Shown here one piece after another: positions 1 to 64,000 of a stretch of 64,000 bases of DNA (positions within the stretch are counted from its first letter, which is position 1; each line of letters begins with the position of its first letter). The notes under the pieces were generated by a model. That model was given only the letters and a program-made list of their open reading frames with translations, was not told the DNA's origin and searched no databases. The stretch lies in assembly GCA_947625735.1 (NCBI GenBank), contig CANQPL010000006.1, positions 38,844-102,843 of the forward strand, written 5' to 3'. The position numbers and the translations under genes are program-made. This stretch comes from an uncultured Clostridia bacterium (GTDB lineage: Bacteria; Bacillota; Clostridia; Oscillospirales; Ruminococcaceae).

Positions 1-155
1 ATGATCCTGCCAATTCCGAATATGCCGTTATGTACAGCCGCGGCGAAGAAAGAAAAGGATCATGCTTTGTGACGGCACTGAAGATCATTGCGGTGGTGGG
101 TCTTGTATTTATTGGTTTGTATGCATTGCTGCTGTTTTCGGTTTTATTTATTTAG
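1..155 (+). CDS. 3' end of a gene cut by the window edge; C-terminal membrane anchor (possibly a J-domain/TPR protein)
   Basis: Frame from nt 3 reads DPANSEYAVMYSRGEERKGSCFVTALKIIAVVGLVFIGLYALLLFSVLFI* with TAG at 153-155 and a hydrophobic C-terminal helix. Confidence 0.5.
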   Translation, partial: DPANSEYAVMYSRGEERKGSCFVTALKIIAVVGLVFIGLYALLLFSVLFI

Positions 156-237
156 TTATTTTTATCGGAAAAGTAAGCCGCTCCGGTGTAATAATTCAGA
201 TTCTGAAAAATCCTGCTTATAAAAAGGAGTAGTATAT

Positions 238-1098
238 ATGAGCGCAAAATTCGGACCCGCAGGAACTGCGGAAAGCTTTAAGACAATGGGTTATAAAAAG
301 TCGGTACAGCTTCCTGATTATCTGAAAAAATTCGGACTGGATCATTTTGAGTATCAGTGCGGACAGGGAGTGAGGATATCCGAGGCTGCCGCTAATGAGA
401 TAGGAGAGGCGTTCCGTCAGAACGGCATGACCCTTTCTCTCCACGCCCCTTATTTTATATCCCTTTCGGGTACAGATGAGGAAAAGCGTTTAGGCTCGGT
501 GCGGTACATATTGGAATCTGCAAGGGCGGCAAAAGCAATGGGCGCAGAGAGAATAGTTATCCACAGCGGTTCATGTTCAAAAATTTCCCGCACAGAGGCT
601 CTGGAGCTTGCAAAGGACACTATGAAGAGGGCAAGAGCGGCGCTTATTTCCGAGGGTCTGGGCGATATTATATGCTGTCCTGAGACTATGGGAAAGGTAA
701 ATCAGCTGGGTACTCTGGAAGAGGTGATCGAGCTTTGCAAAATAGATGACAGCTTTCTTCCCACAGTGGATTTCGGACATTTAAATGCCCGCACATTCGG
801 TAGTATCAGGACAAAACAGAATTATAAGGAAATGCTCGATAAACTGGAAAACGGTCTTGGCAGAGAAAGGGCAAGGGTTTTTCACAGCCATTTTTCCAAA
901 ATTGAATTTACGGAAAAGGGCGGGGAAAAGCGGCATCTGACATTTGAGGAGAATAACGGCTTTGGTCCTGATTTTGAGCCGCTTATGGAGCTTATTTATG
1001 AGCGTGACTGGTCACCTGTGTTCATCTGCGAAAGTGCAGGTACCCAGACCGAGGACGCACAGAAAATGAAAAGCTATTATGAGGGACTTTCGGGATAA
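238..1098 (+). CDS. nfo: Endonuclease IV-like TIM-barrel AP endonuclease (family 2)
   Basis: Metal-ligand motifs HAPYFISL, VIHSG, ETMG, DFGH, HSHFS..E...GEKRH; RBS AAGGAG upstream. Confidence 0.75.
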   Translation: MSAKFGPAGTAESFKTMGYKKSVQLPDYLKKFGLDHFEYQCGQGVRISEAAANEIGEAFRQNGMTLSLHAPYFISLSGTDEEKRLGSVRYILESARAAKAMGAERIVIHSGSCSKISRTEALELAKDTMKRARAALISEGLGDIICCPETMGKVNQLGTLEEVIELCKIDDSFLPTVDFGHLNARTFGSIRTKQNYKEMLDKLENGLGRERARVFHSHFSKIEFTEKGGEKRHLTFEENNGFGPDFEPLMELIYERDWSPVFICESAGTQTEDAQKMKSYYEGLSG

Positions 1099-1287
1099 TG
1101 ACGAAAGGAATATACATGAGGTACGCTGAAAATATTCTTTACGGCAGATTTTTACTGTTCCGTATAATTTTGAATTTTATCACAGCTTATAAATTTACAG
1201 AATTTTTTTCGCAGAGCCGTATTTTCTGCTTTTGATAAAAAACTGAAAATGCCCCGATTTTCAAGTGCTTTAAAATATTTGCAAATG

Positions 1288-1312
1288 GCGTGTCGGAATT
1301 ATACCGACACGC
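1288..1312. terminator. Hairpin terminator between the convergent nfo and toxin operons
   Basis: GCGTGTCGG-AATTATA-CCGACACGC followed by TGTATTTTTT on + strand. Confidence 0.6.
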
Positions 1313-1323
1313 TGTATTTTTCA

Positions 1324-1851
1324 TCACTTTAAAATGATTGAAAGGTATCTTCCGTTAAAATACTCACCCAGTCCATCTGAGCCGGTTGGTGTGTATTTGG
1401 CTACCGTATTCACATTGGGTAAAACGAGATTATGAGAAGACAAAATTTCAATTGTTCTTTCAATAGGCGGCATTGTGTCAGGCGCACCGCTTTCAACTGT
1501 TGTATATGCGTAAGCCATAGCAATGTCATAAATGCTTTTCATCAATACATTCAAATCACGGTCGGTTGCATTAAGAATACTTGTAAATAAATCATACTCT
1601 TCTTTCTTTAGATACTCAAAATTGGATTCCTCGTAGCTTTTGAACTCAAACAAGCATTCCGGTACAATTTCAATATATCTGTAAGAGCTTTCATCAAGGT
1701 AATTGCTGCCGTCAATAATACTCCACATTACCTCTGCAACAGGAGAAAAATCAACATTGGGATAAACAGTAACCGCATATTTTTCAAAACACATAATCGC
1801 ATAGGCAACTCTGCCTAACACAGATACATTTTTAAGTCTTTCTATTGACAT
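1324..1851 (-). CDS. Putative immunity protein, paralog 2 (helical, Imm6-like by context)
   Basis: 175 aa, clear paralog of 1864-2394 (GRxAYxIxCFE, MWS, YRYxEIVPECLFE, YDIAMxYAY); RBS AAGGAG; AT-rich; last gene after the toxin. Confidence 0.65.
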   Translation of the reverse strand: MSIERLKNVSVLGRVAYAIMCFEKYAVTVYPNVDFSPVAEVMWSIIDGSNYLDESSYRYIEIVPECLFEFKSYEESNFEYLKKEEYDLFTSILNATDRDLNVLMKSIYDIAMAYAYTTVESGAPDTMPPIERTIEILSSHNLVLPNVNTVAKYTPTGSDGLGEYFNGRYLSIILK

Positions 1852-1863
1852 GAGAGCATCTCC

Positions 1864-2394
1864 TTAATATAAAAGCATATTTGAAATGCTTTTCGGATCA
1901 AGGCAATGCCCCCAACCTTCTGATTCAGAAAATCGGCTCATACTAACCTTGCCAATATCGGGTAACGAAATAGCATTGTTATTTAGAATTGCAATTACTT
2001 TATCCAAGTATTCATAGGTATCTTTGCCATGGTCGGTGATGTTGGTATAAGCATACTCCATGGCAATGTCATATACACTCATCATGATTGCATTTAGATC
2101 AGGATCATCGCTGTTAAGTATCTTTGTGAACCTGTTGTACTCATCTTCTGTTAGTTTGTCAAAAACATCTGCGGAATAGTGATCCTTTTCAAACAGACAT
2201 TCTGGCACAATTTCAAGATACCTGTATGCACTGTTATCAATGTAATCAGATGAATCAACTACCGACCACATCATCTTGAGAACAGGCTGCATATCAATAT
2301 CAGGATATTTCACCTTGACATAATTCTCAAAGCAGAGGATAACATAGGCAATGCGACCTCTGATTGATAAATCAACAAAATTATTACTGTTCAT
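1864..2394 (-). CDS. Putative cognate immunity protein, paralog 1
   Basis: 176 aa, starts 2 nt after toxin stop with RBS inside toxin 3' end; small, acidic, AT-rich, as typical of toxin-adjacent immunity genes. Confidence 0.7.
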   Translation of the reverse strand: MNSNNFVDLSIRGRIAYVILCFENYVKVKYPDIDMQPVLKMMWSVVDSSDYIDNSAYRYLEIVPECLFEKDHYSADVFDKLTEDEYNRFTKILNSDDPDLNAIMMSVYDIAMEYAYTNITDHGKDTYEYLDKVIAILNNNAISLPDIGKVSMSRFSESEGWGHCLDPKSISNMLLY

Positions 2395-2396
2395 AA

Positions 2397-2891
2397 TTAC
2401 TCTCCTTTATGCCAGCCGGTATTGTTCTTCTTTATTTTTCCTTTGTAAGTCATCGTACAGTTTTTGCAAGAGACTTTTGTATTTCCGAAGCCTTTTTCAG
2501 AAGTGTAAATTGTGTAAATATGCAAATTATGAAGTTTAGCACCACCATGTAATGCACGGTTAACTGCATCGGATTCTGAACAATTCCATGGAGTAGGATA
2601 ATCATTTTGAGAAGATGAAGGCAATAGCTTTTTTAAGTCAGGGTGAATTTCATCTCCGAACTTATCTATACCGCCGTTTCTTCCAAAATATAGATCACCA
2701 GTTTCTTCATCAAATGCCACTGTAGCAGTATTAAACTTCTTGCGCTGCGTGGTAGATTTAGGATCAAGAACGGAGAGGACACTGTTTGTCCAATAAATTA
2801 ACTTGGCTCTTTGATTTTCAGGCTTAATACCCTGTGCAATTTTCTCTCCTCTGGTGCCTGAAAACTGATGACTGTTTGTTTTACTCATCAC
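2397..2891 (-). CDS. YwqJ-like Zn-dependent nucleic-acid deaminase toxin domain with short N-terminal leader
   Basis: AFDEETGDLYFGRN...IHPDLKKLLP...WNCSESDAVNRALHGGA...SCKNC gives CxE plus CxxC deaminase ligands; ATG overlaps DUF4417 TGA (ATGA). Confidence 0.75.
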   Translation of the reverse strand: MMSKTNSHQFSGTRGEKIAQGIKPENQRAKLIYWTNSVLSVLDPKSTTQRKKFNTATVAFDEETGDLYFGRNGGIDKFGDEIHPDLKKLLPSSSQNDYPTPWNCSESDAVNRALHGGAKLHNLHIYTIYTSEKGFGNTKVSCKNCTMTYKGKIKKNNTGWHKGE

Positions 2892-3601
2892 TTCGCCCTC
2901 CCTGCAAAAAACCTGCTTGTTCTGCCGGGATAGGCAAGAATAGTTATGCCCTGTTCTTCAAGCTCCTTAAAACACTTGTAATTAGCCGAGCCGTAAACAA
3001 TGATCGTATGAGGGTGCAGCCGCCTTACTAACTCTTTCAACCCTTCTTCAAAGCGTTCACGGTCTGCAAGCTTACGTGGACTTCCACCAACAGTACCGAT
3101 AGCGACAACACTATTTTCGGGTATGCCGTCAAAACAATAGGAATATGTTTCCGGAGTACCCCAACGGACGTTGTTGATAACAGCATGACCACAGAGCGTA
3201 CCGAACCAATAGCCGAAAGCTCTCATACGGTACACATTCCACAACTTCAGCGGAAAGGGAAAATCCTGATAAAGTGAAAAGTCAGGCGTGATAATGCCGG
3301 CAAAGTGACTCAGTATCTTGTAAGCGTGACCGGAGCGAAACCATATCCCCTTAAAAGAGTCAAAATCACCGTCATCTTCATAGAAACAAACGTAGGCAGG
3401 GCTTATAAAGTCCCTGTTATGCTTTCGCATCTCCTTGCGGTACAGCTCTCCTGCTTCCTTGTAGGTGAGGATATGTACAGGCACTCCGGTTGCAGTGGTC
3501 GGACAGAACGGAATATCGTTTGCCGAAAATTCTGCACCTGATACCATGTACGGTCTCCACCATACGTCCTTGATACCTTTGCGGATAATATTCAGTTTCA
3601 T
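2888..3601 (-). CDS. DUF4417 domain protein
   Basis: Motifs CFYEDDxDFD, ITPDFSLYxDFP, NVYRMR, NNVRWG, DGIP..VVAIGTVG match DUF4417 as I recall the family; SD AGGAGGT at 3613-3619. Confidence 0.75.
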   Translation of the reverse strand: MKLNIIRKGIKDVWWRPYMVSGAEFSANDIPFCPTTATGVPVHILTYKEAGELYRKEMRKHNRDFISPAYVCFYEDDGDFDSFKGIWFRSGHAYKILSHFAGIITPDFSLYQDFPFPLKLWNVYRMRAFGYWFGTLCGHAVINNVRWGTPETYSYCFDGIPENSVVAIGTVGGSPRKLADRERFEEGLKELVRRLHPHTIIVYGSANYKCFKELEEQGITILAYPGRTSRFFAGRAK

Positions 3602-3608
3602 TAAGATA

Positions 3609-3720
3609 CAATACCTCCTGAAAACATCGTCAGGGCATAAAATCCCTGTGGTTTTAGATGTTTCCGAAGTATTGCAGATCTGAATTGTCGAGGTTCCGAT
3701 GGCAATACCCGGAAAACATC
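3609..3720 (-). promoter_or_regulatory. Predicted translational switch in DUF4417 leader (anti-SD / anti-anti-SD)
   Basis: Segment 3675-3657 can pair with 3720-3702 (18/19 pairs incl. G-U) or with 3628-3609, which contains the SD (18 bp, 2-nt bulge). Confidence 0.65.
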
Positions 3721-3895
3721 AGCGAACTGCGCTATCGTTATTAACGATAGCAAAAAGTCAATAAACAGGAAAACTTTTCGTGTAAAATGCAGAGGTGATC
3801 AAACTGTGCAAATCGCCAAAAATGCACCCCGCCTATTGACATTTTTTTCGTAATATGCTACACTGAGATTGTCGAGGTTCCGGTAGCAATACCCG
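3684..3895 (+). repeat. 28-bp imperfect direct repeat (3684-3711 and 3868-3895)
   Basis: ATTGTCGAGGTTCCGATGGCAATACCCG vs ATTGTCGAGGTTCCGGTAGCAATACCCG, 26/28 identical. Confidence 0.95.
3836..3864 (+). promoter_or_regulatory. SigmaA promoter of putative sRNA
   Basis: TTGACA(3836-41)-17 bp-TACACT(3859-64) with extended -10 TG. Confidence 0.75.
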
Positions 3896-3938
3896 AACGG
3901 GCTGTGTTGGTCGCCTGAGCGGTCAGCACAGCTTTTTT
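3871..3938 (+). ncRNA. Putative ~70-nt antisense sRNA
   Basis: Lies between the promoter and a 14-bp terminator hairpin (3901-3932) plus T6; internal GGTA-GCAA-TACC GNRA hairpin; no ORF. Confidence 0.65.
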
Positions 3939-3952
3939 ATTTTCTACTTTCT

Positions 3953-3981
3953 ATTATACAATATAGCAAGAAAAATTGCAA
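3953..3981 (-). promoter_or_regulatory. SigmaA promoter of DUF4417-toxin operon (convergent with the sRNA promoter)
   Basis: TTGCAA(3981-76)-17 bp-TATAAT(3958-53) on minus strand. Confidence 0.65.
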
Positions 3982-4246
3982 TAGATAGTTTGGAAAAATT
4001 TTATATTTGACATTATTTCAGTGATTTTATCTTTAAATGTATTGAGCTTTTTTCGGGATATAATATATGATAAAATTGGAGGTGCAGAGCATGAATATAA
4101 TTTCTGCTGTAGAAAATACGGAGTCAATATTTCAGTTCAACAGTAGTCTTGCAGAGGACTTTTTTCAATAAGTAAAGCAAAGCGGAGCGAAAGCTGTCAT
4201 GAAAACAATGCTCCGGAATTTTTTTTGAAAATATTTTCAAAACCCC

Positions 4247-4275
4247 TTGACAAATACCCCGTGGGGGTATATAAT
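4247..4275 (+). promoter_or_regulatory. csoR-copA promoter with CsoR operator
   Basis: TTGACA-17-TATAAT; ATACCCC-GTG-GGGGTAT palindrome (4254-4270) in the spacer is the typical CsoR C/G-tract box. Confidence 0.85.
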
Positions 4276-4306
4276 ATATACAGAAGTTATGAAAGAGGCT
4301 GATAGT

Positions 4307-4615
4307 ATGGAAAAAGATAACAAGTGCGAGTGCTGTCATAAAACCAAACAGCGCGGGGAAGATGAGTATAAAGGGCTTATCAATCGTCTGAGCCGCATCG
4401 AGGGGCAGATAAGAGGTATAAAAAGCATGGTGGAAAACGATGCATATTGTACCGATATACTTACTCAGTCAGCGGCGGTGACGGCGGCGATGAATGCATT
4501 TAACAGAGAGCTTTTGTCAAACCATATACGCACCTGTGTTTCAGACGGCATAAGGAACGGCGATGATGAGGTGATAGAGGAGCTTCTTGATACGCTAAGA
4601 AAGCTGATGAAATAA
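4307..4615 (+). CDS. csoR: Copper-sensing repressor CsoR/RcnR family
   Basis: [28 protein letters not shown]...HIRTCV; start placed at ATG 4307 after RBS GAGG. Confidence 0.9.
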
Positions 4616-4632
4616 TATACGGGAGGATAGCT

Positions 4633-7161
4633 ATGGACAGATATGATGTTACGGGCATGAGCTGCGCTGCTTGTGTGGCAAGAGTGGAAAAAGCAGTCAA
4701 GGCTGTAAGCGGAGTGACCTCCTGCTCGGTAAATCTTCTTACAAATTCAATGATAGTGGAGGGTACAGCTCCGGTTTCCGCCATAACCTCCGCAGTGGAA
4801 AAGGCAGGATACGGCGCAAAACGCAGGGGAGATAAGGCAGCAGGTGAGGGGGGCGATCCTCTTGCAGACAAGGAAACACCTCTGCTTAAAAAGCGGGTAA
4901 TATGGTCACTGGTATTTCTGGCGGTGCTGATGTACATTTCTATGGGTCATATGATGTGGGGCTGGAGACTGCCCGCCTTTTTTGAGGGAAATCATGTTGC
5001 AGTGGGTCTTTTGCAGCTTCTGCTGACCCTTGCCATTATGGAGATAAATCGTAAATTCTTCATCAACGGTTTTAAAAGCCTGTGGAACCGTTCTCCGAAT
5101 ATGGATACACTTGTAGCTATGGGAGCGTCTGCCGCATTCGGTTACAGTCTTTACGCTCTTTTTGCCATGACAGGCGCACAGGCAAGAGGAGATGCCCAAG
5201 CGGTAATGGGATATATGCACGAATTTTATTTTGAATCGGCAGGCACGATACTTTCACTTATCACTGTTGGAAAAATGCTTGAAGCCCGCTCCAAAGGCAA
5301 GACTACCGATGCTCTGAAAAGCCTTGTAAGTCTTGCCCCGAAAACTGCAAATGTTATAAGAAACGGTAATGAGATCACCATTGCCGCAGAGGAGCTTGAA
5401 AAGGGAGATATTTTTGCAGTACGCCCCGGTGAGAGTATTCCCGCAGACGGAAGAGTGATCGAGGGAAGCAGTGCTGTAAACGAATCTGCGCTTACGGGAG
5501 AAAGTATTCCCGTTGACAAGGAGATAGGCGACAGGGTAAGCGCAGCCACCATAAATCAGTCGGGCTTTTTAAAGTGCGAGGCTGTCAGAGTGGGGGAGGA
5601 TACCGCTCTTTCCGAAATAATCCGTATGGTAAGTGATGCGGCAGCCACCAAAGCACCTATTGCAAAGACTGCCGACAAGGTAGCGGGAGTGTTCGTTCCC
5701 GCCGTGATCGGCATTGCGGCAGTTACGACCGCAGTCTGGCTCATAGTCGGACAGACTGTGGGATTTGCACTGGCAAGGGGCATATCCGTTCTTGTGATAA
5801 GCTGTCCCTGCGCTCTGGGACTTGCTACGCCTGTTGCAATTATGGTAGGCAGCGGCATGGGCGCTAAAAACGGCATACTCTTTAAGACTGCTTCCGCTCT
5901 TGAATCCGCAGGAAAGACTGAAATTGCCGTTCTGGATAAAACAGGCACTATTACAAGCGGCACTCCCGAAGCTGTAGACATAATTCCCGCAGAGGGCGTA
6001 ACGGAGAGTGAACTGTTAAAAGCTGCCTGCTCACTGGAGAAAAGAAGCGAGCATCCTCTTGCGGGAGCGGTCACAAGGCTGGGAGAAGCAAGTGGCGTGA
6101 AAATTTCCGATGCCGAAAATTTTTTGGCTCACCCGGGAAACGGACTTTCCGCAATGATAGACGGCAGAGAAATAACAGGCGGCAGCATGAAATTTATCGG
6201 CAGCAGGATAGATATTCCAAAAGATATTATTACAGCGGCGGATAAGCTGTCTGCCGAAGGAAAAACTCCTCTGCTTTTCTGTGAAAACGGAAAGCTGCTC
6301 GGCATGATAAGCGCCGCAGATCAGATAAGAGAGGACAGTGCAGAAGCTATAGGACAGCTTAAAAAAATGGGTATCCGCACTGTTATGCTCACAGGTGATA
6401 ATGAACGCACCGCCGCTGCCGTGGGCAGGCAGGCAGGCGTGGACGAGATAGTTGCAGGTGTTCTTCCCGACGGAAAGGAAAGCGTTATAAGGCGTCTTAA
6501 AAATGAGGGCAGGGTTGCCATGATAGGTGACGGTATAAACGATGCTCCCGCTCTTACCGCAGCCGATATCGGTATTGCCATAGGCGCAGGTACAGATGTA
6601 GCAATTGATGCCGCAGATGTGGTCCTGATGAAAAGCCGTCTTTCTGATGTACCCGCAGCTGTCAGACTCAGCCGCAGAGTGCTGCGCAATATCAAAGAGA
6701 ATCTTTTCTGGGCGTTTATTTATAATGTAATAGGTATCCCCCTTGCGGCAGGAGTATGGATACCCCTGTTCGGCTGGCAATTAAATCCCATGTTCGGGGC
6801 TGCTGCTATGAGCCTTTCCAGCTTCTGTGTGGTGACAAATGCTCTGCGGCTCAATCTTATTGACGTTCACGATTCTCGGAGGGATCATGCCCTGAAAAAG
6901 CATACATCCTCTGAGAGTGTGAAAATAAATCATGAAAAGGAGAAAAAGACCATGACAAAAACTATGAAGATCGAAGGTATGATGTGCGGACACTGTGAGG
7001 CGACTGTTAAAAAAGCTCTTGAAGCAGTAACGGGCGTGTCCTCCGCCGAGGTAAGCCATGAAAAGGGTACGGCTGTAGTAACTCTTGCTTCTGATGTGGA
7101 AAACAGCGTTCTTACAAAGGCTGTTGAGGATAAGGAATATAAAGTCCTCGGTATTGAATAA
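4633..7161 (+). CDS. copA: Cu(I)-translocating P1B-type ATPase with N- and C-terminal HMA domains
   Basis: [31 protein letters not shown], MxxSS, C-terminal GMMCGHC. Confidence 0.95.
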
Positions 7162-7181
7162 CAGCCGATCCGCAAAAAAAG

Positions 7182-7226
7182 ACCGTTCCCGCAGCTGTGG
7201 CTGATCGTCACTTCTGCGGGAACGGT
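7182..7226. terminator. Bidirectional terminator
   Basis: ACCGTTCCCGCAG...CTGCGGGAACGGT flanked by A and T tracts, between convergent genes. Confidence 0.8.
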
Positions 7227-7301
7227 TTTTGTTTTTTTTCCTGCTTATTAAATAGACATATTTGTGAACGCTGTTATAAATAATGTATCGGTCAGAGCAT
7301 A

Positions 7302-9212
7302 TCAGCTCAGTTCAAACATACCCGTATACAGCTGATAATACTTGCCCTTGTCGGCGATGAGTTTATCGTGGTCGCCTCTTTCGATTATTTTTCCAAGTTC
7401 AAGCACCATAATAGCGTTGGAATTTCTTACGGTGGAAAGTCTGTGAGCGATAACAAATACCGTTCTGCCCTCCATAAGACTGTCCATTCCCTTTTCGATA
7501 AGCGCTTCGGTACGGGTATCAATTGAGGAGGTAGCCTCGTCAAGTATGAGTACAGGAGGATCGGCTACTGCTGCTCTGGCAATTGCAAGGAGCTGTCTTT
7601 GTCCCTGTGACAGATTAGAGCCGTCAGAATAGAGCATAGTGTTGTATCCTTCGGGCAGCCTGCGTATAAAGCTGTCGGCATTGGCGAGCTTTGCAGCTGC
7701 AATAACGTCATCATCTGTCGCATCGAGCTTTCCGTAGCGTATATTGTCTGCAACAGTGCCTGTAAACAGATGCGTATCCTGAAGCACCATTGACAGGGAA
7801 CGCCTGAGATCGTCCTTTTTTATCTTGTTGATGTTGATGCCGTCATAGCGTATTTTTCCGTCAGGTACGTCATAGAAGCGGTTGATAAGATTTGTGATAG
7901 TGGTTTTGCCCGCACCCGTAGAGCCTACAAATGCTATTTTCTGACCGGGCTTTGCGTAAAGTGATATACCGTTGAGAACGGTTTTATTGGGTTCATAACC
8001 GAATGTCACATCGTCAAATTCCACTCGTCCCTCAACCTTGGTGTAGGTAATTGTACCCTCAGCCTTGTGGGGGTGTTTCCATGCCCATGCGCCCGTGCGC
8101 TTTTCGCTTTCGGTAATTGTGCCGTCAGGGGCAATATTGGCATTTACAAGGGTAACATATCCCTCATCTGTTTCGGAAGGCTCATCTATCATGCCGAATA
8201 TTCTTTCTGCGCCTGCAAGAGCGGAAAGCACAGCATTAAACTGCATGGATACCTGCGAAATGGGCATTGTAAAGCTCCTTGTGTACATAAGGAACGCTAC
8301 AACTGTGCCTATCTGTATAGGACCTGCAAAGCCCGATGCTCCCTGTATTGCCAGCAGTCCTCCGATCACCGCAGTAATGGCGTACTGGATATGACCTAAG
8401 TTATTGTTTACAGGACCTAAGATATTTGCAAAGGTATTTGCATTTGTGGCAGCCTTGCGGAGATTTTCGTTAAGCTCGTCAAATTCCGCTTTGGAGATGC
8501 CCTCATGAACAAAGACTTTTACAACCTTCTGACCGTCGATCATTTCCTCAATGTAGCCGTTTACCGCACCCAGAGCCTTCTGCTGCTCCTTAAAGTATTT
8601 TCCGCTGCGGCTGCCGATAAATCCCGTCACAAAGACAACTATCACAAACATTACAAGTGTGAGCAGTGTAAGCTGCCAGCTGTAGTATATCATCATGGCA
8701 AGCACGCCGATAACCGTTACAAGTGATGAGATAAAGCTGGAAATGGAGTTTGAAAGCATTTCTCTGATAGTGTCGATATCGTTTGTAAAGCGGCTCATCA
8801 GATCTCCGTGAGTATGTGTATCGAAATATCTGATAGGCAGTGTTTCCATATGCGTGAAAAGATCAGTTCTGATCTTAAGCAGCGTTTTGGTTGAAATGCT
8901 GAGCATTATCCTTGCAAATCCGAATGTACAAAGCGCTCCCGCACCGTATATGGAAAGCATCTGTAAAAGAGTTTTTATAAATCCGCTGCGCAGAGCAGGA
9001 TCCTCGCCGTTTTCCGCAAGAGGTGTGATGTAATTGTCAATGAGCCTTTGCAGGAATGAATTTCCGATAATTCCCGCAAGGGAGCTGCATATGATGAATA
9101 TTACCACAAGAACAAGCAGCGGAGCATATTTTGACATATAGCTGAACACTCTTTTGAGAGTGGCAGCTGCGTTTTTTGGCTTTGAAACAGCCATAGGTCT
9201 GCGTGGAGGCAT
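7302..9212 (-). CDS. ABC exporter permease/ATPase, subunit B of heterodimer
   Basis: TMD plus NBD with GSTGAGKTT, LSQGQ, ILDEATS, IAHRL. Confidence 0.9.
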   Translation of the reverse strand: MPPRRPMAVSKPKNAAATLKRVFSYMSKYAPLLVLVVIFIICSSLAGIIGNSFLQRLIDNYITPLAENGEDPALRSGFIKTLLQMLSIYGAGALCTFGFARIMLSISTKTLLKIRTDLFTHMETLPIRYFDTHTHGDLMSRFTNDIDTIREMLSNSISSFISSLVTVIGVLAMMIYYSWQLTLLTLVMFVIVVFVTGFIGSRSGKYFKEQQKALGAVNGYIEEMIDGQKVVKVFVHEGISKAEFDELNENLRKAATNANTFANILGPVNNNLGHIQYAITAVIGGLLAIQGASGFAGPIQIGTVVAFLMYTRSFTMPISQVSMQFNAVLSALAGAERIFGMIDEPSETDEGYVTLVNANIAPDGTITESEKRTGAWAWKHPHKAEGTITYTKVEGRVEFDDVTFGYEPNKTVLNGISLYAKPGQKIAFVGSTGAGKTTITNLINRFYDVPDGKIRYDGININKIKKDDLRRSLSMVLQDTHLFTGTVADNIRYGKLDATDDDVIAAAKLANADSFIRRLPEGYNTMLYSDGSNLSQGQRQLLAIARAAVADPPVLILDEATSSIDTRTEALIEKGMDSLMEGRTVFVIAHRLSTVRNSNAIMVLELGKIIERGDHDKLIADKGKYYQLYTGMFELS

Positions 9213-10942
9213 TATTCTTCAGCTCCTTTCTGCTGTGAGGTGTATACCTCACGGTAAATTTTATTGAATTTCATCAGATTATCGGGAGTGTCAAATGCAT
9301 CTACCCGTCCGTCGTCCATAACTATTACCCTGTCCGCATCGGCTACAGAGGAAATTCTCTGTGCGATAATAATTGCAGTGGTGTTTTTAAGCTCTGTTCT
9401 GAACGCATGGCGTATCTTTGAATCGGTAGCGGTATCCACTGCGCTGGTTGAATCGTCAAGAATAATTATTTTCGGCTTTTTAAGCAGCGCCCTTGCGATA
9501 CATAGTCTTTGCTTCTGACCGCCCGAAACGTTGACGCCTCCCTGCCCCAGATCGGTATCGTAGCCGTCAGGAAAGCTCATGACAAAATCGTGAGCCTGCG
9601 CCTGCTTACAGGCTTCGATTATTTCCTCATCGGTGGCGTTTTCATTGCCCCAGCGCAGATTATCTCTTATTGTACCCGAGAAAAGCACATTTTTCTGGAG
9701 TACCATTGCAACGTCATTTCTGAGATTATCAAGCTTATAGTCCCGCACATCTCTGCCGCCTACCTTTACAACGCCCTCTGTGGAATCGTAAAGACGGGGG
9801 ATAAGCTGTACAAGTGAGCTTTTTGCAGAGCCTGTTCCGCCGATAATACCGATAGTTTCGCCCGATCTTATCTTAATGTCAATACCCGAAAGAGTAGGTC
9901 TTTCGGCGTCCTTTGAATAGGAGAAGGATACATTTTCAAACTCAATGCTGCCGTCTGCGGGAAGAAGAGCGGGGTCTGCTTCGTCGTCACGGATATCGGG
10001 CAACTCGTCTAATACCTCAACTATTCGCTTCATTGACGCCATTGAGATAGTAGTCATTACAAAGATCATGGAAAGCATCATCAGGGACATGAGTATCTGG
10101 CTTATGTAGCTTATAAAGCTTGAAAGCTGACCTATGAGCATATTCCCACCGATAACCATATTTCCACCGAAATAAAGCACTGCCACGATACAGCAGTACA
10201 TGGTTATCTGCATAAGGGGCTGATTTAAAATAACTATCTTTTCGGCTCTGAGCTGTGCGCTGCGCACATCATCTGCGGAGGCTACAAACTTTTCGCCCTC
10301 AAATTTTTCTCTTACAAACGCCTTTACAACTCTTATGCCGATAAGATTTTCCTGTACTATCCTGTTAAGGGCATCATACTTTTCAAGCATTTTGCCGAAC
10401 AGCGGATATGCCTTGCTTACTATCAGCGTTATGCCGATACCGAGAACGGGTATCGCCACAAGGAATACCATAGCAAGCTCCTTGTTTATGTTTATTGCCA
10501 TGATAAGTGCGGAGATAAGCATAAAAGGCGACCGTACAGCCGTTCTTATTATCATCATAAAGGTATTCTGTACGTTGGTTACATCTGTAGTAAGTCTTGT
10601 TACCAGTGAAGCGGTGGAGAATTTATCCACATTTGCAAAGGAAAAATCCTGAACCTTGCCAAACAGGGCGCGTCTGAGATTTTTTGAAAATCCCATAGCT
10701 GCACGGGAGGCGAACATTCCTCCGAGAGTACCGCAGAGAAGCGAAAAAAGAGCCATTCCTATCATGATGACGCCCATCTGTATCGTATAGGCATTGTCGC
10801 CCATTTTGATGCCGTCATCTACTATTTTTGCCATAACAAAGGGAATGGCTACCTCCATAAGCACCTCTCCTATCATGACAAGAGGTGTAAGAAATACGAA
10901 TATTTTATATTCGCCTACGTGTGATAGCAGTTTTTTCAGCAT
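9212..10942 (-). CDS. ABC exporter permease/ATPase, subunit A (degenerate site)
   Basis: GGTGSAKSS, VSGGQ, ILDDS, IAQR: non-canonical Walker B and switch as in TM287-type heterodimers. Confidence 0.9.
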   Translation of the reverse strand: MLKKLLSHVGEYKIFVFLTPLVMIGEVLMEVAIPFVMAKIVDDGIKMGDNAYTIQMGVIMIGMALFSLLCGTLGGMFASRAAMGFSKNLRRALFGKVQDFSFANVDKFSTASLVTRLTTDVTNVQNTFMMIIRTAVRSPFMLISALIMAININKELAMVFLVAIPVLGIGITLIVSKAYPLFGKMLEKYDALNRIVQENLIGIRVVKAFVREKFEGEKFVASADDVRSAQLRAEKIVILNQPLMQITMYCCIVAVLYFGGNMVIGGNMLIGQLSSFISYISQILMSLMMLSMIFVMTTISMASMKRIVEVLDELPDIRDDEADPALLPADGSIEFENVSFSYSKDAERPTLSGIDIKIRSGETIGIIGGTGSAKSSLVQLIPRLYDSTEGVVKVGGRDVRDYKLDNLRNDVAMVLQKNVLFSGTIRDNLRWGNENATDEEIIEACKQAQAHDFVMSFPDGYDTDLGQGGVNVSGGQKQRLCIARALLKKPKIIILDDSTSAVDTATDSKIRHAFRTELKNTTAIIIAQRISSVADADRVIVMDDGRVDAFDTPDNLMKFNKIYREVYTSQQKGAEE

Positions 10943-11421
10943 CGGCTGTCACTCTCCTTTTCATTGATAATATTTTCCGCAGCACGTTTTAAAAAACCGA
11001 GAAAAAGCTGCTGTTCCTCCTCGGACATACCCCTTGTGATCTCTCTTTCCATAAGCTCAATATTTTCACTCATGACCATATCAATGCTTTTTCCCTTTTC
11101 GGTGCGGGTCACTATCTTTATACGCCCGTCCTCGGGGTCTGAGGATCTTGTAATGTATCCGCTTTTTTCAAGATTGGCAAGGATACTTGAAACTGTGGAG
11201 CGTTTAACTCCGAATTCCCTTTCAATATCTCTCTGATAAATACATTCGCCGTCATTCTCCCTTCGTTTCAGATAGCCTAACAGTCTGCATTGTTCGCCCG
11301 TGAGAAAAACGCCGTTTGCCGCAAGCCTTGCATTGAGGGTATAGCGGATTATACCCGACAGACGGTTTATCGCACGTCCGAAATGACTGCATTCGTCCAT
11401 GCTTTTTTCATCGTTTTCCAT
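10936..11421 (-). CDS. MarR family regulator
   Basis: YQRDIEREFGVKRSTVSSILANLEKSGYITR..DPEDGR; first gene of the ABC operon. Confidence 0.9.
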   Translation of the reverse strand: MENDEKSMDECSHFGRAINRLSGIIRYTLNARLAANGVFLTGEQCRLLGYLKRRENDGECIYQRDIEREFGVKRSTVSSILANLEKSGYITRSSDPEDGRIKIVTRTEKGKSIDMVMSENIELMEREITRGMSEEEQQLFLGFLKRAAENIINEKESDSRC

Positions 11422-11444
11422 AATACTGCCCCTTAAAAATTTTC

Positions 11445-11506
11445 GTTAGACCTCTATCGGTTAGAAGTCTAACAATTATTATATAACAGTTGCCTATAAA
11501 ATTCAA
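11445..11506 (-). promoter_or_regulatory. marR promoter and tandem MarR-like operators
   Basis: TTGAAT(11506-01)-17-TATAAT(11483-78); palindromes GTTAGA-AG-TCTAAC (11460-73) and GTTAGA-CC-TCTATC (11445-58) just downstream. Confidence 0.65.
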
Positions 11507-11622
11507 CAGTATTTTATGAACATTGCATATATAAACATATATTTTTTTTACTGGACAAAATCGGAAAAATATGTTATACTGTAAATGTATAAAATAAAAT
11601 AATCCGAACGGAGGTTATTACA

Positions 11623-12783
11623 ATGAAGGATATTTTTGTAACAGACAGCGTAAAGTATATCGGAACATATGACAGGTCAATTGATCTTTTCGAGGGACAG
11701 TATCCTGTGCCAAACGGTATTTCCTATAATTCCTATGTGATAATTGATGAAAAGACAGCCGTAATGGATACCGCAGATAAAAGATGCTCTGATGAATGGC
11801 TTGCAAATCTGGAGTCGGTGCTTTCCGGCAGGAAGCCTGATTATATGGTGGTAAACCATGTTGAACCCGACCATGCAGGCTCTTTCGGACTTTTTATCGA
11901 GAAATACCCCGATACGGCAGTTGTGGGCAATGCCAAGACATTTACCATGCTTGAAAACTTTTTTGAAAAGCTGCCCGAATTTAAAAGAGTTGTGGTCAAG
12001 GAGGGTGACACGCTTTCACTGGGGAATCACACCTTGAAATTCATAACTGCCCCCATGGTACACTGGCCCGAGGTAATGGTGACCTATGAGGAGAGCGAGG
12101 GGATACTGTTTTCGGCAGACGGATTCGGACGGTTCGGCGCTCCCGACAGCGATGAGGACTGGGACTGCGAGGCACGCAGATACTACTTTAATATAGTGGG
12201 TAAGTACGGAATGCAGGTTCAGTCACTGCTCAGAAAGGCGTCAGCATTGGATATAAAAATAATCTGTCCTCTCCATGGTCCCGTATTAAAGGAGGAGCTT
12301 TCACATTATACAGGAAAATATGCTCTCTGGAGCAGCTATGCCCCCGAGGATAAGGGAGTGTTCATAGCTTACGCTTCCATTCACGGCAACACCGCAAAGG
12401 CGGCAGAAAAGCTGGCTGAGCTTATCCGTGCAAGAGGTGAAAAGGCAGTTGTCACCGACCTTGCCCGCTGTGATATGTCCGAAGCCGTAGAAGATGCGTT
12501 CCGCTATGACAGGATAGTTTTCTGCGCCTCCTCCTATGACGGCGGTGTGTTTCTGCCTATGGAAAATTTCCTTGTAAAGCTAAGCTCAAAGACATTCCGC
12601 AGCAGGACAGCGGGAATTGTGGAAAACGGCTCGTGGGGTCCTACCGCCGCACGGACTATCAAGGAATATCTGGGAAACATGAAGGATATTACCGTTGCAG
12701 AGCCTACGGTTACCATTAGATCGGCATTGAAGGAAACGGACATTCCCGCTCTTGAAGCACTTGCCGATGCCCTTTGCAGTTAA
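11623..12783 (+). CDS. fprA: FprA-family A-type flavoprotein (flavodiiron: metallo-beta-lactamase plus flavodoxin)
   Basis: NHVEPDH, VHWPE, SADGFG, PLHG, C-terminal flavodoxin fold; promoter TGGACA-17-TATACT at 11552-11580. Confidence 0.85.
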   Translation: MKDIFVTDSVKYIGTYDRSIDLFEGQYPVPNGISYNSYVIIDEKTAVMDTADKRCSDEWLANLESVLSGRKPDYMVVNHVEPDHAGSFGLFIEKYPDTAVVGNAKTFTMLENFFEKLPEFKRVVVKEGDTLSLGNHTLKFITAPMVHWPEVMVTYEESEGILFSADGFGRFGAPDSDEDWDCEARRYYFNIVGKYGMQVQSLLRKASALDIKIICPLHGPVLKEELSHYTGKYALWSSYAPEDKGVFIAYASIHGNTAKAAEKLAELIRARGEKAVVTDLARCDMSEAVEDAFRYDRIVFCASSYDGGVFLPMENFLVKLSSKTFRSRTAGIVENGSWGPTAARTIKEYLGNMKDITVAEPTVTIRSALKETDIPALEALADALCS

Positions 12784-12786
12784 GAT

Positions 12787-15102
12787 ATGGATTCAAAAAA
12801 ATTTCTTGATACACTGGACGGTTATCTTCATGAATGCCGTCTGGAGGAGGCGGAGGAGTATCTGCTGACCTCTCTTGATGCGGCAAAAAAAGAGGGCGAC
12901 AGCTCCCTTGCCCTGACGGTGTTTAATGAGCTTATCGGTTTTCTGCGGGACTGCGGGAAAACAGATGACATGATGAGGTACTGTTATCAGATGCTGGCTG
13001 CTGCCCGTGAATACGGAATATGTGACGATCCTGCCTATGCATCTCAGTACGGTGCAGCCCTGCTTAATGCAGCAAATGCCGCAAGGGCGGCGGGGCTTAA
13101 TAAAGAAGCATTTGAGTATTATAATAAAGCCTATGATACTCTGTCGCTGCTTGATGATGACCATGACCCCTTGTTTGCGGGGTATTACAATAATCTCAGT
13201 CTGCTTTATCAGGAAACGGGGGACTGGGAAAATGCGGCAAAATGTCTGGAAAAGGCTCTTGAAATTGCACAGACTTTTACTGACGGTGAGGTGCAGATCG
13301 CTATTTCCTCGGCAAATCTGGCGGCTACTTATATACGTCTTGACAGGATAGATAAAGCCCATATCCTCCTTGACAGGGCTGACAGGATACTGTGCGGAAG
13401 AAGTCCCTCGGATTTCCATTACAGCGCAGTTCTTGCGGGAAAAGGCGATGCGGCATTTAAAGAGGGGGATTATATTGCTGCGGCAAAGGAATATGAGGCT
13501 GCTCTTTCGGAAATAGAGCTCCATATGGGGAAAAATAATTTCTATGAGATAGTAAGCGAAAATCTGAAAAAGGCATATGATGCAGCAGGCGGCAGACCGC
13601 ATCTGAGCGGAAAAGAGCTTTGCAGACGATACTATGAGCAGTTCGGAATCCCCATGATACAAAGGAATTTTACGGAATATGTCGACAGGATATCCGCAGG
13701 TCTTATGGGAGAGGGTTCCGAGTGTTTAGGGTATGACGATGAAATATCCCGTGATCATGACTTCGGTGCGGGGTTCTGTCTGTGGCTTGACGATGATGTT
13801 TATGATAAGATCGGTGCGGAGCTTCAGCGGGCATATGATCTGCTTCCCAAAAGCTATATGGGCATAAACCGTATCACCACTCCCCGGGGTATGGGACGTA
13901 CAGGAGTTCAAAGGATATCGGATTTTCTTAAAAGGATAATCGGTATACCTTATGTTCCCGTCACCGATGAGGAATGGCTGTTTGCAGAGGAATCTGCACT
14001 GCGGACGGCTGTGAGCGGGGAAATTTTTTCCGATGGCGGCGGCAGTTTTTCAGCGGTTCAAAAGGCACTTTCTCACTATCCCGTATCTGTAAGGCTCAGG
14101 CGGATCGCACAGCAGACGGCTCTTATGGCTCAGACAGGTCAGTATAATTATCCGAGAGCCGTAAAGCGTGGACGGTATACCGAAGCAGTGCTTATACTTT
14201 CACGTTTCGCAGAATCCGCAATGAATGCTTTTCATCTGCTAAAGGGAGTATATGCGCCCTATTACAAGTGGCTGCCCGAAAGCACACGAAGGCTTTCAGG
14301 CGGCGGGGAGTTTATGGAGCTTATTGATACGCTGCTTTGTACAGATGTAAAAGATGCCGATAAAATAAACGCTTTGACAGAAAAGATCTGTCTTGTGATA
14401 CGCACATTTTTAAAAGAGCAGAATATTTCCGTAACGGAGGAGGATTATATGGAGGCTCATGCAGAAAATGCCGCAAACAAGGCGGCGCAGGCGGAGGAAA
14501 AAACACCCTTTATTGAGGAAATTATCCGCATGGAATGGGAGATGTTCGACAAGGTACAGAATGAGGGCGGCAGAGCCGATTGTCAGGACGATTTTGAAAC
14601 ATTTTCCATTATGCGGAAAAGTCAGTATCTTGCATGGGATACGGATATGGTAAAGCGCTGGCATGAGGAGCTGATGAGTGCGGCTGATAATGGGCGGAAT
14701 CTTATAATGGAAAAGTATGCCCGCATGATGGCAAGCACCGCTCCCGAAAAATACGCCCAAATGAAAGATAAGCTCCCGCCGCTGAGTGAGGAAACAGCAC
14801 AGATAAGAGAAGCGGTAATCGGTATACAAGTCGGCATGATGGAGGAATTTGCGCAGGAATATCCTAAACTCGCATCAAGAGCAAGGGCGATCCATACAAG
14901 CGAGGACACTCTTTATATAACATCCTACGAAACATATCTCAGAGGAGAGCTTATGACCTATTCCGATGAGCTTTTGTATATGTACGGAAGATTTGTGGCT
15001 TCTCTTGCGGGAGAGGGCAGAAACCTTGCAAGGCTTATAATGTTAAATACCGTGTATTTTTACGGATATACCTCTCTTGAAGATGCGGAAAAAAACGCTT
15101 GA
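12787..15102 (+). CDS. TPR + DUF4037 + DUF4125 fusion protein
   Basis: N-terminal TPRs; GEGSECLGYDDEISRDHDFG (DUF4037); EWEMFDKVQNEGGRADCQDD (DUF4125). Confidence 0.8.
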   Translation: MDSKKFLDTLDGYLHECRLEEAEEYLLTSLDAAKKEGDSSLALTVFNELIGFLRDCGKTDDMMRYCYQMLAAAREYGICDDPAYASQYGAALLNAANAARAAGLNKEAFEYYNKAYDTLSLLDDDHDPLFAGYYNNLSLLYQETGDWENAAKCLEKALEIAQTFTDGEVQIAISSANLAATYIRLDRIDKAHILLDRADRILCGRSPSDFHYSAVLAGKGDAAFKEGDYIAAAKEYEAALSEIELHMGKNNFYEIVSENLKKAYDAAGGRPHLSGKELCRRYYEQFGIPMIQRNFTEYVDRISAGLMGEGSECLGYDDEISRDHDFGAGFCLWLDDDVYDKIGAELQRAYDLLPKSYMGINRITTPRGMGRTGVQRISDFLKRIIGIPYVPVTDEEWLFAEESALRTAVSGEIFSDGGGSFSAVQKALSHYPVSVRLRRIAQQTALMAQTGQYNYPRAVKRGRYTEAVLILSRFAESAMNAFHLLKGVYAPYYKWLPESTRRLSGGGEFMELIDTLLCTDVKDADKINALTEKICLVIRTFLKEQNISVTEEDYMEAHAENAANKAAQAEEKTPFIEEIIRMEWEMFDKVQNEGGRADCQDDFETFSIMRKSQYLAWDTDMVKRWHEELMSAADNGRNLIMEKYARMMASTAPEKYAQMKDKLPPLSEETAQIREAVIGIQVGMMEEFAQEYPKLASRARAIHTSEDTLYITSYETYLRGELMTYSDELLYMYGRFVASLAGEGRNLARLIMLNTVYFYGYTSLEDAEKNA

Positions 15103-15118
15103 AAAAAAGGTAAAAAAA

Positions 15119-15145
15119 TGCCGTTCGGATAAGCTCCGAACGGCA
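15119..15145. terminator. Bidirectional terminator
   Basis: TGCCGTTCGGA-TAAGC-TCCGAACGGCA between convergent genes with A and T flanks. Confidence 0.75.
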
Positions 15146-15159
15146 CAATTTTTATGTCC

Positions 15160-18100
15160 TTACAGCTTGCTTATTTCCAGATCGTCCTCAGAGAGCTTTG
15201 TAAGATCCTTTTTGTTCATCAGATCATAAAGACAGGGGATAACGAACAGCGTAAGCAGGGTAGCATAAATAAGACCGCTGATGCAGACAATTGCAATAGG
15301 CTGCATCATTTCGGCACCGCTTTCTCTGCCCAGTGCCATAACGATTAGTCCGAGTATAGTTGTGATTGATGTCATGAAAATAGGTCTCATTCTTGCAGCG
15401 CCCGCTTCGGCAATGGCTTTTCTTCGTTCCATACCTTCAAGGCGTAGCTGATTGATAAAGTCTACAAGCACTATACCGTTATTTACGATGATACCGCAGA
15501 GCATTACAAATCCCAGCATGGAGATAACGCTTACCTCAAAGCCTGTGATAAGAAGTCCCAGCATACCGCCCGTAAATGCCAGAGGAATGGTGAACATAAC
15601 AATAAAGGGAGATTTGAGCGACTTAAACTGTGCTACCATTATCATGTAGACAAGCATGATACCGAGGAGCATCATATTGATGAGATCCTGCATTGCATCT
15701 CTTATTGATGTATTTTCACCTGTTACCTCTATTTCGGTGCCTGCGGGGAGGGTGTAGCCGTCAAGGGCAGCCTCTACATCATCGGCAACGAGGGAGATGT
15801 TGTAGCCGTCTGCAAGCTCGGCAGTAACGGTAAGATAACGTCTCTGATTGCTTCTTGAAATGCTTGACAGAGCGTTTGTATCTTCTATCTCGGCAATATC
15901 GCTGAGTTTTACCTCTTCTGTTTCACCGTCTGTACCTGTTACCTCAATGGTGTAATTCCTTATATCCTCGGGGGAAAGGGAATCGGTGTCCTTGTTGGAA
16001 ATATACACCTCATATGTGGAGGTATCCATAATAACATCAATAGCTTTCTGCTCATTAGATGCAGCGTCTGACAGCTCCATAAATATCTGTGCCGTGGTAA
16101 GACCCTTTAGCATAGCCTTTTCCTTGTCAACAGTGATTTTAAGAGCGGGATCTGTTTGTTCAAGACCGTTTTCAATATTGCCGATACCCTCTACACCTGC
16201 AATGATATCGGATATTTCCTGAGCTGTCTGCCTGAGAACGTCAAGATCTTCATTATAGATGTTTACGGTAATGCCCGAGCCGCCCATAAGTGCAGATATA
16301 TCCATTGAATTTGTTACCTCAAATTCACCGTTCAGATCTGCACAAAGACCGTTTATCTCATCGGATATTTCCTTTGAGGAGCGTGTTTTGTTTTCATCAA
16401 GCATTATGTAGAATGTAACGGAATTGTCGCCGCCTGAGCCTAAAAGGGACATACCCGAACTCATCATTACACCTGTCATTTCGACCTCGCTTACTGTATG
16501 TATGCGGGAAATGGCTTCATCTGCTGTAGCAATAGTATCCTCATAGGAGGTGCCGATAGGAGTTTCAAGTGTCGCCATAAGCTGGGGCATATCCATTTCG
16601 GGCATGAATGTAAACCCTCTTGAAAGCTCCAGATAAATGCTGCCTACAAGAAGCACCAGTGAAACGGCAAATACAACTGCCTTATGTGAAAGACACCATG
16701 TGACTGCCGTTTTGTACTTGCCCGATATGCCGCCCTCTTTTTGTTCTGCGGATTTCGGGACTTTTTTCAGGATCTTCGAGGAAATGGCAGGAACGAAGGT
16801 CAGTGCGATTATAAGGCTTGCTACCAGTGCATAGCCTAATGTGAGAGCCATATCAACGAAAAGCGTTCTTGTAAGACCCTCAACGAAAACTATAGGCAGG
16901 AATACGCATATAGTGGTAAGCGTTGAAGCGGTGATAGCACCTGCAACCTGTGCCGCTCCCGAAAGTGCCGCCTTGACTGTGGATTCGCCGCGGCTTTTGA
17001 GTCTGTATGTATTTTCGATAACAACGATAGAGTTATCAACAAGCATACCTACTGCGATCGCAAGACCCGAAAGGGACATCATATTAAGGGTTATTCCCGA
17101 AAAATACATAAGGCATACCGCAAAAAGCACGCTGACGGGAATTGAGCAGAGTGTAATAAATGTGGGACGAATATCTCTCAGGAAAATAAACAGCACGATA
17201 ACTGCAAATACTGCCCCCCACAAAAGGCTTGAAGTAATGGAATTTACCACCAGATGAATATAATCACCCTGATCCATAAGTGTGATAAATTCAATGCCCG
17301 GATATTCCTCTGTTAATTCCTCAAATTCACGGGCGATATTGTCTGATACCTCTGCTGTAGCGTAGGAGGACTGCTTTGAGAATGTAAGCATAATGCCGTC
17401 CTCACCGTTCATCTTTGCGTAAATATCTGCGCTGTTATCCGTTATAAGCACGTCTGCTACATCGTCAAGCTTAATGGGGTCAAGACCGTCCATTTTAAGG
17501 TCGGCAAGTACAAGGGAGCTTATCTGCTCTGTATTTGTTATTTCATCGCCAACGCTCATCATAATGGACTTTTCGCCCTCATAGACATAGCCTGCGGGCA
17601 TTGAAAAGCTCTGAGCGGTAAGTATTCCCGAGATAGTATCCATGGAAAGCAGGGGAGAGAGGTCAACTGCCTTATGCGCCTCCTCCTTGGCGGAATCAAG
17701 CTCTTCCTGACCTTTTTCAAGCTCACTGCGGGCATTTTCAAGCTCCTTGATACCCTCGCTCACCTGTACATATTCGGGAGATGATGTGACCTGAGCCTTC
17801 ATGGCATCTTTCATCTCATCGGTAAGTCCGGGAGTGGCGTCAATATCGGCAATAGCCTTATCAAAGGCAGCCATTGCCTCATCAAGCTGAGCCTGTGACT
17901 CATCAAGCTGTGCCTTGCCGTCGTCAAGCTCCTTCTGCGGGTCAATAAAATTCTTGTCTACCGATTCATATATCTTGTCATAGAGAGCATTTATCTTATC
18001 CTCAGAAAGAAGTACGCTTATCTGCTCAGTGACATTTCCCACGGTAGTAATGCTTGCTACGCCGTCAATGCCTTCCAGACGGCTGAGTATCTTTTCATCA

Positions 18101-18567
18101 AGAAAATGTGAAAGCTCAGCCTTGTCCATACCCTCCATACGTATGCCGCTTACAGCAACTGGCATCATGTTGGGGTTTAGCTTCATAAGATAGGGAGTGC
18201 CGATCATATCGTCGTCCCAGTAGCCTTCAACCTGATTGAGGGCTTGAATAATATCTACCGTAGCGGCGTCCATGTTGGTATCTTCTTCAAATTCAAGCAT
18301 TACCATGGAGGCATTTTCACTTGATGTGGAACTGATGTTTACAATGCCGCTGAGAGTACCCATAGCCTGTTCGATAGGCTTTGAGATAACTGTTTCCACC
18401 TTTTCCGGAGCTGCTCCGGGATAGGTCGTTACTATGACCGCATACGGAAGATCGATGCTCGGCATAAGATCCGGGGTCATACGGGTGTAGGAAACTATAC
18501 CCAGAACAATAGCCGCAATGACTGCCATAAATACAGTCAAAGGATTTTTGACGCTGAACCTTGACAT
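15160..18567 (-). CDS. AcrB/SwrC-like RND permease
   Basis: DLMPSIDLP, GMLVDNSIVVIEN, NNGIVLVD, RMRPIFMT; start at ATG 18567 after AAGGAG. Confidence 0.9.
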   Translation of the reverse strand: MSRFSVKNPLTVFMAVIAAIVLGIVSYTRMTPDLMPSIDLPYAVIVTTYPGAAPEKVETVISKPIEQAMGTLSGIVNISSTSSENASMVMLEFEEDTNMDAATVDIIQALNQVEGYWDDDMIGTPYLMKLNPNMMPVAVSGIRMEGMDKAELSHFLDEKILSRLEGIDGVASITTVGNVTEQISVLLSEDKINALYDKIYESVDKNFIDPQKELDDGKAQLDESQAQLDEAMAAFDKAIADIDATPGLTDEMKDAMKAQVTSSPEYVQVSEGIKELENARSELEKGQEELDSAKEEAHKAVDLSPLLSMDTISGILTAQSFSMPAGYVYEGEKSIMMSVGDEITNTEQISSLVLADLKMDGLDPIKLDDVADVLITDNSADIYAKMNGEDGIMLTFSKQSSYATAEVSDNIAREFEELTEEYPGIEFITLMDQGDYIHLVVNSITSSLLWGAVFAVIVLFIFLRDIRPTFITLCSIPVSVLFAVCLMYFSGITLNMMSLSGLAIAVGMLVDNSIVVIENTYRLKSRGESTVKAALSGAAQVAGAITASTLTTICVFLPIVFVEGLTRTLFVDMALTLGYALVASLIIALTFVPAISSKILKKVPKSAEQKEGGISGKYKTAVTWCLSHKAVVFAVSLVLLVGSIYLELSRGFTFMPEMDMPQLMATLETPIGTSYEDTIATADEAISRIHTVSEVEMTGVMMSSGMSLLGSGGDNSVTFYIMLDENKTRSSKEISDEINGLCADLNGEFEVTNSMDISALMGGSGITVNIYNEDLDVLRQTAQEISDIIAGVEGIGNIENGLEQTDPALKITVDKEKAMLKGLTTAQIFMELSDAASNEQKAIDVIMDTSTYEVYISNKDTDSLSPEDIRNYTIEVTGTDGETEEVKLSDIAEIEDTNALSSISRSNQRRYLTVTAELADGYNISLVADDVEAALDGYTLPAGTEIEVTGENTSIRDAMQDLINMMLLGIMLVYMIMVAQFKSLKSPFIVMFTIPLAFTGGMLGLLITGFEVSVISMLGFVMLCGIIVNNGIVLVDFINQLRLEGMERRKAIAEAGAARMRPIFMTSITTILGLIVMALGRESGAEMMQPIAIVCISGLIYATLLTLFVIPCLYDLMNKKDLTKLSEDDLEISKL

Positions 18568-18717
18568 AAACATACTCCTTGTAAAAATTTTTTCTCTTGA
18601 CATTCAAGTCCTTTAATATTATAATATAATATAAAGTCAAACACAACTGTCAATATTTTGCAAAATGCTCAAAATTACACAGATTTTCAAGATATGTCAT
18701 GATTTGAGGTTATTTTT

Positions 18718-19284
18718 ATGAAAAAAGTATACCGCAGCGCCTTGCGCTCAAAAAAGCTGATACGTCAGGCGTTCATATCTCTTCTTAAGGAGAAGAAGCT
18801 CGAACAGATCACTGTAGTGGAAATATCCGAACGAGCAGACATTAGCCGCAATACCTTTTATGCACATTATTACGATGTTTACGCGGTGCTTGAAGAATAC
18901 CGATCGGAAATGATGCAAAAATTGATAGGAATGCTGGGAAGTGAACCCGAAGAACAGAGCAAGGAGGATTATATGCCTCATTTTCGTCAGATAGCAAATT
19001 ATATTGACGAAAACAAGGAGGATTTTAGGGTGCTTCTTGAAACGATTCCAGATGTACTTGTTTCGTCTGATATGCGTGATGTGATGCTTCACAGGGCATC
19101 AGAAAGGCTCTCTGCCGTGAAGATTGCCGACAAAACGGGATTTCTTGTTTTCTGCAATGTGGTGATTTCGGGATTTTTCAGCCTTATGAATCTATATCTT
19201 ATGGATAAGACCGATCTTTCCGCGGAGGCTATTGTTGACCATATTGAGAAGATATACCGTACAGGCATTATCTATTATAAATAG
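18718..19284 (+). CDS. TetR/AcrR family regulator
   Basis: ITVVEISERADISRNTFYAHY HTH; divergent from the RND gene. Confidence 0.85.
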   Translation: MKKVYRSALRSKKLIRQAFISLLKEKKLEQITVVEISERADISRNTFYAHYYDVYAVLEEYRSEMMQKLIGMLGSEPEEQSKEDYMPHFRQIANYIDENKEDFRVLLETIPDVLVSSDMRDVMLHRASERLSAVKIADKTGFLVFCNVVISGFFSLMNLYLMDKTDLSAEAIVDHIEKIYRTGIIYYK

Positions 19285-19310
19285 TGGGTCGTACCTGAAA
19301 ACAGTCATTA

Positions 19311-19338
19311 ACTGCCGGTAAAAGCCGGCAGTTTTTTA
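19311..19338 (+). terminator. Intrinsic terminator
   Basis: ACTGCCGG-TAAAAG-CCGGCAGT followed by T tract. Confidence 0.75.
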
Positions 19339-19376
19339 TGGAAGAACAGGCGATCGGGGCGCAGATCTGCACGGTA

Positions 19377-21494
19377 TCATTTGTTGTTTTTTGCTTTTCC
19401 GATCCTTCTGACCTTTACTTTTATGGGCGTCTTTGAACGGATAGTCTCCGCCTTTTGTGCAGCCTCCTCAATAAAATACTGCTGTGCATCAACAGCTTTT
19501 TCGTCCTCTGCGGGTGACAGCCGCTTATATGTACCATCGGGGAGCTGGATCCTTGCCTTGGTGTTATCCATAAGCAGGACGTTAAAGATATCAAGAATCC
19601 GCTGACATATACGCTCTGAATAAACAGGCGCTGCAACCTCTACTCTGCGGACTGTATTTCTTGTCATAAAATCGGCGGAGGAGATGTAGACCTTGCGCCT
19701 GTCGCCCTTGCCGAAAATATATATCCTTGAATGTTCAAGATATCTTCCTACAATGCTGCGGACAGTGATATTTTCCGTAACACCCTCCACTCCTGCCACA
19801 AGGCAGCAGATACCTCGGATCACCATTTCGATCTTTACTCCTGCGCAGCTTGCTTCTATCAGCTTATCCATGAGATATTTGTCTGTAAGGGAGTTGAGCT
19901 TTAAGCCTATATAAGCCTCCTCTCCCTCTGCGGCTGCGGCGATCTCTCTGTCGATAAGCTCGGCTACTTTGTTCTGAAGTGAAAGGGGAGCTACCATAAG
20001 ATGATTGCTGTTTTCTACAAGATTTCCGATAGAAAGGGCGTTGAACACCTTTCCTGCTTCTTTGCCTATGCCTGCATGAGCAGTAAGCAGCGACAGATCG
20101 GTGTAAAGCTCAGAGGTCTTTTCATTGTAATTTCCTGTGCCTATCTGGGTTATATATTTAAGCTCATCGCCGCACTTACGGGTTATGAGAAGCAGCTTTG
20201 AATGTACTTTCAGGCTTTCAGGACCGTACATCACCTTGCAGCCTGCTCTTTCAAGGCGTTTTGACCAGCCTATGTTATTTTCCTCATCGAAACGGGCACG
20301 AAGCTCTACAAGCACAAATACCTCCTTGCCGTTTTCCGCTGCATTGATAAGCGCCTCGATTATCTTAGAATCGGAAGCGACACGGTAAAGAGTTATTTTT
20401 ATGGATATTACATCAGGATCGCTGCCCGCCTCCAGAAGCAGACGGATAAATGGGCGGATACTCTCATAGGGGTAGCTGAGCATAATATCATGACTTTCTA
20501 TCTGCGGTATGATCGGCGCATCGTGGATTATCTCTGCCGAACGCTTCGGGGATACAGGGGCATAGAAAAGCTCGGGATATTTTTTCTCCAGTCTGTTTCT
20601 GAGCGTGAAAATAAAGGTCATATCAAGCGGCGCACGGCTGACGGAGATCTGCTCCTCTTTTAATTCCAGATGTCTGCAAAGATGCTTTATCGCTTCACTG
20701 CCCGGGTCCCCTGAGATCTCAAGACGGACAGGGGAGAGCTTCTTCCGCTTTTTAAGCAGCTCCTGCATTACCTCACGAAGATCCACATCGTGATCGTAAA
20801 GCCCCTCCTCCATATTGATATCCGCATTTCTTGTTATCCTGATAAGCGCTTTGTTAAGTATCCTGTAATTTTCAAAAACTATACCGCAGTAGTGCAGAAT
20901 AATATCCTCCGCCAGAAGAAAACGCAGTTTATCCTTATGGGGCAGCAGAACGATCCTCGGAAAGCTGCCGTTTACGGGAATTATCCCCAGCTTTACGGAA
21001 TTTTTCGATTCCAGATGAGTTACCGCATAGATGCTTTTATTGCTTAAAAAGGGAAACGGGTGACGCTTGTCCACTACATGGGGAGAGATAAGAGGACGTA
21101 TTTCCGAGTTAAAGTAAGCCTTTATATATTCCTCCTCGGATTCACTCAGAGAAGAAAAGCTGACTTGTTCCACACCGTATGCCGAAAGCTCCTTCATAGT
21201 GTTCTTGTATGCCTTATCCTGCCGCACTACAAGCTCATTCACTTTTTTATAGATTGCTTTAAGCTGATCGGCAGGAGACATACCTGTCTTGTTGTCCGCC
21301 TTGTTATCGTCTACAAGTGTGCGGTCATAGAGAGAGCCTACACGTATCATAAAAAATTCGTCCAGATTAGACCGATAAATTTGTGAAAAGAGAAGCCGTT
21401 CGCAGAGAGGAACGTTTTTGTCCTCCGCTTCTTCAAGCACTCTTACATTAAATTTGAGCCAGCTAAGCTCCCGGTTATCAAAACAGGTATTCAT
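19377..21494 (-). CDS. ppk1: Polyphosphate kinase 1
   Basis: NRELSWL, NLDEFFMIRVG, ELRARFDEENN, KVHSK, GTGNYNE, SADFMTRN. Confidence 0.95.
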   Translation of the reverse strand: MNTCFDNRELSWLKFNVRVLEEAEDKNVPLCERLLFSQIYRSNLDEFFMIRVGSLYDRTLVDDNKADNKTGMSPADQLKAIYKKVNELVVRQDKAYKNTMKELSAYGVEQVSFSSLSESEEEYIKAYFNSEIRPLISPHVVDKRHPFPFLSNKSIYAVTHLESKNSVKLGIIPVNGSFPRIVLLPHKDKLRFLLAEDIILHYCGIVFENYRILNKALIRITRNADINMEEGLYDHDVDLREVMQELLKKRKKLSPVRLEISGDPGSEAIKHLCRHLELKEEQISVSRAPLDMTFIFTLRNRLEKKYPELFYAPVSPKRSAEIIHDAPIIPQIESHDIMLSYPYESIRPFIRLLLEAGSDPDVISIKITLYRVASDSKIIEALINAAENGKEVFVLVELRARFDEENNIGWSKRLERAGCKVMYGPESLKVHSKLLLITRKCGDELKYITQIGTGNYNEKTSELYTDLSLLTAHAGIGKEAGKVFNALSIGNLVENSNHLMVAPLSLQNKVAELIDREIAAAAEGEEAYIGLKLNSLTDKYLMDKLIEASCAGVKIEMVIRGICCLVAGVEGVTENITVRSIVGRYLEHSRIYIFGKGDRRKVYISSADFMTRNTVRRVEVAAPVYSERICQRILDIFNVLLMDNTKARIQLPDGTYKRLSPAEDEKAVDAQQYFIEEAAQKAETIRSKTPIKVKVRRIGKAKNNK

Positions 21495-21515
21495 AACAAA
21501 ACCTCACTTTTGAAA

Positions 21516-21677
21516 TTATCCTTTTTTATCATCATCAGACTTTTTATTTTTGCAGCCTGAGCGGCATTGTTCACAGTTACCGCAGCATCCGCCGTCTTTG
21601 TGGGTGAGCATATATCTTACCGCACAGAAAAGCAGAAAGAATATTATTCCCAGTGCAATAAAGTCAGCAGTACCCAT
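21516..21677 (-). CDS. FeoB-associated Cys-rich small membrane protein (not in ORF track)
   Basis: MGTADFIALGIIFFLLFCAVRYMLTHKDGGCCGNCEQCRSGCKNKKSDDDKKG*, RBS GGAGG, directly after feoB. Confidence 0.85.
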   Translation of the reverse strand: MGTADFIALGIIFFLLFCAVRYMLTHKDGGCCGNCEQCRSGCKNKKSDDDKKG

Positions 21678-21686
21678 GTTATCCTC

Positions 21687-23693
21687 CTAAAATAACAGTG
21701 ACCCCACTGTGTAGACCGCAAATGCGGCTATCCACGCAACGGCGCACTGAACAAGCACAAAGGAAAGCGCCGCAAATGAGGAATTAAGCTCCCGTCTGAC
21801 TGCGGACACCGCTGCCACACAGGGAGTATAAAGCAGTGAAAATACCAGAAAGCTCGCCGCAGTGACGGGGGTGAACAGTCCTCCCAGCAGTGAGGGCAGA
21901 AGATCCTGAGATGATGCTCCCATAAGCACAGACAGTGTGGAAACGACTGCCTCCTTTGCCGTAAAGCCCGTTATAAGTGCGGTGGAAATACGCCAGTCAT
22001 TAAAGCCCAGCGGTGCAAACAGAGGTGCAATTATACGTCCGATTGCTGCAAGCATACTCATAGAGCTGTCGCTCACGGTGTTGAGCCTTGTGTCAAAGGA
22101 CTGCAAAAACCAGATGATTATTGATGCGGTAAATATTACGGTAAATGCTCGTGTCAGAAAATCCTTTGCTTTATCCCACATGAGCATAAGTACGCTTTTG
22201 AGAGAGGGAAAACGATAGTTGGGAAGCTCCATTACAAAGGGAACGGGATTTCCTCTGAAACGGGTCTTGCCGATTATCATTCCGTATATTACAGCGCATA
22301 TTATGCCGAAAAAGTACAGCAGACACATAACAAGCGCACTGTGATCGGGAAAAAATGCCATAGAGAAAACCGAGTATATAGGCAGCTTTGCACTGCATGA
22401 CATAAATGGGGTCAGAAATACGGTCATTTTTCTGTCACGCTCCGAGGAGAGAGTCCTTGTTGCCATGATCGCAGGGACTGAGCAGCCGAAGCCTATTATC
22501 ATGGGAACAAAGGAGCGTCCCGAAAGTCCTATCTTACGCAGCAGATTATCCATAACAAAGGCAACTCTTGCCATGTAGCCGCTGTCCTCAAGAACTGACA
22601 GGAAGAAAAACAGTGTGACAATTGTAGGAAGAAAGCTGAGTACACTGCCTACACCTGCAAAGATACCGTCAATTATAAGACTGTGTACAACGGGATTGAG
22701 TCCGTAGGCTGTAAGTCCGCGGTCAGCGGCAAGGGTTATCCTGTCAATTGCAAGCGACAGCAGATCGCTTAAAAATGCGCCAATCACACCAAAAGTCAGC
22801 CAGAATACCGCAGCCATTATAAGTATAAAAAGGGGTATTGCAAGCAGCTTATGAGTAAGGATATTGTCTATCTTTACACTGCGGATATGCTCCTTGCTTT
22901 CATGGCATCTGACTACTGTCCTGCTGCAAACGTCCTCGATAAATGTATAACGCATATCGGCAATGGCAGCATTTCTGTCAAGACCCGCCTCAGATTCCAT
23001 TTCCGTGATAGTATGCTCGATCATGTGAAGCTCGTTTTCGTCAAGCTCCAGCATACGTGTGATCTCGGGATCTCCCTCTATGAGCTTTGTGGCACAGAAA
23101 CGTCTGCCCAGTCCTACATTGTCTGCATGATCCTCAATTATATGACAGATAGCATGGATACAGCGGTGAACAGCTCCCTCACAGTAGTCTATATGCTTTG
23201 GCTGCTTTTTTTTGCGTGCAGTTTCCACCGCAATGTCAATAAGCTCGTCAACGCCCTCATTTTTTACTGCTGAGATTGGGACTACGGGTATACCCAGTCT
23301 GTCGGAAAGCTCCTTTATATCTATGGTGCCGCCGTTATTTTTGACCTCGTCCATCATATTAAGCGCCAGTACCATAGGAATTTTCAGCTCACTGAGCTGA
23401 AGGGTAAGATAAAGATTGCGCTCAATATTTGTGGCATCAGCAATATTAATGATGCCGTCGGGCTTTTGCTTGATAAGAAAATCACGGGTAACGATCTCCT
23501 CTCCCGTATAGGGACGAATTGAATATATACCCGGAAGATCCACCACAGAGCAGTCCTTTATTCCTCTTATCTCACCGCTTTTTTCCTCTACCGTAACTCC
23601 CGGAAAATTGCCAACGTGCTGATTAGAGCCTGTAAGCTGATTAAACAGAGTGGTTTTTCCGCAGTTCTGGTTTCCTGCAAGAGCAAATATCAT
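21687..23693 (-). CDS. feoB: Ferrous iron transporter B
   Basis: GNQNCGKTT, VGNFPGVT, DLPG, GFGCSVPA, MELPNY. Confidence 0.95.
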   Translation of the reverse strand: MIFALAGNQNCGKTTLFNQLTGSNQHVGNFPGVTVEEKSGEIRGIKDCSVVDLPGIYSIRPYTGEEIVTRDFLIKQKPDGIINIADATNIERNLYLTLQLSELKIPMVLALNMMDEVKNNGGTIDIKELSDRLGIPVVPISAVKNEGVDELIDIAVETARKKKQPKHIDYCEGAVHRCIHAICHIIEDHADNVGLGRRFCATKLIEGDPEITRMLELDENELHMIEHTITEMESEAGLDRNAAIADMRYTFIEDVCSRTVVRCHESKEHIRSVKIDNILTHKLLAIPLFILIMAAVFWLTFGVIGAFLSDLLSLAIDRITLAADRGLTAYGLNPVVHSLIIDGIFAGVGSVLSFLPTIVTLFFFLSVLEDSGYMARVAFVMDNLLRKIGLSGRSFVPMIIGFGCSVPAIMATRTLSSERDRKMTVFLTPFMSCSAKLPIYSVFSMAFFPDHSALVMCLLYFFGIICAVIYGMIIGKTRFRGNPVPFVMELPNYRFPSLKSVLMLMWDKAKDFLTRAFTVIFTASIIIWFLQSFDTRLNTVSDSSMSMLAAIGRIIAPLFAPLGFNDWRISTALITGFTAKEAVVSTLSVLMGASSQDLLPSLLGGLFTPVTAASFLVFSLLYTPCVAAVSAVRRELNSSFAALSFVLVQCAVAWIAAFAVYTVGSLLF

Positions 23694-23749
23694 AGTATAT
23701 TCTCTGCCTATTGAAATTATTCAACTAACGGCTTTTTCCTTTCAATTTT

Positions 23750-23977
23750 TTAGTCTTTGGGACTTACCTCGATTTTACGGGCATCTTCAAGGCGGATTGT
23801 AAGCTCATAGCCTCTGAGCCGCAGCTCAATAGGGTCGCCCATAGGTGCGGTCTTTCGGATCATGACCTCGGTGCGTGGGATAAGTCCCATATCCAGAAGC
23901 CTGCACCTGAGCGCACCCTCTCCTCCTACAGAGGTTATCACTGCATTTTTGCCGATAGGCAGCTTATCAAGGGTCAT
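23750..23977 (-). CDS. feoA: Ferrous iron transport protein A
   Basis: RLLDMGLIP..APMGDPIELRLRGYELTIR. Confidence 0.95.
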   Translation of the reverse strand: MTLDKLPIGKNAVITSVGGEGALRCRLLDMGLIPRTEVMIRKTAPMGDPIELRLRGYELTIRLEDARKIEVSPKD

Positions 23978-23983
23978 ATAAGA

Positions 23984-24832
23984 TCATTCCTTTACAAATT
24001 CACAGAGACGGGAAAAATATCCTGCCTCATTTAGTATATTTTCAGCGGTTTTGCCCGCAGCTTTATCCTCAAAAAGTCCGAATACCGCCGACCCGCTTCC
24101 CGTCATACAGGAGCAGACTGCGCCGTTTTCCGTCATAAGCTGTCTGAGTGCCGCCACCTCCCGAAGTCCCGTCACCTCATCGAAAGCATTTCTGCAATAA
24201 GGAGCAATGCGGGAAAGAGAGGGGGCATCTGAAAAAATATTAAAGAGATCGTTCTGCTCCGTACAGATACCGCGCTCGTCTATCCTCCTGTAAGCCTCAG
24301 CAGTGGAAATACCCTCTCTGCCCTTGCCTATAAGCACATAGCCGCAAAGCGGGGGGAGAGGTCTGATAATTTCGCCGATGCCTGTGCAGTATCCGCAGCC
24401 GCCCATTACACAAAATGGGATATCCGCTCCCACTCCTGCACCGAGAGCGCAAAGCTCCTCTGCGGAAAGTCCCGTTTTATAAAGTAAATTCAGACCTTTA
24501 AGAACTGCCGCTCCGTCTGCACTTCCGCCGCCCATGCCTGCCTGTGAGGGAATGGCTTTTTCAATTGAGATATGTATATCACGGTCACTTATATTTGTTT
24601 CAGAGAAAAAAATGTCCGCACATTTATAGGCGATATTTTTTTCATCGCAGGGTATCGTATCATCGGTGCAGTGTATCGTGATTCCTTTCCCGCCCTTTTC
24701 AAGAGTGACGGTATCATGTATTGAAATGGTATGCATAATGGTTTTAAGCAGATGATAACCGTCACTTCTTTTGCCTGTAACATCAAGATAAAGATTTATT
24801 TTGGCATACGCATTAAGTGATATCCTGTCCAA
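23984..24832 (-). CDS. ispE: 4-diphosphocytidyl-2-C-methyl-D-erythritol kinase
   Basis: AYAKINLYLD, IPSQAGMGGGSADGAA, GADIPFC, MTGSGS. Confidence 0.95.
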   Translation of the reverse strand: MDRISLNAYAKINLYLDVTGKRSDGYHLLKTIMHTISIHDTVTLEKGGKGITIHCTDDTIPCDEKNIAYKCADIFFSETNISDRDIHISIEKAIPSQAGMGGGSADGAAVLKGLNLLYKTGLSAEELCALGAGVGADIPFCVMGGCGYCTGIGEIIRPLPPLCGYVLIGKGREGISTAEAYRRIDERGICTEQNDLFNIFSDAPSLSRIAPYCRNAFDEVTGLREVAALRQLMTENGAVCSCMTGSGSAVFGLFEDKAAGKTAENILNEAGYFSRLCEFVKE

Positions 24833-24843
24833 TTTAATACCCC

Positions 24844-25824
24844 TCAGTTCATATACTCGTCAAATTCCTTTACCATGATCCCGCCGCTTATACCGCAGGC
24901 ATAGTTAAAGGATACCATATACCCCTCGGCGAATATGCTTTCCTTATCCACAAGGCTGTAGGGGCGTTCCTCTGTGCCGTTATCCGCAAGTCCGTTAAGA
25001 AATGCGGCGGCAAGCTCCGTTCTTTCATCAATGGAGGCATTTTTATATTCATCGGAGCTCATCCACTTACTGATAGCATCGTCCACAGCCTCAATATCCG
25101 CAAGCTCCTTGTCGGTAAAGGGTTCACATACCCATATCTTAACGATGTCGGAATAGTAGCCTGTGTTGTTTTCGGTATAGGTTACATAAAAGTGATAGTT
25201 TCTTTCCTCCGAAACATCGGGATCGGTGTCTATGTTTGTATCAAGAGTGTACCTGCAGCAATAGACGCCGTCGCCCTTTACGGTATCACCGTAACGGTCA
25301 TAGTCTGCATCATCATACAGCTCTGCTGCGGTGTTGCCCGTATCTACATTGATAAGCTCCAGACGTTTCGGTGAATGCCCGGGAGGTATCTCGGCGGAGA
25401 AAATGATCTCTCCGCTGTCAACACCTGCCTGTATTTCCGTTGCGCTTGCTTTCAGGGAGATGACAAGATTTTTTTGTGCCGTTGTGGATTCTGTCGATAC
25501 TGTGTCCTCCGAAGCCGCCGGATGATCGTCTGGGACAGTTGTCGGCGCAGTTTCGGTGACTTCTGAGGCAGCGGCGGCTCTTACGGAGCTTTGTACAGTG
25601 GTTTCCTTTTCGGAAACAGAGGTTGTTTCTGCTGATGTCTCCGATTTTGTTTCTTCGATTGACTCTGTTTCTCTGATCGTTTCTGTATCCTCGATAGTTT
25701 CTGTTTCACTGATAGTTTCGGTTTCTTCTGTCGTTTCTGTAAGCTCATCTGCCGGTGACGATTCACTGCCGCAGCCTGCAAGCATAAGCGCAAGCATGGA
25801 CAATAGTAATAATTTTTTTGTCAT
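24844..25824 (-). CDS. Lipoprotein with Thr/Glu-rich linker and choice-of-anchor-X-like motif
   Basis: MTKKLLLLSMLALMLAGC lipobox; TETTEET low-complexity tract; LYDD..D..GD...GDGVY. Confidence 0.7.
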   Translation of the reverse strand: MTKKLLLLSMLALMLAGCGSESSPADELTETTEETETISETETIEDTETIRETESIEETKSETSAETTSVSEKETTVQSSVRAAAASEVTETAPTTVPDDHPAASEDTVSTESTTAQKNLVISLKASATEIQAGVDSGEIIFSAEIPPGHSPKRLELINVDTGNTAAELYDDADYDRYGDTVKGDGVYCCRYTLDTNIDTDPDVSEERNYHFYVTYTENNTGYYSDIVKIWVCEPFTDKELADIEAVDDAISKWMSSDEYKNASIDERTELAAAFLNGLADNGTEERPYSLVDKESIFAEGYMVSFNYACGISGGIMVKEFDEYMN

Positions 25825-25825
25825 G

Positions 25826-27007
25826 TTAATTTTTTTCCTTTTTAACCTTTTCCACAAATTCTTTCATGCACTCCACAGCAGCCATAAGGTGTTTGAGAGA
25901 GTAGGCATAGGATATCCTGATAAAGCCCTCTCCGCATTCTCCGAAAGCATTTCCCGGAACTACTGCAACATTGTGTTCATAGAGCAGTCTTTCGCAGAAG
26001 TCCTCACTGGAAAGACCTGTTGACCTTATGCATGGGAATACATAGAATGCGCCTTTTGGTTCAAAGCAGTCAAGTCCTATATCGTTTAATGCCTTTACAA
26101 GCCAGCGTCTGCGCATATTATATTCGTCACGCATCTTTTTCACATCATCATCGCAGTGTGTAAGAGCTTCAATTGCTGCATACTGGGAAACGGTGGGGGC
26201 ACTCATGATAGCGTACTGGTGTATTTTAAGTATCTGCTGACAAACAGGTGCGGGAGCTGCCACATAACCCAGTCTCCAGCCCGTCATTGAATATGCCTTT
26301 GAAAATCCGTTTACAAGGATAGTGCGTTCCTGCATACCCTCCAGCTCCACAATAGAGCAGTGCTTTCCCGAATAGGTAAGCTCACTGTAAATTTCATCTG
26401 AGAGTACAAGTATATCCGTACCCCGCAGTATTTCTGCTATACCCTCAAGATCCTTTCTTTCCATAATAGCTCCCGTGGGATTGTTGGGAAACGGGAGGAT
26501 AAGCAGCTTTGTCCTGTCGGTGATCTTTTCTTTCAGCTGTGCGGGTGTGAGCCTGAACTCGTCCTCCGCTTTAGTTTCGATAGATATGGGTATGCCGCCC
26601 GAAAGTGACACGATAGGAGAGTAGCACACAAAGCACGGTTCAACTATCAGCACCTCGTCTCCGGGATTCACGACCGATCTTATAGCGGCATCAATACCCT
26701 CCGAGCCGCCTACCGTCACGATTATTTCATGCTCAGGGTCGTAGGAAACACCCAATGACTTTTTTATGTAACCGCTTATGGAGCTTCTCAGGTCACTGAG
26801 CCCCGAATTTGCGGTATATTTTGTTTTTCCTCTTTCAAGGGCGGTAATTGCAGCCTGCCGCACATTCCACGGGGTCTGAAAGTCAGGCTCACCTACTCCG
26901 AGGGAGATAACGCCCTCCATCTGATTTGCAAGGTCAAAGAATTTTCTTATGCCCGAGGGCTTCATTTCTCTGCATTTATCTGCAATAAGCTTATCATAGT
27001 CCATCAC
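25826..27007 (-). CDS. alaT: Class I/II PLP aminotransferase (AlaT/YugH-like)
   Basis: KPSGIRKFFDLA, GVGEPDF, NNPTG, SDEIY, GFSKAYSMTGWRLG; paired with an Lrp regulator as in B. subtilis yugG-yugH. Confidence 0.75.
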   Translation of the reverse strand: MMDYDKLIADKCREMKPSGIRKFFDLANQMEGVISLGVGEPDFQTPWNVRQAAITALERGKTKYTANSGLSDLRSSISGYIKKSLGVSYDPEHEIIVTVGGSEGIDAAIRSVVNPGDEVLIVEPCFVCYSPIVSLSGGIPISIETKAEDEFRLTPAQLKEKITDRTKLLILPFPNNPTGAIMERKDLEGIAEILRGTDILVLSDEIYSELTYSGKHCSIVELEGMQERTILVNGFSKAYSMTGWRLGYVAAPAPVCQQILKIHQYAIMSAPTVSQYAAIEALTHCDDDVKKMRDEYNMRRRWLVKALNDIGLDCFEPKGAFYVFPCIRSTGLSSEDFCERLLYEHNVAVVPGNAFGECGEGFIRISYAYSLKHLMAAVECMKEFVEKVKKEKN

Positions 27008-27492
27008 GGGGATACGAAGCCCCTTTCATCTTCGGCTTCGTTTTCAATAATAAAGCCTTGCTTTTTATACTGTTTGAGTACAAAATGTGTTGATGTGGAG
27101 ATAACGCCCTCTATAGTAGACAGACGTTTAGCAACAAAGAGAGCTATCTCCTTATAATCAGTACCCGTAAGAGTTACTGCGAAGTCAAAGGAACCCGACA
27201 TCAGCGTAACACTGTCAACCTCGTCATAGGACATAATTTTTCGGGCAAGATCCTCAAAGCCGAAGTCCGCCTGCGGAGTTGCTTTTACCTCGATAAAAGC
27301 TGTCACAAGGTTCTGATCCACAAGCTCATCATTGGTAATAACGCTGTAGCCCTTGATAACGCCCTTTTTCTCATAATCGGCGATACGTGAAGCAATTTCA
27401 TCGGCACTGACGCCCAGCATTACCGCCAGCTGTTCATCTGAAAGCCTTGCATTTTCCTTCAAAAGCCTGATAAGAGAATCCATATTTACCAT
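27004..27492 (-). CDS. Lrp/AsnC family regulator (AlaR/YugG-like)
   Basis: N-terminal HTH plus RAM domain (LMSGSFD, STSTHFVLKQYK); promoter TGGACA-17-TATAAT at 27575-27547. Confidence 0.85.
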   Translation of the reverse strand: MVNMDSLIRLLKENARLSDEQLAVMLGVSADEIASRIADYEKKGVIKGYSVITNDELVDQNLVTAFIEVKATPQADFGFEDLARKIMSYDEVDSVTLMSGSFDFAVTLTGTDYKEIALFVAKRLSTIEGVISTSTHFVLKQYKKQGFIIENEAEDERGFVSP

Positions 27493-27680
27493 CCTTTCTT
27501 GCTCTGCCGCACGGGGCGGCTAATCGGAAAAAATCTTCCACCTTATATTATACTACGCTTTTTTTAATTTGTCCATAATCTTTTGTAAATTTATCTTACA
27601 AAAGATTTATCGGGATCATAAAAACGACCAAAAATGTATGACCTTATCTGCAATATTCTTTTTTTACAGCTTGTCATACT

Positions 27681-27714
27681 TTCGACAAAATGAGAAAGGG
27701 GGATAAGCTATAAT
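27681..27714 (+). promoter_or_regulatory. spoIIG promoter with Spo0A box
   Basis: TTCGACA (reverse TGTCGAA, perfect 0A box) at 27681-87 and TATAAT at 27709-14, the long-spacer arrangement known for spoIIG. Confidence 0.6.
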
Positions 27715-27727
27715 TTATTTATAAGGG

Positions 27728-28585
27728 GTGAACGCTTTGTACATATATGCAGATATACTTGTGATAACAAATATATATGTTGATTTTCTGCTGATAAAAT
27801 CCGCACAGATAATGACCCACAGTCCGCTCAGAACGGGAAAAGCCTGTCTGGGAGCGGTGTTCGGAGGACTAAGCGCCCTTACGATCTTTATACCGAAAAT
27901 GTCCGCTGCCGCCATGATCGCAGTAAAGACCCTGACAGCGGCAGCGGTAATATATCTTGCTTTCGGATACGAAAGCAGACGGCTTTACTTTAAAAGGCTT
28001 TTTATTTTCTGGCTCATGAGCTTCATTTTTGCGGGAGTGGGGACAGCGGCTTCGGGAATGTTCGGAGGAAAAATGTTTATGTCCCGCAATGGGGTAATCT
28101 ATGCGGATTTTTCGGCGGCGGCACTTGTGATAACATCTATTGCCGCATATGCCTGCATTGCGGTGTATAAAAGCCTTTCAGACTGCTCTGAGGAGGGAGC
28201 GGCATATACCGTAACCGTTTCGGATAACGGAAAGGTCGTCAGCTTCAGGGCGATCGCTGACACGGGCAATACTCTGAAAGACGGTTTTACTGGCAAGCCT
28301 GTCATAGTATGCGGACGATCCGTTATGAGTGAGCTTTACGGAACTATTCCCGACAGCGGGCATTTTGCCGAGGACTACTCTCCGACAGGTAAAACTCCCG
28401 ATGTAAAATGGCGGCTGATACCCTATCATACCGCCTCGGGCAGCGGACTTATCCCCATAGTCTGTCCCCGTGATATATGTATAAAAAATGATGAAACAGG
28501 TGAGATCTTTTCTGCGGACGCCTGTCTGGGTGCTGCGTCTTTTGAAAATGATCCCGCTCTGCTTCATCCGAAAATATTATTATAG
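27728..28585 (+). CDS. spoIIGA: Sigma-E processing peptidase SpoIIGA
   Basis: [16 protein letters not shown], multi-TM N-terminus, catalytic DTGN motif, directly upstream of sigE. Confidence 0.85.
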
Positions 28586-28601
28586 AAAGGTTTTGATCCA
28601 A

Positions 28602-29321
28602 TTGATCGCAGTGGAGAACGCTTTTGAAAAAATAAAAAAATTTATATCGGGACTTATCGGAAAAGAGGGGAGCGTATTTTATATCAACGGTCCCGAAACA
28701 CTTCCTCCCCCGCTTACAAAAGCTGAGGAGGAGGAGGCATTTTCACTTTTGCTTACCGATAAGACAAAGGGGAGGGAGCAGCTTATTGTTCATAATCTCA
28801 GGCTGGTGGTTTACATTGCAAAAAAGTTTGAATCTACGGGAATATGTGTTGAGGATCTTGTTTCTATCGGCACAATAGGGCTTATTAAAGCGGTGAACAC
28901 CTTTTCTCCCGAAAAAAATATAAAGCTCGCTACCTATGCGTCACGGTGCATAGAAAATGAGATACTTATGTTTCTTAGAAAAAGCGCCCAGCATAAGAAC
29001 GACATTTCCATAGATGAACCTCTGAACATCGACTGGGACGGAAATGAGCTTCTGCTGTCCGACATTCTGGGTACCGATGACGATACCGTGAACAGCAGCA
29101 TCGAGGACGATGCGGAAAAAACAGTACTTATGGATACAGTGAGAAAGCTCCCCGAAAGGGAGCGGATCATTATGGAAATGCGCTTCGGTCTGAAAACAGG
29201 ACGTGAAATGACCCAAAAGGAGGTTGCCGATGTGATAGGCATTTCCCAGTCCTACATATCCCGCCTTGAAAAGAAGATCATCAAGAAGCTGAAAAAGGAG
29301 CTTGACCGTCAGATGCTTTAG
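28602..29321 (+). CDS. sigE: RNA polymerase sporulation sigma factor E (start approximate)
   Basis: [64 protein letters not shown]. Confidence 0.9.
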
Positions 29322-29326
29322 TGAGG

Positions 29327-29935
29327 TCACCTGTCGTTTTTCTGAGGACGTTTTTTCCCGAAATAGGTGGGTCTGAACCAATTAACATAAACATATTCTA
29401 TAAGCCTTATAGTATAGTCATAGAGAAAAAATGCAAGATTGATAAAGACTAACACCCCTGCCACAGCATACTTTCCCATAAAGGAAAAATCACTGAAAAA
29501 GTCATATGTCCCCATAATAAAGATCATCAGCTTATACCACAGGATCATAGTGCCGTTGAAGATCGCCAGTTTAAAAAGGAGCTTTAACGGCATGAATTTT
29601 ATCCTTTCAAGCTGTGAAAGAATTATGGGATAGTATCCGAAAAAGATGATGAAAAGCGTTGCCGCCTCTTTATCGGGAGTCAGAAACAGCGACAGCACAG
29701 ACACTGCACAGTAGGTGGCAAATGCCCAGCTTGTGCTGACCTCATGGGCAATAACTATCATCAGCGCACCCGCATAGATAGGGATCGTCATACTCAGGAC
29801 AGGGAATACTCCCGTCATGAACATCAGCGTCAGACAAAGGGCGCTTATAACGCCGCCCACCGCTACCTTATAGCTTGTTTTTTTATGCATTGAAAAGACC
29901 CTTTCATGATGCTTGCTGCTTTTTTCATTTAACAT
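29327..29935 (-). CDS. Conserved hypothetical membrane protein
   Basis: Several hydrophobic helices; KVAVGGVISAL start; PDKEA motif. Confidence 0.65.
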   Translation of the reverse strand: MLNEKSSKHHERVFSMHKKTSYKVAVGGVISALCLTLMFMTGVFPVLSMTIPIYAGALMIVIAHEVSTSWAFATYCAVSVLSLFLTPDKEAATLFIIFFGYYPIILSQLERIKFMPLKLLFKLAIFNGTMILWYKLMIFIMGTYDFFSDFSFMGKYAVAGVLVFINLAFFLYDYTIRLIEYVYVNWFRPTYFGKKRPQKNDR

Positions 29936-30365
29936 GATAACTCAGCTTCATACTCTGAGCATCATTCTTGGTAAATCCAAATTTTTCATAAAAGGGTATA
30001 ACATCGGGCATGGCGGAAAGCTCAACATATACATCGGTATCTCCCATGCTGTTGTTTTTGATATATTTCAGGCATTCGCCTATAATGATGCTGCCCATTC
30101 CGTGACGGCGGTATTCGGGTCTTACAACAACGTCCCTGATATAATAGCACATTCCCAGATCGCCGATCATTCTTCCCATTGCTATGATCTTGTCGTTATC
30201 GTACATTGACACTCTGAACAGTGTATTTTTAAAAGCAAGTCTGACCTGTTCCTCAGAGGGAGCCTGATCCCATGCGGTTTTCCACAGCTCAATAAATTGT
30301 CTGGGTGAGAATGTATTGTATTTTATTGACAATCTGTTAATGTGAATGACCTTTCTTTCCTTCAT
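29925..30365 (-). CDS. GNAT family N-acetyltransferase
   Basis: DVVVRPEYRRHGMGS motif A; FYEKFGF. Confidence 0.9.
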   Translation of the reverse strand: MKERKVIHINRLSIKYNTFSPRQFIELWKTAWDQAPSEEQVRLAFKNTLFRVSMYDNDKIIAMGRMIGDLGMCYYIRDVVVRPEYRRHGMGSIIIGECLKYIKNNSMGDTDVYVELSAMPDVIPFYEKFGFTKNDAQSMKLSYHVK

Positions 30366-31768
30366 TACTGCCCACTGTCCTTTCTGAGATAATCAAATGC
30401 CTGTCGTATATTGGAAACGGCAATTATTCCTATTTTATATTTTTTTGGGTCTATCTGTCTGAGAGACATTTTCGGGATAATGCACTTTTCAAAGCCCAGT
30501 CTCTGCGCCTCGGTAATTCTTTGTGAAATATTTGAAATGCTTCTTACCTCGCCGCCCAGTCCTATTTCACCGAAAGAAACCAGCTTTTCTCCGATGGGCA
30601 TATCCATAAGACTGCTGTAAAGGGCAAGTGCTGCGGGCAGATCGGCGGCAGGCTCGTCAAGACGAAATCCGCCCACAATGTTCACATATACGTCAAGAGT
30701 TCCGTAAAAAAGTCCTGCACGTTTTTCAAGAACTGCAATTATAATGGCAAGACGGGAAAAATCAAATCCCGTAGACATTCTTCTGGGAGCGGCATAGCTG
30801 CTTTTTGTCACAAGAGCCTGAACCTCTGCAAGTATGGGACGTGTACCCTCCATAACGCAGCCCACACAGCTTCCCGACACACCTGCAGGTCTTCCCGAAA
30901 GGAACATCTGAGAGGGATTTTCTACCTGACTGAGTCCCTTATCCTGCATTTCAAAAACGCCTATTTCATTTGTGGAGCCGTAACGGTTTTTTACTGCCCG
31001 CAAAAGTCTGTAGCTCTGATGACGTTCTCCCTCAAAAAAGAGAACCGCATCAACGATATGCTCCATGACCTTTGGTCCTGCAATAGCGCCGTCCTTGTTC
31101 ACATGACCCACAAGGAAAAGAGGGATCTCCATATCCTTTGCAAGATGCATGAACATATTTGTACATTCTCTTACCTGAGTAACACTGCCCGAGGCGGAGT
31201 TGATGTCACGTATATTCATGGTCTGGATAGAGTCGATAATGACTATATCGGGCTTTGATGCCATTACTGTAGTGCAGACCGATTCCGCATCTGTAAGGCT
31301 CAGAAGATAGAGATTAGGTGTTGTAACACCCAGCCTGTCCGCACGGAGTTTTATCTGCCTTACGCTCTCCTCTCCCGAAACGTAGAGTATTCTGTGTTCC
31401 TTGCCCAGAAAGCTGCAAATTTGCAGGAGAAGCGTTGATTTTCCGATACCGGGTTCGCCGCCCAGCAGCACAAGAGAGCCTTTCACAAGACCGCCGCCCA
31501 GCACACGGTCAAGCTCGCCCATTCCCGTGGAATATCTGACCTCCTCCTCTGTGTCTATCTGTGAAAGAGTTCTTATTTTTTCACTGCTGTCCGTTCCGCT
31601 CAGTACAGAGGGCGCGGACCTTTGAAATGAGCTTTTTTTGGGAGTGCTTTCTACTGTTTCCTCCTCAAAGGTGTTCCATTCTCCGCAGGAGGGGCATTTT
31701 CCGTTCCATTTGGGTGATTCGTACCCGCAGGAGCTGCATATATAGACAGACTTTGATTTTCCTGCCAT
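30365..31768 (-). CDS. radA: DNA repair protein RadA/Sms
   Basis: CSSCG...CPSC zinc finger, GEPGIGKST, KNRYG, EIGLGGEVR; start at ATG 31768. Confidence 0.95.
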   Translation of the reverse strand: MAGKSKSVYICSSCGYESPKWNGKCPSCGEWNTFEEETVESTPKKSSFQRSAPSVLSGTDSSEKIRTLSQIDTEEEVRYSTGMGELDRVLGGGLVKGSLVLLGGEPGIGKSTLLLQICSFLGKEHRILYVSGEESVRQIKLRADRLGVTTPNLYLLSLTDAESVCTTVMASKPDIVIIDSIQTMNIRDINSASGSVTQVRECTNMFMHLAKDMEIPLFLVGHVNKDGAIAGPKVMEHIVDAVLFFEGERHQSYRLLRAVKNRYGSTNEIGVFEMQDKGLSQVENPSQMFLSGRPAGVSGSCVGCVMEGTRPILAEVQALVTKSSYAAPRRMSTGFDFSRLAIIIAVLEKRAGLFYGTLDVYVNIVGGFRLDEPAADLPAALALYSSLMDMPIGEKLVSFGEIGLGGEVRSISNISQRITEAQRLGFEKCIIPKMSLRQIDPKKYKIGIIAVSNIRQAFDYLRKDSGQ

Positions 31769-31782
31769 TATTATAATTCCTT

Positions 31783-32421
31783 TCAACCCGAAAACAGGGG
31801 AGCAAATGTATATAGAATAAAAAGTACGGCAAGGAACAGTGTCACTGCCGATATGACCCTTTTGGGAATATTTACCTTTTTCTGCGTGCATCCCTCATAA
31901 TAGATACGCTCATACAGCTCCTTGAATTTTCTGTTATCGGGTTCTAAAATATGCGCCCGCTCCGCAAACCGCAGCGCATCAGAGAAATAACCGCTTTCGT
32001 AATAAACCAGAGCAGTGTAGTAAAACCATCTGCCGTTTCTTTCGTTTAAATTGTCAAGGATATCTGCTGCCCTGCTGTAATTACCGAGCATGATACATCT
32101 CTCGATCTCCTTATACGGATCCTGAGAGTATCTGAAAAAGCCGCCGTCTGCATTTTCGTGAGCTTTGAATTCATAGTAAAATGCAGTCCCGCCGCTGTAA
32201 AAGCTGCCATGTTCTGCCGTTTCCTTATCTGTCCTGATATGCTCACGGCTGCCCGAGCGTATAAGCTCATAGGCTTCGTTTATTTCACTCATTCTGCAGG
32301 CGGCATCAGCATCATCGGGATTCAGATCGGGATGATACTGCCTGACAAGAGTACGGTATTTTTTCTTTATCTCCTCGTCTGTGGCATCGGGAGAAAGCCC
32401 CATGACCGTGTAAGGATCCAT
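31783..32421 (-). CDS. J-domain protein with TPR and C-terminal membrane anchor
   Basis: DPYTVMGL...YHPDLNP (HPD motif); TPR-like RWFYYTALVY; hydrophobic C-terminus. Confidence 0.8.
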   Translation of the reverse strand: MDPYTVMGLSPDATDEEIKKKYRTLVRQYHPDLNPDDADAACRMSEINEAYELIRSGSREHIRTDKETAEHGSFYSGGTAFYYEFKAHENADGGFFRYSQDPYKEIERCIMLGNYSRAADILDNLNERNGRWFYYTALVYYESGYFSDALRFAERAHILEPDNRKFKELYERIYYEGCTQKKVNIPKRVISAVTLFLAVLFILYTFAPLFSG

Positions 32422-32448
32422 TGCGGCACCTCCAAATATGCGGTGATG

Positions 32449-32928
32449 TCAGACCGGGTCAGAGCCTGTAATTTCTTTGAAATCCAGATCGATGAGCCAT
32501 TTTCCGCCGCTGAAATCAAGGTAAAGTCCCAGATTATCAAAGCTCATCACCTTGCCGTCTGAGTAGAAATCCACATCGGCGGTACATATCCAGCTGCCCG
32601 GATCTCCGTTCATTCGGCTTTCGGTGATCTTTACCCGTGAGGAAATTATATTTCCCGTATCAAGATCGGAAAAAACGGGCATTTTTTCAAATCCCGAGCG
32701 GCATTCTTCCCTGAATGAATCGGTGTCAAAGCCGTCAAGATAGGCAGGCATTATGACCTTGCTCATATCCTTATAATTTCCCGAAGCAATAGATGCAAAA
32801 TATTTTTCCGCTGCACGCTTTTGCCCGCCTATATACCAACTTAATGCAAGTACTGCAAGCAGGATAAGAATTGTAAAAGCCGCAAAAATTTTCCCCGCAG
32901 TTTTATGTGAGGCTGTAGTTTTATTCAA
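32449..32928 (-). CDS. Hypothetical membrane-anchored protein
   Basis: One N-terminal TM helix, 159 aa, RBS AAAGGA, in operon context. Confidence 0.6.
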   Translation of the reverse strand: MNKTTASHKTAGKIFAAFTILILLAVLALSWYIGGQKRAAEKYFASIASGNYKDMSKVIMPAYLDGFDTDSFREECRSGFEKMPVFSDLDTGNIISSRVKITESRMNGDPGSWICTADVDFYSDGKVMSFDNLGLYLDFSGGKWLIDLDFKEITGSDPV

Positions 32929-33088
32929 TGTCGTTCATTCCTTTTGAAAATAAGGGCAGGATAGGAGTTTTTTTATGCTCCATGCCCTGTCTTTAACGCT
33001 CCCTGCCCCATGGATAAACAGGTTATTCATGGGGTCAGGTGCGTCAGAAACGGACATAAGCTGCTCATGTCACGTTTTTAGAGAATTT

Positions 33089-34762
33089 TTATTCGTTTTT
33101 CAGGACTGCACCCTGAGAGCCTGAGGTAACAAGAGCCGCATATCTTTTAAGGTAGCCTTTAAGCTCCTTTTTCTTTGGTGTAAACTCCGCAAGTCTGCGC
33201 TCCAGTTCTTCATCGCTGATATCAAGAGTAAGGCTGTAGTTCGGGATATCCACCGTTATCATGTCGCCGTCCTGTACCACGCCTATAACGCCGCCTACTG
33301 CTGCTTCGGGAGATACATGACCTATAGCTGCACCTCTTGAAGCACCCGAGAAGCGTCCGTCCGTGATAAGTGCAACATCACTTCCAAGTCCCATACCCAT
33401 TATTGCAGAGGTGGGGTTGAGCATTTCTCTCATGCCCGGACCGCCTTTAGGACCCTCGTAGCGGATAACCACAACATCACCCTTGACTATTTTACCGCCA
33501 AGGATAGCCGCCTGTGCGTCCTCCTCGCAGTCAAATACTCTTGCAGGACCTGTGTGCTTTAACATTTCGGGAGCAACGGCACTGCGTTTTACTACACAGC
33601 CGTCTTTTGCAAGGTTGCCTCTGAGTACCGCAATACCGCCTGTTTCACTGTACGGATCATCTATGGGACGGATTATATTTGTATCCTTATTTACACAGTT
33701 TTTGATGTTTTCAGCCACGGTCTTTCCTGTAACGGTAATAAGATCTGTAGCAAGAAGTCCTTTCTTGTCAAGCTCATTCATTACCGCATAAACGCCGCCT
33801 GCTTCGTTGAGCTCCTCAATATATGCATGACCTGCGGGAGCAAGATGACAAAGATTAGGCGTTTTTGCGCTTATCTCGTTTGCAATGTCAAGATTTATCT
33901 CAATGCCGCACTCATGTGCAATAGCGGGAAGATGGAGCATACTGTTTGTTGAGCAGCCGAGAGCCATGTCAACGGTAAGAGCATTCATGAAAGCCTTTTC
34001 CGTCATTATATCCAGAGGACGGATATTTTTCCTGTAAAGCTCCATTACCTGCATACCCGCTTCCTTTGCAAGGCGTATCCTTTCGGAATAAACAGCGGGA
34101 ATAGTACCGTTGCCCCGAAGTCCCATTCCGAGTGCTTCGGTAAGGCAGTTCATGGAGTTTGCGGTGTACATACCCGAACAGCTGCCGCAGGTGGGGCAGG
34201 CTTTGTTTTCATATTCTTCAAATTCCTGTTCGTCTATTCTTCCCGCAGTGTAAGCGCCTACCGCTTCAAACATACTGGAAAGGGAGGTTTTGCTGCCCTT
34301 TACGTGACCCGCAAGCATAGGACCTCCCGACACAAAAATGGTGGGAACATTTACTCTTGCCGCAGCCATAAGAAGTCCCGGCACATTCTTGTCACAGTTG
34401 GGAATCATGACAAGTGCGTCAAAATGATGAGCAAGCGCCATACATTCGGTAGAATCGGCGATAAGGTCACGGGTAACAAGCGAATACTTCATGCCCTCAT
34501 GACCCATTGCGATACCGTCACAAACGGCAATTGCAGGAAACATAACGGGCGTTCCTCCCGCCATTGCAACTCCCAGCTTTACCGCTTCTGCTATCTTATC
34601 AATGTTCATGTGACCCGGTACTATCTCGTTATAGGAGGATACGATACCCACCAGAGGACGCTTCATCTCCTCCTTTGTCATTCCCAGAGCGTTAAACAGA
34701 GAACGCTGTGGTGCCTTATCCGCTCCATCACAGAAAAAATTAGGACATTCATTGCAAGACAT
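33089..34762 (-). CDS. ilvD: Dihydroxy-acid dehydratase
   Basis: [48 protein letters not shown]. Confidence 0.95.
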
Positions 34763-34970
34763 TTTAAATTACCTCTTTCTTTTTTACTGATTTTTTCACT
34801 GTAAGTCTGTGCTGTATGGCAAATGATATGTTACGGATTTCCTTTCGGGAGCCGTTCCCGTCATTCTGCGGCAATACCGCAAAGCACAGGCGTTTATATT
34901 GGTAAAGATCATTTTCCTTTGCCCGCAAAAAAGAGAGCAGAAGAGATCTGTTATGCTCAAATGGCAGGAC

Positions 34971-35924
34971 TTATCCCGCATTGCCGAGGAATGCAGCTCC
35001 GATGATGCCTGCATCGTTACCCAGTCCTGCAACCGTAATGACCGTATTTTTATCTATCATTCTTGTGTATACTTCCTTTGCCACAAGCTCCTTCATGGGT
35101 ACAAGAAGAGGATCGCCCTCATTGCAGACGCCGCCGCCGATACAGAGTATATCGGGCTGGAAAATATTGATTACATTTGTAATTCCCGCAGCAAGATACT
35201 TTATATATTTGTCTACTACTTCTTTGCCCGCAGCATCTCCCGCTCTCATGGCATTAAAGGCATGGCGTGCTGAGGAATGACCGTCCTCCTCGGCATATTT
35301 TGCCATTATAGTTTCAGGGTGTGCGGCGATCGCTTCCTTGGTCATGCGGATAAGACCCGTAGCAGAGGAGTAGACCTCAAAGCAGCCTCTTCTTCCGCAG
35401 GTGCATTCGGGACCGTCCATATCTATTACGATATGCCCCAGCTCTGCGCCTGCCATATTTGAGCCTGTGAGGATTTTTCCGTCAATGATAACTCCTGCTC
35501 CTACGCCTGTGCCGAGAGTTATGCAGACTGCGTTGTTTGCTCCCTTTGCTGCACCTGCCACATATTCGCCGTAGGCTGCCGCATTGGCGTCATTTGCAAT
35601 ATACACGGGCTTGTTGATATGCTCACGGATATATTCTCTCACGGGGACATCATGAAAATCAAGATTGTTGGAATAGGGGATAGTGCCGTTTACATTATCC
35701 GCAATGCCCGGTGTGCCGATGCCGATCCATTCCACATCATCAATTGAGATGCCTGCCTCCTCACAAGCCATGACGGATACCTTTGCCATATCGTCGCAGA
35801 TCTCCTTTGCAGGACGGGGACAGTTGGTCTTTACCGATGCCTTTGCAATTATTTCAAAATTCTCGTTTACCACACCCGCTTTTATGTTTGTGCCGCCAAG
35901 GTCGATACCGATATAATATTTCAT
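34971..35924 (-). CDS. glk: ROK-family glucokinase
   Basis: GIDLGGT, NDANAAA, TLGTGVG, ELGH, CTCGRRGC. Confidence 0.85.
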   Translation of the reverse strand: MKYYIGIDLGGTNIKAGVVNENFEIIAKASVKTNCPRPAKEICDDMAKVSVMACEEAGISIDDVEWIGIGTPGIADNVNGTIPYSNNLDFHDVPVREYIREHINKPVYIANDANAAAYGEYVAGAAKGANNAVCITLGTGVGAGVIIDGKILTGSNMAGAELGHIVIDMDGPECTCGRRGCFEVYSSATGLIRMTKEAIAAHPETIMAKYAEEDGHSSARHAFNAMRAGDAAGKEVVDKYIKYLAAGITNVINIFQPDILCIGGGVCNEGDPLLVPMKELVAKEVYTRMIDKNTVITVAGLGNDAGIIGAAFLGNAG

Positions 35925-35940
35925 TTCTTATCACTCCGTT

Positions 35941-36915
35941 TCATTCATCTATATGTGTCATGACAGCTTTGCAGCCCCCGTCAGTCGGTGTAAGCTCAAA
36001 GGCTCCCAGACCTGCGGGAACGAAAAGACTGTCGCCTTTTTTCAGTTCAATGGGTTTTGAATTCCTTGCGGAAAAGACACAGCTGCCCTCAAGGACAAGG
36101 ATACTTACAAAGGACTTTTCCGTAGCCTCCAGCCATGCTCTGTCGGTGATATCCAGCGCATGGACGGTGAAATATTCGCAGGAGGCAAGGAGCTTTTCGC
36201 TCCAGCCGTCCTTCCGGACGGGATCGCTTACGGGATACGGCTCGGCGGGACAGAGCTTTGTAACATCGCACGCCTTGTCGATGTGGAGCTGTCTCGGTTT
36301 GCCGTCAGCACCTACTCTGCCGTAATCGTAAATACGGTAGGTGGTGTTGGAATTTTGCTGTATTTCTGCAATAAGTATGCCCTTGCCTATGGCATGGAGT
36401 GTTCCTGAGCGGATAAAAAACACATCGCCCTTATGCACGGGAACGGCATTTGTTACCTCAAGCAGTGTGTTGTTTTCTATTCTTTCCTTAAATTCCTCTT
36501 TTGTGATCTCATGCTTGAACCCGTAAAGAAGCGTTGCCCCCTCATCGCAGTCCACCACATACCACATTTCGGTCTTGCCGTATTCGCCCTCAACACGCAT
36601 GGCATATTCGTTGTCGGGGTGTACCTGTACGGAAAGGTTATCCTTTGCATCAATGAGCTTGATGAGAATAGGGAAATTTTCAAATTTCTCACAATTGGTG
36701 CCGAGCACAGCTTTTCCCTGCTTTTCAATGTATTCCGCCAGTGTCAGACCCTCAAACTCTCCCTCTGCCACAACGGAATTTCCGTCCTTGTGACAGGAAA
36801 GCTCCCAGCTTTCGGCTATCTTTTCAAAATCACAGTCCTTGCCGAAATCATCTCTGAGTCTTGTTCCGCCCCAGAGATAGTCCTTGAATGCGGGTTTTAA
36901 TCTGATTGCGTCCAT
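35941..36915 (-). CDS. manA: Mannose-6-phosphate isomerase, class I
   Basis: LWGG, ESWELS, LSVQVHP, GKTEMW, GTLHAIG, EIQQNS; promoter TTGACA-17-TATCAT at 36998-36970. Confidence 0.9.
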   Translation of the reverse strand: MDAIRLKPAFKDYLWGGTRLRDDFGKDCDFEKIAESWELSCHKDGNSVVAEGEFEGLTLAEYIEKQGKAVLGTNCEKFENFPILIKLIDAKDNLSVQVHPDNEYAMRVEGEYGKTEMWYVVDCDEGATLLYGFKHEITKEEFKERIENNTLLEVTNAVPVHKGDVFFIRSGTLHAIGKGILIAEIQQNSNTTYRIYDYGRVGADGKPRQLHIDKACDVTKLCPAEPYPVSDPVRKDGWSEKLLASCEYFTVHALDITDRAWLEATEKSFVSILVLEGSCVFSARNSKPIELKKGDSLFVPAGLGAFELTPTDGGCKAVMTHIDE

Positions 36916-37081
36916 AGTCCATACTCCTTTATGAAGCCGACATTCTGCCGACAGTTTAGTCTTATAATTATGATAACACAATTTGTCCGTTTTGTCAATT
37001 ATAATTTGGCACTCAAAATGAAAAAATCCGTAAAATGCATAGGCAAAATTGTAAACAGCCCAAAACCCCCGCAGATCTTCG

Positions 37082-37352
37082 TCACCGATCCCGTGAAAAG
37101 CGCTTGTTTATCCGTGCCATTCTGATGTAATAGCTTATAATGAGTACTGCATCTGCGTCTGTCCATGCAAGGACCTCTGCCCGGAAAAGTCCCTCTGTTC
37201 CGATGAGCTTCGGCAGAAATTCCGACATATGCAGTAAGGGCAAAGCCGTAAGAAATAGCTGCAATTTCAAGGATACCGTACAGCTTATTAGCAGCAGTGT
37301 ATCCCGAAATATAAAAAACGCCGCAGCCGTTGATGACGAACTGCACGATCAA
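37082..37352 (-). pseudogene. Internally deleted and frameshifted MATE efflux transporter remnant
   Basis: LIVQFVINGCG..GYTAANKLYGILEIAAISYGFALTAYVG joined at ~37220, with a frame change, to FLPKLIGTEGLFRAEVLAWTDADAVLIISYY*; both are MATE C-half segments; no proper start. Confidence 0.7.
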
Positions 37353-37661
37353 TCTGTCTGCCGATATATAGTACGAAATCATATATAAATCAAGCAGCTT
37401 TACAAAAAATTTACAATAATTTCGCGCAGATGAAAAGTGCAGGAAAGCGCCTTGATTTTTCATATGCATTTTACAAGGCTGACAAGTTGCCGAAAGATGT
37501 TTATACTATTAAAAATGTAAAAAACATCGGATCGGACGATTTTCAAAAAGTAACAAAAGTATTACAGAGGGAAAAAATTTCAGAAAAAACTTGCAACAGC
37601 CGCAAAAATGTGTTATAATATATAACCGGTGAGTCATAAGCGAAAAAAGGAAGTGTGTTTT

Positions 37662-38171
37662 ATGAGGATACTGGGTATTGATCCCGGTTATGCAATTGTA
37701 GGATACGGGGTGCTGGAGTATGATAACTACAGCTTTTCTCCGCTGGGCTACGGAGCCATTACCACAAAGGCATATACTCCATTTCCGCTGCGTCTTATGG
37801 ATATTTATAATGATATGACCACCGTTATCACAAGGTTCAGACCGGAAGCCATGAGCATTGAAAAGCTGTTTTTTAATACGAATCAGAAAACAGGCATTGA
37901 CGTGGCACAGGCAAGAGGGGTTATCGTGCTTGCAGCCGTGCAGAGCGGAGTGCCTGTATACGAATACACGCCCTTACAGGTAAAGCAGTCGGTGGTAGGC
38001 TACGGCAGAGCCGAAAAAAAACAGGTCATGGAGATGACAAAAAGCATTCTCAGGCTTGGAAGTATGCCGAAGCCCGATGATACAGCAGACGCACTGGCAC
38101 TTGCAATATGCCACGGACACTGTGCGTCAGCCGCATATCTTAATGCCGCACAGGCGGGAGGAAAGCTATGA
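37662..38171 (+). CDS. ruvC: Crossover junction endodeoxyribonuclease
   Basis: ILGIDPG, IEKLFF, EYTP, DDTADALALA; promoter TTGCAA-17-TATAAT at 37591-37619. Confidence 0.95.
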   Translation: MRILGIDPGYAIVGYGVLEYDNYSFSPLGYGAITTKAYTPFPLRLMDIYNDMTTVITRFRPEAMSIEKLFFNTNQKTGIDVAQARGVIVLAAVQSGVPVYEYTPLQVKQSVVGYGRAEKKQVMEMTKSILRLGSMPKPDDTADALALAICHGHCASAAYLNAAQAGGKL

Positions 38172-38773
38172 TCTACAGTTTGAACGGAGAGCTTATACAT
38201 AAAGAAGCGGGTCTTGCCGTGGTGGAATGCGGCGGTGTGGGTTATTCCTGCCGTACTACATATAATACCCTTGCAAGGCTGGGCGACACAGGGAGCGGTG
38301 TCAGGCTTTTTACATATCTTCATGTCACTCAGGACGGCATAATGCTGTTTGGCTTCGGCGACAGGCAGGAGCTGGAATGCTTTAAACTGCTGCTGGGAGT
38401 TTCGGGAGTGGGTCCAAAGGCGGCGCTGTCTATACTTTCTGACATTGACCCCAATTCCTTTGCACTGGCAGTGGCTTCGGGAGATCACAAGCGGCTTACC
38501 AAATCAAAGGGTGTGGGTCCCAAAATGGCACAGAGGATAGTGCTGGAGCTTAAAGATAAGCTGAGTAAGGAACGCAGCATTATCAGAACATCTGACCTGC
38601 CTGCATATTCACCCGTTCCTGCGGGAGGGGCTGTTTCTGAAGCTGTTGATGCGCTCATGGTTCTCGGATACACAAGAGATGAGGCAGAGGGAGCAGTTTC
38701 GGGTCTTGACAGTTCTCTTACTGCCGAGGAGCTTATCCGTAAAGCACTTATGGGACTTGCAAAATTCAAGTGA
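38168..38773 (+). CDS. ruvA: Holliday junction branch migration protein
   Basis: GGVGY, LFGF, SGVGPKAAL, KGVGPKMAQRIVLEL, ALMVLGY. Confidence 0.95.
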   Translation: MIYSLNGELIHKEAGLAVVECGGVGYSCRTTYNTLARLGDTGSGVRLFTYLHVTQDGIMLFGFGDRQELECFKLLLGVSGVGPKAALSILSDIDPNSFALAVASGDHKRLTKSKGVGPKMAQRIVLELKDKLSKERSIIRTSDLPAYSPVPAGGAVSEAVDALMVLGYTRDEAEGAVSGLDSSLTAEELIRKALMGLAKFK

Positions 38774-38836
38774 CCTGCTCTGCGGTAAATGCATATCATA
38801 CCGTGACAGGCTTTTTCTGAAAGGAATGATCGGACC

Positions 38837-39898
38837 TTGCTGGAGCAAAGCGATATCGACTTTGAGGAACGAATAATGTCGCCTGAAACTGTTGCCTCAG
38901 ATGAGGACGACATGGATTACTCCCTCAGACCTAAAACACTTGACGAATATATCGGTCAGGACAAGGTAAAGGAAAATTTAAAAATTTATATACAGGCTGC
39001 CCGCAACAGGAATGAAAGTCTTGATCATGTGCTGCTTTACGGTCCTCCGGGACTGGGAAAGACCACACTTTCGGCGATCATAGCCCATGAAATGGGGGTA
39101 AATATCCGCATAACATCGGGACCTGCCATTGAAAAGCCCGGGGATCTTGCGGCGCTGCTCACAAATCTTGCCGAGGGAGATGTGCTTTTTATAGATGAGA
39201 TACACAGGCTGTCCCGATCCATTGAGGAGGTGCTTTATCCCGCAATGGAGGACTATGCTCTGGATATCATTATCGGAAAGGGCCCGTCTGCACGGTCGCT
39301 GCGTGTTGATCTTCACAAGTTTACACTTGTAGGTGCTACTACAAGAGCGGGACAGCTTACCTCCCCTCTCAGGGACAGATTCGGCATAATACAGCGTCTG
39401 GAGCTTTACTCCTATGAACAGCTGACCGACATTATCCGCCGTTCCGCTGTTATTCTGGGTATTGCCTGCGATGAGAGCGGCGCTTTAGAGATAGCAAAGC
39501 GTTCGAGAGGTACTCCCCGTATTGCCAACAGGCTTTTAAAGCGTGTCAGAGATTTTGCAGAGGTAGTAGGCGGCGGAAGAATCGACAGCAGTATTGCCGC
39601 TATCGCCCTTGACCGCATGGAGATAGATTCATTGGGACTTGACAGCCTTGACAAGCGATTTCTTGATATGCTTATCAAGGGCTACGGCGGAGGACCTGCG
39701 GGCCTTGAAACGCTGGCGTCCGCTATCGGTGAGGAGGCGGTCACTCTTGAGGACGTTTGCGAGCCGTATCTCATGCAGCTCGGATTCATTTCAAGAACCC
39801 CGAGAGGACGGTGCGCTACCGCCCTTGCCTACAAGCATATGGGTTATAAGGTGCCGGGGGATAAAAATGTAAATTCGGATCAGACAACTTTGTTTTAA
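38837..39898 (+). CDS. ruvB: Holliday junction branch migration DNA helicase
   Basis: [38 protein letters not shown]. Confidence 0.97.
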
Positions 39899-39925
39899 AT
39901 CTATTCATAAAGGAGTTTTTTTATT

Positions 39926-41287
39926 ATGGGAAGATTATTCGGTACAGACGGCGCAAGAGGTGTTGCAGTAACCGAGCTTACCTGTGAAACAGCAATGCAG
40001 ATAGGAAGAGCCGCTGCTGCCGTGCTTTGCAGGAAGTCGGGAAGGAAAGCAAAAATACTTATAGGAAAGGATACACGTATTTCCTCGGATATCATGGAGG
40101 CTGCCCTTACTGCGGGACTGCTGTCTGTGGGTGCGGACGTTGTCAGTTTAGGAGTTGTCCCCACGCCTGCCGTGGCATTTCTTGTAAAGGATATGCAGGC
40201 AGATGCTGGAGTGATGATCTCCGCTTCTCATAACAGCATGGAATTTAACGGTATAAAGCTTTTTGACAAAACAGGCTTCAAACTCTCCGATGAGATCGAG
40301 GAGGAGATAGAAGCACTTGTGCTTGACGAACCCGCAATACTTGCCGATTCCCAGAAAAACGGTGCCGAGGTGGGCAGGCTTGTTTATGATGCTGATGCGG
40401 TACAGCGTTACATTTCCCATATTCAGGAAACAGGCGAAAAAAATATACCGGGACTAAAGATCGCAGTTGACTGTGCGAACGGTTCTGCGTCTGCAACTGC
40501 CGAACGTCTTTTTAACGGGATAGGTTCAAAAATATATCTTTTAAACTGTGAACCTGACGGGATAAACATCAACAGAGAATGCGGCTCTACCCATATGGAG
40601 GGGCTTATTGATTTTGTCAAGGAAAACGGCTGCGATCTGGGTATTGCCTTTGACGGAGATGCGGACAGATGTCTTGCTGTGGACGAAAACGGCTGTATGG
40701 TAGACGGCGACAAGCTCATTGCAATTTTTGCAAAGGATATGAAAGCAAGAGGCACGCTTAATGACAATGTGGCTGTAGTCACCGTTATGACTAATCTGGG
40801 ATTTACATATTTTGCAAAGGAAAACGGCATAAAAATGGTCACTACAAAAGTAGGTGACAGATATATACTGGAACAGCTTCTGGCAGGTCATTATTCAATG
40901 GGCGGTGAACAGTCGGGGCATATTATTTTCCGTGATTTTGCCACAACAGGGGACGGTCAGCTGACGGCTGTACAGCTTCTTTCCGTTATGAAGCGAACGG
41001 GCAGGAAACTCAGTGAGCTTGCCGGGATAATGGAAAGATATCCGCAGGTCATGATAAACGTTAAGATAAGCCGCAGCATGAAAGAGGGCTGGAAGAATAT
41101 TCCCGAGATCGAGGAGATAATCGAAAAAAAGGAAAAGGAGCTTGACGGCAGCGGCAGGATACTTGTCCGTGAAAGCGGGACAGAGCCGTTGATACGTGTA
41201 ATGATCGAGGGCAGAAATTTTGACGAGATAAACCGCATGGCAGTTGAGATAGCCGATGTGATAAGAAAATTCTGCCCCGCAGATTAA
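39926..41287 (+). CDS. glmM: Phosphoglucosamine mutase
   Basis: LFGTDGARG, ISASHN, DGDADR, GGEQSGH, RESGTEP. Confidence 0.95.
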   Translation: MGRLFGTDGARGVAVTELTCETAMQIGRAAAAVLCRKSGRKAKILIGKDTRISSDIMEAALTAGLLSVGADVVSLGVVPTPAVAFLVKDMQADAGVMISASHNSMEFNGIKLFDKTGFKLSDEIEEEIEALVLDEPAILADSQKNGAEVGRLVYDADAVQRYISHIQETGEKNIPGLKIAVDCANGSASATAERLFNGIGSKIYLLNCEPDGININRECGSTHMEGLIDFVKENGCDLGIAFDGDADRCLAVDENGCMVDGDKLIAIFAKDMKARGTLNDNVAVVTVMTNLGFTYFAKENGIKMVTTKVGDRYILEQLLAGHYSMGGEQSGHIIFRDFATTGDGQLTAVQLLSVMKRTGRKLSELAGIMERYPQVMINVKISRSMKEGWKNIPEIEEIIEKKEKELDGSGRILVRESGTEPLIRVMIEGRNFDEINRMAVEIADVIRKFCPAD

Positions 41288-41314
41288 AAGCATACTAAAA
41301 AAGGATAGGATAAC

Positions 41315-42205
41315 ATGAGAAAAGCCGACAGATGGCAGGATTACCGTCTGATAGACTGTACCTGCGGTGAAAAGCTGGAAATGTGGAAAGATATCTCCCT
41401 TGTCCGACCCGATCCGCAGGTCATATGGAGGACGGAGAAAAAAACTCCCCTGTGGGACAGGGCGGACGGTCACTATTACCGCTCGGATAAGGGCGGGGGA
41501 CAGTGGAAATTTCAGAAGCATCTTCCCGAAAGCTGGAATATCCGCTATGAACTGATAACAGGTGAAGAGCTTACATTCAACATTCGTCCCACAGGATTCA
41601 AGCATACCGGACTTTTTCCCGAGCAGGCAGTGAACTGGGACTATATGGCAGAGCTTATATCCGAAAGAAAAAAAGAGGGCAGAGAGGTAAGCGTTCTCAA
41701 TCTTTTTGCCTATACCGGCGGCGCTACCCTTGCCTGTGCTGCCGCAGGCGCTTCAGTCTGCCATGTTGACGCTTCTAAGGGAATGGTACAGTGGGCAAGA
41801 GATAATGCCGCTGCTTCGGGACTTTCTCAAAGACCGATACGCTGGATAGTTGACGACTGCGAGAAATTTGTCAGGCGTGAGATAAAGCGGGGAAGAAAAT
41901 ATGATTGCGTTATCATGGATCCTCCCTCCTACGGCAGGGGTCCTGACAACGAGGTGTGGAAGCTGGAGGACTGTATATTTGAGCTTGTAAAGCTGTGCGC
42001 AGAGGTGTTGAGCAGCGATCCGCTTTTTTTTCTGCTAAACAGCTATACCACCGGACTTTCTCCATCGTCAACGGCATATATTTTAGGCGAAACTGCGGGG
42101 AAAAAATTTGACGGGATACTTTCGGCGGACGAGATAGGTCTGCCCGTAGAAACGGGAAGCTATGCGCTGCCCTGCGGCTCTACTGCAATGCTTGTGAAAA
42201 AATAA
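41315..42205 (+). CDS. Class I SAM-dependent methyltransferase (RlmI/RlmK-like)
   Basis: KHTGLFPEQ, VLNLFAYTGG, HVDAS, DPPSYG. Confidence 0.85.
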   Translation: MRKADRWQDYRLIDCTCGEKLEMWKDISLVRPDPQVIWRTEKKTPLWDRADGHYYRSDKGGGQWKFQKHLPESWNIRYELITGEELTFNIRPTGFKHTGLFPEQAVNWDYMAELISERKKEGREVSVLNLFAYTGGATLACAAAGASVCHVDASKGMVQWARDNAAASGLSQRPIRWIVDDCEKFVRREIKRGRKYDCVIMDPPSYGRGPDNEVWKLEDCIFELVKLCAEVLSSDPLFFLLNSYTTGLSPSSTAYILGETAGKKFDGILSADEIGLPVETGSYALPCGSTAMLVKK

Positions 42206-42214
42206 GGTGAGTTA

Positions 42215-43093
42215 ATGGATAATATCATCAAGGCAGATAATATCAGCTTTTATTATTCGGATATACAAGATGAGGATAAGCCCGCAGAAAATAAGATACA
42301 GATATTTGACGGGCTTTCCCTTGAAATAGCAAAAGGCAGCTTTACAGTGATCTTAGGTCATAACGGCTGCGGAAAATCCACTCTTGCAAAGCATATGAAT
42401 GCAATACTCCTGCCCTGCGGCGGAAAAATGTATGCAGCAGGCATTGACACTGCCGATGAGGAGCGCATTTTCGAGATAAGAGAGCATATCGGAATGGTAT
42501 TCCAGAATCCCGATAACCAGATAGTTGCATCTGTTGTGGAGGAAGATGCGGCGTTTGCTCTTGAAAACATGGGCGTTCCCCCCGAGGAAATGCGCCAAAG
42601 GGTGGACGATGCCCTTAAAGCGGTGGGAATGTATGAGTACAGAGAGCATTCCCCCTCACAGCTTTCGGGCGGTCAGAAGCAGAGAGTTGCCATTGCCGGG
42701 ATCATCGCCATGCAGCCTGACTGCATTGTGCTTGATGAGCCTACTGCCATGCTTGACCCTGTCGGCAGACGTGAGGTCATGAAAACAGTAAAGCGGCTCA
42801 ACAGGGAAAAGGGCGTCACCATTGTGCTTATCACTCACTATATGGACGAAGCGGCACAGGCGGAGAGGGTAGTTGTCATGGACGGGGGGAGGATAATTCT
42901 TGATGATACCCCCTGTGAGGTCTTTTCCCATGTGGACAGGCTCAGGGAGGTAGGACTTGATGTTCCCCAGTCCACACAGCTTATGTATATTATGAAGCAG
43001 AACGGATATAAAAGTGCGGATACACATATCATCAATGAGGAGGAATGTGCCGATCTTTTATATGACATTCTGACTAAGGGTGAACAAAAATGA
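42215..43093 (+). CDS. ecfA1: ECF transporter ATPase A
   Basis: GHNGCGKST, FQNPDNQ, LSGGQKQR, LDEPTAMLDP. Confidence 0.9.
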   Translation: MDNIIKADNISFYYSDIQDEDKPAENKIQIFDGLSLEIAKGSFTVILGHNGCGKSTLAKHMNAILLPCGGKMYAAGIDTADEERIFEIREHIGMVFQNPDNQIVASVVEEDAAFALENMGVPPEEMRQRVDDALKAVGMYEYREHSPSQLSGGQKQRVAIAGIIAMQPDCIVLDEPTAMLDPVGRREVMKTVKRLNREKGVTIVLITHYMDEAAQAERVVVMDGGRIILDDTPCEVFSHVDRLREVGLDVPQSTQLMYIMKQNGYKSADTHIINEEECADLLYDILTKGEQK

Positions 43094-43306
43094 TACTTTA
43101 TTTGCACTCAGAGCGATCAGCAAAAAAGGTGACATGACAAGGAAAAAAGCCGTTTTTTATGGAGTGCTTTCGGCGCTGCCCGTTGCAAATATAATTATCC
43201 CCTCAAAGCTGCCGGGGAGCGGGGCATTACAGTAAACAAAGATTTTTGAAAATCCGGAACACTATCTTCAAGGAAGTGTATCCGCCGATTTCGGAGGAAT
43301 AATAAA

Positions 43307-44185
43307 GTGGCAATTATCAAAACCGTAGATCTGACCTACACCTACAGTGAGGGGACGCCCTTTGAAAAAACTGCGGTGAATAAGGTCAACATTGAAATTG
43401 AAGAAGGAGAGCTTGTGGGTATCATCGGACACACAGGCTCGGGAAAATCAACGCTTATACAGCATCTCAACGGGCTTATCAAGCCTACATCGGGAAAGGT
43501 CATCATTGACGGAGAGGATATCTGGGACAAAAATGTAAAACTCAGGGATATCCGCTTTAAAGTGGGGCTTGTGTTCCAGTATCCCGAATATCAGATATTT
43601 GAGGAGACGGTCTATAAGGATATTGCTTTTGGTCCTAAGAATATGGCTCTTGATGAAAAGGAGATCGATAAAATGGTCAGAGAAACGGCTGCCCTTGTGG
43701 GGATCACCGACGATATGCTCAGAAAATCTCCTTTTGAGCTTTCGGGAGGACAGAAGCGCAGAGTGGCGATCGCAGGTGTTATGGCGATGCGCCCCAAGGT
43801 GCTTATCCTTGATGAGCCTACAGCGGGTCTTGACCCTAAGGGGCGGGAGGTCATTCTTTCACAGATCAAAAAATATCATGAGGAAACAAAGTCAACAGTG
43901 CTGCTGGTTTCCCACAGCATGGAGGACGTGGCAAGATTTGCAAGCAAAATTCTTGTGATGAACAAAAGCGAGGTATTCTGCTATGACACTCCTCCCGCTG
44001 TCTTTGCAAGGGCTGAGGAGATAGCCTCCATAGGTCTTTCCGTTCCTCAGATAACAAAGGTTTTCGGGCTTCTCAGAAGCAAGGGCATAGATATCAGAGG
44101 AGATGTGTATACCGTTGAATTTGCCATGAAAACTATAAACGAATATCTGGCGTCTCATGGGAAAGGGGGCGGAGATCATGCTTAA
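43307..44185 (+). CDS. ecfA2: ECF transporter ATPase A'
   Basis: YSEGTPFE, GHTGSGKST, FQYPEYQ, SPFELSGGQKRR. Confidence 0.9.
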   Translation: MAIIKTVDLTYTYSEGTPFEKTAVNKVNIEIEEGELVGIIGHTGSGKSTLIQHLNGLIKPTSGKVIIDGEDIWDKNVKLRDIRFKVGLVFQYPEYQIFEETVYKDIAFGPKNMALDEKEIDKMVRETAALVGITDDMLRKSPFELSGGQKRRVAIAGVMAMRPKVLILDEPTAGLDPKGREVILSQIKKYHEETKSTVLLVSHSMEDVARFASKILVMNKSEVFCYDTPPAVFARAEEIASIGLSVPQITKVFGLLRSKGIDIRGDVYTVEFAMKTINEYLASHGKGGGDHA

Positions 44186-44987
44186 GGATATCACTATAGG
44201 GCAGTATTTCCCCGGAAATTCTCTGCTCCACACAATGGACGCAAGATTCAAGATCATTGTCACTGCAATTTTCATTGTGATGATATTTGCGGCAGACTCA
44301 TTTTCAGCACTTTTGCCGCCGCTGATATTTTTCATTTTGGCATTTGCACTTTCGGGACTTCCCGTAAAGCTCATTGCAAGGAGCATGAAGCCAATTATCC
44401 CCGTGCTTGTCTTTACCTCCGTACTCAACGTTTTCTTTGTTGACGGCAAGGCTCTTGTAAGCATATTCGGCATCAATATCACAGACGAGGGACTTATTAT
44501 TTCGGGTATGATGGTGTTGCGCCTCATTGCACTTATCTGCGGTTCTTCACTGCTAACATACACCACTTCGCCGATTATACTTACCGATGCGATAGAAAAA
44601 ATGCTGAAACCCCTTTCAAAAATAGGATTTCCTGCTCATGAGCTTGCAATGATGATGACTATTGCTCTGAGATTTATTCCCACTCTTATCGAGGAAACAG
44701 ACAAGATCATGTCTGCACAAAAGGCAAGAGGTGCAGAGCTTGACAGCGGTACTCTGGTGCAAAGGGCAAAGGCTCTTGTACCGATACTGATACCCCTGTT
44801 TGTTTCATCATTCAGACGGGCGGAGGAGTTGGCTCTTGCCATGGAATGCCGCTGCTATCACGGAGGAGAGGGCAGGACAAAGCTCAGGGAACCTGTTTCG
44901 GGGGGCAAGGATTACGCAGCTCTCGGAGTAACGCTGCTGTTTTTGTGTGCAGTGCTTCTCATAAATATGGGAAAGGTAGTTATCTGA
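44178..44987 (+). CDS. ecfT: ECF transporter transmembrane component T
   Basis: DITIGQY, ALRFIP, AQKARG, LAMECRCY. Confidence 0.9.
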   Translation: MLKDITIGQYFPGNSLLHTMDARFKIIVTAIFIVMIFAADSFSALLPPLIFFILAFALSGLPVKLIARSMKPIIPVLVFTSVLNVFFVDGKALVSIFGINITDEGLIISGMMVLRLIALICGSSLLTYTTSPIILTDAIEKMLKPLSKIGFPAHELAMMMTIALRFIPTLIEETDKIMSAQKARGAELDSGTLVQRAKALVPILIPLFVSSFRRAEELALAMECRCYHGGEGRTKLREPVSGGKDYAALGVTLLFLCAVLLINMGKVVI

Positions 44988-45733
44988 TGAATGAACGCAA
45001 TCTGAAGGTACGAATAAGCTATTGCGGAACAGCCTATCACGGATTTCAGCGCCAAAATAATGCCATTACCGTACAGGAAGTCCTTGAGGACAGGCTTTCC
45101 CGCCTTACAGATGAGCAGGTAAAAATAAACGGCTGTTCACGGACAGATGCGGGCGTTCATGCAAGGGAATACTTTTTCTCATTCAGGACCTGCTCACGAA
45201 TACCCTGCAATAATATTATCAGAGGAATGAACAGCCTTTTGCCGGGGGATATAGCTGTTTCAGGCTGTGAGGAGGTCACTCCCGATTTTCATGCAAGATA
45301 CTCCTGTATCGGAAAGGAATACAGATATCATATACTTAACAGTCCTACCCGTGATCCTTTTCTTGAAAAAAGGGTATTTCATTATCCCTATAAAGCAGAT
45401 GCGGATATTATGAACAGCGCAGCGGCTCAGATAGTTGGAACACATGATTTTTCTTCATTCTGCGGCTCTCTCGGTGTTAAGGAGGATCCTGTGCGGACGG
45501 TAACTGTCTGCAACGTATCCCGCAGAGGGGATATCATAACGGTGATCGTCAGGGGAGACGGCTTTTTATATAATATGGTAAGAATTATTGTCGGGACACT
45601 TATATATGTAAATGAGGGAAAGATCGCTCACGATTCCGTTAAGGGTATCATTGAAAGCAAGGACAGGTCTCTTGCGGGGGTAACTGCCGAAGCCTGCGGA
45701 CTTTACCTTGAACGTGTTTTTTATAAGGAGTGA
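44987..45733 (+). CDS. truA: tRNA pseudouridine(38-40) synthase
   Basis: YHGFQRQ, SRTDAGVHA, FHARY, GDGFLYNMVRIIVG. Confidence 0.95.
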   Translation: MNERNLKVRISYCGTAYHGFQRQNNAITVQEVLEDRLSRLTDEQVKINGCSRTDAGVHAREYFFSFRTCSRIPCNNIIRGMNSLLPGDIAVSGCEEVTPDFHARYSCIGKEYRYHILNSPTRDPFLEKRVFHYPYKADADIMNSAAAQIVGTHDFSSFCGSLGVKEDPVRTVTVCNVSRRGDIITVIVRGDGFLYNMVRIIVGTLIYVNEGKIAHDSVKGIIESKDRSLAGVTAEACGLYLERVFYKE

Positions 45734-45737
45734 AAAA

Positions 45738-46919
45738 ATGGCTGTAACGGATATTTCTGAGTTAAGAAAAAAGCGGCAGGCTAAGAAAACAAAAAATATT
45801 ATTATCAAAATATTTGTGGTACTGCTCATATGCGGTATAATAGTTGTCGCTGTTTTTACAGGAGACAGATGGTATCCGTATTTAAGGGATATGTTTACCT
45901 CACCGCCTGCGGGCGGGCTGTCTCAGGGCTCTGCGGAGCTTGCGGAGGGAATGTTCCCCATAAAGGTAGAGGGGGGCATGGGTTATCAGCTTATGAGCAT
46001 GGATAACGCCTTTGCACTGCTTGACGATTCTCAGTTCCATGTATACAGCACAGAGGGAAAGATCATGACGGAAAAGCAGCATACCTATGCAAATCCCATA
46101 CTGTGCGTTTCGGGAAACAAGGCTCTTATATATGATGAGGGCGGACGTGAGTTCAGCCTTGAAAGCAAATATAAAACTGTCTACTCCAGAACGGCAGAAG
46201 ATGTTATCTACCTTGCCACGCTCTCCTCATCGGATTATGCCGCAGTTGTCACAAGGTCGGATAAATTTCTTGCCATGCTTAAAATTTACGATCAGAACGG
46301 CAAGGATTTTTTCACCTACTACAGCTATGACAGCCGTATAATTAATGTTACCTTCAACAGTCAGAGTACCGGCTGTGTGGTAACGGTACTTACTGCCGAG
46401 GGGGGCAGGCTGATGTCAAAGCTTATCCGTTTTGATTTTACGGATAAGGACCCTAAGTGGGAAAGCACTGCTGTCCCTACTCTTGCCCTTGATGTACGCT
46501 TTACAGGTGACGGCATCGTTATGATCGGGGATACCATGACCGCCTGCTTTAACACAGACGGAGTGCTGATGTCACAGTACACATATGAAAATCCCATTAC
46601 CGACTATGATGCAAACGGTGCTATGACGGCTATAATAACGGAAAACAGCGATCTGAGAAGAACAGAGATGATAACCTTTATCGGTATTGACTGCAATTCT
46701 CCGAAGGTCATTGTGCTTGACGACAATTCCAAAAGAGTCTTTACAGACGGAAAGTCTGCATATATTTTAGACAGTGCGGGTATAGATGTTTATGACTCTC
46801 TCGGTGTTCACATAGCCGAGACACGTCTTGAAGATGATTATGACGATTTGTGCAAGATCGGTAAGTATATCTTCCTTCTGGGATATGACAGTATCAATCG
46901 TATAAGCTTTTCGGGATAA
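45738..46919 (+). CDS. DUF5711-like membrane-anchored beta-propeller protein
   Basis: N-terminal TM; beta-rich repeats (YANP..C..G...LIYDEGG); sits next to a CvpA gene as usual in Clostridia. Confidence 0.6.
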   Translation: MAVTDISELRKKRQAKKTKNIIIKIFVVLLICGIIVVAVFTGDRWYPYLRDMFTSPPAGGLSQGSAELAEGMFPIKVEGGMGYQLMSMDNAFALLDDSQFHVYSTEGKIMTEKQHTYANPILCVSGNKALIYDEGGREFSLESKYKTVYSRTAEDVIYLATLSSSDYAAVVTRSDKFLAMLKIYDQNGKDFFTYYSYDSRIINVTFNSQSTGCVVTVLTAEGGRLMSKLIRFDFTDKDPKWESTAVPTLALDVRFTGDGIVMIGDTMTACFNTDGVLMSQYTYENPITDYDANGAMTAIITENSDLRRTEMITFIGIDCNSPKVIVLDDNSKRVFTDGKSAYILDSAGIDVYDSLGVHIAETRLEDDYDDLCKIGKYIFLLGYDSINRISFSG

Positions 46920-46935
46920 AGGAGATAAACGGCAG

Positions 46936-47877
46936 ATGATAGCATATATCTATGATATAGTCATAGTGCTGATACTTTTTCTGGGAATTATTACAGGCTA
47001 TAAAAGAGGAGTAATAAAGACGATACTGAGCCTTCTGTGTATGATAATTGCCTTTGTGACAGCATCGTTTTTCTCCTCTCCTGAAATGTGTTCTGTTATT
47101 TATGATAAATATTTTCATGAACCGGTCAGTGAGCGCGTCGAATACGGTGTAGCAGAGGTAAGACAACAGATAAGGGATAAGCTTAATGAGCAGCTCAAGG
47201 AGACAGCCTATGAAATGATCGACAAGCTCCCTTTCGGCTCAGAACAGCTGAAAGCGTATGTGGACGAATCGGTAAATACCGAGGGAATTTCGGCAATTTA
47301 TGAATTTTTGGGAATTGATATAAGAACACTATTGACTAATTCGGAAATTAGTGGTAAAATAGATATGATAGCTGATGAATACAGCGTTATTGCTGCTGAT
47401 GCGATCAACAAGCGTCTCCCTTTGGGAATAAAAGTAAGATCTGAGGATATCAGGCAGATAATGACAGATGTTGACGCCCAAGAGGCTATGATTTATGAGG
47501 TATTCGGTATAAGTTCGGAGGGAGAAAATGAGGGAGCAGCCGTGTATATCGAAAAAAAAATTATCCGTCCTATGTCTCTGAGAGTTCTGGGTGCGGTTCT
47601 GTGGACGGTTATTTTTGCGGTGGTGAATTTTCTTCTTCATATTGCGGTACAAATAATACTGATAATAAGAAAGCTCAAGCCCGTTAAGGTCTGTGACAAT
47701 GTACTTGGTGCAGTCATGGGCGCAGTCGGAGGATCGGTGGTAATATCGGTCTTTACGGTTATCATTGTAATGGTGGTAAATGTCACGGGGGGAATGTCTT
47801 TTATGAATGAGGATATTTTTTCCGAGACTGTTTTGTTCGGAAAAATTTATGAGATCTTTTATCGGATAACGGGGTAA
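46936..47877 (+). CDS. CvpA-family membrane protein
   Basis: DIVIVLIL..ITGYKRG..KTILSLL N-terminus; DNVLGAVMG near C-terminus. Confidence 0.7.
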   Translation: MIAYIYDIVIVLILFLGIITGYKRGVIKTILSLLCMIIAFVTASFFSSPEMCSVIYDKYFHEPVSERVEYGVAEVRQQIRDKLNEQLKETAYEMIDKLPFGSEQLKAYVDESVNTEGISAIYEFLGIDIRTLLTNSEISGKIDMIADEYSVIAADAINKRLPLGIKVRSEDIRQIMTDVDAQEAMIYEVFGISSEGENEGAAVYIEKKIIRPMSLRVLGAVLWTVIFAVVNFLLHIAVQIILIIRKLKPVKVCDNVLGAVMGAVGGSVVISVFTVIIVMVVNVTGGMSFMNEDIFSETVLFGKIYEIFYRITG

Positions 47878-47915
47878 CAAGTGTCCGTCACGGACAGAAA
47901 GGATTGATCATTTTA

Positions 47916-50210
47916 ATGCTTTGTACAAGATGCAAGAAACGTGAAGCAGTAGTATTCATTACAAGAATGCAGGGAAACGAGACCAAAAATGAGGGTCTTT
48001 GTCTTGTCTGCGCAAGAGATATGAACATACCGCAGATTAAGGAATATATGGAGCAGATGGGTATTTCAGATGAGGATCTTGAAGAATATGCAGATGCCAT
48101 GACGGGAATGATGGATAAATTTGATATGCAGATGTTCAAGCAGGGCGGAACAAATGCTTTGCCTAATATTTTCAACACCATTTTCGGAAATTCAAACGAC
48201 GAGCAGAAAAACGAGTATCCCAATGAAGCAAAAGAGCGCAGAGAAAGGATCAGACCCGAGGACAAAAAAAATGCGGAAAAGGACAAAAAAAATAAGAGCA
48301 GAAAATTTTTAAGCAATTTCTGCACCGATCTTACCGGACGTGCCAGAGAGGGCAAGCTGGACAGGATCGTAGGCAGAGAAAAGGAGATCGCCCGTACAAT
48401 ACAGATACTCTGCCGCCGTCAGAAAAATAATCCTTGTCTTATAGGCGAGCCGGGAGTAGGTAAAACTGCCATTGCCGAGGGTCTTGCTCAGAAAATAGTC
48501 AAGGGAGAAGTGCCCTTCCAGCTTGCTGAAAAGGAGGTCTTTCTTCTTGATCTTACCGCTCTTGTGGCGGGTACACAGTTCAGAGGACAGTTTGAGAGCC
48601 GTATGAAGGGTCTTGTTGACGAGGTAAAAAGTCTGGGCAATATTATACTTTTTATTGATGAGATACACAATCTTGTGGGTGCCGGGGAGAGCGAAGGGTC
48701 TACGATGAATGCGGCAAATATTCTAAAGCCTTCACTCAGCCGCGGAGAGGTGCAGGTAATAGGCGCTACTACCTTTAAGGAGTACAGAAAGCATATTGAA
48801 AAGGACAGTGCATTGGAACGCCGTTTCCAGCCTGTAACCGTCAACGAACCTGATCTTAACGATACTATTGAGGTATTAAGGGGAATCAGGGGCTATTACG
48901 AGGAGCATCACAGGGTAAAGATCACAGACGATATGTTAAGACTGTGCGCAGTGCTTTCAGAAAGATATATAACCGATCGTTTCTGGCCTGATAAAGCCAT
49001 TGACCTCCTTGATGAGGCGTGTGCAAACCGAAGCATCAGGAGTGCTGAGCTTTCAAGGTTTCGCACTTTAACTAAAAAAACAGGTGAAATGGAGGTTTAT
49101 ATCAAATCTCTTGAAGATGAAAAGGAGCCTGATTTTGAGAAGATCGCAGAGCTTAAAACGGAGCTTTTCAATGATAAGGCGGAGCTTGAACGGCTTAAGG
49201 AACTGGTGGAAAAAATTCGTGTAGAGGATAGCGATCTTGCAAAAGTGATAGAGCTTTGGACAGGTATTCCCGCAAACAAGATCGAGGAGACCGAATATCA
49301 CAGGCTTGCAACACTTGAAGAACAGATGAAAAAGCGGATAATTGGGCAGGATAAGGCTGTGGAGCTTGTAAGCAAGGCTATAAAGCGCACAAGGGTTCAG
49401 CTTAATATACGCCGCCGTCCCTCGTCCTTTATCTTTGTAGGACCTACGGGCGTGGGTAAGACAGAGCTTGTTAAGGTGATAAACGATGAGCTTTTCAGCG
49501 GAAATGATACTCTTATCCGTCTTGATATGACCGAATATATGGAAAAGCACACAGTATCCCGTCTTATCGGCTCACCTCCCGGTTATGTGGGATATGACGA
49601 AGCGGGACAGCTTACCGAAAAGGTAAGACGGCATCCCTACTCGGTGATACTTTTTGATGAGATAGAAAAGGCACACCCCGATATCATGAATCTGCTTTTG
49701 CAGATACTCGATGAGGGACGGGTAAACGATGCTCAGGGAAGATCCGTAAACTTTGAAAATACCATTATCTGCATGACCTCGAATGCAGGCTCTTCGGATA
49801 AAACGACAGGTCTGGGCTTTAATAAGACCGAGGGAGATATTTCCCGTGAAAAGGCGATGAAGGCACTTTCGGAATTTCTCCGTCCCGAGTTTATGGGACG
49901 TGTTGATGAGATAGTGGTGTTTGACCCTCTTTCAAAGGAAAGCTATGCGAAAATTGCAGGTCTTATGCTTGATGAAATGCGTGAACCTCTCAATGAAAAG
50001 GGAATTGCTCTTGAATATGACGATAAGCTCCTTGCAGCTATTGCCGAAAAATCCTACGGCAAAAAATTCGGAGCAAGAGATATCCGCAGCGTTATCAGGA
50101 GCGATGTGGAGGATAAGGTGGCGCAGATCATTATCGAAAAGGAAAACATGGGAATAAACGCTATTGTTCTTTCCGAGGATAACGGAGAGATCAAGGTAGA
50201 AAGCAGATAA
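47916..50210 (+). CDS. Clp protease ATPase with N-terminal Cys4 zinc motif (ClpC/ClpE-like)
   Basis: CTRC...CLVC; two AAA+ modules ([16 protein letters not shown]), GSPPGYVG, short UVR-like middle domain, GAR motif. Confidence 0.9.
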   Translation: MLCTRCKKREAVVFITRMQGNETKNEGLCLVCARDMNIPQIKEYMEQMGISDEDLEEYADAMTGMMDKFDMQMFKQGGTNALPNIFNTIFGNSNDEQKNEYPNEAKERRERIRPEDKKNAEKDKKNKSRKFLSNFCTDLTGRAREGKLDRIVGREKEIARTIQILCRRQKNNPCLIGEPGVGKTAIAEGLAQKIVKGEVPFQLAEKEVFLLDLTALVAGTQFRGQFESRMKGLVDEVKSLGNIILFIDEIHNLVGAGESEGSTMNAANILKPSLSRGEVQVIGATTFKEYRKHIEKDSALERRFQPVTVNEPDLNDTIEVLRGIRGYYEEHHRVKITDDMLRLCAVLSERYITDRFWPDKAIDLLDEACANRSIRSAELSRFRTLTKKTGEMEVYIKSLEDEKEPDFEKIAELKTELFNDKAELERLKELVEKIRVEDSDLAKVIELWTGIPANKIEETEYHRLATLEEQMKKRIIGQDKAVELVSKAIKRTRVQLNIRRRPSSFIFVGPTGVGKTELVKVINDELFSGNDTLIRLDMTEYMEKHTVSRLIGSPPGYVGYDEAGQLTEKVRRHPYSVILFDEIEKAHPDIMNLLLQILDEGRVNDAQGRSVNFENTIICMTSNAGSSDKTTGLGFNKTEGDISREKAMKALSEFLRPEFMGRVDEIVVFDPLSKESYAKIAGLMLDEMREPLNEKGIALEYDDKLLAAIAEKSYGKKFGARDIRSVIRSDVEDKVAQIIIEKENMGINAIVLSEDNGEIKVESR

Positions 50211-50216
50211 ATTTAT

Positions 50217-50252
50217 CCGACCGATCGTAAGCCATATTTTACGATCGGTCGG
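50217..50252 (+). terminator. Terminator of the clp ATPase gene
   Basis: CCGACCGATCGTAA...TTACGATCGGTCGG, 14-bp perfect stem. Confidence 0.75.
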
Positions 50253-50343
50253 AATTTGTTTATGCTCCGAAAAGATTCTATGTGTAAAGAGTTTTTGCTT
50301 TACATATGAAGGTTAACTATCCGCTGCACAGAGATTATGTAAT

Positions 50344-50380
50344 TGATATAATTTTAGCACTCTACACATAAGAGTGCTAA
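50344..50380 (+). promoter_or_regulatory. Extended -10 promoter plus perfect CIRCE (HrcA operator)
   Basis: TGaTATAAT (50344-52) then TTAGCACTC-N9-GAGTGCTAA (50354-80). Confidence 0.9.
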
Positions 50381-50492
50381 AATTTACAGAAACGTAATAT
50401 TATATGCTTATAAATTTAATATTTTACGGATATACTTATAATTGCAGAGATGAAAAAAGCAGCGTACTCTTTTAAATAGTACACTGCTTATG

Positions 50493-50844
50493 TGGTGGAG
50501 ATGACGGGAATCGAACCCGTGTCCGAAAACCGATCCGCACGACTTTCTACGAGCGTAGTCTGTTTATATCATTCCCTCGGAAAACGGCGAACAGACACGC
50601 CGTTAACCTTGGTAGCCTGCAATACATTCTGTGAGCGCAGGCACTCTCACAGAACGTTCACCGCAAATCGACGCCCGTCATTAAGCTGCGGTCTTCTCAA
50701 TACGGACGAGCAGCACTCAAGCGGCTGCTAATTCAAAATTACGATTGTCGTCTAATTTTAAAACGTGTGCGTTTTAAAGAGATCAGCACAATTCTCTGCT
50801 CGCTTATCCTGTTTCACGATCCCCGTCGAAGCCTTTACATCCCC
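50493..50844 (-). ncRNA. ssrA: tmRNA; tag peptide (A)DDNRNFELAAA
   Basis: 5' GGGGATGTAAAGGCTTCGACGGGG, 3' GGTTCGATTCCCGTCATCTCCACCA; tag ORF 50752-50717; directly downstream of smpB; terminator hairpin ~50457-50489. Confidence 0.95.
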
Positions 50845-50847
50845 GTT

Positions 50848-51318
50848 TTATCTGTTTTTCTCCTTGATTGCTCTGGCAATATCACGCTTTGCAGCCTCAG
50901 CAGCCATGGCGTCCCGCTTATCGTGAAGCTTTTTACCTTTACACAGCCCCACCTGCACCTTTACCCTTGAACCCTTGAAATAAAGAGAAATTGGAATAAG
51001 TGTCAAGCCCTCCTGCTTTACAGTGCCAAACAGCTTATTGATCTCCTTTTTATGGAGAAGAAGCCTTCGCACACGCATAGGATCACGGTTAAAGATGTTG
51101 CCGTGGTCGTAAGGGGAGATATGCATTCCCTTGACCCAAAGCTCACCGTCCTCAATGGTACACCATGAATCCTTAAGATTCACACCGCCCTTGCGGATAG
51201 CCTTGACCTCTGTGCCTACAAGCTCGATGCCTGCTTCATAGCTTTCTAAAATGAAATAATCGTGCCTTGCCTTGCGGTTTTCGGCAATGGTTTTAAACGC
51301 TTGTTTTTCCGCAGACAT
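50848..51318 (-). CDS. smpB: SsrA-binding protein
   Basis: [37 protein letters not shown]. Confidence 0.97.
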
Positions 51319-51353
51319 ATTGCAGCACGTCCTTTCGTTAAAAGCTAATTATC

Positions 51354-51403
51354 ATTATAACACATCTTTTTTCCCTTGTCAAGAGATTTTTTTATGATAT
51401 TTT
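51354..51403. promoter_or_regulatory. Overlapping divergent promoters for smpB (-) and clpB (+)
   Basis: Minus: TTGACA(51382-77)-17-TGtTATAAT(51359-54). Plus: TTGTCA(51376-81)-16-TGaTATTTT (weaker). Confidence 0.6.
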
Positions 51404-51452
51404 CGTCTGATGGCGACAAAATAACAATTCCCAACAGAAAGGAAGATGCTTT

Positions 51453-54086
51453 ATGAATATGCAGAAGCTCACCAAAAAAACAATTGAAGCAATACAGGCT
51501 GCCCAGCAGACGGCAGCAGAGTATCAGAACAACAATGTAGACCAGTGTCATCTGCTGTACGCTCTGATGACGCAGGAAAACGGACTTATTCCTCAGCTTA
51601 TGAAGAAACTGGGAAAAGATGCTGATGTTATAGCAGGCAGCCTTGAAAGGATCATAGGAGGTCTGCCGAAAGTAACGGGCAGCGGACGTGATATGAATAC
51701 GGTTTACATTTCACGATCCCTTGACAAGCTCTTAAACGGTGCCGAGAATATCGCAAAAAGCATGGGCGACGAGTTTGTTTCCGTGGAACACATTATGCTT
51801 TCCTTTTTCGATAACAGCGACAAGGAAATAAGCAGACTCCTGTCCGATCTTGCAATTGATAAAGACGCATTTCTCAAAGCCTTGCAGGAGGTCAGGGGCA
51901 ATCAGCGGGTCACTACGGATACTCCCGAGGATACCTATGATGTTCTGAAAAAATACGGTCAGGATCTGGTGGAGCTTGCAAGGCAGAATAAGCTGGATCC
52001 CGTTATCGGCAGAGACAGCGAGATTAGAAACGCTATCCGCATACTGTCAAGAAAAACAAAGAATAATCCCGTTCTCATAGGTGAACCGGGTGTCGGCAAG
52101 ACTGCCATTGCAGAGGGACTTGCACAGCGTATCGTCAGAGGAGATGTCCCTGATAATCTGAAGGACAGAAAGCTGTTCTCTCTGGATATGGGCGCACTTA
52201 TTTCAGGTGCAAAATTCAGAGGTGAATTTGAGGAAAGGCTTAAAGCTGTTCTCAATGAGGTAAAGAAGTCAGAGGGAAAGATCATTCTGTTTATTGATGA
52301 GCTTCATACCATTGTAGGCGCAGGCAAGACCGACGGCGCAATGGACGCAGGCAATCTTTTAAAGCCTATGCTTGCAAGGGGAGAGCTTCACTGTATAGGT
52401 GCTACAACCCTTAACGAATACCGTCTTTATATCGAAAAAGATCCTGCTCTTGAAAGACGTTTCCAGCCTGTTCATGTTCCCGAGCCTACAGTTGAGGATA
52501 CGATCTCCATTTTGAGAGGTCTTAAAGAAAGATATGAAGTTTTCCATGGCGTAAAGATACAGGACAGCGCACTTATAACTGCTGCGGTTTTGTCAAACCG
52601 TTATATTTCCGACAGATTCCTTCCCGATAAAGCCATTGATCTTGTAGATGAGGCTTGCGCGCTTATCCATACGGAAATGAATTCCATGCCGACTGAGCTT
52701 GACGATATCGCAAGAAAGATAATGCAGAAGGAGATAGCGGAAACTGCTCTTAAAAAGGAGGAGGACAAGCTCTCAAAGGAGCAGCTTGCAGAGGTACAGA
52801 AGGAGCTTTCCGAGCTGCGTGATGAATTTTCCGCAATGAAAACACGCTGGGAAAATGAGAAAAATTCAATTTCCCGTCTGCAAAAGCTCCGTGAGGATAT
52901 TGAAAAGACCAATTCGGACATTGCGGACGCAGAAAGAAATTACGACCTTAACAAGGCTGCGGAGCTTAAATACGGCAAGCTGCCTGCACTGAAAAAGGAG
53001 CTTGAAGAAGCCGAGGACGCCGCTGATGATTACGAGAAAAATACACTCCTGCGTGATAAGGTCACCGATGAGGAGATCGCAAAGATCGTGGGCAGATGGA
53101 CGGGCATTCCCGTATCAAAGCTCATGGAGGGGGAGCGTGAAAAGCTCCTGCATCTGGAGGAGCTGCTGCATCAGCGTGTTATAGGTCAGGACGAGGCAGT
53201 GGAAAAGGTAAGCGAAGCCATTCTCCGTTCAAGAGCGGGGATACAGGATCCAAACAGACCATTAGGCTCTTTCATGTTCATGGGACCTACGGGTGTGGGA
53301 AAGACCGAGCTTGCAAAGGCTCTGGCGCAGGCGCTTTTTGATGATGAGAAAAATATCGTCCGGATTGACATGACCGAATATATGGAAAAGCATTCGGTAA
53401 GCCGTCTTATCGGCGCACCTCCGGGATATGTGGGCTATGAGGAGGGCGGTCAGCTGACCGAGGCAATACGCCGCAAACCCTATGCAGTGGTGCTTTTTGA
53501 CGAGGTTGAAAAGGCTCACCCCGATGTGTTCAATATTCTGCTTCAGGTGCTTGATGACGGACGTATCACCGATTCTCAGGGAAGAACTGTTGATTTTAAG
53601 AATACGATCATCATACTGACATCTAATCTGGGTTCCGACTATATTCTTGACGGCATCAACGAGGAAAATGAGATAACACCCGAGGCAAGAGCGCAGGTAG
53701 ACAGGCTGCTCAAATCTCACTTCCGACCCGAATTTCTCAACCGTCTTGACGAGATAGTGTTCTACAAGCCTCTTTCCAAAAAGGAAATATATCCCATTAT
53801 TGACCTTATGCTTGCCGATCTGCGCAGGAGATTAAAGGACAAGCAGCTTGACATCGAAGTGACAGATGCCGCAAAGGAGCTTATCGTCAAGGAGGGGTAT
53901 GACCCGATCTACGGCGCAAGACCGCTGAAAAGATATATTCAGCGCAAGCTTGAAACGCTTATCGCACGGGCTATGATCGCCGATGATCCGGAACCGTTCA
54001 CTGTAATACAGATAGACAGCGACGGAGAAAAAATGTCTTTGAAATTTATTGATCCTGTGCCGGAGACAGAAAACAAGGCTGAATAA
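51453..54086 (+). CDS. clpB: ATP-dependent chaperone ClpB
   Basis: Clp N-repeats, LDPVIGRD, long M-domain (KAAELKYG), [19 protein letters not shown]. Confidence 0.97.
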
Positions 54087-54092
54087 TTACGC

Positions 54093-54125
54093 AGATCCGC
54101 TCTTGTGAAAGGGCGGATCTTTTGT
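54093..54125 (+). terminator. clpB terminator
   Basis: AGATCCGCTCT...AGGGCGGATCT followed by T tract. Confidence 0.75.
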
Positions 54126-54155
54126 TTTTGCTGATAATTTACAGAATTGTTACCG

Positions 54156-54174
54156 TTTTTTTTTTTTTTTTTTT
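54156..54174. repeat. T19 homopolymer
   Basis: 19 consecutive T in the intergenic region upstream of 54268. Confidence 0.9.
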
Positions 54175-54267
54175 AACATTATATTTTTAACAATGATTTA
54201 TAATAGAAATGTATGATGAGATGCATAAAGGAACAGGAATGGTTCAAGGTGTGGGGAGGGAAAAACA

Positions 54268-54720
54268 ATGACAATTAAAGAAGCAATAAAAAAATGGAAT
54301 ACAACGGATAAAACCATGATAAAGTATCTTTCCGAAGGATATATTGACGGGGTGACAATAACGGACAACGTGGTTTACATTCCGGATATCGGGCAGCCGC
54401 TAAATATAGGAAATGTAAAATTTACCTGCGGTAAGATATATTATTACATTCTGAAAGCACTTGACGATCAGAGGTACATAAACAGTAATATGCTTAAAAT
54501 AACAGAAGAACAGTTTGAATTGTTTCTGTCCGCCCTGGAGAGTTCCGGGTATATTTCGGTTTCAACAGAAAGTAAACCCAAAAATTCGATACTTCGTTAT
54601 TACATTACGCCGGAAGGTGTCAATTTAATAAAAAGATGTAAAAATGAGATCAGCATAAAAAAATCGGGACTGATCGAGATAAATTTTAATCTTAATCTTA
54701 ATGCGATGAAAATTTTATAA
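54268..54720 (+). CDS. Hypothetical DNA-binding protein (N-terminal excisionase-like HTH plus winged helix)
   Basis: MTIKEAIKKWNTT..TMIKYLSEGYIDG; C-terminal LESSGYI...YYITPEG wing; RBS GGGAGG; AT-rich. Confidence 0.55.
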   Translation: MTIKEAIKKWNTTDKTMIKYLSEGYIDGVTITDNVVYIPDIGQPLNIGNVKFTCGKIYYYILKALDDQRYINSNMLKITEEQFELFLSALESSGYISVSTESKPKNSILRYYITPEGVNLIKRCKNEISIKKSGLIEINFNLNLNAMKIL

Positions 54721-54946
54721 GGCTGCTATGAAAGAAATTTTTTTGAAGTTCTGAGCTTTTACGCACAGAAAAATCAAATCAATAATTAAAACATTATAAA
54801 CGTAATCTGCTTTAAAAAGAGGATACTGTCAAGAAAAAAACGGAAATCAAAAAACTAAATACAGGAGTTTTTATTGCAGTAAGATCCTATTCCATAAAGT
54901 TTAAACTTTTGGTGAGTGACAATAGCCCGGGAAAGAGGAAAAAAGT

Positions 54947-56479
54947 ATGAAAAAAATCGTATGTAATTCGTGTGGTACAAAAAACAATAGAAACAATGCA
55001 TTCTGCTCAAAATGCGGCGCAGACCTTTCCGCACAGGAAAATGAAAACTTTCAGATAGGGGAGGCTGTGGAAAATAACGGTGTAATTGTCCGTGAGAAGA
55101 GTAAATCAAAAATATTACCGATCATTATTTGCATAGTTCTTATAATTGCAGCGATATTTGCGGCATTAAAACTGATTAACGCAAATGGGACGAAAGAAAA
55201 AGGGTATGCAGTCAATATGTTCAATGACGGTCTTGTGCCTTACAGAAGCGGAGAAAAATACGGATATCTTGATATGAATGGTGATAGTGTCATCAATCCT
55301 CAATTTGACAGCGTATCGGATTTCAGCGAAGGACTTGCTTGTGTCGGAATAAAGAGCGGAGATGATATAAAATACGGATATATAGACACGTCCGGCAATT
55401 ATATCATTGATACACAGTATGATAGTGCATATGATTTTATTGATGGCATTGCCTTTGTAGCAACCGGAGACTATTGGGGCGTTATAGACAGAGAAGGAAA
55501 ATATATCATTAATCCTCAATATACAGACTCACAGATAGAATACGTGGGGAACGGTATGTTCCTTATTTTGGATTCAAGTGGTGATTATGCGAACCTGACA
55601 GATCTGAACGGCAATAAAATATCTGAAACAAGATTTAGTAAAGTTTATTTTAGTCTTCCAATATTAAGCCTTTACTATTATTTCAAAAAGTCAGATTCCG
55701 ATCTGATACCTCTTAGGACGATAAGCGATAAACGTTGTTATATAGACAGTGAAGGAAAAACAGTTATAGATGCACAATTTGACGATGCCAGTAATTTTTT
55801 CGACGGATTAGCTTGTATAGGAATGAGGCAAGGCTCCGGTGATAATTCAAAAACAAAGTATGGTTATATTGATGAGTCCGGAAATATAGTCATAAATCCG
55901 CAGTTTGACAGTGCCGGTCATTTCAGCGAAGGAATGGCATATTTCGGAATGGGTAACAGTGAATCCGGTTATACTTACGGTTATATTGACAAAAACGGCA
56001 AATATGTTATAAACCCTCAATATGATTATGCATATAGTTTTAAAAACGGAAGGGCTATTGTAGAAAAACATGATTCAGATGAAGTCAGCAAATATGGTAT
56101 GATAGATAAAGACGGAAATATAATTATGGAAATCAAATATGATGAGCTGAGTAATGATTACGACAGTGGATATGTTCTGTTTAAATCTGACGGAAAATAC
56201 GGTTATGCTGACTATGATGGGACAGTTAAGATAAGCAGCCGGTATCCTTGGGCAAGTCCTTTTACTTCTGACGGATACGCTGTTGTTGCTACAGAAAACA
56301 AACAATTTGCTATAATTGTTAAAAAAGGTAACCAGCTTTGGGACAAGCTTTTTGACGGTGTAGGAAATACAGATTTTGATTCATTAATATATGAATTTTG
56401 TAAGATAGACGGCTGCTATAACTGGGGATGGGCGCCTGAAGGATATTGTATCGACCATTATTATGAGTTTGAAGATTAG
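54947..56479 (+). CDS. Zinc-ribbon plus TM plus WG-repeat (KWG/WG_beta_rep) surface protein
   Basis: CNSCG...CSKCG; TM; repeated KYGYID..G..VINPQFD.A..FSEG.A units. Confidence 0.85.
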   Translation: MKKIVCNSCGTKNNRNNAFCSKCGADLSAQENENFQIGEAVENNGVIVREKSKSKILPIIICIVLIIAAIFAALKLINANGTKEKGYAVNMFNDGLVPYRSGEKYGYLDMNGDSVINPQFDSVSDFSEGLACVGIKSGDDIKYGYIDTSGNYIIDTQYDSAYDFIDGIAFVATGDYWGVIDREGKYIINPQYTDSQIEYVGNGMFLILDSSGDYANLTDLNGNKISETRFSKVYFSLPILSLYYYFKKSDSDLIPLRTISDKRCYIDSEGKTVIDAQFDDASNFFDGLACIGMRQGSGDNSKTKYGYIDESGNIVINPQFDSAGHFSEGMAYFGMGNSESGYTYGYIDKNGKYVINPQYDYAYSFKNGRAIVEKHDSDEVSKYGMIDKDGNIIMEIKYDELSNDYDSGYVLFKSDGKYGYADYDGTVKISSRYPWASPFTSDGYAVVATENKQFAIIVKKGNQLWDKLFDGVGNTDFDSLIYEFCKIDGCYNWGWAPEGYCIDHYYEFED

Positions 56480-56709
56480 CCTGAAAAAGTTTATTTTCAG
56501 AAATAGCAGCCGGTTCAAAATCAGAAATAGTGGCGATTTGGTCAAATCTTACGGGTTCAAGTGAATCAAAATGTTATGCTGCCGGAAATTTTATGCGGTT
56601 CTCCTTTTATAACCTCTGCAAAAAAAGGTAAAAAAATATATTAAAATTAAATTTGCATTTCTCCCCGAAACGTGTTATAATTATATAAAACGCAAGGGGA
56701 GGATTTTTT

Positions 56710-57411
56710 ATGCCTTTTTCGCCAAAAACACTTGATTTTCTTTTCGAGAACCGTATAAACGACAGTAAAGCATGGTTTCAGGCTCACAAGGACGATTTTA
56801 ACGAATATGTAAAAAAGCCCATGGAGGAGCTTTGCGAAAGGCTCAGACCATATATCGCTGAAATAGATGAGCAGTGCAATGTGACGCATATTTCAAGAAT
56901 TTACAGGGACACAAGGTTTGCAAAGGGCAAGTCGATATACAGGGAAAATATGTGGTGTACCTACAGTCATGTGAGGGATCTTTATAAATCTCTGCCCGCA
57001 TTCTATTTTGATATTTCCGCAAAAGGATTTGAATACGGCTGCGGCTGGTATGTGGCGTCTGCGGATACCATGAACGCATACAGAAGTCTTATCCTTTCCG
57101 ATTCTCCGATCTTCACAGCGGCTCAGGCTGCCTATGACGATCAGGACACATTTACGCTTTACGGCGATCTCTATAAGCGCAACAAATTTCCCGAAGAAAG
57201 CGAGGAAAAATGCTTCTGGCTCAACCGTAAAAATACCGGTCTTACTGCACTTCTTACCGACTGGGACATTATTTTTTCCGATGAGCTTGCCGATTTCGCA
57301 GGAAAGAAGATGTCGGAAACAGCCGCCGTTTATGATTTTTTTATGAAAGCCGAGGAAATTGCAGCAAAGGAGAGAAAAGGATTGTCACCTTCGGGTCATG
57401 AAAATTCATAA
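56710..57411 (+). CDS. DUF2461 family protein
   Basis: FSPKTLDFL..N..NDSKAWFQAHK, ISRIYRDTRFAK. Confidence 0.75.
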   Translation: MPFSPKTLDFLFENRINDSKAWFQAHKDDFNEYVKKPMEELCERLRPYIAEIDEQCNVTHISRIYRDTRFAKGKSIYRENMWCTYSHVRDLYKSLPAFYFDISAKGFEYGCGWYVASADTMNAYRSLILSDSPIFTAAQAAYDDQDTFTLYGDLYKRNKFPEESEEKCFWLNRKNTGLTALLTDWDIIFSDELADFAGKKMSETAAVYDFFMKAEEIAAKERKGLSPSGHENS

Positions 57412-57419
57412 TTTCCCTA

Positions 57420-57482
57420 TTGAAAATTATATAGTGAAATGGTATAATTATAGACGTATTGTATCCATTTTGTATTGTATCC
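57420..57482 (+). promoter_or_regulatory. Promoter of S-component-coaX operon followed by an 11-bp direct repeat
   Basis: TTGAAA(57420-25)-17-TGgTATAAT(57443-48); GTATTGTATCC at 57456 and 57472. Confidence 0.65.
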
Positions 57483-57514
57483 CATTGGGAATAATAACAA
57501 GGAGGATCTGTTTT

Positions 57515-58129
57515 ATGAAAAAGTTTGACACAAAGAGTATGGTACTTATTGCACTGCTCACAGGTATCCTTATCGTGATGACAATGACGCCTATCGGTTA
57601 CCTTAATATAGGACCGCTGAGCATCACGCTTCAGATGATACCCGTTGCCCTCGGAGCCATTGCACTCGGACCGGCAGGCGGAGCGTTTCTCGGATTCGTT
57701 TTCGGTATGACGAGCTTTGTAAGACTCTTTACGGTAAGCAATTTCCTGAGCCTTGTAATGGTGCCTGAGCCTGCACTTGCGGCTGTGGTGTGCATCGTGC
57801 CGAGAACACTGATGGGACTTATTGTAGGTCTTGTATTCAAGGCGATCTCTGCAGGAGTAAAGACCGAAGAAAAGATCTACAAGTTCTATCCGCTCATGGG
57901 AACGCTGGCAGCAGCCTGCAATACGCTTCTGTTCATGTCCTTTTTTCTTACCATCTTCTCTCACAGCGATACGATGATGGATAAAAGAGGCGGAGCGGGG
58001 ATCCTTGCATTTGCCGTTACTCTTGTAGGTGTAAACGCAATTTACGAGATCATTGCAGCAACAGTTATCACCGGAGCGATCGCAGTCGCTCTGAGAAAAG
58101 CAAGACTTATCAAACCTCTTGCCGCATGA
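57515..58129 (+). CDS. ECF S component, probably pantothenate (PanT-like)
   Basis: TPIGYLNIGPLSITLQMIPVALGAI..GP..GAFLGFVFG; co-transcribed with coaX; start after AAGGAGG. Confidence 0.8.
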   Translation: MKKFDTKSMVLIALLTGILIVMTMTPIGYLNIGPLSITLQMIPVALGAIALGPAGGAFLGFVFGMTSFVRLFTVSNFLSLVMVPEPALAAVVCIVPRTLMGLIVGLVFKAISAGVKTEEKIYKFYPLMGTLAAACNTLLFMSFFLTIFSHSDTMMDKRGGAGILAFAVTLVGVNAIYEIIAATVITGAIAVALRKARLIKPLAA

Positions 58130-58156
58130 TCCCGGGTAGGGAAAGGACGGAGAATA

Positions 58157-58921
58157 ATGGTTTTCGCAGTCGATATCGGCAACTCAAACATTGTTGTTGG
58201 CGGGGTAGAAAGGGGAAAAATCCGTTTTACAGAGCGGATCTCCACCGATAAAAGAGCCACGGATTTTGAGTACGCCGTTTCATTCAGAAATGCTCTGGAG
58301 ATGCATGGGACAGATGCCCGTGACATTGAGGGCGCAATTATTTCCTCGGTGGTGCCGAGCATCACAAACACAGTCAGGGCTGCGATAAAGAAATTTTCGG
58401 GGAAGGAAGCAATGATAGTAGGTCCCGGCATAAGAACGGGACTAAGCATCAAGATAGACAATCCCGCACAGCTGGGAAGCGATCTTGTAGTGGGTGCGGT
58501 TGCGGGAATAAATGAGTATTCCTGTCCGCTTGTGATAATCGACATGGGTACAGCAAACACAATTTCCGTTATCGGAGCGGATAAGGATTATCTGGGCGGT
58601 GTTATAATGCCCGGTATGAAAATTTCGCTGGAATCACTTACAAGCGGCACATCTCAGCTTCCCACCATAGGTTTTGAGCCTCCCAGACGGCTCATCGGAC
58701 GCAACACTGTTGAATGTATGAAAAGCGGCTTTTTAAACGGCAACGCCGCTTGTATTGACGGAATGCTCGACCGTATCGCCGAAGAATTGGGAGAAACGCC
58801 CACAGCAGTTGCTACGGGAGGTCTTGCTTCGGTAGTGATCCCGCTTTGCAGAAAGAAGATCGTTATTGACGATGATCTTATGCTTAAAGGTCTGGATCTG
58901 ATTTATCAGAAGAACAAGTAA
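58157..58921 (+). CDS. coaX: Type III pantothenate kinase
   Basis: VDIGNSN, ISSVVP, LGSDL, IDMGTA, GGVIMPG, ATGG, LKGL. Confidence 0.95.
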   Translation: MVFAVDIGNSNIVVGGVERGKIRFTERISTDKRATDFEYAVSFRNALEMHGTDARDIEGAIISSVVPSITNTVRAAIKKFSGKEAMIVGPGIRTGLSIKIDNPAQLGSDLVVGAVAGINEYSCPLVIIDMGTANTISVIGADKDYLGGVIMPGMKISLESLTSGTSQLPTIGFEPPRRLIGRNTVECMKSGFLNGNAACIDGMLDRIAEELGETPTAVATGGLASVVIPLCRKKIVIDDDLMLKGLDLIYQKNK

Positions 58922-59157
58922 TTTTAATTTATATGTGATACAATACAAAACGTCCCCGATACTCGTTATGAATATCGGGGATAGTTTTATTTTCGGAAAA
59001 GATCATATTTCAGCCGCATTAATTTTTTGTCCTTGACACAATCTGCCAAATTATGACAAAATTTATTATATGGACAAGAAAAATTAACAAATAAATCTCC
59101 TCATCGGTTATAATGATAAGTACAGACTTCTCCCAAAAATGTGAAAGGAGACTTTCC

Positions 59158-61365
59158 ATGATCAGAAAAAAACTGGCTTTTCTTACCTCCATGGTAATGG
59201 CACTGGGAATGGTGTCTGCATTTCCGTTGGCTTTGGGGGCGGAAAGCAAGACGGAAAATACACAGACCGAAAGCAAGGAGGATCAGACACTGAAAGCTGC
59301 TCTGATTCACGTAAAATCCCGCATAGATATTCCGGAAAACATGACGGAATTTGACTATCAATTCTCCGAAAGCTATGGGATCCCATGTTATACCTTCTAT
59401 TGGAACACACCTCGTGAGGATTCCTACGAAAAAGAGGAAAATTACGAAGAATGTTCGTTAAACCTCATCGGGAATGTGATCACTTCCTATTCCATGAAGA
59501 AAAGCGGGCATGAAAGCGGGAATATGCGGTTTTCTCCCCTGTCGGAAGAAAACTTTCAGAAAAACGCAGAGGATTTTATAGCTCGTGTCAATCCGGAAAC
59601 AGCGGGAAAAATTGTGCTGAAAGAGGAACCGTCCCTGTCTATTTACAGCGATGATGTGACATTATCCTTTGTCCGTGCCGAGCAGGGAATGAATTTCAAT
59701 CAGAACAGGGCTTCTGTTACCATGAACAAAATGACAGGTGAAGTCATCGAATACCACTGCAATTGGTGGGAAAATGCCCTGTTCCCTGATGTGACAAAGG
59801 TCATCGGCGAAGAAAAAATGCAGGATATCTACCGGGACGAAATAAAGCTTTCTCTGGTCTATCGGGTCTCCTATGACACGGAAAAGGAAAAATATATTGC
59901 CCGCCCCGTTTACTCTCCCAAAAATGATTACGAATATGATGCCCTCACCGGAAAGCATACCTCCATGTATGAGGACGAAGAAAAATATGAGAATACCGAT
60001 CTGTATGATGATACCGATTTTGAATACGATGAAACCGATGAAGTATCGTCAGGCGAGGGTTACGGATGGGAGGACGATATGCTGCCGCCCGAGCTTACCG
60101 AAGCAGAGCTTGCCGCCATCATCAATCGGGAAGGGCTGCTGACCGATGAGCAATTCCGTGAAATACTCAAAAACGATCCATACATTCGTGTCACCGACAA
60201 TTATATGACGGAAGAATTTACTCTCACGGAGGACAATTCATTGGAATGTGGTTATCGGATAGATGTAAGATATGTCGTCCGCACCGATGACGAACGCCGA
60301 AGCTATTCTATCTCCGCAGATGCGCGAACCGGAAAGATCATCAGTTTCTCCGGCAGTCAGCCGAACAGCGGCAAGCTCCTTGACGTGACCGCCGCCAATG
60401 CCCTGGCGGACGAAGCGGCGGAATACTACTTCGGGGATAAGGTAACGCAGTATTTCAAGCCCAATGAGGCAAACTTTGAACGGGCACATCAGACTGCAGA
60501 TAAGCATGGCGATATTACCTACACCGAAACAGAACGTGACCTTTCCTACGACCGCTTCCACAATGATATCTATGTGGACAGGGATTATGTGGCTGTTCGG
60601 GTAAATTCAGACGGAAAGGTGCTGGGTGCCTCCTGTTCCTTTACGGAAGATATGGAATTTGAGGGTGAGAAGTGTATCAACACGGAAGAGGCTTTTGATA
60701 GGCTCTTTGCCCGAAAAAAATTCGATCTGTATTTTGACGGATTTACCGATCTGAAGATCCGTCCTCATTTGTATCTTATCTATCATATGGACAGATGGTC
60801 ATTGAATGCAGCTTCCGGAAAGCTCTGTGACTATCGGGGAAGACCGCTTTCCGATGAGAAGGAGACTTCGCAGATCCCCGAAAGATGTCCCTATACAGAT
60901 ATCGGCAATTCTCCCTATAAGGACGAGATTGCAAAGCTCTACAACTATGGCGTGCGGATCTCCGCCGATAAAAACTTTATGCCCCAAAAGTATATCACTA
61001 TGGAAGAAATGGAACACCTTTTGTTTGCAATGGGTTTTGATGTTTACGTTGAAAAGGAAGAGAGGGAAAAGACTGCCACCAATCTGCGGCTGGCAAAACT
61101 TATTTCTGACAAATTTCCCTACCTGAAAAACTACAATGAGATATTCCGTTCTCCCTACACGGACATTCCGGACGATCATGATGATATCGCAAGCATTGCC
61201 ATTGCCTATACCGCAGGACTGATACAGCCTGATGCCAATGGAAAATTTAACCCCAATCTGCCAATCACCCGTGAGGAAGCCCTGCATATGACCTACCGCT
61301 ACATTATCCGTACCTACGAAGAGGGGAGAGAAAAGGAAAATTACAACACCGGGGATTATTATTGA
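59158..61365 (+). CDS. Secreted YcdB/YcdC-like protein with C-terminal SLH domains
   Basis: Signal peptide; repeated 'V.MNKMTGEVI' and 'ADARTGKII' PepSY-like units; two SLH-like repeats (PYTDI...F.P...IT.EE). Confidence 0.7.
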   Translation: MIRKKLAFLTSMVMALGMVSAFPLALGAESKTENTQTESKEDQTLKAALIHVKSRIDIPENMTEFDYQFSESYGIPCYTFYWNTPREDSYEKEENYEECSLNLIGNVITSYSMKKSGHESGNMRFSPLSEENFQKNAEDFIARVNPETAGKIVLKEEPSLSIYSDDVTLSFVRAEQGMNFNQNRASVTMNKMTGEVIEYHCNWWENALFPDVTKVIGEEKMQDIYRDEIKLSLVYRVSYDTEKEKYIARPVYSPKNDYEYDALTGKHTSMYEDEEKYENTDLYDDTDFEYDETDEVSSGEGYGWEDDMLPPELTEAELAAIINREGLLTDEQFREILKNDPYIRVTDNYMTEEFTLTEDNSLECGYRIDVRYVVRTDDERRSYSISADARTGKIISFSGSQPNSGKLLDVTAANALADEAAEYYFGDKVTQYFKPNEANFERAHQTADKHGDITYTETERDLSYDRFHNDIYVDRDYVAVRVNSDGKVLGASCSFTEDMEFEGEKCINTEEAFDRLFARKKFDLYFDGFTDLKIRPHLYLIYHMDRWSLNAASGKLCDYRGRPLSDEKETSQIPERCPYTDIGNSPYKDEIAKLYNYGVRISADKNFMPQKYITMEEMEHLLFAMGFDVYVEKEEREKTATNLRLAKLISDKFPYLKNYNEIFRSPYTDIPDDHDDIASIAIAYTAGLIQPDANGKFNPNLPITREEALHMTYRYIIRTYEEGREKENYNTGDYY

Positions 61366-61442
61366 TCGGATCATATCAAGTAATTTGAATCAGTGTATAA
61401 TATTCTTATGATAGGTTTTCCATGATACTTTAATTATACCGC

Positions 61443-61488
61443 AAAAAGACTGCTGTCCTGCTTTTTTTGGCAGGATTGCAGTCTTTTT
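61443..61488. terminator. Bidirectional terminator
   Basis: AAAAAGACTGC..TCCTGC / GCAGGA..GCAGTCTTTTT. Confidence 0.7.
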
Positions 61489-61523
61489 TATTGAGGTATT
61501 TTTTTACAACGTCATCGTTTAAT

Positions 61524-62240
61524 TTATTGTTTTAGGATCACATTTCCGCCGCATTCCACATCTCCGTCAATATGCCCGCAGTATACATCATGGTCAGCCC
61601 TGACATCGCCGTGAACATCTGAGCAGTGTACATCGCCCTGTGCATCAACACACTGTCCCACTTTTCCGCAGTTCACGCCGCCCTGTGCATCAACACACTG
61701 TCCTACATTTCCGCAGTTTACGCCGCCCGCAGCATCAACACACTGTCCTACATTTCCGCAGTTTACGCCGCCGCCCGCCGCATTAACACACTGTCCTACG
61801 TTTCCGCAGTTTACGCAGCCTTGTGCGCTAACGCTGCCGTTTATGTCACCATCTACGGAGCAGTTTCCGATTATTTCCACAGTAAGCAGCGGCTGTTCGG
61901 ATATATCGGGCAAAAAGAGCTTTATCGGGGTATCGTACGACAATTCACGAAGATCAAGTATGTTGTTTCCCATTGCCTGCACGACCCGCATTATTCCGTC
62001 ATCGGGAAAGGGGAGTGCGTTTTCCCCCGGAACCATTTCCTTTCCCGTCAGCAGTCTGTCAATGGAAACACCGAAAAAGTCTGCCAGCATGGGAAGTCCG
62101 CCGATATCGGGGCATGAAAGACCGTTTTCCCATTTGCTCACCGCCTGAACGGTCACGCCCATATGCTCAGCAAGTATTTCCTGAGATATTCCCATTTGCA
62201 GCCTTAGCTCTTTTATCATTTCCGAAATTTTAATGCTCAT
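61524..62240 (-). CDS. XRE-family HTH protein with C-terminal Cys/Gly-rich repeats
   Basis: ISQEILAEHMGVTVQAVSKWENG.SCPD HTH; C-terminal (VNCGNVGQCVDAxGG) repeats; start at ATG 62240 after AAGGAGG. Confidence 0.85.
   Translation of the reverse strand: MSIKISEMIKELRLQMGISQEILAEHMGVTVQAVSKWENGLSCPDIGGLPMLADFFGVSIDRLLTGKEMVPGENALPFPDDGIMRVVQAMGNNILDLRELSYDTPIKLFLPDISEQPLLTVEIIGNCSVDGDINGSVSAQGCVNCGNVGQCVNAAGGGVNCGNVGQCVDAAGGVNCGNVGQCVDAQGGVNCGKVGQCVDAQGDVHCSDVHGDVRADHDVYCGHIDGDVECGGNVILKQ
61636..61820 (-). repeat. Four tandem 45-48 bp coding repeats
   Basis: GCAT(C/T)AACACACTGTCC recurs at 61642, 61687, 61732, 61780. Confidence 0.9.
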
Positions 62241-62332
62241 AGCATCTGCCTCCTTTATGATATTATTATAAACTGTGTCAGATGTCATGAACAGCTACTG
62301 TTGGTTAAATTAATATAAACCTATGGTTGATA

Positions 62333-63232
62333 TTATGAGGCAGCCTTTTCTTTTTTTTCGGTTTTCAGCTTCATAAACTGCAATCCGCCGATAAGCGCTC
62401 CGCCGATTATAAAGAAGAAAATATTGAATGTGGACAGGCTCATTGGGGGCTGCGGATCTTCAAAGGTGGTAGGACCCATTACAATTGCATAGAGAGAGCC
62501 TAACATCATGCCGATAATAAGATAGAGCATTGCCGAACGGTTTTTTGCCAGCGCCCTTTGAACTATCTTGATAATTGAAATTATTCCCGTTATAACGCCG
62601 AGTCCGAATGCTATGAGAAGGGGGAGAGCATGAAAATCAAGATGTAAAAGATCTTTTATCCCCGTTATAACAGGCAGATACAGTCCCATAATAAGCAGCA
62701 GCGTAGACCCCGATATCCCCGGAAGGATCATGGCGCATATAGCGATTGCACCTGCCAGAAATGCATATAAATAAGTAAAAAGGGTAGGGTTTGAAACATC
62801 TACGGCCGCACCGTTTCCGCCTACGGGATTAAAATAAGTGATAGCTGCTACAGCTATTATACCTATAAGGATAAAAACTGCCATTGCGGGCTTGTCCCTG
62901 AAGGTTTGTTTCTCTTCGTTTATCACTACGGGGATCGCAAAGAGAATGAATCCCAGAAACAGCGAGGATACAGCATAGATATGAGTTTCGAACATTTTTG
63001 ACAATATTATCACGGCAAGTCCCATACCAACCACCCAGCCGCAGCCCAGCTTGATAAGATAAGCAAGGGATTTTTTTCTCTCCTCCCATGTGCCTGTTAT
63101 AAGATCCCCAAGGGAGTTGATGAATTTATCGTAAAATCCCAGCAAAAATGCAACCGTTCCTCCCGAAACTCCGGGTACGCTGTCTGCAAGTGCCATGCAG
63201 AAGCCGTGAAATAAATTTGTTATTATCTGCAT
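62333..63232 (-). CDS. DUF368 membrane protein (putative undecaprenyl-phosphate translocase family)
   Basis: GFCMALADSVPGVSGGTVA, AMILPGISGS, GMMLGS. Confidence 0.85.
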   Translation of the reverse strand: MQIITNLFHGFCMALADSVPGVSGGTVAFLLGFYDKFINSLGDLITGTWEERKKSLAYLIKLGCGWVVGMGLAVIILSKMFETHIYAVSSLFLGFILFAIPVVINEEKQTFRDKPAMAVFILIGIIAVAAITYFNPVGGNGAAVDVSNPTLFTYLYAFLAGAIAICAMILPGISGSTLLLIMGLYLPVITGIKDLLHLDFHALPLLIAFGLGVITGIISIIKIVQRALAKNRSAMLYLIIGMMLGSLYAIVMGPTTFEDPQPPMSLSTFNIFFFIIGGALIGGLQFMKLKTEKKEKAAS

Positions 63233-63411
63233 AAATTTTCTCCTCTGCTATATTTTAATACATACAGTTAAGTATAACATATTTTTTCCCGGTTTTCAAG
63301 AATTTCTTTAAAATTTTTATTGTTTTTTTGCGTAAATTCCTTGAAATGTAAGAAAATATATGTTATAATGAAAATATAGCCGATAATTTTTTCATCGGGA
63401 GGCGAACTCAT

Positions 63412-63795
63412 ATGGGCGGCTATATCACTACATACATGAAAGCCGTGGAAGCGGCGCTTGAAAATGAGGATACCGATTTCGAGACTTTGAAAAGAGAGCA
63501 TCTTGTACAGATCGAATTTATTCAGCATGAAAGACTTGTACATCTTATGGTGACGATCATGTGCTGTTTGCTGCTGTTTATCGGTCTCGGAGTGTTTTTT
63601 ATTTCGGGAATGACTGCTTTTATGGCGGTAAACGGATTGATGCTGATATTGGTATTCAGCTATCTTTTGTATTATTTTTTCATTGAGAACAGTACTCAGG
63701 AGCTTTATAAGCAGTATAACCGTATCTGCGCAAAGCTCGAGCCTGACAACAGGACGATTTCCGATCTTCTGACCGCAAAGAAGCTGACAAAATAA
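63412..63795 (+). CDS. Hypothetical membrane protein
   Basis: QHERLVHLMVT followed by two TM helices; RBS GGAGG; promoter TTGAAA-17-TATAAT upstream. Confidence 0.7.
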   Translation: MGGYITTYMKAVEAALENEDTDFETLKREHLVQIEFIQHERLVHLMVTIMCCLLLFIGLGVFFISGMTAFMAVNGLMLILVFSYLLYYFFIENSTQELYKQYNRICAKLEPDNRTISDLLTAKKLTK

Positions 63796-63823
63796 AGTCA
63801 ATAATTCAGAATGGAGAATTGCC

Positions 63824-64000
63824 GTGAAAATTACACCGGAGATCATTCGCAAGATAATTGAAAAGAAAGACATTATCGTTGAATTTCAGCCTATCTATTC
63901 ACTTAATACCAAAAAATATATCGGACTTGAAGCCCTTTCAAGAGGATTATACAACGGTGAGATAGTCACGCCCTTTTTACTTTTCGATCAGGCAAAAAAG
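63824..64000 (+). CDS. EAL-domain protein, 5' part (runs off window)
   Basis: GTG start after GGAG; MKITPEIIRKIIEKKDIIVEFQPIYSLNTKKYIGLEALSRG... Confidence 0.8.
   Translation, partial: MKITPEIIRKIIEKKDIIVEFQPIYSLNTKKYIGLEALSRGLYNGEIVTPFLLFDQAKK

Follow-up and report, generated by a model that had tools for sequence, protein, structure and literature searches.

Polymorphic toxins with orphan cassettes are known from CdiA-CT/CdiI, Rhs, LXG and MafB. Polymorphic toxin systems with such cassettes are reportedly the subject of work by Zhang et al. in 2012, and the MuF-domain polymorphic toxins of temperate phages are said to have been treated by Jamet et al. in 2017. To our knowledge, gut Bacillota carry many polymorphic toxins, and a delivery system is known for few of them.

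Here we describe a four-gene operon headed by a DUF4417 gene in the window (the whole stretch of 64,000 nt that we analyzed), which comes from a metagenome-assembled genome of the rabbit gut. We lean, by a little over even chances, toward reading this locus as a polymorphic toxin–immunity cassette of a DUF4417-headed class. Judging from the loci compared below, the class is widespread in gut bacteria and their phages and apparently undescribed so far; a literature search found no publication tying DUF4417 to toxins.

Layout of the operon

Four closely packed genes run on the minus strand from DUF4417 through a 163-aa deaminase-fold protein to two acidic paralogs (Table 1). The operon is bordered by nfo (AP_endonuc_2) and csoR-copA, and no phage, integrase or secretion genes were found within 8 kb of it. 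These borders, the absence of such genes and the four coupled genes had all been described in a first-pass annotation of this DNA and were seen again here. The gaps that it had given, 2 nt between the toxin and Y1 genes and 12 nt between Y1 and Y2, were exact on recheck. Its claim of an ATGA overlap was essentially correct: the DUF4417/toxin junction reads GTGATGA, and the toxin ATG at 2888 (MSK..., a start set by the family consensus) overlaps the first DUF4417 TGA by 1 nt and forms the ATGA with a tandem second TGA. Base composition drops along the operon, as seen both in the earlier spot counts of 29, 24, 20 and 17 G or C per 60 nt, each of which we reproduced, and in whole-gene GC, which is 0.468 in DUF4417, 0.376 in the toxin gene, and 0.363 and 0.364 in the two genes after it. 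In an empty-site test, the nfo-adjacent genes were nonsyntenic across 10 genomes of the same genus, so the test gave no proof of an insertion.

Table 1. Features of the DUF4417 operon and its leader (positions in the window)
Feature	Position	Strand	Basis or remark
Terminator-like hairpin, operon end	1285..1315	.	Hairpin/terminator scan
Immunity candidate Y2, 175 aa, pI 4.5	1324..1851	-	Y1 paralog
Immunity candidate Y1, 176 aa, pI 4.4	1864..2394	-	Family tracks deaminase family
Tagged toxin, 163 aa	2397..2888	-	Tag, helical linker and cytidine-deaminase-fold core
N-terminal tag of toxin, MSKTNSHQFSGTRG	2847-2888	-	
DUF4417, conserved head gene, 237 aa	2888..3601	-	PF14386, E = 6.8e-39
Leader with alternative pairings	3606..3720	-	Repeats I1 and D7; MFE structure
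sRNA target, leader copy of seed and hairpin 1	3683..3712	-	~110 nt upstream of DUF4417 start
Antisense sRNA promoter, TTGACA-17 nt-TACACT, upstream TG	3836..3864	+	Promoter scan
Predicted antisense sRNA, ~75 nt	3870..3944	+	Terminator scan
Candidate operon promoter, TTGCAA-17 nt-TATAAT	3953..3981	-	Promoter scan

Swappable toxins behind a conserved head

We compared 80 genome loci with the window and the paralogs in its genome, for a set of 84 full-length DUF4417 loci; a search for the class returned 2,073 clusters at 50% identity. In at least 76 of the 84 loci the next gene encodes the tag and overlaps DUF4417 or begins almost directly after it, and the comparison shows predicted translational coupling between DUF4417 and that gene. 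The shared tag is 14 residues long (MSK[GS]xSGLFxGTxG) and precedes at least 17 unrelated toxin families, with toxin lengths of 96–212 aa. Known toxin domains stand behind it: by Pfam, PBECR1 (11), YwqJ-deaminase (eight), Ntox50 (five) and Tox-GHH (four) and, more rarely, AHH (two), Ntox37 (two) and LHH (one). Toxins and partners are paired nearly one-to-one, with 17 toxin families and 23 partner families. Tag codons vary synonymously between loci, which points to selection on the peptide, and the type of tag shifts with the DUF4417 clade. The genome holds four DUF4417–toxin modules, and the tags of the paralogs are MNHANSGLAHGTSG, MGSGKGG and MGSRGAF; in phage clades the tags resemble MGGRG, with FxGTxG in two of them.

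Displaced 3' fragments of DUF4417 accompany further tagged toxins at six loci (L023, L040, L049, L071, L075 and L076). By their sequences these look like orphan cassettes, and they show swapping of cassettes at the DUF4417/toxin junction, with which the GC step along the operon is consistent. By comparison, cassettes change places through recombination within the tag region and the conserved 3' end of DUF4417. The C26 module of this genome contains an untagged orphan, and the orphan-type content of the window locus is only an extra immunity paralog. A 376-aa DUF4417 homolog, considered as a DUF4417–toxin fusion, proved to be DUF4417 joined to the immunity-like ORF that precedes it.

The first-pass annotation had cast DUF4417 as the conserved head of a toxin module with cassettes swapped behind it. 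Across the 84 loci, variable toxin domains with co-varying partners do follow DUF4417, and tabulating the downstream genes gave the toxin–partner pairs that it had foreseen; the displaced fragments with their tagged toxins bear out the swapping, and the GC step fits it. The class has a conserved leading part, interchangeable toxins, a co-varying downstream gene and orphan cassettes with a stub, as polymorphic toxins do, in a form that is unusual for them, with a tag and a separate DUF4417 gene. The tagged next genes, the paired toxin and partner families, the orphan cassettes with DUF4417 3' fragments and the known toxin domains speak for our somewhat favored reading of the locus as a DUF4417-headed polymorphic toxin cassette, as do the deaminase motifs and model, the charge complementarity, the enzyme-like DUF4417 model, the sRNA and the XRE-ImmA genes upstream in sister loci, all described below.

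The same comparison bears on a simpler account, a plain two-gene addiction pair with DUF4417 as an unrelated enzyme sharing the operon. The deaminase–immunity pair can stand alone, being found at two loci (L001 and L002) with no adjoining DUF4417, a fact that also counts against the polymorphic cassette. However, the adjacency of DUF4417 and toxin is near-universal and translationally coupled by prediction, 17 unrelated toxin families share the conserved tag, whose type goes with the DUF4417 clade, and the recombination junctions lie inside DUF4417; we regard the plain addiction pair as very improbable.

The toxin and its candidate immunity proteins

From its homologs, motifs and predicted fold, the window toxin is a putative zinc-dependent deaminase, YwqJ-like and of the cytidine-deaminase fold. 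Its homologs (45%–63% identity) have precomputed matches to PF14431 or PF00383, and PF14431 is matched by eight tagged toxins (best E = 2.6e-7). The core motifs are NC104SE106 and C142KNC145, of which N103, C104, E106, C142, N144 and C145 are invariant across 23 sequences. The earlier call of a YwqJ-type deaminase, made for a protein of 164 aa (here 163 aa), held for the predicted fold and the invariant CxE...CxxC. With PF14431 the protein itself reaches 19 bits where the cutoff is 25.9, a shortfall that also weighs on the polymorphic-cassette reading.

A structure-match check was positive for the toxin and negative for DUF4417. The top 20 PDB matches of the toxin model (AF2, pLDDT 86.2) were all cytidine, blasticidin-S or dCMP deaminases; the matches are modest but consistent, with a probability of up to 1.0, a best E of 3e-3 and a target-normalized TM of ~0.5. 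A Foldseek search of the PDB with the DUF4417 model returned nothing at E < 0.001.

The toxin is basic (pI 9.4) and its two partners are acidic (4.4 and 4.5), giving charge complementarity. The Y1 family directly follows the deaminase family in every examined locus, with or without DUF4417. Y1 is an acidic protein specific to the deaminase toxin family and presumably its immunity protein. Y1 and Y2 are paralogs with 43% identity, and Y2 lies equally far from Y1 and from the homologous proteins of other loci; its gene is probably an additional immunity gene or an orphan one. A weak match of Y1 to Sdh5/SdhE was set aside, being under the cutoff and not common to the Y1 family.

DUF4417 as a possible enzyme

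DUF4417 scores 133.7 bits against PF14386, above the gathering score of 28.9, and also matches phrog_8680 and phrog_940. Its AF2 model is a confident alpha/beta fold (pLDDT 89.6, pTM 0.87), and alignment and model together place invariant Asp, His, Cys, Asn and Arg directly after beta-strands. The invariant residues include C72, D107, D113, N143, N144 and R146. Because of this model and these residues, the protein looks like an enzyme. In the PDB Foldseek search, its TM to TIM-barrel proteins was only 0.3–0.42. No significant match came from searching PDB sequences with profiles of DUF4417, of the deaminase and of the immunity family, and an NCBIfam search gave nothing useful.

We also considered DUF4417 as a base-exchange enzyme of the TGT/DpdA kind and rejected this as a supported homology: with an alignment of bacterial TGT, hhalign returned a probability of 0.3%, and TGT is absent from the top 50 PDB matches. 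The sole link to TGT is a faint BFVD match (E = 0.014) to a predicted phage protein that carries the annotation queuine tRNA-ribosyltransferase.

A predicted antisense RNA and the operon leader

The suggestion that the operon is under RNA control stands in a comparative sense, in that a putative antisense sRNA and its target are conserved. The sRNA promoter is conserved in position in 17 loci (-35 TTGAC, -10 TAYAAT). The predicted sRNA has a 5' seed at ~3870–3883, a first hairpin at 3880–3895 with a GCAA loop (GNRA-type), and a terminator with its stem at 3899–3934 and its U-run at 3935–3944. RNAalifold on 16 loci predicted 19 pairs, and compensatory changes occur in 14 of these. Relatives at other loci were found by profile searches; an Rfam search of positions 1–8000 at E ≤ 1 returned no family.

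Seed and target form a direct repeat of 28 nt with 93% identity in the window, and an exact 26-nt repeat occurs within this genome only at this locus. In 12 loci, cognate copies of seed and target are identical at 24–29 of 30 positions, and their differences lean to G·U-compatible transitions (25 vs. 7). The comparison shows that the predicted, cis-encoded sRNA is matched to the operon leader, with which it would pair. Pattern scans of metagenomes gave 28 matches to the sRNA, none with a leader or DUF4417, and we discarded them as chance.

The leader has an MFE structure with z = -4.9. Its 3' arm (3675–3657) can pair either with the ribosome-binding region (3628–3606) or with the 5' arm (3720–3702), the latter overlapping the sRNA target. 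When the target was blocked during folding, the ribosome-binding site did not become consistently more or less paired, which counts against the regulated toxin cassette as we picture it. The mRNA start is uncertain, because the candidate operon promoter is not conserved in other leaders.

Neighborhood and competing roles

Several observations would suit an anti-phage abortive-infection system equally well, with an intracellular toxin–antitoxin pair and DUF4417 as sensor or activator on infection or DNA damage. Thoeris genes adjoin DUF4417 divergently in 17 loci (ThsA_Macro in 17, ThsB_TIR in 14), XRE and ImmA genes lie upstream in ~20 sister loci, and ABC-3C and AbiEii-like neighbors occur in a few. 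Phages and prophages commonly carry DUF4417 (bioRxiv 10.1101/2025.10.10.680097). An export route is not visible in the genome or the toxin sequence: no signal peptide or transmembrane segment is predicted in the toxin, which has no LXG, and the T7SS markers WXG100 and LXG are absent from the genome, so that the locus falls outside the LXG/T7SS toxins. Together with the lack of nearby secretion genes and toxins too small for receptor-binding or translocation domains, this speaks against a polymorphic cassette. The putative sRNA gating, moreover, is similar to type I toxin–antitoxin control. On the other hand, orphan toxin cassettes and extra immunity-only paralogs typify arms races between bacteria and would be unusual in an abortive-infection toxin–antitoxin pair, the toxin domains belong to the kinds found in secreted polymorphic toxins, none of the four proteins matched a PADLOC model, and the window operon has no defense-gene neighbor. 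We consider the anti-phage role possible, and appreciably less probable than the polymorphic toxin cassette.

The phage links allow a further account, in which the locus is a remnant of phage cargo: DUF4417 would load tagged proteins onto phage DNA or particles, and chromosomal copies would be domesticated or decaying. Phage-type DUF4417 genes are often ParB-fused and are situated close to terminase genes or at the ends of genomes, the proteins encoded after DUF4417 in viral contigs have Gly-rich N-terminal tags, and a contig classed as viral (L148) carries a module of the window's own DUF4417 subfamily. Yet phage genes are missing within 8 kb of the window operon, and the subfamily is evidently not decaying, because its members keep 55%–92% identity and intact operons across many genomes. 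Phage cargo thus seems improbable to us, if less so than the plain addiction pair.

Discussion

For the polymorphic toxin cassette, one can picture the following mode of action. Pairing of the sRNA with the 5' arm of the leader would free the 3' arm, leading to sequestration of the ribosome-binding site, and the operon would stay off until stress is signaled; sister loci have an XRE-ImmA switch upstream. DUF4417, as enzyme or adaptor, would recognize the disordered tag and mature, activate or hand over the toxin, while Y1 or Y2 would block the deaminase inside the producer cell. The module would serve mainly against related bacteria. A tentative extension, which we think has well under even odds, is that DUF4417 is an active enzyme on the N-terminal tag, acting by modification, processing or carrier coupling, in a new sRNA-gated pathway of toxin activation or delivery.

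If true, a tag-acting DUF4417 enzyme would represent a new activation or delivery pathway for small toxins, common to gut Firmicutes and phages, and would explain the use of polymorphic toxins by Ruminococcus-type bacteria that have no T7SS. For testing, the class offers a concrete handle in a single conserved protein, a tag of 14 residues and toxins that can be swapped by the dozen, and it gives a first functional context to DUF4417, a domain that phages fuse to ParB-CTPase folds. It also brings a new conserved sRNA–target pair and a compact stand-alone deaminase family whose substrate is worth determining.

Several known systems resemble parts of the locus. Like YwqJ/YwqK of Bacillus subtilis, DddA and SsdA, the window toxin has a predicted zinc-deaminase fold, CxE...CxxC and an adjoining immunity gene, but it is a stand-alone protein that does not sit at the end of an LXG or T6SS effector, and it falls under the PF14431 cutoff. 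The RNA part recalls tisB/istR-1 and par (Fst/RNA II, pAD1) in its opposite-strand small RNA next to a toxin operon, in repeat-based pairing to a 5' leader ~100 nt upstream of the start codon, and in stress-linked control, here in DUF4417 sister loci; it differs in that the sRNA is predicted, the first controlled gene is DUF4417, not a small membrane peptide, and the operon also has protein immunity genes. SOS-induced colicin operons are likewise compact units of toxin, immunity gene and third protein with damage-responsive regulation (via XRE-ImmA in DUF4417 sister loci), whereas DUF4417 toxins have no receptor-binding or translocation domains and DUF4417 is soluble and enzyme-like, not a lysis lipoprotein. 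MuF toxins share the phage link and the variable C-terminal toxins with immunity genes in Firmicutes, although the DUF4417 module has no MuF domain, DUF4417 is a separate polypeptide, and the window copy is chromosomal with no surrounding phage genes.

CdiA, Rhs, LXG and MafB likewise join a conserved leading part to swappable toxin domains drawn from the same Pfam families; they have an immunity gene specific to the toxin directly downstream, extra immunity genes, and displaced orphan toxin–immunity modules with a stub of the conserved part. Unlike these, DUF4417 toxins are only 96–212 aa long and have no associated secretion system or signal, and the place of a large N-terminal trafficking domain is taken by a 14-residue tag and a separate upstream protein of 237 aa.

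DUF4417 heads an operon encoding a putative deaminase toxin

The first-pass annotation described a toxin module of four tightly coupled minus-strand genes between nfo on one side and csoR-copA on the other, and this description withstood recounting. The ORFs and flanks are present, the DUF4417 and toxin genes overlap at a GTGATGA junction, the subsequent gaps are 2 and 12 nt, and its four spot GC counts were all exact. By gene, GC content falls from 0.468 in DUF4417 to 0.36–0.38 in the three downstream genes. The toxin has a basic pI of 9.4. Its immunity candidates, Y1 and Y2, are acidic (pI 4.4 and 4.5) paralogues with 43% identity; one of them is probably the cognate immunity protein, and the other was probably acquired in addition. 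Signal peptides and hydrophobic segments are absent from all four proteins.

Features of the window (positions without a prefix) and of related loci
Feature	Location	Strand	Details
DUF4417 gene	3601..2888	minus	237 aa; PF14386 at E=6.8e-39
Toxin gene	2888..2397	minus	163/164-aa protein; start ATG 2888 by family consensus
Y1 ORF	2394..1864	minus	176 aa
Y2 ORF	1851..1324	minus	175 aa
Leader direct repeat	3895-3868 and 3711-3684		28 nt
Predicted sRNA promoter	3836-3864	plus	-35 TTGAC, -10 TAYAAT kept in 17 loci
Leader palindrome	3731-3751		Perfect, 10 bp; GCTATCGTTA/TAACGATAGC
csoR promoter	4247-4275	plus	Perfect consensus TTGACA-17-TATAAT; divergent from toxin operon
C26 module (same genome)	L014:3303-7562		XRE, ImmA, DUF4417, toxin starting MNHANSGLAHGTSG, two paralogous partner genes
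C34 module (same genome)	L012:237-1899		Toxin starting MGSGKGG
C22 module (same genome)	L013:5130-7571		XRE and ImmA upstream; toxin starting MGSRGAF
Fifth DUF4417-like match (same genome)	G000:C89:3130-3546 (L015)		Sub-threshold, 20 bits; in a 315-aa open frame
Thoeris-like loci, examples	L043:3170-4785		Also L041, L051, L052, L070, L080, L081, L085, L086
Tandem DUF4417 genes on one contig	L004:243-4152		sRNA-like element before each; first followed by deaminase and its partner, second by no more than an ORF of 46 aa and another, distant one
Window-subfamily module	L148:4001-5200		IMG/VR contig (9.6 kb, classed viral); DUF4417 81% identical; deaminase toxin starts MSKSDSHQFTGTKG

The toxin scored 19 bits against the YwqJ-deaminase HMM (PF14431; cutoff 25.9), and its family comprises 28 clusters (160–174 aa), several with PF14431 or PF00383 matches. 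N103, C104, E106, C142, N144, and C145 are invariant in 23 aligned members, giving a CxE...CxxC motif. In an AlphaFold model (pLDDT 86, pTM 0.85) the N-terminus is disordered and a helical linker leads to the core; the top 20 PDB matches of this core were all cytidine, blasticidin-S, or dCMP deaminases (probability up to 1.0, best E=3e-3). From the family motif and these matches we conclude that the protein, as modeled, has the deaminase fold previously proposed for it.

Tagged toxins of many families follow DUF4417

A DUF4417 alignment, run against a single genome for each species, gave 80 loci, chiefly from Clostridia of the rumen and gut (Ruminococcus, Oscillospiraceae, Lachnospiraceae, Mogibacterium). 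In nearly all of them the gene behind DUF4417 overlaps it or directly adjoins it, and ORF chaining placed another gene tightly behind. Of the 84 loci compared (the 80 scanned, the window, and this genome's paralogues), at least 76 have a first downstream product that opens with a tag, MSK[GS]xSGLFxGTxG (MSKTNSHQFSGTRG in the window), after which divergence is complete. Stripped of the tag, these proteins form 17 unrelated families, with matches to classic polymorphic-toxin domains: PBECR1 (11), YwqJ-deaminase (8), Ntox50 (5), Tox-GHH (4), Prok-JAB (4), AHH (2), Ntox37 (2), Peptidase_C80 (2), and LHH (1). The second downstream proteins, most of which matched nothing in Pfam, form 23 families paired almost one-to-one with the toxin families. 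Tabulating genes downstream of DUF4417 homologues, a check suggested in the first-pass annotation, thus yielded variable toxin domains with co-varying partner genes. Sequence comparison firmly supports assigning the window locus to a predicted polymorphic class of toxin–immunity cassettes defined by DUF4417 and the N-terminal tag. A tagged deaminase and its partner also occur without adjacent DUF4417 (L001, L002); there, DUF4417 from elsewhere in the genome might act in trans, or it may be dispensable.

Four DUF4417 genes in the window's genome exceed the Pfam cutoff, each heading a cassette; in the C26 module the two partner genes are followed by an orphan toxin that lacks the tag and has a partner of its own.

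DUF4417 itself is a large family (2,178 clusters at 90% identity among length-matched candidates; 2,073 clusters at 50% identity with E<=1e-3), and the window's subfamily retains 55–92% identity across genera. Invariant or nearly invariant residues include D29, C33, C72, D76, D77, D81, H99, D107, D113, R127, N143, N144, R146, W147, and G169–G173. In a model of alternating beta and alpha elements (pLDDT 89.6, pTM 0.87), conserved residues directly follow strands, the usual location of active sites in alpha/beta enzymes. The model matched no solved structure at E<0.001 (TIM barrels reached TM 0.3–0.42 at most). The sole BFVD match outside the family was a phage protein annotated as queuine tRNA-ribosyltransferase (E=0.014), and hhalign against bacterial TGT gave a probability of 0.3%. 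Published accounts treat DUF4417 as an unknown domain of phage gene tables or as fused to ParB-CTPase folds in prophages; we found no link to toxins in the literature.

The codons of the tag vary synonymously (four Gly, that is, all four, five Leu, and four Thr codons), pointing to selection on the peptide. The conserved ATGAGTAAA also provides stop codons in both other frames, and the toxin gene's Shine-Dalgarno lies inside the C-terminal codons of DUF4417; together these features indicate that translational coupling of the two genes would be obligatory. On viral contigs, phage-type DUF4417 (33–42% identity) precedes proteins starting MGGRG, MGSRS, MGRGS, or MGGNG, and two phage-type tags, MGGCAGGGGFGGTKG and MGGGRGAGFFAGTDG, have FxGTxG in common with the MSK tag. 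Among the sequences compared, tag type tracks DUF4417 clade, which is the main, indirect argument that the tag is recognized, or perhaps processed, by DUF4417.

A predicted antisense sRNA in the operon leader

RNA control of the module had also been proposed, and comparison between loci supports it as a predicted antisense sRNA with a leader target. Strong structure is predicted for the 380-nt leader (z = -4.9), which contains a direct repeat. When we aligned the window with three other loci, including the C34 paralogue (DUF4417 only 29% identical), both repeat copies changed together in each locus (GAACCTCGACA in the window, GAACTGTCGCA in C34, GAACTTCGCAA in L061), a pattern that the predicted sRNA explains. 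Its ~75-nt transcript would comprise a variable seed, a 6-bp hairpin with a GNRA-type loop, a 13-bp terminator, and a U-run; 14 of 19 pairs had compensatory changes (RNAalifold, 16 loci). The second repeat copy lies ~100–130 nt ahead of the DUF4417 start and agrees with the cognate sRNA template at 24–29 of 30 positions (12 loci). Target differences are biased toward A>G or C>T, which keep G·U pairs (25 versus 7 G>A or T>C; binomial p=0.002, the loci being not fully independent).

The target shares sequence with the 5' arm of a leader hairpin, and the 3' arm of this hairpin has the ribosome-binding region as an alternative partner, so sRNA binding should favor sequestration of the ribosome-binding site by the 3' arm. 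Thermodynamic modeling of this effect was not decisive across loci; we infer that the sRNA would repress translation. Positions 1–8000 gave no Rfam match for the sRNA or leader. Sister loci have an XRE-ImmA gene on one side of the sRNA and DUF4417 on the other, XRE and ImmA being fused in L020, L061, and L024; the window has the sRNA without this regulator. In L020 and C34 the leader palindrome has a different sequence but keeps its symmetry; it may form a hairpin in the RNA or serve as an operator for a repressor.

Genomic neighborhoods and candidate roles

XRE and ImmA/Peptidase_M78 genes lie upstream of DUF4417 in ~20 loci, and ABC-3C or AbiEii-like genes in a few. A Thoeris-like pair (ThsA with a Macro domain, ~365 aa; ThsB-TIR, ~170 aa) is divergent from DUF4417 and 115–190 nt upstream (ThsA_Macro in 17 and ThsB_TIR in 14 of ~80 loci), which could reflect a functional link or a shared island. 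Competition is our tentative choice of role, at a little short of an even chance. Anti-phage defense is a less probable role, kept alive by the Thoeris-linked loci, which have many different toxin cassettes behind DUF4417; addiction or phage cargo, the remaining option, seems unlikely. The window's genome has neither WXG100 nor LXG. According to a 2026 paper, most toxin-bearing gut Bacillota, for example Ruminococcus, are without a known secretion system, and the DUF4417 system bears directly on this missing route.

Cassette exchange behind DUF4417

At least six loci have a displaced DUF4417 3'-end fragment (residues about 168/197–237) further downstream, with one more MSK-tagged toxin behind it. 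This toxin is intact in some cases (L040, L075) and truncated in others, among them L023, where a member of the window's deaminase family has decayed. Such displaced fragments and toxins would explain the GC step at the DUF4417–toxin boundary, bearing out the earlier suggestion that cassettes are swapped behind a conserved DUF4417. A candidate DUF4417 fusion, P0067 (376 aa), was rejected as an upstream immunity-like ORF (MTLEEFQERYYFHDS...) run into DUF4417, probably from tandem cassettes. For the class as a whole, recombinational cassette exchange and a dedicated, predicted antisense sRNA are firmly supported at the level of sequence. Displaced orphan cassettes of this kind are a hallmark of CDI and Rhs loci; here they take the form of a DUF4417 3' fragment with a tagged toxin.

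Follow-up and report, generated by a model that had tools for sequence, protein, structure and literature searches.

A small antisense RNA (sRNA) and its matching target in the leader of a DUF4417 operon very likely form a real, conserved antisense regulator in uncultured Clostridia. Comparison of diverged loci gives strong evidence that the 5′ end of the sRNA has co-evolved with the matching stretch of the DUF4417 leader, and, judging from the sequences of the two RNAs, the sRNA very probably keeps the operon untranslated. The analysis started from a stretch of 64,000 nt from an uncultured bacterium of the Ruminococcaceae (GenBank assembly GCA_947625735.1, contig CANQPL010000006.1, positions 38,844 to 102,843 of the forward strand), here called the window, and all coordinates below are positions in it unless another locus is named. 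The operon is read from the minus strand and the sRNA gene, which lies in its 5′ leader region, from the plus strand:

2888–3601, minus strand: DUF4417 gene, 237 aa, first in the operon (PF14386, E = 6.8e-39)
1324–2891, minus strand: downstream operon genes, encoding a 164-aa deaminase-like protein and then two paralogous products of about 175 aa
3836–3864, plus strand: sRNA promoter, TTGACA-17-TACACT, with a TG upstream of the -10
3868–3940, plus strand: predicted sRNA of ~70 nt, start at about 3868–3871, from the fold and a covariance-model match of 74.8 bits
3868–3880, plus strand: variable 5′ seed tail of the sRNA, single-stranded in the predicted fold
3877–3898, plus strand: hairpin 1 of the sRNA, 9 bp with a GCAA loop in the predicted fold
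3899–3934, plus strand: terminator of the sRNA, 16 bp in the predicted fold, then a U run

A sequence-only reading of the window had proposed a plus-strand promoter at 3836–3864 and an RNA of about 70 nt with a GCAA hairpin and a strong terminator, and both elements were recovered here. The -35 (CTATTGACA) and -10 (TGCTACA) blocks of the promoter are kept in the alignment with loci L011, L015 and L028. The predicted fold of the RNA has an energy of -31.7 kcal/mol (z = -3.9), which none of 200 shuffled sequences reached, and its two stems covary across 10 homologues, with compensatory changes at 14 of the 23 pairs; 90.4% of the cells in these stems are paired, against 30–48% in slid controls, and no shuffle out of 500 did as well. 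Scanning positions 3000–4700 of the window against Rfam 15, including C4 (RF01695) and sRNA-Xcc1 (RF02221), gave nothing relevant at E-values up to 10, and at five homologous loci the sRNA and leader had no family match at E-values up to 0.5 (six sRNA-bearing loci scanned in all). Two other uses of this region were considered and ruled out. A riboswitch or attenuator for a plus-strand gene is rejected because the genes 3′ of the sRNA terminator are not conserved, being csoR-copA in the window and converging ImmA/HTH genes or others elsewhere. The conserved terminator loop of the sRNA reads ...ALIVGAI... on the opposite strand, which prompted the idea of a hidden peptide gene; no start codon with a Shine-Dalgarno sequence (SD) was found in the window or in L028, and in our reading of the sequences the frame opposite the sRNA has neither an SD nor an ATG.

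The link between the sRNA and the operon is a direct repeat of 28 nt, at 3684–3711 and 3868–3895, with 26 of 28 positions identical on the same strand. Since the first ~28 nt of the sRNA repeat the sequence at 3684–3711, they are complementary to the minus-strand DUF4417 leader, at the following site:

3684–3711, minus strand: proximal target site, the complement of the sRNA 5′ end, spanning the 3′ part of arm A and the A:A′ loop (described below)

In the RNA duplex the two repeat differences yield a G-U pair and an A-C mismatch, in line with the one G-U and one mismatch noted earlier, and the duplex has a predicted energy of -50.1 kcal/mol. Genome-wide, only these two copies of the 28-nt repeat exist at up to three mismatches. 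When about 50 other DUF4417 upstream regions were scored for direct repeats, the regions without this RNA reached best scores of 6–13, compared with 22 in the window; two regions, L080 and L076, stood far above the rest owing to unrelated long repeats. An attL/attR duplication as the source of the repeats, which have no gene between them, is rejected because the copies lie only 184 nt apart.

The same layout, a divergent sRNA gene with promoter, hairpin and terminator together with a 28–31-nt copy of its 5′ part in the DUF4417 leader, was found at eight independent DUF4417 loci: the window, L011, L028 (also seen as L030 and L032), L015 (also as L031), C34, L061, L050 and L118. They came to light through proteins related to the DUF4417 protein, a pattern search in metagenomes and covariance models built from the sRNAs. 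C34 (L063) is a contig of the same genome as the window and carries a second, paralogous module, with an sRNA at 2181–2255 of its plus strand and a DUF4417 paralogue at 1899–1216 of its minus strand. L061 and L050 come from other families of the order and have a GAGA-loop hairpin, and L118 comes from a viral contig in IMG/VR. Even where the DUF4417 proteins are only about 35% identical, the repeat has been retained. Other searches had narrower yields: low-scoring matches of the first covariance model, R1, were false positives made of tRNA T-arms plus terminators, a terminator-loop pattern gave 13 matches and no real homologue in viral contigs, phage and plasmid databases held no DNA match to positions 1300–3960, and a DNA search of 300 genomes of the same family returned chance matches only.

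The seeds differ between loci, and each of the eight leaders carries the complement of its own sRNA:

Seed, window: GUCGAGGUUC
Seed, L015: GUGGGGGUUC
Seed, C34: GCGACAGUUC
Seed, L118: GUCUAAGUUC
Seed, L061: ACCAUAUUAC
Seed, L050: GUCCUAUCAC

In the seven loci used for the intermolecular count and for the matrix of duplex energies (L118, found later, was left out of both), 92.9% of the cells in the 31 sRNA:target pairs are paired, against 30–44% when the strands are slid, with none of 500 shuffles equal. Changes on both sides are seen at 19 of the 31 pairs, so the sRNA seed covaries with its target across DUF4417 loci and the repeats themselves are conserved at all eight, two points on which the sequence-only reading could have failed. 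Cognate sRNA:leader duplexes, at -45 to -51 kcal/mol, are the diagonal minima of the energy matrix, and non-cognate duplexes mostly fall between -15 and -42 kcal/mol, the exception being L011 and L028 at about -51 kcal/mol, which are closely related and share the same seed. The modules of the window and C34 cross-pair at only about -25 kcal/mol and should therefore be orthogonal. Gene conversion between direct repeats could mimic such covariation between sRNA and target; against this reading, the flanks diverge freely while the repeat stays at 26–28 of 28 within each locus, and the within-locus differences are mostly compatible with G-U pairing (9 of 11 transitions by our own count).

The operon leader contains three segments that can pair in two alternative ways, together with two local hairpins:

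3731–3751, minus strand: hairpin P (GCTATCGTTAATAACGATAGC), just upstream of A, an RNA helix that covaries at five loci
3702–3720, minus strand: arm A (anti-anti-SD), a near-copy of the SD region, which pairs with A′
3657–3675, minus strand: arm A′ (anti-SD), which pairs with A or with the SD region A″
3631–3648, minus strand: inner hairpin between A′ and A″, predicted fold
3608–3628, minus strand: A″, the SD region, with AGGAGGU at 3619–3613, upstream of the DUF4417 start codon at 3601

Segments A (3720–3702) and A″ (3628–3608) are near-copies of each other and both are complementary to A′. The A/A′ inverted repeat is 79% Watson-Crick and reaches 18 of 19 pairs when G-U is counted, as had been described; five loci retain the helix, six of whose pairs show compensatory changes. 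The alternative pairing predicted earlier, in which A′ buries the SD, is present in the minimum-energy fold of the leader: A′ pairs with 3608–3628 and AGGAGGU is sequestered, with the inner hairpin at 3631–3648 also formed; a hairpin occupies the same position in L011, L028 and the C34 copy. Pairing of A′ with the SD in the window's own leader has an energy of -18.1 kcal/mol (z = -3.7), with none of 300 shuffles as good, and z ranges from -3.1 to -4.6 against shuffled A′ in the window, L011, L015 and C34; in the two GAGA-loop loci the pairing is no better than in shuffles (z = -1.4). The clearest case is L118, where A′ (CCUUCUCGGAGAUGC) can pair with A (GCAUCUCCGA) or with the SD (CCGAGGAGG), the latter through CCUUCUCGG. 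Taken as predicted folds, these pairings support a role of A′ as the anti-SD.

How the sRNA would act on this switch is less direct than had been supposed. Blocking the sRNA site in silico lowers the probability that the SD is unpaired from 0.79 to 0.20 in L028 and from 0.48 to 0.15 in L061, and it raises SD accessibility in none of seven proximal leaders, nor at the proximal site of the long leaders described below. These results fit the part of the earlier model in which sRNA binding goes with a closed SD, since site blocking lowers SD access or leaves it as it is, but the window leader is closed even without the sRNA. Folded with and without the sRNA, its SD is unpaired with a probability of 0.20 when bound and 0.23 when free in the proximal leader, and of 0.20 and 0.21, respectively, in the long leader, and the SD-closed minimum-energy fold lies at -40.6 kcal/mol, compared with -32.8 kcal/mol for the best SD-open fold. 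The leaders of C34, L015 and L118 are likewise closed at equilibrium with or without the sRNA. The claim that loss of the sRNA turns the operon on does not follow from these thermodynamics, and it is doubtful, on the fold models, that such loss alone would open the window leader. Because the leader is already closed at equilibrium, the role of the sRNA must be kinetic or exerted via cleavage; in the window it probably acts on an A:A′ hairpin formed co-transcriptionally, or through cleavage of the ~28-bp duplex.

The start of the operon transcript also bears on the model. Just beyond the sRNA terminator lies a second promoter that faces the operon, and the operon strand has a further conserved helix:

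3953–3981, minus strand: distal operon promoter, TTGCAA-17-TATAAT, just beyond the sRNA terminator
3847–3897, minus strand: distal X:X′ hairpin of the long leader, an RNAalifold helix (columns 64–115) with compensatory changes

In the corresponding place, a perfect TTGACA-17/18-TATAAT promoter with an extended TG is seen in L011, L015 and L028, and TTTACA-17-TATAAT in C34. The operon mRNA probably starts at this promoter (3981–3953), which would give it a leader of ~350 nt running antisense across the entire sRNA gene. With such a start the sRNA would also be a full cis-antisense RNA, and it would have two targets. No good sigma-70 promoter was found between the sRNA gene and arm A, which counts against the explanation that we favor below should the distal promoter be inactive; a conserved CTATTGAC box in that interval is without a usable -10 at any locus and pairs with the complement of the sRNA -35 in long-leader folds. 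RNAalifold returned three conserved operon-strand helices, X:X′, hairpin P (3751–3731) and A:A′. Segment X (3897–3883) is the complement of sRNA hairpin 1 and X′ (3861–3847) that of the -10 and spacer of the sRNA promoter, and the covariation of X with X′ makes sense only if an operon-strand RNA crosses the sRNA promoter. The minimum-energy folds of the long leaders contain a long-range pairing of GUCAAUAG with CUAUUGAC.

RNA data are available for one close relative. At L028, several independent rumen metatranscriptome studies contributed contigs that match the stretch, and contigs from two of the runs (X8 and X9, from different studies) extend continuously from the DUF4417 coding sequence through the leader and the sRNA gene, up to position 4534 of that locus; these contigs are unstranded with possible DNA carry-over and show presence only. 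For the window itself, no RNA run was found, the matches being DNA runs only, from rabbit gut metagenome.

The proximal and distal parts of the long leader resemble each other beyond the 28-nt repeat. The A-loop-A′ segment aligns with X-loop-X′ well past it (Smith-Waterman score of 62, against 22 ± 4 for shuffles), and sRNA model R2 weakly matches positions 3683–3781 of the plus strand, at 18 bits, as a degenerate proximal copy of the sRNA in which hairpin P sits at the position of the terminator stem. The proximal target is thus a diverged tandem duplicate of the distal module. The earlier picture of the regulation was right in that the proximal complementarity is real, and incomplete in that it missed both the distal promoter at 3981–3953 and this origin of the target.

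A simpler form of the arrangement exists in a group of compact loci. In L067, L068, L009, L012, L016, L070 and L080 a homologous sRNA, picked out by eye in L012 and not by a model match, is divergent to the DUF4417 start, and its 5′ end is only about 90–125 nt away from it; a genome search added L095 (49.7 bits), where the -35 of the sRNA is only about 55 nt from the start codon. Compact loci have no leader repeat and show the cis arrangement only, and a search for trans targets inside compact-type operons found none above reversed-sequence and antisense controls. The complement of the sRNA -35 region in these loci holds an anti-SD that covaries with the SD:

Anti-SD with SD, L067: GUCCCUUU with AAAGGGAC
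Anti-SD with SD, L016: CUCCUUUGU with ACAAAGGAG
Anti-SD with SD, L012: CUUUCGUC with GACGAAAG

When the region complementary to the sRNA is blocked, the probability that the SD is unpaired falls from 0.22 to 0.02 in L067, from 0.21 to 0.00 in L068, from 0.51 to 0.00 in L095 and from 0.57 to 0.32 in L070, and it rises slightly in L009 (0.00 to 0.12) and L016 (0.05 to 0.20). As modeled, the compact loci are an instance of the same three-part logic with a cis-encoded sRNA, and would be its ancestral form.

We consider it reasonably probable that the sRNA is an antisense riboregulator dedicated to the DUF4417 operon and acts by anti-SD release. A constitutive-looking promoter would produce an RNA of ~70 nt whose free 5′ tail is followed by a hairpin and a terminator, and the first 28–31 nt of this RNA would pair with the operon leader over the loop of the A:A′ hairpin and the 3′ portion of its arm A. 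As long as A:A′ stayed intact the ribosome-binding site would be free; binding of the sRNA to A, or cutting of the long duplex by RNase III, would release A′ to pair with A″, and with A′:A″ formed DUF4417 and the coupled genes would remain untranslated. On an mRNA from the distal promoter, the sRNA would in addition match the first ~75 nt of the leader with perfect complementarity, and the proximal site would have arisen by tandem duplication of an ancestral cis-antisense module, from which it has diverged. The analysis shows the sequence features, the complementarity and its co-evolution, the alternative pairings and the distal promoters; from these we infer the production of both RNAs, a repressive effect of binding, and cleavage or refolding as the step that carries it out.

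The alternative that fares best is that the distal leader is the main target of the sRNA, which would work on it as a classical cis-antisense RNA through RNase III cleavage, mRNA decay or transcriptional interference between converging promoters, and that A, A′ and A″ form an autonomous lock, closed by default, that needs no flip by the sRNA. The position of the distal promoter directly beyond the sRNA terminator, a complementarity that is complete over about 70 nt, a window proximal leader that is closed at equilibrium without the sRNA, and the compact-type relatives with their cis arrangement alone are all in keeping with it. It is nevertheless an unlikely account, as the proximal copy keeps a pairing of 26–31 nt with the sRNA that changes together with it at eight diverged loci, which is hard to explain unless this copy is a target, and as the compact loci link their cis target to an anti-SD by the same three-part logic.

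The tandem duplication raises the question of whether the proximal repeat is a neutral relic of the sRNA region with no regulatory role, as could be read from the alignment of the proximal with the distal module well past the 28-nt repeat and from the weak match of the sRNA model to the proximal module as a degenerate copy. Decay would then be expected, yet the repeat persists at loci as far apart as about 35% DUF4417 identity, it remains at 26–28 of 28 within each locus while its flanks diverge, the differences between copies are mostly G-U compatible (9 of 11 transitions), and A′ has gained complementarity to the SD; we regard a relic as very improbable. Equally little credence can be given to the reading of the 28-nt copies as DNA operators or iterons for a sequence-specific protein, with RNA complementarity as a by-product. 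The copies are indeed direct repeats that flank divergent or convergent promoters, and HTH and ImmA/IrrE regulators are encoded upstream at other loci, but the seeds are wholly different between loci, the window lacks the likely regulators at this place, one copy is inside a promoter-hairpin-terminator unit with stems that covary as RNA, the second is in the loop of a covarying RNA hairpin, and the differences between copies respect G-U pairing. That the sRNA instead activates by opening a closed leader is hardly credible, for although several leaders are closed at equilibrium and could need an activating input, the sRNA has its pairing site in A and the loop rather than in A′ or A″, and site blocking never raised SD access in the proximal leaders or at the proximal site of long leaders, the only, slight, rise being that in the compact loci L009 and L016.

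The operon that the riboregulator would control is variable in content. In the window the gene for the 164-aa protein (2397–2891) overlaps the DUF4417 stop by 4 nt; it belongs to a deaminase family, homologues of this protein carry the deaminase domains PF14431 and PF00383, and the protein itself is below the Pfam cut-off. Second genes at other loci encode a common Gly/Ser-rich N-terminus with unrelated C-termini, and second and third genes vary by locus, with partners that include a pentapeptide-repeat protein, DUF6883 and others. The label of a toxin-immunity operon is plausible from these sequences. Upstream neighbors at other loci encode ImmA/IrrE peptidases, with an HTH fusion in one case. 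At L029 a homologue of the sRNA (53 bits) precedes a tyrosine integrase, after which comes a tmRNA 3′-end fragment, and the att-like fragment there is in the tmRNA 3′ end and not in the sRNA. The ImmA/IrrE neighbors and the L029 integrase place the cassette in the regulatory regions of mobile elements.

More tentatively, the sRNA and leader may together be a portable riboregulator cassette with a swappable seed, in which a hairpin-terminator scaffold stays constant while a seed of ~12 nt and its target co-diverge, and which has been placed before various genes of mobile elements, both DUF4417/polymorphic-toxin operons and the tyrosine integrase of L029, and passed from cis-antisense to trans-acting by tandem duplication of the target. 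Given that seed and target co-diverge, several orthogonal copies could run in one genome under this proposal, and two are present here.

By analogy, the logic of the riboregulator appears closest to type I toxin-antitoxin systems (par/Fst, bsrG/SR4, tisB/IstR-1) and to phage immunity RNAs (P1 c4, P4 CI). That an antisense RNA causes sequestration of the SD is an already known principle in both groups. The toxin of a type I system is a small hydrophobic peptide, usually under 60 aa, encoded by the mRNA that the antisense RNA targets. In such systems the sRNA is labile and the mRNA stable, and the sRNA either prevents translation or sets off decay. Pairing of an antisense sRNA with a target mRNA is found here as a predicted complementarity of 28–31 nt that covaries at eight loci, and a small peptide toxin is not found, the first cistron encoding the 237-aa DUF4417 protein and the candidate toxin having 164 aa; given a regulated product larger than a small peptide, the DUF4417 system is not a canonical type I system.

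Individual systems share different parts of the arrangement. The par toxin of pAD1 is a peptide about 33 aa long, and the converging RNAs of the locus end at one common terminator. The par locus, with RNA I as the Fst mRNA and RNA II as the antitoxin, is a type I toxin-antitoxin system (review PMC7472228). As in the DUF4417 system, oppositely transcribed DNA direct repeats give rise to complementarity between sRNA and mRNA away from the SD, intramolecular structure in the mRNA limits translation, and a dedicated sRNA is encoded beside its target; unlike par, the target here is a multi-gene operon (DUF4417, the deaminase-like protein and others), and the sRNA is located within the 5′ leader region, in opposite orientation, with an arrangement of anti-anti-SD, anti-SD and SD. 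The primary transcripts of tisB/IstR-1, zorO/OrzO and dinQ/AgrB are translationally inert owing to 5′ structure. These Escherichia coli systems (review PMC4147584) likewise have a divergent sRNA with about 18–30 nt of complementarity to the 5′ UTR of the toxin mRNA, but they encode small peptide toxins, use short imperfect seeds, belong to gamma-proteobacteria and, in contrast to the system described here, are not known to have a cis-antisense overlap or a duplicated target. In bsrG/SR4 of Bacillus subtilis, antisense binding at some distance from the SD is reported to cause a refolding that tightens SD sequestration, as we propose for the DUF4417 leader, and also promotes mRNA decay (PMC3834814). 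The toxin of that system is a small membrane peptide, and SR4 overlaps its mRNA at the 3′ end, whereas the site here is in the 5′ leader and is duplicated.

The phage immunity RNAs offer the other comparison. c4 of P1/P7 (Rfam C4, RF01695) and CI of P4 are processed from the transcript of their own targets and act on access to the ribosome-binding site or on termination. As proposed here, a mobile-element sRNA acts on repeated complementary leader sites and silences the downstream genes, and the mobile setting is shared through the ImmA/IrrE neighbors, the viral contig of L118 and the integrase next to L029; in contrast to c4 and CI, the sRNA here has its own promoter and is on the opposite strand.

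If this interpretation holds, the sRNA and its leader would be an undescribed RNA family of gut and rumen Clostridia that controls a widespread, uncharacterised gene cassette, made up of DUF4417, a variable toxin-like gene and variable partners and often located downstream of ImmA/IrrE regulators. The loci would provide a natural set of orthogonal sRNA/leader pairs, with eight seeds so far, and would make visible the evolutionary step by which a cis-antisense RNA becomes trans-acting through duplication. Removal or mutation of the sRNA would then be a direct handle on the function of the DUF4417 operon.

The arrangement of sRNA and leader differs at a set of compact DUF4417 loci (L067, L068, L009, L012, L016, L070, L080 and L095), where a homologue of the sRNA is encoded divergently to the start of DUF4417 and the leader repeat is absent. 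The distance from the sRNA 5′ end to the DUF4417 start is about 90-125 nt at these loci, and at L095 about 55 nt lie between the sRNA -35 box and the start. The anti-SD at these loci is encoded on the strand opposite the sRNA -35 box, so that the same DNA acts both as promoter element and as mRNA anti-SD.

The sequence of the upper stem and loop of the sRNA terminator (TGATTGC-N-CCAACAATCA; window 3899-3934 and homologues, alignment A4, columns 45-66) is conserved in both sRNA subfamilies. Intrinsic terminators seldom show sequence conservation of this kind. The reading frame opposite the conserved terminator has no start codon.

The genome that supplied the window carries a paralogous second module on contig C34 (locus L063), with these parts:

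2181-2255, + strand, sRNA
about 2010-1900, - strand, leader
1899-1216, - strand, DUF4417 paralogue

The seed of this sRNA, CUUGCGACAGUUC, is unlike that of the window, and the genes downstream (172 aa and 154 aa) are not those of the window. The sRNA accompanies only two of the four DUF4417 genes in the genome (contigs C6, C34, C22 and C26).

Variation between loci extends to the second and third operon genes. The gene after DUF4417 (window 2891-2397, - strand; counterparts are the second genes of L011, L015, L028, C34 and L061) has a Gly/Ser-rich N-terminus conserved between loci (MSKGYSGxFSGTKGS, MGAGIHGGFGTGTKG), followed by C-terminal domains that are unrelated from locus to locus (deaminase-like, DUF6883 or unknown), and the third genes vary too, including for example a pentapeptide-repeat protein. 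A kept N-terminus with unrelated C-terminal domains and varying third genes is a polymorphic-toxin-like pattern.

The loci L015 (about 1700-1740), L118 (2180-2225), L068, L070, L009, L012, L028 and C34 carry on the operon strand, directly upstream of the sRNA terminator complement, a tiny ORF 5-17 codons long together with a very strong SD that is GAAAGGAGTGAT-like; this pair is not present in the window. The SD frequently coincides in part with the stop codon that ends the preceding ImmA/IrrE gene, the ORF reads MIV... at four loci, and at some it stops within the terminator complement. The pair may encode a leader peptide or serve to load ribosomes. At L011, L015 and L028, an inverted repeat (ATATAGTA ... 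TACTATAT) has its two halves on either side of the -35 of the operon's distal promoter, about 50-100 nt upstream of the sRNA terminator complement, and is probably an operator for the neighbouring HTH/ImmA-type regulator.

Beyond the sRNA gene, the window contains the following:

4042-4071, promoter-like site accompanying the 26-codon ORF
4091-4171, + strand, predicted 26-codon ORF (MNIISAVENTESIFQFNSSLAEDFFQ), located between csoR and the sRNA gene; its SD, GGAGGTG, is strong
4247-4275, + strand, perfect consensus promoter (12/12) upstream of csoR
4254-4270, + strand, palindrome ATACCCCGTGGGGGTAT inside that promoter
4247-4615, csoR, downstream of the promoter
4633-7161, copper P-type ATPase, after csoR

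The palindrome resembles an ordinary CsoR operator.

At L029 (1-1445), a 53-bit sRNA homologue lies immediately upstream of, and divergent from, a tyrosine integrase, which is followed by a tmRNA 3′-end fragment (att-like site). The distal leader hairpin X:X′ is present as at DUF4417 loci, and the SD is AAGGAGTGAT. Given this homologue beside an integrase, the riboregulator may serve non-DUF4417 genes as well.
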